Positions 1 through 12,094 are shown, counted from the stretch's first letter. The stretch: DNA of 12,094 bases from Candidatus Iainarchaeum sp. (GCA_030649345.1 JAUSKK010000026.1:1-12094); one strand, 5' to 3'. Numbers and translations: made by a program. The notes: generated from the letters alone by a model not told the origin.

Positions 1-1
1 T

Positions 2-817
2 CCAAAAATGAAAAACGGAATGGATTCATCGGCATTACAACCTGGAGAAGAAAAAACTGGATGGGTGGCTTGCGAAATTAATGTTGAAAATGATCAAGTG
101 ACAGCAATCTACGATGATGCAATTCCAATTATGGAACGCAGTGGACCCAATGGACCTAAGTCCTATGGAACAATTACAATCAAAATAGTGGATGCTTTAG
201 TGGATGATGTAACTGCAATTGGAAAATTAAACGAATTTGTAGGAAACGAATACACTCCAGTGGATGTCAAAATTAATTCGTTTGAATACAAAGATAATTT
301 AACTGGTGTGAATTTGCCAAAATTATGCAAACAAACTCAATTTAGATCTTCTCCGGATACAGCATGTAAAGCATTGATCGTAAATGCAACCATCAAAAAC
401 AAGTCAGGTTATAATTTGCCGATCACGTATGGAGTCAAAAGATTTACAGTTATATTAGACAAAATGATTGAAGTAACCAGTATTTATCAGGCTGATCCGC
501 TTCAAGGCATGGAAGACTATGAAGGCGGAGCTAATGAAGAAATAGAAATTTACGACAATCAATCCCAATTACAAGAATATTATATTGAAAATTATACAGG
601 GCATTTAAGTTTGGAAAATTTTGAACCCGGAGAAGAACGAACCGGCAGTTTGGTTTTCTTGGTTCCAAAAAATGATGAACTGTTTCCAAATGATGCAACC
701 AATATTGTGTTCCGAAGATATTTTCCATTTGACAGAACGCAAATATTAATTCCATTAAACGAAAATCAAGAAACAATCAAAGAGTTAGAAGATATTAAGA
801 CACATTATACTCCGTAA
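2..817 (+). CDS. Exported DUF4352-like beta-sandwich protein, C-terminal part (5' end lies upstream of the window)
   Basis: The reading frame is open back to nt 2. The first residues (LQPGEEKTGWVACEINV) are already the C-terminal signature of a DUF4352-type module, so the ATG at 8 is probably internal. A second complete module follows: VDVKINSFEYKD...LIVNATIKNKSGYNL...LENFEPGEERTGSLVFLVPKND. This fits the usual DUF4352 pattern (vtv.s.e / v.v.N.g / PGe..G.lvF.vp). It shares the NSFEYKD and GEE[KR]TG motifs with the next ORF. Confidence 0.6.
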   Translation, partial: PKMKNGMDSSALQPGEEKTGWVACEINVENDQVTAIYDDAIPIMERSGPNGPKSYGTITIKIVDALVDDVTAIGKLNEFVGNEYTPVDVKINSFEYKDNLTGVNLPKLCKQTQFRSSPDTACKALIVNATIKNKSGYNLPITYGVKRFTVILDKMIEVTSIYQADPLQGMEDYEGGANEEIEIYDNQSQLQEYYIENYTGHLSLENFEPGEERTGSLVFLVPKNDELFPNDATNIVFRRYFPFDRTQILIPLNENQETIKELEDIKTHYTP

Positions 818-833
818 ACTGAAAGGTGAAAAA

Positions 834-2312
834 ATGAATAACAAAATAATGATTACACTCATTTTAGGAATACTATTACTGGGATGCACTCAACCAGCAA
901 GCAATACAGATACTTCAGGAAATGAAACAACCAATGGAACCGGAACACAAGAAACAAACACAGGAACTTCTTCTACAAGCAGTCAAACTATTTCAGCAGC
1001 TAATTTACCCAGTTATGCTGGAGAAGGATTACGATATGCAGTGCAAGCCAAACCTTTAGCGCAGTTATCTTCAGAAGAAAAAAACACGCGCGAACAAGAA
1101 CTCAGAGAAATGCTTGCAAGATTAAAGGAAACTGTTCCCAGTTCTATTTTAGAAAACTGCAAAAGCAATGGCATTATGCCAGAATTATGGAAACAAACAA
1201 TTACAGCCCAAGAAATGGAGTCTCAAGCAGAAACTGAAAATCCATTTGGATTCACTTCACCCATTTCTGTTTATCAAGATTCAGTTTATGATACAGGAAT
1301 TCACAGCACAGTTGATACAGAATCTGGTTTAGATGGAATTACAAAAAAAGTATGTGAAAGCAGGCGTGCAGGCTTAGGATACTCACAGGAAACAAAAGCA
1401 GAGGCAGCAAGCAGGTTTAAAATTGGCAGAAATCAATGTACGATTTCCCTTCGAACAAAAAATTCGCTCAATACATTTGGTTTTGCCAGTGATAGTTCAA
1501 TAAGTATTGGAGAATATGAAAGTGAACAAAAAGCAATGGCTAGATTTGAATATGCATGGGTGGATCGAATGAAATCAGCCGTAACATACCCTTATGTTGA
1601 ACCACAATTGGTTTATTCAAATGGAATACTTGGATTCAAATCAAGCCATAGTTTCATGGGAATCAAAGGAAAATATATTGTGGCAGTTGATGGAAAGGAA
1701 ATAAATGGAACCGAAGAAATTGTTGAACGAAAAATTCGAAACAGAGAATTGGATTGCTTAGATTATCCAGAAGAAAGAATGCAGTTGGTAAGCGAAGTTT
1801 TAGACTTAGCCAATAATCCTGAAAAATTCAGAGATTATGAAAGCTTTCAAACACCCATTATGAAAGGAAATGCAGGCGAAAAATTAAGCAATAGATTAAT
1901 TGAATTAACTGTAAACAGTTTTGAATACAAAGACAAACTTGGAGCACAAGGACAAATTAAGCCTTATCTAAGCATGGAAACAGAACCGTACAAATTTATT
2001 GTAATGGATATTACTTTAAAAAATTTAGACACTAAACCAGCGGATTGGTTTGATTCAGGCTGGCTTCCTTTACGAGAACATGAGCAATCGCAATCTATGT
2101 ATTTAACCAACAACCAACCAGCATTCAGCCAAGGATGGTATGATAGTGCCTGTTTTACTGATCAGATGGAAATACTTACTGGAGCCATGGATTTAAGTCC
2201 ACTTAATTCAGGAGAAGAGAGAACTGGAAAAGTAGTATGCGAAATAACTAAAGTACCCAATGGAGTCAACTTAATATTTGACCGAAAAACTATCCAAGTA
2301 AATTTGGAGTAA
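834..2312 (+). CDS. Lipoprotein with Thr/Ser/Asn-rich linker and C-terminal DUF4352-like domain; paralog of the upstream ORF
   Basis: ATG at 834 is preceded by GGTGA (825-829). The signal peptide ends in lipobox LLLGC (Cys codon 885-887), followed by TQ and a T/S/N/G-rich low-complexity linker with NxT sequons. The C-terminus reads IELTVNSFEYKDKLG...FIVMDITLKNLDTKP...LSPLNSGEERTGKVVCEI. The central ~300 aa have no family I recognise. Confidence 0.7.
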   Translation: MNNKIMITLILGILLLGCTQPASNTDTSGNETTNGTGTQETNTGTSSTSSQTISAANLPSYAGEGLRYAVQAKPLAQLSSEEKNTREQELREMLARLKETVPSSILENCKSNGIMPELWKQTITAQEMESQAETENPFGFTSPISVYQDSVYDTGIHSTVDTESGLDGITKKVCESRRAGLGYSQETKAEAASRFKIGRNQCTISLRTKNSLNTFGFASDSSISIGEYESEQKAMARFEYAWVDRMKSAVTYPYVEPQLVYSNGILGFKSSHSFMGIKGKYIVAVDGKEINGTEEIVERKIRNRELDCLDYPEERMQLVSEVLDLANNPEKFRDYESFQTPIMKGNAGEKLSNRLIELTVNSFEYKDKLGAQGQIKPYLSMETEPYKFIVMDITLKNLDTKPADWFDSGWLPLREHEQSQSMYLTNNQPAFSQGWYDSACFTDQMEILTGAMDLSPLNSGEERTGKVVCEITKVPNGVNLIFDRKTIQVNLE

Positions 2313-2322
2313 AAAAGATTGT

Positions 2323-2883
2323 ATGAAGAACTCTATTTTAGGAATAGTTTTCATTTTAGTTTTGGGCTGCACACAAGGAGTTCCGGATTTAGGCGGAAGC
2401 ACACAATTTAATGCAGATACATCTGACACAGTCAATGGAAGTGCAGATCAAACTGGAAATGGAACTCTAACTACATCTACTGTAACTGTAGGTGAATTAA
2501 GCGTGCAAAAACCTGGAGATACCTGGATTACGTATTCCGATGAACAGCAAACTGTTTTTCAGAACATAAATGAAACCAATTTTATTATTGTTTCAGAAAA
2601 CAGCGAAGCTTCAATCCAAGATATTTTAACTGTAATAAAAAATGCAGCAAATGAAAGCAATGGAGAATTTGTAATTCAAAAAGAAGAAAATATTGAAGTA
2701 GATGGAGTAACTGGGAAACAAATTGACGTATTGTTTACGGTGGAACCTAAAATTTTATTCAAAACTGTTCTGGTTGAAAAAAATGGAAAAACTTACAAAA
2801 TTGGAACCAGCGCACCAGAAAGTGATCTTGCTTTTTGGGAAACCTTTTGGAAAATATTTTTGCAGAATGCAAAACTGGAATGA
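2323..2883 (+). CDS. Small lipoprotein of unknown function
   Basis: Starts 10 nt after the previous stop. Signal peptide MKNSILGIVFILVLGCTQG has the same GCTQ lipobox context, followed by a T/S/N-rich linker with NGS/NGT sequons. The globular C-terminal ~120 aa are not assignable by eye. Confidence 0.65.
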   Translation: MKNSILGIVFILVLGCTQGVPDLGGSTQFNADTSDTVNGSADQTGNGTLTTSTVTVGELSVQKPGDTWITYSDEQQTVFQNINETNFIIVSENSEASIQDILTVIKNAANESNGEFVIQKEENIEVDGVTGKQIDVLFTVEPKILFKTVLVEKNGKTYKIGTSAPESDLAFWETFWKIFLQNAKLE

Positions 2884-2889
2884 TTAAAT

Positions 2890-3942
2890 ATGAATAAAAA
2901 AATAATTTGGATATTACTATTTTTTGGATTTCTGATTTTGGCTTTAAATGGATTTGCAGACGGCGGCTTTGAACAAAAATGTTTGCCTGGAGGAAATGCC
3001 AGCTTAACCAGTGTACTATGCAGTTTATGCATTACAGAATGTGAAGGAAAATGTTTGGATCAAAAATGGTTGCCGGACATAGATAGTTGTATTGACAATC
3101 CAGATATTTTTAACTTTGATTTCGAAACTGAAGCCTGCACTTGCGGTTTAGGAAGTGGTTCTGGAACCAATCCAACTAGAACCGGAACTGCTGGCGAAAA
3201 CCAATCAACTGGTTGTTCTTGGTTTGATCAAATGATCGCAGAATTTGTAGATGAAGAAATTGTAATCAATGCCAGCGACCGAGGACTTGCCAATTTAGGA
3301 ATTCAAGCCGAAGCTGGACCCAGCGAAAAAACAGCTAGAACTAATTGGAACGGCGTATTAGGACTTGAAACCAAAAAAGCAAGATCTGGAGATATTGTTG
3401 CAGGAAATACAGCAGAATGGGCTGGAAATAAATTTGTTCGAACCATGGCCAATTGGCTGGTGGATACAGGAGTACGGGGAACAGTTGCAAGAGCTATGGT
3501 GTCCGGAAGTGGCGGTGACAATATTTGGAATCCGAATAGCAATAGCGGTCCCAGAACAGAAGCTTTTTTTGGTGAAATTGAAAACATTCAAGGAAACAAT
3601 GAAGTGGATACAATAAAACAAGTGTATGAAAGTATGACTGAAAAAGTTCCAGGATATGGAGTAACTGGCGATAAACCATTAACGCATTATGCAACCTATG
3701 AAGAAATGTTTGTAACAGGTTCTGGAATCTGCAGAGACAAAAGTGGATTGTTAGTCAATGCACTGGAACGAAAAGGAATTGACGCCCAAGTTATTGGAGA
3801 TGCAACCCATATGTGGGTGCGGGTTACTTTAGACGAAGGGGATAATGCCGGAAAAGAATTTGATTTAGATCCAACCTGGTATCAAAACTTTGTACCTTTA
3901 CCTACCCGAAGTGCAGAAAATCGAGCAGAAGGAAACTGTTAA
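2890..3942 (+). CDS. Secreted protein with Cys-rich N-terminal region and C-terminal transglutaminase-like (papain-fold) Cys-His-Asp core
   Basis: Starts 6 nt after the previous stop. Signal peptide is MNKKIIWILLFFGFLILALNGFA. The C-terminal segment GSGICRDKSGLLVNALERKGIDAQVIGDATHMWVRV...EFDLDPTW matches the transglutaminase-like core pattern G.C.d...l....lR..GIpar...g...HaWveV...DPt. By my count the triad is Cys281 (tgc 3730-3732), His307 and Asp327. Confidence 0.7.
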   Translation: MNKKIIWILLFFGFLILALNGFADGGFEQKCLPGGNASLTSVLCSLCITECEGKCLDQKWLPDIDSCIDNPDIFNFDFETEACTCGLGSGSGTNPTRTGTAGENQSTGCSWFDQMIAEFVDEEIVINASDRGLANLGIQAEAGPSEKTARTNWNGVLGLETKKARSGDIVAGNTAEWAGNKFVRTMANWLVDTGVRGTVARAMVSGSGGDNIWNPNSNSGPRTEAFFGEIENIQGNNEVDTIKQVYESMTEKVPGYGVTGDKPLTHYATYEEMFVTGSGICRDKSGLLVNALERKGIDAQVIGDATHMWVRVTLDEGDNAGKEFDLDPTWYQNFVPLPTRSAENRAEGNC

Positions 3943-5402
3943 ACAGCTGTTGGTTTCGATTTGGGTTTAAGCAAATGAGTTCGAATTAAGTGAATAGATA
4001 CTAAAATGATTACTGAACCCAAAACCATGAACATCCAATAATCTTTAAATAAATCGTGAATTCTTAAAGGCCCTTTGTTTTCTGAAACCAATACAATATA
4101 TTCTGAAGGTTTTTCTAAAGGTTGAACTGAAACTGAACGCAGTTTATAGGATTGAATTTTAGGCTGAGTCATATTCAATAAAATTACATTGTCTTTTTTT
4201 TCAACAGTATACAATAAAGGATCAATTGGATTTCCTGCATTGTCTTCTAAAACCATATTGAAATCTCCAGAAGACCAATTAAAGCTGGCCAGCAAAACAT
4301 GAGTTTCATAAGTTGGCTTGAATTCCAATAAAACTTTTTCTGAATCCAAAGGCAGGATTGCATTTGAACTTTCAAATACAATCGTTTGCCCTAAACCTAA
4401 ATGAGCTGCTTTCATGACTGCTAAAATTATTTCATTAGAAGTTGAAGCAAATGCATACGTGCCATGGGTTAGTTCAGCCAATTCGCTTAAAAGCTTGGAA
4501 TCCACTTCATCTTCAAGCATACCTAAACCAATGACATCAATTACAATACCATTATCATCTGCCATTTTTCCGTATTTTTTCAGAACAGCCTCTGAATCCA
4601 AGCCAGTTCCACTACGGCCGTCCGATACAAAAATAATCCGTTTGGATGCAGAAATCCAAATATTGACATCTTCACGTCTTTGAATTTTTTCGAGTTCTTT
4701 AAATGTTTCCTTGAAACCATCGCTGATATCTGTTCCAGAGCTACTGGATATATTCAAAACTTGATGTCTGGCAAATTCTAAATCAAGCGATTCCGAAGAA
4801 GAAAAATACATGGAACTACTGTATCCTGAAAGAAGAATAATACCAGTAAGATAATTGGTGTCAAAAAAATCTTGATACAATTGCTGCAAGGAAAGTAAGC
4901 TTGCCAATCCTTGTTTGGCAAAAGTCAGTTTGGAAATTTCAAAATCTTCAGTTTCTTCGGTTAATTCGCTTCTTCGATTATTTAATTCTTTTCCAGTTTC
5001 ATACAAAGGATGGTTTCGATTTAAATCCAAATTATCGTAATCCACATCATTAAAATCAGTGAGTTCACAAATATCACAACCGGCAAAAAAATGCAATTTA
5101 TCTTGTTCGGTTAAAGAACCTGAAAAATTTTGCAAATCCAAACGAAATTGAATTAGTTTAGCTTGCAGTTCTTCCGGCAATTCAGCCATTTGCACAGGAG
5201 AAGGAAATGCTGGCCAGTCCATGCTTCCAGAAACATCCACAGTCAACATACTTACTGTATTGGAGGGTGCATTAATTTTAGAAATTGTGTCTGAAGTTAA
5301 AACAAAAAAGGCAATCAGTAGCAATAGAAAAAATAAGATTACAAATTCAGCATATTTTTTCAGAAACATAATAAAATAAGGAAATTTCAAGTATTTAATC
5401 AT
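3939..5402 (-). CDS. von Willebrand factor A (MIDAS) domain protein with N- and C-terminal transmembrane anchors
   Basis: Hydrophobic N-terminal anchor FVILFFLLLLIAFFVLT. MIDAS DxSxS appears in LTVDVSGSM, then SGTDISDGF (MIDAS Thr region) and RIIFVSDGRSG (MIDAS Asp). C-terminal TM is WMFMVLGSVIILVSIHLI with a basic tail. Its stop overlaps the ORF4 stop in a shared TTAA (convergent). An alternative start at 5369 (MFLKKYAEF...) gives a more canonical n-region and has ATTAAATA about 28 nt upstream. Confidence 0.75.
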   Translation of the reverse strand: MIKYLKFPYFIMFLKKYAEFVILFFLLLLIAFFVLTSDTISKINAPSNTVSMLTVDVSGSMDWPAFPSPVQMAELPEELQAKLIQFRLDLQNFSGSLTEQDKLHFFAGCDICELTDFNDVDYDNLDLNRNHPLYETGKELNNRRSELTEETEDFEISKLTFAKQGLASLLSLQQLYQDFFDTNYLTGIILLSGYSSSMYFSSSESLDLEFARHQVLNISSSSGTDISDGFKETFKELEKIQRREDVNIWISASKRIIFVSDGRSGTGLDSEAVLKKYGKMADDNGIVIDVIGLGMLEDEVDSKLLSELAELTHGTYAFASTSNEIILAVMKAAHLGLGQTIVFESSNAILPLDSEKVLLEFKPTYETHVLLASFNWSSGDFNMVLEDNAGNPIDPLLYTVEKKDNVILLNMTQPKIQSYKLRSVSVQPLEKPSEYIVLVSENKGPLRIHDLFKDYWMFMVLGSVIILVSIHLIRTHLLKPKSKPTAV

Positions 5403-5501
5403 TCTGATTTATTTAAGCATTCTAATTTCCAGCAAAGCAGGATTGCGTCTTTTAATCTTTTGCAATAAATATATTTGAAAACAACAAAGGCTGTAATTTT
5501 A

Positions 5502-5532
5502 AATGATTGTTGAAAAAAATGATTTAAATTAA
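5502..5532 (+). repeat. Orphan duplicate of the start codon region of the FKBP gene (left copy of a direct repeat)
   Basis: aatgattgttgaaaaaaatgatttaa at 5502-5527 is identical (26/26) to 6715-6740, which contains the FKBP ATG at 6716. With one extra A the match extends through ttaa (5529-5532 versus 6741-6744). As it stands it encodes only MIVEKNDLN-stop. Confidence 0.85.
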
Positions 5533-6425
5533 CCGCTTAATTTTCTTTGTTTAATTGTGCTTAAAGTTTCAAAGTAAGCAGAAATAACATCGGTTAATTC
5601 AAGATTGCGTTTTAAACCCAAGCGATGGACTTCTTGCAAATATACAGTTAACAAGTCCAATGAAATACGTTCATCGGATTTAAAAAAGTGGTCCGTGTTT
5701 TCTATTCTATTAATCTGAATGTTTAACATCAATTTTTTTAGTTCTCCAACTTGAATGGTTTGATCGGAAACCGTGTCATAAACTAATTTTTTCAGTTCTT
5801 GAATTTGGATGACTTCATCTGCAGATTTTTCCACCATGGCATTTTTCAAGTTTTGCAAGCCTAAATCCAAAGACGGGCCGAATTCTGAAAAAATTATACG
5901 CAAGTCATTCAAAAATTCTTGTTTATTAAATTCCGGAACAATGGTTTGAATTTTTTCAACTGGAGCTTTACGAACAATAGTGCGGATCACAGTAACAGGT
6001 ACTTTTCGAATCACAGTACGAATTTTAGTAACTATTCTTGGTTTTGAAACAACTGTTTTTCGAATTACTCTAGTTCGAGTTCGAACCAAAGGAAGGCCTT
6101 TTGAATACGCTTTCCATAAGTTAACAGCTTGATTAAAAGTACGACCTGCGTTAAGTTGACGTCGCATAAAAAGATTGTATTCTGAAAGTTGTTTTTTAGA
6201 TGTTTTCTTTTTTGAAAGTTTCAGTAAATGAACTTTAAGGCGAATCATTTCATTGCTTAAATTAGCAGTTTTTACAGCCACAGTCCTGGCAGTTTTGGCA
6301 GTTTTTTTCTTAGTTGTCGCAATTCCAAGCCTAAGCTTTTTGGATTTATTTTTTTCAACAGAAAGTCCTTTTCTAAGAAAACGTATTTCAGTCTCTAACT
6401 TATTGGTTGGAATTTGAGTCAGCAT
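5529..6425 (-). CDS. Highly basic orphan protein with tandem V/I-R-K/T repeats; possible nucleic-acid-binding protein
   Basis: The long ORF in the track starts at a TTG (caa at 6531-6533), and its first 36 codons look like read-through. The first ATG is at 6425 (MLTQIPTNKLE...). The N-terminal half is Lys/Arg/Thr-rich and includes the repeat tract RTRTRVIRKTVVSKPRIVTKIRTVIRKVPVTVIRTIVRKAPVEKIQTIV (nt 5937-6086). The C-terminal half is neutral to acidic and looks helical. No family recognised. The exact start is uncertain. Confidence 0.5.
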   Translation of the reverse strand: MLTQIPTNKLETEIRFLRKGLSVEKNKSKKLRLGIATTKKKTAKTARTVAVKTANLSNEMIRLKVHLLKLSKKKTSKKQLSEYNLFMRRQLNAGRTFNQAVNLWKAYSKGLPLVRTRTRVIRKTVVSKPRIVTKIRTVIRKVPVTVIRTIVRKAPVEKIQTIVPEFNKQEFLNDLRIIFSEFGPSLDLGLQNLKNAMVEKSADEVIQIQELKKLVYDTVSDQTIQVGELKKLMLNIQINRIENTDHFFKSDERISLDLLTVYLQEVHRLGLKRNLELTDVISAYFETLSTIKQRKLSG

Positions 6426-6702
6426 AATTAATATATTCAAAGTACAATGGTTAAACTCGCGTTTTGCCGAAAATGTGTGTTTAATGCAAGAAACATGAAA
6501 TCGTAAATTAAGAAGATATCTTGTTTGAAACAAATGAACTATTTTTTCTTGCTTTAATACCTAATGAATCACATCAGTTAGATAATTTTCAACTTTTTTT
6601 AGAAATATAGTTCTTAAAAGCTTTCTTTTCAAAATGTAATAATCAAATTCAAAAAAAAAGACTGTGATGTCATGATTTTAAATTTAAAATTTTGATAATT
6701 CT

Positions 6703-6708
6703 GGAGGG
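6703..6708 (+). promoter_or_regulatory. Shine-Dalgarno-like GGAGGG for the FKBP gene
   Basis: GGAGGG lies 7 nt upstream of the ATG at 6716. Comparable GGTGA motifs precede the ATGs at 834 and 11890. Confidence 0.5.
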
Positions 6709-6715
6709 ATTATGA

Positions 6716-7141
6716 ATGATTGTTGAAAAAAATGATTTAATTAAAGTAGAATACAAAGGAACTTTTCCAGATACAAAAGAAATGTTTGATCAAAGCCAAG
6801 GAAGAGGCCCATTAGAGTTTAGGGTGGGCGCTGGACAAATGATTCAAGGATTTGATGAAGCAGTGATTGGAATGAAATTAAATGAAGAAAAAACTGTAGA
6901 AATTCCACCGGAAAAAGCCTATGGAACCAAAGAAAATGCGCCTAGAATTGAAGCCAGTGTAAGCCAAATTGCAGGCACAGGAAAAGCAACTATTGGACAA
7001 AGTGTTTACACGAATACAGGAATGGAAGGAAAAATTATCAAAATCGAAAAAGGAATGGCCACCATAGAATTTGCACATGAATTGGCTGGAAAAACTTTAG
7101 AATTCTGGATTAAAGTAGTGGAAATCAACAAAGGAAAATAA
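6716..7141 (+). CDS. Short FKBP-type peptidyl-prolyl cis-trans isomerase (SlyD/archaeal short-FKBP type)
   Basis: VEYKGTFPDTKEMFDQS...GPLEFRVGAGQMIQGFDEAVIGMKLNEEKTVEIPPEKAYG is followed by a short flap insert and HELAGKTLEFWIKVVEI. This is the canonical FKBP signature. There is no His-rich tail. Both ends of this gene are duplicated elsewhere in the window (see findings). Confidence 0.9.
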   Translation: MIVEKNDLIKVEYKGTFPDTKEMFDQSQGRGPLEFRVGAGQMIQGFDEAVIGMKLNEEKTVEIPPEKAYGTKENAPRIEASVSQIAGTGKATIGQSVYTNTGMEGKIIKIEKGMATIEFAHELAGKTLEFWIKVVEINKGK

Positions 7142-7161
7142 AAGAAAGCTAGTTAACGATT

Positions 7162-8862
7162 TTATTCATTAGTATTAGCATCTTCAGAATTTGCATTTTT
7201 AAGTATAGGCAAAACATTACTGCCATTTTCACCAGCTTCACTGCATGCATTTTGTTTTGTAAAATATTTTTTAAAATTCTCAAAACCAAATTTTTTAATG
7301 CCAGTGTATTTTTTCTTCAAACCAGCTAACTTGGCTTCAGCACTGCTTAAACCAGAAGCCAATTGATTATGAAATATTTGTTTGCCCAGAGTATTGATTT
7401 CTGTACAGTCCATGGAAATATTAATTTTTTCGCATACATCCGCCAAAGGCTCGATTAACCCAGCAACTCCATTGCAAAACTCTTGGACATCTGCAGTCGT
7501 ATTCTTTAGCCAATCCATATACTGTTGGCCAGTATCAATGCCAGCATCTGAAGAACTTGATTCAAATTCATCCAAGGTATCACATATAATTGGAGAAGTA
7601 GCTGGTGTGTATGGCAAGTCATCAATTTCTTTGCCTAAGTCTGCATACGTTTCACCCACAGCAGCCCAAGCTGAATCCAAACCAGAATTGCATTCTTCAA
7701 ATTTTTTTTCCAATTCATTCAAATAAGCATTAATGTCAGCAGCAGAAGTATTCCAGGCACTGCAATCATCACTTGCGCTCGGTACAGGAAAAACAGGCAA
7801 TACAATATCTGTTTCTATAATTTCAGGACACGGCAATCCAGAATTGGTATCTAAGCCATCCTGCAAATTTTCTAAATCCAAAGAGCCTGCTGGAGTACTC
7901 AAATCAGGCACTGTTAAAAAACTCCACCACGGAGTTTCTGTACTAACTTCAGCCAAGGTTTCTGCATTCACTTTACTGACCACAGATATTTCCAATGGAA
8001 TAAACCACAATAATTTAACTTTTACAGTTTTTTCCACAGCATAAATAGGAAGATTATTTTCAACACTTACCGTTATCTTGGTTACTGTTTCATTTTCTGG
8101 AATCTGCTGTTCAAGTACACTATTTAAATTTTGTTCCAATTCCAATTTTTGGCTTCCAACCGAAAAAGAAAGCAAACCATTTTGAGTAACTTCAACAGTT
8201 TCATTCAACACAATATTGATTGAACGAATTAAACCATGCTGTTCTAAACTGACAACTTTTTGATGCACTCCAGCACTTATTTTTAATGTATCCAATCTTT
8301 TACTGAAGTCTTTTTCTTCCAATTCATTGCCTGCAGGCAAATCCAATTCACTTTGTGCATCAGTCTCTGTTTCTTCTTCAGGAAAACTTTGATCTAATTC
8401 AGGCAGATTAACCAGTGTATCAGACACATTTTCGTTGGGTGCATCAAAACCAGTCAGTTCATTTTCAACAGGTGCATTAAAATCATTCATTTCAGGTTCA
8501 ACAATTTCAACAACACTGCAAGCAGTAAAATCGGTATTGCAGCCAGAATTACAGACTTTGGAATTCCAATAAAAGCAACCGCCCATAAAAGGCTTGACTT
8601 TACCTGAAGAATAAAACACATTATTTTCACAATAATCTAAACAACCCAAAGCTTCGCGTTCTTCAACACAGCTTGTTTGCCCGCTGGTGCAGCCATATTC
8701 ACAAACAATTTCTTCTTCAAAAACACAGTCATTGCTGACTGGATCCACTTGGCCTCCGATGTAATGAATATTTTGATAACAATAATCATTGCACCCGCCA
8801 AAACCTGCAAAAACGGAAAGCGAAAATAAAACAAAAAACAAAACTAAAAAAAGTTTTTTCAT
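7162..8862 (-). CDS. Secreted Cys-rich orphan protein with two tandem 6-Cys modules, an acidic linker and a Cys-containing C-terminal domain
   Basis: Signal peptide MKKLFLVLFFVLFSLSVFAGFGGC is followed by two modules with identical spacing C-x3-C-x17-C-x7-C-x3-C-x6-C, then an E/D-rich linker. A central segment ending KVKLLWFIPLEISVVSKVNAETLAEV..TPWWSFL loosely resembles PepSY-like segments I recall from archaeal hypothetical proteins; this is a low-confidence recollection. TTTATATATT lies 20-29 nt upstream of the ATG. Confidence 0.7.
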   Translation of the reverse strand: MKKLFLVLFFVLFSLSVFAGFGGCNDYCYQNIHYIGGQVDPVSNDCVFEEEIVCEYGCTSGQTSCVEEREALGCLDYCENNVFYSSGKVKPFMGGCFYWNSKVCNSGCNTDFTACSVVEIVEPEMNDFNAPVENELTGFDAPNENVSDTLVNLPELDQSFPEEETETDAQSELDLPAGNELEEKDFSKRLDTLKISAGVHQKVVSLEQHGLIRSINIVLNETVEVTQNGLLSFSVGSQKLELEQNLNSVLEQQIPENETVTKITVSVENNLPIYAVEKTVKVKLLWFIPLEISVVSKVNAETLAEVSTETPWWSFLTVPDLSTPAGSLDLENLQDGLDTNSGLPCPEIIETDIVLPVFPVPSASDDCSAWNTSAADINAYLNELEKKFEECNSGLDSAWAAVGETYADLGKEIDDLPYTPATSPIICDTLDEFESSSSDAGIDTGQQYMDWLKNTTADVQEFCNGVAGLIEPLADVCEKINISMDCTEINTLGKQIFHNQLASGLSSAEAKLAGLKKKYTGIKKFGFENFKKYFTKQNACSEAGENGSNVLPILKNANSEDANTNE

Positions 8863-8881
8863 ACCAATATAAAAAATTCAA

Positions 8882-8891
8882 AATATATAAA
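8882..8891 (-). promoter_or_regulatory. TATA-box-like element upstream of the Cys-rich protein gene
   Basis: On the minus strand TTTATATATT spans about -29 to -20 relative to the ATG at 8862. No Shine-Dalgarno motif lies between. This is compatible with an archaeal-type promoter and a leaderless or near-leaderless mRNA. Confidence 0.3.
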
Positions 8892-8906
8892 CCCAATAGG
8901 CATGAT

Positions 8907-9060
8907 TAAGTGAATATACGCAGACATTAACGGAATTCTTTTACACTAGAATCGTGTGAATTAGTTCTAAAGTAAAGCAGGGAGTGTGAAAAAAATGGTT
9001 CTATATGGAGTAACTTTAGAATTCTGGATCAAAATAGTGGAAATAAAAAAAGGAAAATAA
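8907..9060 (+). pseudogene. Chimeric gene remnant: duplicated DUF1761 upstream region and first 8 codons fused in frame to the last 15 codons plus stop of an FKBP gene
   Basis: 8958-9020 aligns to 10379-10442 (DUF1761 upstream region plus ATG) at about 54 of 64 positions by hand, with weaker similarity back to about 8907 versus 10326. 9012-9060 aligns to 7093-7141 (FKBP 3' end including TAA) at 45/49. The two homologies overlap in aactttaga (9012-9020). The resulting mini-ORF at 8995-9060 encodes MVLYGVTLEFWIKIVEIKKGK. Confidence 0.8.
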
Positions 9061-9061
9061 A

Positions 9062-9072
9062 AAAATATATTA
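9062..9072 (+). promoter_or_regulatory. TATA-box-like element upstream of the lipoprotein gene at 9096
   Basis: AAAATATATTA spans about -34 to -24 relative to the ATG at 9096, with no Shine-Dalgarno motif. The geometry matches that of the 8882-8891 element. Confidence 0.3.
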
Positions 9073-9095
9073 ACTCAACCAGCCCAGTATATCTG

Positions 9096-10292
9096 ATGCA
9101 ATTCAAAAATAAATTAAATATCTTGATAACAGTTTTATTTCTTGTTTTCATTCAAGGCTGTACTCAAGACAACACTGTAATTGATTCTGTTGGAACTGAA
9201 AACAAAATAATTTTTATCGGACCTCAACTTCCTTTGGAAGGAATGTTAGGCGATTCTTTTAGTTATTCTTTTTGCAAGCCAGACTTAGAAGAATCAGGAA
9301 CAACGTGCGGAAGTCTAGAACCTGCAACCAATCCAATTGGAGGAAATCCACCGTATTCTTTTGTGTTAGGTTATGGCGCTGGATTATTGCCACCTGGAAT
9401 TAGATTAAATTTAAACGGATTACTAGAAGGCAATCCCTTGTTAGAAGGAAGTTATACTTTTGAAGTTTGCGCCAAAGATGCAATCCAAAACCAAGATTGT
9501 GAAATTGTAAACACGAATATTTCCAAAGCAGTTCTATTGACAGCAGAAATAACTGGGCAAGGAAGTGGATATTTACATATTGAATCTGATCCACCCATTG
9601 TAGATTGCAGTGATGAAACTCGGGCTTGTTATAGTTACAATCAAGGAGCAGAAGTAACTATGACGCCTGTGCCCAATGAAGGTTCTTTTTTTGAAACTTG
9701 GACAGGAGATTGTACTGGAACAGGAAATTGTACATTGATTATGGATTCAAGTAAAGATACAGAAGCAATTTTTTCAATCAATGAACCAGAAATAATTATG
9801 GATAATTCCACTGAAATCATAGAAGATGAAACTGAAATTCCGCCAGTTGAACCTGAACTAACATTAGCTGTTGAACCTACAGTCACAATTACTTCAGCTA
9901 GTTTAACGAATTGCAGGATTGATACCAGTGATTGGGATATGAGATACTGGACTTTGGCTGCAGAAGGAACTGCCAGCATGGATGCAATGGCAACAGGCTC
10001 GTTAAGTTTGACACCAAAAACAATAGACATAGATGACGGAGAAGCAGAATACCATGGAACCTATGAATTCAATTTAGACTGTGGTGTTTGGACACTCAAT
10101 GCTGAACCAGGATATTATGCAGATTGCAGAAGAGAAGAAGGAAATCCAACCAATACAACTTGGAGATTAACATATGAATCTACTGGAACCAATGTTCCCA
10201 AAACAATAATTGCACTTGCGAAAATTCACCCATATCCAAAAGATCAGCCTAAACAATATGCAGAAGCAGAACAAGTTGCAGGAAATTGTTAA
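9096..10292 (+). CDS. Surface lipoprotein with a He_PIG-like putative Ig domain and a divergent InlB B-repeat-like domain
   Basis: Signal peptide LNILITVLFLVFIQGCTQD carries the GCTQ lipobox. GGNPPYSFVLGYGAGLLPPGIRLNLNGLLEGNPLLEGSYTFEVCAKD fits the He_PIG pattern (PY.f.l....LPpGl.l...G.l.G.P...G.y.f.v...D). ITGQGSGYLHIESDPPIVDCSD..CYSYNQGAEVTMTPVPNEGSFFETWTGDCTGTGNCTLIMDSSKDTEAIF fits the bacterial/archaeal B-repeat pattern (G.G.v......C....y..g..v.l.a.p..g..F..W.G.C.g...C.v.m......a.F). The C-terminal ~150 aa are unassigned. Confidence 0.75.
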   Translation: MQFKNKLNILITVLFLVFIQGCTQDNTVIDSVGTENKIIFIGPQLPLEGMLGDSFSYSFCKPDLEESGTTCGSLEPATNPIGGNPPYSFVLGYGAGLLPPGIRLNLNGLLEGNPLLEGSYTFEVCAKDAIQNQDCEIVNTNISKAVLLTAEITGQGSGYLHIESDPPIVDCSDETRACYSYNQGAEVTMTPVPNEGSFFETWTGDCTGTGNCTLIMDSSKDTEAIFSINEPEIIMDNSTEIIEDETEIPPVEPELTLAVEPTVTITSASLTNCRIDTSDWDMRYWTLAAEGTASMDAMATGSLSLTPKTIDIDDGEAEYHGTYEFNLDCGVWTLNAEPGYYADCRREEGNPTNTTWRLTYESTGTNVPKTIIALAKIHPYPKDQPKQYAEAEQVAGNC

Positions 10293-10416
10293 AAAAAATA
10301 AAAATGACTGAAATTCAAAAAACAGTAAGTGAATCTAAACACAAGCCTTAAGGAAATATTTTTATAGAAGAACAATGCGAATTAATTCTAACATAAAATA
10401 TGGAGTGTGGAAAAAA

Positions 10417-10833
10417 ATGGTCTTATATGGAATAACTTTAGATTATGTGGCTGTTTTGGGTGCAGGTATTGCCAGCATGATTGCAGGATTTATTTGGTAC
10501 GGTCCATTGTTCGGAAAACTTTGGATGAAAGAAATGAAAATTGATTCCAAAAACATGGAAGGAATGAAAAAAGGAATGAGTACAAAGTATGCTTTAAGTT
10601 TGGCAGGCTCTTTGGTTATGGCAGTTATTTTAGGACATGTACTTCCCTTAATGCAGGCCATCACTTTAGTGGCAGGATTAACTGCAGGTTTTTGGATGTG
10701 GTTAGGCTTTATTGCACCTGTACAATTCACCGAAGTATTGTTTGGCGGAAAAAGCATGAAATTATTTGCATTAAATACAGGGCATCAGTTAGTTTCAGTT
10801 TTGGTCATGAGTGCAGTTTTGGTTTTAGTTTAA
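10417..10833 (+). CDS. DUF1761 family small integral membrane protein
   Basis: AGIASMIAGFIWYGPLFGKLWMKEM...MWLGFIAP...LFALNTGHQLVSVLVMSAVL matches the DUF1761 signature (GF.WY.P.LFGK.W, WLGF) and has four hydrophobic segments. I prefer the ATG at 10417 over the track start at 10375. In the duplicated copy of this upstream region (8958-8994) the equivalent of codon 2 is TGA and there is a 1-nt indel, so the stretch behaves as non-coding. Confidence 0.8.
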   Translation: MVLYGITLDYVAVLGAGIASMIAGFIWYGPLFGKLWMKEMKIDSKNMEGMKKGMSTKYALSLAGSLVMAVILGHVLPLMQAITLVAGLTAGFWMWLGFIAPVQFTEVLFGGKSMKLFALNTGHQLVSVLVMSAVLVLV

Positions 10834-10860
10834 AAAAATCAAAACTTTTTTTCTTTTTTT
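10832..10860. terminator. Possible bidirectional oligo-T terminator between convergent genes
   Basis: On the plus strand tttttttcttttttt (10846-10860) follows the DUF1761 stop. On the minus strand a T7 run (complement of 10832-10838) follows the DUF475 stop. There is no convincing hairpin. Oligo-T tracts of this kind terminate archaeal transcription. Confidence 0.3.
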
Positions 10861-11866
10861 AATTTTCTTTTGTTTGAATTTCAGGCAATACATTTTGCAA
10901 AGCTTTTTTGGATTTCCAGAAAAAGAATGCAATTACTGCAACTGTAATCACTGGAGAAACATATTGAGGAATATGCATTCCAAAACTGTCCAACAACATA
11001 ATGATTCCTAAAAAGAAAACAGAATACATGGCGCCATTTTTCAAATACTTGTATTTTTTAACGCGCTCAATATTGTGCACAGTAAATTCTCGGACAACAA
11101 AGGCTCCCAAACCGTTTCCTAAAATAATTAAAGGAACAGACAAAGTAAAAGCAAATGCTCCAACAACTCCATCAATGGAAAAAGTTGTGTCGATCACTTC
11201 CAAGTATAAAATTTTGCTCCAGTCACTCATGGGATGACCGCTTAAAAGTTCTTTTTCTTTGGCTTCAGCATTTTCTTTAAATCCATGCGTAATAAAAAAT
11301 GCAGTTGAACCAACCACTGCACCAAAAGCCATCATCGAATTTTTTTGAACCGCCAACCAAACAATGACTGTCAACAAAATAGATACAACTGCAAAAAACC
11401 ATATACTGTATTTTTGAATAACTTCTTCTCCTTTCAAACCATAATGTTTGGGTTCAATAAACAACCAATGCAAAAACAGGAATAGTAAAAAAATTCCTCC
11501 GGCAATCAATAAAATTGGCTTGGAAGCTTCCAAAGATTCTAAAACAATAGGATCTGAGCTAAAGGTTGCAGTCAAAGCCTGAATAGGCCCTAAAGAAGGA
11601 TTGGATAACCAGACAATCATCCAAGGCAATAGGCCGCGGACAGCAAATACTGCAAATAATAAACCCCAAAGCAAAAACCATTTTCTTGCACGAGCACTCA
11701 TAGTTCTTAGTACATCGGCATTAATGACTGCATTGTCAATCGAGGTAATGGTTTCAAATAAAGCCAAACCTAAAACAGTTAAAATAATAGGCCCAAAATC
11801 AAACATATATAAGAAAAACAATGATAAAAGATTTAAAAAGCAAACTTTAGTAATTAAATGATACAA
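10859..11866 (-). CDS. DUF475 (TerC-related) integral membrane protein
   Basis: LFETITSIDNAVINADVLRTMSARARKWFLLWGLLFAVFAVRGLLPWMIV matches the DUF475/TerC-type motif (E..lS.DNA.vNA..L..M...w...FL.wG.l.AvfgmR...P..iv). A second related motif, LEVIDTTFSIDGVVGAFA, occurs in the C-terminal half. The protein has many TM segments. An alternative start at 11806 (MFDFGPIIL) would leave a more plausible 83-nt divergent promoter region shared with sodN. Confidence 0.75.
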   Translation of the reverse strand: MYHLITKVCFLNLLSLFFLYMFDFGPIILTVLGLALFETITSIDNAVINADVLRTMSARARKWFLLWGLLFAVFAVRGLLPWMIVWLSNPSLGPIQALTATFSSDPIVLESLEASKPILLIAGGIFLLFLFLHWLFIEPKHYGLKGEEVIQKYSIWFFAVVSILLTVIVWLAVQKNSMMAFGAVVGSTAFFITHGFKENAEAKEKELLSGHPMSDWSKILYLEVIDTTFSIDGVVGAFAFTLSVPLIILGNGLGAFVVREFTVHNIERVKKYKYLKNGAMYSVFFLGIIMLLDSFGMHIPQYVSPVITVAVIAFFFWKSKKALQNVLPEIQTKEN

Positions 11867-11889
11867 AAATCAGGCAATACGGTGATTGA

Positions 11890-12094
11890 ATGAAAAAAGC
11901 AAATATTTTTGAAAAAATAGTCTTAAAAGGAATGAATTTAATTTCAAAACCAGAAAAGGTTTCTGCCCACTGCGATATCCCATGTGGAATCTATGAAACG
12001 GACAGCATGAAGCAGGCAGCTGAAACAGTATGCAAAATGATGGAAAAAATGAATGAATTGGAAAAAAACAAGCCCTCAGATCCGAAAGCAAAAC
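11890..12094 (+). CDS. sodN: Nickel-containing superoxide dismutase precursor, 5' part (continues beyond the window)
   Basis: Not in the ORF track because no stop falls within the window. Translation from the ATG at 11890 (GGTGA at 11881-11885) gives MKKANIFEKIVLKGMNLISKPEKVSA-HCDIPCGIYETDSMKQAAETVCKMMEKMNEL... The sequence KVSA/HCD[IL]PCG[IV]Y is the NiSOD propeptide cleavage site and nickel-hook motif (Streptomyces SodN: ...KVTVSAHCDLPCGVYDP). The 73-aa minus-strand ORF at 11870-12091 is its shadow. Confidence 0.9.
   Translation, partial: MKKANIFEKIVLKGMNLISKPEKVSAHCDIPCGIYETDSMKQAAETVCKMMEKMNELEKNKPSDPKAK

What the first reader, a model, noticed from the sequence alone, without database searches (positions are those of the whole stretch)
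7093..10442. Two unrelated surface-protein genes stacked in one slot, each bracketed by the same pair of host-gene ends
The order is FKBP-3' (7093-7141), Cys-rich gene on minus (7162-8862), DUF1761-5' (8907-9020), FKBP-3' (9012-9060), lipoprotein gene on plus (9096-10292), DUF1761-5' (10326-10442). The slot between FKBP and DUF1761 is therefore present twice in tandem with completely different cargo on opposite strands. My inference is that the FKBP-DUF1761 interval is a hypervariable slot carrying alternative surface-protein alleles in different strains. Two alleles would have been combined additively, for example by homology-facilitated illegitimate recombination. In that process one end is anchored by homology in a flanking gene and the other end joins at microhomology, as described for naturally transformable bacteria. 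Integration of a circularised segment is an alternative. No integrase, transposase, inverted repeats or att-like hairpins are visible. A 9-bp overlap is shorter than typical assembler k-mers, which argues against a simple strain-bubble misassembly. This would let a small genome accumulate surface-protein diversity without dedicated mobile-element machinery.
Basis: inference. Interest (0 to 1): 0.75.

Follow-up and report, generated by a model that had tools for sequence, protein, structure and literature searches.

The report
Stacked surface-gene slots in DPANN archaeon
In a tiny groundwater archaeon, two unrelated surface-protein genes sit one behind the other because two diverged versions of the same chromosomal interval were joined at a 9-base overlap; this is a genuine recombination scar of a known type, not a new kind of genetic system.

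Summary
The window is a whole 12,094-nt contig of a Candidatus Diapherotrites/Iainarchaeota (DPANN) MAG. The last 49 nt of the FKBP gene recur at 9012-9060 (92% over 51 nt). The DUF1761 upstream region plus its first 26 nt recur at 8907-9020. The two fragments meet at a 9-nt microhomology, AACTTTAGA, and fuse in frame into a 21-codon relic ORF.

An independent k=31 assembly (Logan, SRR13727527) runs unbroken through the junction. No second full-length FKBP or DUF1761 of ≥90% identity exists among about 15 billion proteins. A two-strain assembly chimera is therefore unlikely.

The coding-derived parts of the duplicated flanks differ by 8-12% and the non-coding part by about 25%. This is the pattern expected of orthologous loci from separate lineages, so the best reading is one illegitimate recombination that stacked two alleles of the interval.

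The "hypervariable slot" idea is only weakly supported. The single close relative (92% FKBP, 600-nt contigs) has a third, unrelated sequence downstream of FKBP.

A third scar lies just outside the finding: a 26-nt perfect copy of the FKBP start brackets gene g6. The Logan contig ends indicate that this 1.2-kb segment is present/absent polymorphic in the population.

This is a new archaeal example of known processes (illegitimate recombination, insertion with long target duplication). Interest is moderate.

The parts
5497..5532 (+). Orphan copy of the FKBP start (ATG at 5503) lying directly against the stop codon of g6. 5502-5527 is 26/26 identical to 6715-6740. The 5 nt before it (TTTTA) match the Rifle relative L086, not the window's own FKBP upstream.
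   Evidence: (D6)
5529..6425 (-). g6, a 298-aa K/R-rich protein with no match in any protein-family library. It is the cargo of the 1,213-nt segment bracketed by the 26-nt repeat. The Logan unitig 5498-6744 corresponds exactly to this segment plus k-1 bases at each end.
6716..7141 (+). Full-length FKBP-type peptidyl-prolyl isomerase gene (141 aa), the left flank gene A.
7087..7157 (+). 3' end of FKBP plus about 14 nt after the stop. This is the reference copy of repeat a.
   Evidence: (D2)
7162..8862 (-). Cargo 1, a 566-aa secreted protein with a signal peptide, two Cys-rich repeats (residues 1-120) and two further modules. It has 143 remote homologues; the closest is an 85%-identical N-terminal fragment from SRR3990167. 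A TATA-like box sits about 30 nt upstream of its ATG, within 8863-8900.
8907..9020 (+). b': copy of the DUF1761 upstream region (8907-8994) plus its first 26 nt (8995-9020). It is about 75% identical to 10326-10442.
9012..9020 (+). The 9-nt microhomology AACTTTAGA shared by the DUF1761 5' end and the FKBP 3' end. This is the recombination joint.
8995..9060 (+). In-frame relic ORF of 21 codons: DUF1761 codons 1-8 fused to the last 13 FKBP codons and the stop (MVLYGVTLEFWIKIVEIKKGK*).
   Evidence: sequence; codon view
9006..9074 (+). a': copy of the FKBP 3' end. It has 4 differences in 49 nt from the joint to the stop (2 synonymous, V>I, N>K), plus about 14 nt after the stop.
9096..10292 (+). 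Cargo 2, a 398-aa predicted lipoprotein with a lipobox (IQGC), a weak Ig-like He_PIG match and an InlB B-repeat-like domain. A TATA-like box lies at 9065-9074.
10326..10442 (+). Upstream region and first 26 nt of the full DUF1761 gene. This is the reference copy of repeat b.
10417..10833 (+). Full-length DUF1761 membrane protein gene, the right flank gene B. The annotated start is 10375.

Best explanation
The region is the scar of one illegitimate, microhomology-mediated recombination between two diverged versions of the same chromosomal interval.

One version was FKBP-cargo1-DUF1761 and the other was FKBP-cargo2-DUF1761. They came from lineages that differ by roughly 10% in coding DNA. A strand ending 26 nt into DUF1761 of the first version was joined to a point 49 nt before the FKBP stop of the second version, at the shared 9-mer AACTTTAGA.

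The product is FKBP-cargo1-[DUF1761 5' | FKBP 3']-cargo2-DUF1761. The second allele was added rather than exchanged. Both cargo genes kept their own promoters, both flank genes stayed intact, and a 21-codon fusion relic was left behind.

Shown: the anatomy, the joint, the reality of the haplotype, and the allele-like divergence of the flank copies.

Inferred: that the partner was DNA from a related cell. Three routes would give the same product. The first is a linear fragment resolved by a second, homologous exchange in or beyond DUF1761 (the HFIR type). The second is a circularised fragment integrated by a single crossover in the DUF1761 upstream region. The third is an unequal crossover between two chromosomes in one cell.

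The same kind of event probably produced the neighbouring g6 segment, which is bracketed by a 26-nt copy of the FKBP start and still appears to be present/absent polymorphic.
For: 1. Repeats and joint are at exact coordinates and far above chance.

2. Cargo 1 and cargo 2 are unrelated and lie on opposite strands, so the two units are not copies of one another.

3. Divergence is allele-like. a' vs A differs at 4/49 positions (2 synonymous, 2 conservative). The b' coding part differs at 3/26 (2 synonymous, I/V). The b' non-coding part has 22 mismatches and 3 gap columns in 91. Coding vs non-coding gives p = 0.013. For comparison, the window vs the Rifle relative L086 differs at 51/426 coding positions (27 synonymous and 11 non-synonymous codons) and is much more diverged upstream.

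4. a' shares two states with L086 that the resident FKBP lacks.

5. The haplotype is real. Logan contig L001 (k=31, every 31-mer seen at least twice) equals window 6715-12017 with no break at 9012-9020.

6. No second FKBP or DUF1761 of ≥90% identity exists in the collection, which includes the same run.

7. No recombinase, tRNA, structured RNA or inverted repeats are present.

8. Neighbouring precedent: the 26/26 repeat brackets g6. The Logan contigs cover 1634-5522, 5498-6744 and 6715-12017. The last two overlap by exactly k-1 = 30 nt at the repeat, as predicted if reads also join 5527 to 6741.

9. Independent case: in archaeal contig L082 a 37%-identical homologue of cargo 2 is bracketed by a unique, perfect 31-nt direct repeat of a neighbour gene's promoter region.
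Against: - No single-cargo relative was found, so the two parental arrangements are inferred, not seen.
- The flank copies are short (49, 26 and 88 nt), so the divergence argument rests on few sites.
- An old in-situ duplication followed by drift could also leave a' carrying ancestral states.
- No reads were available. Coverage and read pairing across the joint were not checked, and Minia simplification could have removed minor alternative paths.
- DNA uptake or cell fusion has not been demonstrated in Iainarchaeota.
- The left Logan contig ends at 5522, not at the predicted 5527, so the g6 polymorphism model does not explain every contig end.
Confidence: 0.6

Rival explanations
1. An old tandem duplication within one lineage. 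The interval from the FKBP 3' end to the DUF1761 5' end was duplicated by slippage at the 9-nt microhomology. Later the cargo of one copy was replaced, or two cargos were inserted independently at equivalent positions, and the orphan flank copies drifted.
For: The b'|a' order is exactly the novel joint of a tandem duplication. The flank copies are diverged by 8-25%, so the event is not recent. a' is closer to the resident FKBP (4/49) than the Rifle relative is (9/49).
Against: This model needs at least two events instead of one. There is no residual similarity between the cargo regions at DNA or protein level. Orphan fragments should decay at one neutral rate, yet the coding-derived parts are three times better conserved than the non-coding-derived part, with mostly synonymous or conservative changes (p = 0.013). 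The homology arms left for a later replacement would be only about 50-115 nt.
Confidence: 0.17
2. An artefact. Two co-occurring strains, each with one cargo, were joined by an assembler or by a chimeric molecule formed in vitro at the short homology, and the two cargos are never on one chromosome.
For: The flank copies differ as two strains or species would. The window is a short MAG contig. The two available assemblies probably rest on the same reads.
Against: A 9-nt overlap cannot link paths in a de Bruijn graph. An independent k=31 assembly, which requires every 31-mer at least twice, gives the identical sequence with no branch at the joint, whereas it does break at the nearby g6 repeat. 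The remainder of the supposed second-strain FKBP and DUF1761 genes is absent from the 90% clusters, which include the Logan assembly of the same run. A rare in-vitro chimera would not form the dominant path.
Confidence: 0.07
3. Cassettes of a site-specific system (integron-like or a small integrative element) whose recombinase is encoded elsewhere in the genome. The duplicated gene ends would then act as attachment sites.
For: The cassettes are discrete, 1.2-1.7 kb, single-gene units with sharp homology boundaries and their own promoters. The g6 segment appears to be gained or lost precisely at its 26-nt repeat.
Against: No integrase or transposase is present in the 12 kb, and there are no PHROG or viral relatives. 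The three repeat pairs share no common motif or hairpin. The repeats are pieces of the neighbouring genes, 26 to about 115 nt long and different at each site, which fits homology-driven rather than site-specific recombination.
Confidence: 0.04

Closest known systems
Insertion with long target duplication (Nobusato et al. 2000; surveyed by Furuta, Abe & Kobayashi 2010, PMC2853133)
   Same: A gene-sized insert with no mobility genes, flanked by direct repeats of tens to hundreds of bp that are a duplicated piece of the target. The repeats often overlap ends of neighbouring genes and are imperfect. The g6 segment (26-31 nt repeat), the L082 case (31 nt) and the cargo 2 unit (about 115-nt DUF1761 repeat) all have this form.
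   Different: The described cases are restriction-modification genes in bacteria, mostly naturally competent species. No archaeal case passed that survey. Here the host is a DPANN archaeon and the cargos are secreted or lipoproteins. In addition, the insert carries a piece of the opposite flank gene at its far end, which identifies it as the allelic interval of a relative.
Homology-facilitated illegitimate recombination in naturally transformable bacteria (de Vries & Wackernagel 2002; Prudhomme et al. 2002; cited from my own knowledge, term also used in PMC6382021)
   Same: There is a joint at a short microhomology (9 nt here, within the 3-10 nt typical range). A homologous region (DUF1761 and beyond) is available on the other side to anchor and resolve the exchange. 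The result adds foreign DNA without a dedicated recombinase.
   Different: The homologous anchor exchange is not visible in the sequence. Transformation is not known for this lineage. In HFIR experiments the incoming DNA is usually unrelated to the locus, whereas here it is the same locus from a relative, so both flank genes leave duplicated ends.
Tandem-duplication joints formed by illegitimate recombination at short homologies (classical bacterial duplication and amplification work; from my own knowledge)
   Same: The b'|a' order, with a downstream gene start fused to an upstream gene end at a microhomology, is the diagnostic novel joint of a tandem duplication.
   Different: The two repeat units carry unrelated cargo, and the flanks differ by 8-25%. 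The units are not sister copies.
Replacement flexible genomic islands and binary (tandem) capsule loci of pneumococcal transformants (from my own knowledge; not tested here)
   Same: Conserved flank genes surround alternative, unrelated surface-structure genes. Aberrant recombination can place two alternative loci in tandem.
   Different: Alternative single-cargo alleles were not observed for this interval. The only hint is one 600-nt contig from a relative with a third downstream sequence.

Membership tests
Insertion with long target duplication | The insert is flanked by direct repeats longer than about 30 bp | tested here: met
   b'/B is about 115 nt at 75% identity. a'/A is 51-70 nt at 86-92%. 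The g6 repeat is only 26 nt perfect, or 31-36 nt with 2 mismatches and an indel, so it is borderline.
Insertion with long target duplication | The repeat is single-copy at an empty site in a related genome | tested here: inconclusive
   No related genome spans the FKBP-DUF1761 interval. For g6, an empty-site haplotype is inferred from Logan contig ends 5498, 6744 and 6715, which match the k=31 prediction, but no read was seen.
Insertion with long target duplication | No transposase, integrase or other mobility gene in or next to the insert | tested here: met
   Scans of the relevant ORFs against Pfam, NCBIfam and PHROGs gave no such hit, and there are no viral relatives.
Homology-facilitated illegitimate recombination | An illegitimate joint at a short microhomology | tested here: met
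   The 9 nt AACTTTAGA is shared by both parents at 9012-9020, and 12 of 14 positions match if extended.
Homology-facilitated illegitimate recombination | A homologous anchor exchange on the other side of the incoming DNA | not testable with these tools
   This needs the donor or recipient sequence. No relative with >66% FKBP identity on a long contig exists in the collections searched.
Homology-facilitated illegitimate recombination | Uptake of free DNA by a naturally competent cell | not testable with these tools
   This needs experiments or a complete genome inventory. Only 12 kb of the genome is in hand.
In-situ tandem duplication | The two repeat units are homologous along their length | tested here: not met
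   Only the flank ends match. The cargos are unrelated (BLASTP E 4.8) and there are no other DNA matches.
Integron or site-specific integrative element | A tyrosine or serine recombinase together with conserved attachment sites or attC-like inverted repeats at cassette boundaries | tested here: not met
   There is no recombinase, no significant inverted repeats at the boundaries and no tRNA target. A recombinase elsewhere in the genome cannot be excluded.
Replacement (hypervariable) genomic island | The same conserved flanks hold different gene content in different strains | tested here: inconclusive
   The nearest relative, L086/L087 (FKBP 92% aa), keeps homology for about 19 nt after the stop. 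A different plus-strand ORF then starts that is unrelated to either cargo. The contig ends 74 nt after FKBP, so DUF1761 linkage is unknown. In the more distant UBA10205 the FKBP-DUF1761 gap (3.1 kb) holds HIT, VapBC and pirin genes.

The most novel reading that the evidence does not exclude
DPANN archaea of this group may routinely gain and lose single surface-protein genes through a recombinase-free route. In this reading, short-homology or microhomology recombination with DNA from related cells stacks alternative cassettes between housekeeping genes and leaves duplicated gene ends. The process would still be active in the sampled population, as the g6 presence/absence suggests. It would also recur for the same lipoprotein family in other archaeal genomes, as in L082. 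This would be a general mechanism of surface diversification in genomes that lack mobile-element machinery.
Probability: 0.2. Interest if true: 0.65.

Novelty: new member of a known kind. Interest (0 to 1): 0.4.

Why it matters
DPANN archaea have very small genomes and depend on contact with other cells, and their surface proteins evolve fast. How they acquire new surface genes is poorly documented.

This locus gives a base-pair-resolved example of a gene being added, rather than swapped, by illegitimate recombination between diverged alleles, with no mobile-element genes involved. Next to it is a second cassette that seems to be segregating in the same population.

If such scars prove common in closed DPANN genomes, they would be a simple marker for tracing inter-lineage DNA exchange and for finding the loci under diversifying pressure. 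As a single locus, it is a well-supported but unsurprising instance of known recombination outcomes.

Tried and rejected
- **Synteny in 185,579 species genomes, FKBP as query.** The best relatives are only 58-64% identical. None shares any neighbour except UBA10205, which has DUF1761 3.1 kb downstream with unrelated housekeeping-type genes between. These genomes are too distant to test the slot idea.
- **JGI metagenome scan with DUF1761.** The best hit is 53% identical and none has FKBP nearby.
- **Contexts of cargo 2 homologues (P0003, P0007, P0008) and of the cargo 1 homologue P0141.** None lies between FKBP and DUF1761.
- **Cargo 1 as an ORFan.** The word-indexed search suggested this. A full HMMER scan then found 143 remote homologues and one 85% N-terminal fragment, so I rejected it. 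That fragment (P0140) is a protein-level assembly with no DNA on record, so its flanks could not be read.
- **Mobile-element origin.** The scans returned no recombinase or mobility family and no PHROG family, and there are no IMG/VR relatives of g6, cargo 1 or cargo 2.
- **Other features.** No Rfam family or tRNA was found. The sigma-70 and terminator scans were at background level and are not appropriate for archaea anyway.
- **Survey of dispersed direct repeats in all 90 fetched loci, to ask whether such scars are common.** I abandoned this as a statistic because hits are dominated by tRNA paralogues (for example L005) and paralogous gene segments. Only the L082 case was kept after inspection.
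- **Apparent FKBP 3'-like stretch at 5465-5490 (77% over 26 nt, D18).** This is no better than chance.
- **Circle or tandem-array junction for g6.** This predicts contig ends at 5502, 6740, 6712 and 5530, which were not observed.
- **My first g6 look-up** used a protein lacking its initial Met and failed. It was repeated correctly.

Full report
**What the window is.** The 12,094-nt window is an entire NCBI contig of a MAG named Candidatus Diapherotrites archaeon. Its locus tags are Q7S92_03480 and Q7S92_03485, and its proteins are MDO8428247-50. The closest FKBP homologues in 185,579 species genomes are Candidatus Iainarchaeum MAGs at 58-64% identity. The organism is therefore a DPANN archaeon with no close sequenced relative. 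GC content is about 0.28-0.43 across the window, and the cargo genes show no compositional step.

The gene order is as follows:
- four secreted proteins or lipoproteins, two of them with DUF4352-type domains
- a vWA-like membrane protein, g5
- g6
- FKBP
- cargo 1
- cargo 2
- DUF1761
- a DUF475/TerC membrane protein
- the start of a nickel superoxide dismutase gene

**Check of the observation.** A self-comparison gives three direct repeats well above chance:
- 7093-7143 vs 9012-9062, 92% over 51 nt, E 1e-13
- 6715-6740 vs 5502-5527, 26/26, E 3e-8
- 8988-9020 vs 10410-10442, 91% over 33 nt, E 3e-5

Its non-coding part alone scores 45, against 19.5 +/- 3.1 in 500 shuffles. The FKBP copy extends about 14 nt beyond the stop codon.

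The two orphan fragments overlap by the 9-mer AACTTTAGA at 9012-9020. This 9-mer is present in both parents: ACT TTA GAT in DUF1761 and ACT TTA GAA in FKBP, in the same reading frame. The fusion therefore leaves a 21-codon relic ORF at 8995-9060.

Cargo 1 and cargo 2 are intact, lie on opposite strands and are unrelated.

**Is it a real molecule?**
- A Logan assembly of run SRR13727527 contains a 5,303-nt contig identical to window 6715-12017. Logan uses Cuttlefish2 and Minia3 with 31-mers, keeps only k-mers seen at least twice and makes all 31-mers distinct.
- That contig passes the FKBP 3' end, cargo 1, the b'|a' joint, cargo 2 and DUF1761 without a break. The same assembly does break at the nearby 26-nt repeat (see the third scar, below). 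At k=31 there is therefore no competing path of appreciable depth at the joint.
- If the contig were a chimera of two strains, the rest of the second strain's FKBP and DUF1761 should exist. The 90%-identity cluster of FKBP holds only the window's protein and one Rifle-aquifer protein. The DUF1761 cluster holds only the window's protein. Both were searched among about 15 billion sequences that include this run.

I put the artefact reading at about 7%. Read depth and pairing could not be examined.

**What the cargos are.**
- Cargo 2 has a lipobox (LVFIQGC), a weak Ig-like He_PIG match and an InlB B-repeat-like domain. Its homologues are at most 37% identical.
- Cargo 1 has a signal peptide and two Cys-rich repeats. 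The word-indexed search found nothing. A full HMMER scan found 143 remote homologues covering three modules (residues 1-120, 205-320 and 340-540). One of them is 33% identical with a similar overall architecture. Another is an 85%-identical N-terminal fragment from another run, SRR3990167, for which no DNA is held.
Each has its own TATA-like box about 26-37 nt upstream of its ATG (sequence).

**How it arose.** The order b'|a', a downstream gene start joined to an upstream gene end, is the novel joint of a tandem duplication or of a circularised interval. It cannot be produced by a simple insertion between FKBP and DUF1761. Because the two units carry unrelated cargo, sister copies are excluded.

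The divergence of the flank copies is informative:
- From the joint to the stop, a' differs from FKBP at 4 of 49 positions: two synonymous, plus V>I and N>K.
- The coding part of b' differs at 3 of 26 positions: two synonymous, plus I/V.
- The non-coding part of b' has 22 mismatches and 3 gap columns in 91.
- Coding-derived versus non-coding-derived divergence gives Fisher p = 0.013.

Orphan fragments decaying in place should diverge at one neutral rate. A three-fold difference with mostly silent changes is what orthologous functional loci in separate lineages show. The window and the Rifle relative L086 differ at 51 of 426 coding positions (27 synonymous and 11 non-synonymous codons) and far more in the upstream region. 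a' also shares two states with L086 that the resident FKBP lacks.

The most economical account is therefore a single illegitimate exchange between two alleles of the interval from lineages about 10% apart. I give this about 0.6. Three routes give the same product and cannot be separated from sequence alone. They are a linear fragment anchored by homology (HFIR), a circle integrated in the DUF1761 upstream region, and an unequal crossover between two chromosomes in one cell.

**The hypervariable-slot claim.** This part is weakly supported.
- No contig closer than about 66% FKBP identity spans the interval in any collection searched.
- The one close relative (P0018, 92% aa) lies on two roughly 600-nt Rifle groundwater contigs. 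It keeps homology for about 19 nt after the FKBP stop. It then starts a different plus-strand ORF (MERKSRLTDFDKMMMRPFI...) that matches nothing in the window.
- This gives a third kind of sequence at the same boundary, which is in line with a variable slot. However, the contig ends before any DUF1761.
- Distant homologues of both cargos sit in unrelated contexts.

**A third scar, and evidence of ongoing turnover.** This copy lies directly against the stop codon of g6, a 298-aa K/R-rich protein with no family match. The 5 nt before the orphan copy match the Rifle relative rather than the resident FKBP.

The Logan contigs tile the window as 1634-5522, 5498-6744 and 6715-12017, all at 100% identity. 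The repeat (26 nt) is shorter than k-1 (30 nt), so it cannot branch the graph by itself.

Suppose the reads also contain a haplotype lacking the 1,213-nt segment, with 5527 joined to 6741. Then a k=31 graph must yield a g6 unitig spanning 5498-6744 and a right unitig starting at 6715. Both are observed to the base, and these two contigs overlap by exactly 30 nt. The left contig should end at 5527 but ends at 5522, which is unexplained and may reflect one more variant. A circle or tandem joint predicts different ends and is not supported.

I infer that the g6 segment is present/absent polymorphic, or has an alternative cargo, in the sampled population, with breakpoints at the repeat edges. This rests on contig ends, not on reads.

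**An independent case.** In archaeal contig L082 (GCA_053536435.1) the best homologue of cargo 2 (P0003, 37% identity, also a lipoprotein) lies, together with a RelE/ParE-like gene fragment, between two perfect copies of a 31-nt sequence that is unique in the locus. The second copy is the promoter region 7 nt upstream of a peroxiredoxin gene. This has the same form as the g6 case.

**Comparison with known phenomena.**
- The structures match "insertion with long target duplication". That term describes gene-sized inserts without mobility genes, flanked by long, often imperfect, direct repeats of the target. It has been described for restriction-modification genes in mostly competent bacteria, and no archaeal case passed that survey.
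- The joint has the microhomology hallmark of homology-facilitated illegitimate recombination. The other defining features of HFIR, the anchor exchange and DNA uptake, could not be tested.
- A site-specific system is not supported. There is no recombinase, no common motif and no hairpins, and the repeats are pieces of whichever gene lies next door.
- What is particular here is the interleaved a ... b'a' ... b signature, which identifies the added DNA as the allelic interval of a relative, and the DPANN host.

**Verdict.** This is a new archaeal member of a known class of recombination products. Interest is 0.4. It would rise if read-level data confirm the segregating g6 segment and if closed genomes show such scars to be a general route of surface-gene gain in DPANN archaea.

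Noticed in passing
window 5497-5532 and 6709-6744 (g6 segment 5528-6714): A perfect 26-nt copy of the FKBP start brackets the K/R-rich gene g6. Logan contigs from the same run end or start at 5522, 5498, 6744 and 6715. Three of these four positions are exactly those predicted at k=31 if a g6-less haplotype coexists.
   Followed up: yes
L082 2508-2538 and 4182-4212: In another archaeal MAG contig, the closest homologue of cargo 2 (P0003, 37% identity) and a RelE/ParE-like gene fragment are bracketed by a unique, perfect 31-nt direct repeat. The second copy is the promoter region of a peroxiredoxin gene. This looks like an independent insertion with target duplication.
   Followed up: partly
window 5522/5523: The left Logan contig ends 5 nt before the position predicted by the simple empty-site model. 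The Rifle relative L086 has G instead of T at the equivalent FKBP position, so a further haplotype may exist in the sample.
   Followed up: no
window 1634 (left end of Logan contig L100); inverted repeat 1531-1551 / 1634-1654: The other end of that Logan contig falls on the first base of the right arm of a 21-nt, 86%-complementary inverted repeat inside lipoprotein gene g2. This could be chance or another structural variant.
   Followed up: no
window 7703-7721 and 12050-12068: There is a perfect 19-nt inverted match (E 5e-4) between cargo 1 and the start of the superoxide dismutase gene. Both encode ...NELEKK..., so this is probably chance in A-rich coding sequence.
   Followed up: partly
window 11890-12094: A plus-strand gene running off the contig end begins MKKANIF...SAHCDIPCGIYE. 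From my own knowledge this is the Ni-hook motif of nickel superoxide dismutase; I did not run it against any family library. Logan calls a gene here.
   Followed up: no
window 6716-7141 compared with FKBP homologues: This FKBP (141 aa) and its Rifle relative lack the roughly 40-50-aa N-terminal signal/lipobox extension that most Iainarchaeota homologues (180-200 aa) carry, for example L012 with LLLAGCSQQ.
   Followed up: no
window 8-3942: Four consecutive secreted proteins or lipoproteins are present. g1 has a DUF4352 match, g1 and g2 share the repeated PGEE(K/R)TG motif, and g4 is weakly transglutaminase-like. The whole contig is unusually rich in surface proteins.
   Followed up: partly
L085 11745-11781 / 12347-12383 and 12873-12900 / 13246-13273: Near-identical 28-37-nt sequences recur around ribosomal protein and RNA polymerase subunit genes in another archaeal contig. 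They are possibly duplicated promoter elements.
   Followed up: no
cargo 1, window 7162-8862: The word-indexed protein search reported no homologue at all. The exhaustive HMMER scan found 143, including an 85%-identical fragment. ORFan calls from the indexed search should not be trusted for low-complexity, modular proteins.
   Followed up: yes

Follow-up and report, generated by a model that had tools for sequence, protein, structure and literature searches.

How did the beginning of one gene and the end of another, both of which are also present intact in the same neighborhood, come to be joined in frame within the spacer between two unrelated genes? This question is raised by a contig from a Candidatus Diapherotrites MAG, a DPANN archaeon. 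We analyzed the contig in its entirety (12,094 nt, 35% GC) and refer to it here as the window. It carries NCBI locus tags Q7S92_034xx and proteins MDO8428244-250, and its coding content consists mostly of secreted proteins or lipoproteins. Between an intact FKBP gene and an intact gene for a DUF1761 membrane protein lie two further genes, Y and Z, and between these two is a segment that copies the head of DUF1761 and the tail of FKBP. We consider it probable that two diverged versions of one chromosomal region recombined additively at a microhomology, and that this segment is the scar, without function, of that single event. The features of the locus, in their order along the window, are as follows.

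3939-5402, minus strand: gene W
5493-5532, plus strand: stray copy of the FKBP start and of a few bases before it (ATG at 5503, eight codons, then a stop), abutting the 3' end and stop codon of X
5529-6425, minus strand: gene X, encoding a 298-aa basic protein of no known family (Logan gene call)
6716-7141, plus strand: intact gene for an FKBP-type peptidyl-prolyl isomerase (Pfam FKBP_C E=2.5e-20; MDO8428247.1)
7162-8862, minus strand: gene Y, encoding a 566-aa Cys-rich secreted protein with a signal peptide, of no known family
8907-9062, plus strand: scar between Y and Z (DUF1761 head and FKBP tail)
9096-10292, plus strand: gene Z, encoding a 398-aa lipobox protein with an InlB B-repeat-like domain (Pfam Flg_new_2 E=1.8e-7)
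10417-10833, plus strand: intact gene for a DUF1761 membrane protein (Pfam DUF1761 E=6.5e-31)
after DUF1761 in the gene order, minus strand: DUF475/TerC gene

The true start of the DUF1761 gene is the ATG at 10417, as fixed by the lengths of its homologues (136-144 aa). The closest relatives of the FKBP protein come from groundwater Diapherotrites, Iainarchaeum and Micrarchaeota, and its identity to a protein from Rifle groundwater (P0001) is 92% at the amino acid level. Two displaced fragments in the window have this FKBP gene as their parent, namely the tail copy at 9012-9062 and a head copy near 5500.

Anatomy of the junction between Y and Z

The segment between Y and Z can be divided into the parts listed here, to which we add the parental sequence of its left part.

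8907-8994, plus strand: left part of the scar, a copy of the DUF1761 upstream region with a putative promoter and the ribosome-binding stretch GGAGTGTG
8995-9060, plus strand: chimeric mini-ORF of 21 codons, in frame, translating as MVLYGVTLEFWIKIVEIKKGK and then a stop; eight DUF1761 codons are followed by 13 FKBP codons
9012-9020, plus strand: junction microhomology AACTTTAGA, 9 nt, common to FKBP and DUF1761 in the same reading frame
9012-9062, plus strand: right part of the scar, a copy of the FKBP 3' end comprising the last 15 codons, the stop codon and 2 nt
10326-10442, plus strand: parental DUF1761 upstream region and first eight codons, copied at 8907-9020

In the right part, 9012-9062 is identical to 7093-7143 at 47 of 51 positions (blastn-short E=1.4e-13; also found by the repeat search and by alignment), and the likeness to the FKBP tail ends a few bases beyond the stop codon. 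The left part contains a core, 8988-9020, that matches 10410-10442 at 30 of 33 positions (blastn E=3e-5). Homology continues upstream of this core, where alignment of the sequence from 8907 with 10326-10416 gives 67 identities in 89 positions together with two indels. Taken alone, the upstream part has a local score of 45, as compared with 19.5 +/- 2.9 for dinucleotide shuffles, not one of which reached that value in 2000 trials.

The two homologies meet in AACTTTAGA, a 9-mer that occurs at exactly three sites in the window (7093, 9012 and 10434) where 0.2 would be expected. It encodes K-T-L-E in the FKBP tail and I-T-L-D in the DUF1761 head, and when its flanks are included the two parental sequences agree at 15 of 17 positions, TGGAA[A/T]AACTTTAGA[A/T]T. 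The scar is in other words a novel joint between two mutually non-homologous sequences, made at a microhomology within the short range of about 3-12 nt. The resulting mini-ORF carries no NCBI annotation, the protein accessions of Y and Z being consecutive (MDO8428248/249).

This anatomy agrees closely with an earlier note on the same DNA, which had read the segment as a DUF1761 promoter and head joined in frame to an FKBP tail at a 9-bp microhomology. Alignments and translation bear out that structural reading: the last 15 codons and stop of FKBP are present at the scar, the upstream region and first eight codons of DUF1761 are present as well, with homology reaching upstream as far as 8907, and the overlap of the two lies in a 9-mer confined to the three sites given above. 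The note's 21-codon ORF is likewise open, its ATG falling at 8995, one base before the position that had been implied. The seven coding differences between the copies are those that had been listed, four of them synonymous and three conservative (V/I, N/K and I/V). A self-BLASTN of the window, proposed there as a check, recovers both gene-end copies at the E values already given, and the shuffling result answers the concern that such similarities might be no better than those of shuffled sequence.

The junction in the assemblies and the neighboring X cassette

We considered whether the joint exists in the genome or was made during assembly. A Logan contig, SRR13727527_211270 (k=31; 5,303 nt), is 100% identical to window positions 6715-12017 and runs unbroken and unbranched across the junction at 9000-9030. 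In simulation, the De Bruijn graph of the window alone shows no ambiguity at this point. Because a 9-nt overlap cannot make a path in a k=31 graph, the junction was not produced by the k=31 assembly, and the unbroken contig means that every 31-mer across the overlap is present in the reads. It also follows from the unbranched graph that the reads hold neither of two rival paths, one leading from a remnant-type DUF1761 head into the DUF1761 body and the other from the FKBP body into a remnant-type tail. The marks of an assembly chimera, a junction that fails to be reproduced or a branch at the junction, were both absent. The evidence that the Y/Z junction is physically real and not an assembly mis-join is strong but indirect.

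An artefact would require a mis-join, or chimeric molecules such as those arising in amplification, between co-occurring strains with the arrangements FKBP-Y-DUF1761 and FKBP-Z-DUF1761. The source is a metagenome, and strain heterogeneity is evident at the neighboring X cassette. However, two assemblers yielded identical sequence (in the MAG and in Logan SRR13727527, both assemblies probably being built from the same reads), the k=31 contig passes the junction without a break, and the protein collection holds no full-length FKBP with a remnant-type tail. We regard an artificial origin of the junction as highly improbable.

The X cassette carries gene-end copies of its own, being bracketed by two copies of the FKBP head. 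Positions 5502-5527 are identical to 6715-6740 at all 26 positions (E=3e-8; BLASTN and repeat search). To the left of the stray copy there is no homology to the FKBP upstream region, and the upstream region of the real FKBP gene is homologous to that of the Rifle relative (L002). Three Logan contigs cover the window (1634-5522, 5498-6744 and 6715-12017), and their ends fall exactly at the FKBP-head repeat. Simulated from the window by itself, the k=31 graph is unbroken, and the observed contig ends were reproduced only when a second haplotype was placed in the reads. The haplotype modeled in this way has 5493-5527 in common with the window, passes from there straight into the FKBP body (from 6741 on) and has other sequence to the left of 5493. 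Modeling the X segment as a circle or a tandem array was rejected, as it predicts other contig ends. Judged from the contig ends, the sample seems to be polymorphic for the X cassette, with an X-less haplotype implied, and not for the Y/Z junction. The sequence features of the X scar suggest that it is a second event of the same type as the Y/Z scar, and it would be the younger of the two, given the apparent polymorphism of X and a repeat identity of 100% versus 92%.

Origin of the scar

The two genes on either side of the scar have no similarity to each other in DNA or protein (self-BLASTN and protein-level self-search) and lie on opposite strands. Y matches nothing in Pfam, PHROGs or NCBIfam, and its relatives are just two weak, partial matches in JGI metagenomes; the best homologue of Z is 37% identical and has another genomic context. 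Y is bracketed by two copies of the FKBP tail and Z by two copies of the DUF1761 head. The two genes can be viewed as fillings of one slot, which opens just past the FKBP stop codon and closes about 90 nt short of the DUF1761 ATG. The first filling is Y with its own TATA-like box (7148-8906), and the second is Z with its own TATA-like box (9067-10325). The right-hand boundary of homology, at 8907 and 10326, lies just beyond the TATA-like box of Y in the one case and 34 nt past the stop codon of Z in the other, and the limits of homology coincide with the functional boundaries of the slot. The position downstream of FKBP is variable also in the sole close relative, from Rifle (L002/L003; FKBP 92% identical at the amino acid level), where it holds a third, unrelated gene. 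The protein-level self-search of the window revealed no decayed gene fragments besides the three repeats.

We suggest that Y and Z would have been alternative secreted-protein or lipoprotein genes in this variable slot, Y in an FKBP-Y-DUF1761 version of the region and Z in an FKBP-Z-DUF1761 version. At AACTTTAGA, which would have been present by chance and in the same frame in both parent genes, a single join may have put the DUF1761 head from one of these versions in front of the FKBP tail from the other. The product would be FKBP - Y - [DUF1761 promoter and head / FKBP tail] - Z - DUF1761. Since the incoming piece came with a gene end of its own, neither flanking gene was broken and one gene has been gained; the cost of the event would be the scar alone. 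The join could have been accomplished in any of three ways. In one, a circle closed at the microhomology would have been integrated by a single homologous crossover, either in the DUF1761 region of about 114 nt, if Z was incoming, or in the 49-nt FKBP tail, if Y was. In another, a linear fragment anchored in DUF1761 or FKBP would have undergone homology-facilitated illegitimate recombination (HFIR). The third would be template switching or unequal exchange between two non-identical copies of the chromosome in one cell.

Consistent with an additive event of this kind, a homologous anchor tract lies next to the insert and is duplicated on both of its sides, around Z as well as around Y, and there is neither a dedicated recombinase or transposase nor any element end. 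What speaks against the proposal is that a crossover would have had short and diverged homology to use: one tract spans 49 nt (92%) and the other 114 nt (about 78%), and nowhere do they match exactly for more than 18 nt.

The earlier note had suggested a divergence between functional genes in separate lineages before the copies were joined. Coding differences at the scar number 7 in 65 positions (11%), as compared with 22 in 89 (25%) plus two indels in non-coding sequence (Fisher p=0.024). Of the seven coding changes, four are synonymous, against an expectation of 18-25% (P about 0.03-0.07). These statistics are marginal (p about 0.02-0.07) and rest on 7 coding and about 24 non-coding differences. 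Functional FKBP homologues also carry the residues specific to the remnant (I in WIKIVEI and K in EIKKGK). When L002 serves as outgroup, two of the four tail differences are derived in the FKBP gene and two in the remnant, and therefore the remnant tail has not evolved faster than the FKBP gene. The pattern fits two functional alleles and is suggestive of divergence in separate lineages before joining; this part of the note's proposal stands at that strength, while no parental arrangement has come to light in the databases to carry it further.

The search for such an arrangement covered GTDB representatives, JGI metagenomes and the protein collection, and neither FKBP-Y-DUF1761 nor FKBP-Z-DUF1761 was found there. 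Looking among related genomes for the parents of the FKBP and DUF1761 copies, as the earlier note had proposed, identified no donor or recipient. Apart from a 605-nt contig from Rifle groundwater (92% at the amino acid level), no FKBP homologue exceeds 66% identity, no DUF1761 homologue exceeds 57%, and no Z homologue exceeds 37%, all of the latter being in other contexts. A degenerate DNA pattern for the FKBP tail has no match in JGI metagenomes, and among GTDB representatives the FKBP relatives reach at most 64%, with no DUF1761 nearby and no FKBP-DUF1761 synteny. The parental forms are missing from the databases in that the lineage is not sampled. Since no parental arrangement was found in any database searched, the separate lineages of the two versions are something that we infer. 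The two-to-two split of the tail differences favors neither Y nor Z as the later arrival, and for DUF1761 there is no outgroup. In composition X, Y and Z are native-like (GC and GC3), as expected for exchange among close relatives, yet this is uninformative on foreign origin.

The main rival to a single additive join is a two-step history. A tandem arrangement, FKBP-Y-DUF1761'-...-FKBP'-Z-DUF1761, would first have formed, for example by integration of a large allelic fragment, and the bodies of DUF1761' and FKBP' would then have been removed by a microhomology-mediated deletion between the AACTTTAGA sites. Such a deletion joins the upstream gene's head to the downstream gene's tail and leaves the same end product and the same 9-nt junction. 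Deletions between short direct repeats are moreover the commonest illegitimate event in prokaryotes (PMC2884548), and this history also accounts for copies that resemble diverged functional alleles. Against this, it needs two rare events in place of one, no intermediate was found, and the protein-level self-search gives no other trace of the deleted copies; we think this course of events unlikely. A tandem duplication within one genome, running from the FKBP tail to the DUF1761 head, could likewise have arisen by unequal exchange at AACTTTAGA, after which the content of one unit would have been replaced or differentially lost and the gene ends would have decayed neutrally. The joining of the head of one gene to the tail of the gene before it is the classic signature of such a duplication, and composition shows no sign of foreign DNA. 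However, the units share nothing between the repeats, Y and Z being unrelated and on opposite strands. Neutral decay predicts similar divergence in coding and non-coding sequence, in contrast to the 11% versus 25% plus indels observed, and the remnant tail has no excess of derived changes (2 versus 2). Simple tandem duplication would make the units copies of each other, which Y and Z are not, and since the material on either side of the junction is not duplicated, the event was not a plain tandem duplication. A history of this sort is improbable. The earlier note had called the event tandem-duplication-type or additive, and of these the additive description fits and a strict in-genome tandem duplication is not supported.

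Insertion of site-specific cassettes, by an integrase, transposase or casposase type of mechanism, would turn the repeats into att sites or target duplications, and direct repeats do bracket each of X, Y and Z. Against such a mechanism, domain searches of X, Y, Z and W (Pfam, PHROGs and NCBIfam) gave no recombinase, transposase or integrase, and no gene of the contig has a recombinase or transposase domain. X has neither a family match nor a PDB relative. The window contains no tRNA and no Rfam family, and the repeat search found no terminal inverted repeats around the Y and Z cassettes. The repeats themselves are diverged gene ends (8-25% diverged) and not the identical att cores, often at a tRNA target, that accompany the tyrosine or serine recombinase of an integrative element. 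No repeat pair is related to another; all three are simply ends of genes resident at the locus, and the 9-nt overlap between two of them is not what independent insertions would give. Nor do they resemble the short, fixed-length duplications of a transposon or IS with its transposase and TIRs, as the three duplications differ in length and sequence. The exclusion of a transposon and of a tyrosine-recombinase att site, asserted in the earlier note, is upheld by these observations, and site-specific insertion is the least probable of the explanations considered.

The remaining alternative assigns the segment a function. The copied promoter and ribosome-binding site of DUF1761 might drive or regulate Z, the mini-ORF serving as leader peptide, or the 21-aa peptide might itself be active. 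The copy keeps the SD-like GGAGTGTG, an ATG and an open frame, and the mini-ORF ends 35 nt upstream of the Z start. However, Z has a TATA-like box of its own, AAAAATATATTAA, at 9061-9073, at leaderless distance from the Z ATG, and the aligned box in the copy is degraded (CTTTTACA versus TTTTTATA). No structured RNA or attenuator was detected at the scar (folding z-scores of 0.3 and -0.8 for the two strands), and a promoter and terminator scan, of a bacterial type ill-suited to archaea, returned nothing near it. The peptide would consist of half a beta-strand and half of a membrane-protein N-terminus, two unrelated fragments, and it has no homologue. A functional element is very improbable. We see no sign of function and consider the scar non-functional, although transcription of the mini-ORF could start at the copied promoter.

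Gene gain in DPANN archaea and comparison with known systems

DPANN genomes are thought to evolve chiefly through loss, and to our knowledge direct evidence at the level of junctions for how genes are gained in these archaea is scarce. A single additive join would make the Y/Z scar a natural footprint of the gain of a whole gene from a relative, with no mobile element and no damage to the neighboring genes, in a host-dependent archaeon with a small genome. One or two scars in one MAG change no concept. They do offer a search pattern for population genomics, namely gene-end fragments in intergenic spacers beside strain-variable surface-protein genes.

We considered whether DPANN archaea might repeatedly gain surface genes by additive integration at short homology, with duplication of the ends of flanking housekeeping genes. 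If so, strain-variable surface-protein genes would accumulate side by side with their neighbors undamaged, and 'insertion with long target duplication' would be found in archaea, where it is undocumented. At present we think this generalization rather doubtful. Two such scars lie within 5 kb of each other, and the X cassette is apparently polymorphic, which is one hint of recurrence. Another comes from an unrelated DPANN MAG (L086), in which a gene of the Z family lies between 31-nt perfect direct repeats that correspond to the promoter of its neighbor. A survey of the fetched loci for gene-flanking repeats returned mostly tRNA or paralogue pairs (as in L005) or multicopy intergenic motifs (as in L087), L086 alone being comparable, and it is too little for a general claim.

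Among known systems, the nearest likeness to the proposed mechanism lies in HFIR and Campbell-type single-crossover integration. In an E. coli study of HFIR, most recombinants had a duplication of 109-950 bp of the homologous segment flanking the insert, and these duplications were attributed to a circular molecule integrated via a single crossover (PMC3240628). For these processes see also de Vries & Wackernagel 2002, Prudhomme et al. 2002 and Meier & Wackernagel 2003, as cited in PMC5361080 and PMC2884548. As in those events, the arrangement described here can be explained by one homologous interaction and one illegitimate join at a microhomology of a few bases, by which about 1-2 kb of foreign or allelic DNA is added with no dedicated recombinase, and the insert is flanked by a duplication, here of the DUF1761 region of about 114 nt and of the 49-nt FKBP tail. 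Those events were produced in the laboratory in bacteria, in contrast to the present scar, which arose naturally in a DPANN archaeon. In classical HFIR, recipient DNA is replaced or deleted; here all of it was kept, and the tracts of homology are far shorter, and have diverged further, than experimental anchors.

The locus also resembles insertion with long target duplication, which has been described for bacterial restriction-modification genes (Nobusato et al. 2000; Furuta, Abe & Kobayashi 2010) and for which no archaeal case passed the screen (PMC2853133). Both involve gene-sized inserts with no mobility genes, flanked by direct repeats of more than 30 bp that copy the local target and often overlap gene ends. 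The present inserts, of 1.2-1.9 kb and with repeats of 51 nt (Y), about 114 nt (Z) and 26-37 nt (X), agree with that class in repeat length, insert size and gene content (repeats >30 bp, insert <20 kb, no mobility genes). The class is defined against a genome in which the repeat is present once at an empty site; GTDB representatives, JGI metagenomes and the protein collection yielded no genome close enough for this comparison, and an X-less haplotype is implied by contig ends for X alone. A further difference is that two repeat pairs overlap in one chimeric junction, and this overlap points to a single event between two alleles and not to two independent insertions.

A third parallel is provided by the orphan-module arrays of T6SS, Rhs and CDI systems, for which an HFIR-like displacement has been proposed and in which the alleles of one array come from different strains (PMC5361080, Kirchberger et al. 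2017; see also Jackson et al. 2009, as cited in PMC5361080). In these arrays, as in our proposal, an incoming allelic module comes to lie beside the old one through homology in a conserved gene and an illegitimate join, leaving gene-end fragments and orphan genes in series. There, the 5' part of a toxin gene serves as anchor and immunity function accounts for retention; here the anchors are the housekeeping genes FKBP and DUF1761, and the cassettes encode surface proteins. Finally, junctions of tandem duplications and deletion fusions share with the scar the joining of a downstream-gene head to an upstream-gene tail at a short microhomology, but unlike a tandem duplication the DNA between the repeats is not duplicated. 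The Y/Z scar belongs, in sum, to the known class of illegitimate and additive recombination footprints, and the event that it records is an ordinary one.

A second FKBP start region beside gene X

The start-codon region of the FKBP-type peptidyl-prolyl isomerase gene has a stray second copy, at 5493-5532 as compared with 6709-6745 (26/26 positions exact, E=3e-8). This copy lies directly after the stop of gene X, and as a consequence of this abutment X and the real FKBP promoter are bracketed by FKBP-head repeats.

5493-5532: stray copy of the FKBP head
5529-6425, - strand: gene X, encoding a 298-aa basic protein
6716-7141, + strand: FKBP gene

In Logan, an independent k=31 assembly of SRR13727527, the contig ends around X fall at 5522 / 5498-6744 / 6715. 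The one model that reproduces these ends has an additional haplotype without X in the sample, where the FKBP-head copy continues directly into the FKBP body.

The FKBP gene and its relatives

The only close relative of the FKBP gene, at positions 106-531 of a 605-nt Rifle groundwater contig (L002), differs from it at 51 of 426 nucleotides, with 27 synonymous and 11 non-synonymous codon differences. The differences are unevenly spread: in 42-nt stretches, 6716-6799 and 7010-7093 show 0-3 of them, the centre and tail 8-11, and a clustering this strong was reached in 2/300 max-chi-square permutations. Judged from these aligned sequences, the clustering suggests that the FKBP gene is an intragenic recombination mosaic.

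At 141 aa, the product is without an N-terminal stretch of about 45 aa, made up of signal peptide/lipobox and linker, that is carried by most of the homologues nearest to it (180-190 aa). Only the groundwater protein (P0001) and one other, P0039, share the short form, which is presumably cytoplasmic. In the groundwater contig (L002/L003) FKBP is followed at 532-605 by a different + strand gene, MERKSRLTDFDKMMMRPFI..., which resembles nothing in the window and is a third occupant of the position downstream of FKBP.

Other repeats and a surface-protein family in the window

Within the scar that joins the DUF1761 promoter and head to the FKBP tail, a 9-10-nt inverted repeat (TTCTAAAGT / ACTTTAGAA, 8964-8973 and 9012-9021) couples the copied promoter region to the microhomology site. 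Upstream of the true DUF1761 gene the sequence is TTCTAACAT, and this inverted repeat is missing. The repeat is possibly due to chance, and folding gave no significant signal.

Three consecutive paralogous lipobox proteins stand at the start of the window:

8-817: g1
834-2312: g2
2323-2883: g3

A C-terminal module with recurrent GEE(K/R)TG motifs is common to g1 and g2 (36 aa aligned at 44% identity, E about 1e-4), and g2 and g3 have N-terminal regions in common; on these sequence similarities we regard the three as a local surface-protein family.

Repeats at other DPANN loci

A DPANN ribosomal-protein/RpoN cluster (L087) carries intergenic repeats at 10861-10897, 11379-11499, 11944-12016 and 12300-12389. 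One kind is promoter-like, AATAATATTTTAC...TGAACATTCAAAA, ahead of successive genes; the other contains a hairpin and lies 3' of S9 and RpoN. Both kinds are multicopy intergenic motifs rather than copies of gene ends, and a warning that gene-flanking repeats are easily over-read.

In another DPANN genome (L086; GCA_053536435.1, JAIYHI010000014.1), perfect 31-nt direct repeats, AACAAACTATATTTAATAAATCAATCCAATA, stand at 2508-2538 and 4182-4212, the only two copies in 10 kb. They enclose a RelE/ParE-like fragment and the best homologue (37% identity) of Z, the window's 398-aa lipobox protein, and the second copy, which ends 8 nt before a redoxin gene, is that gene's TATA-like promoter. [quoted passage not shown]
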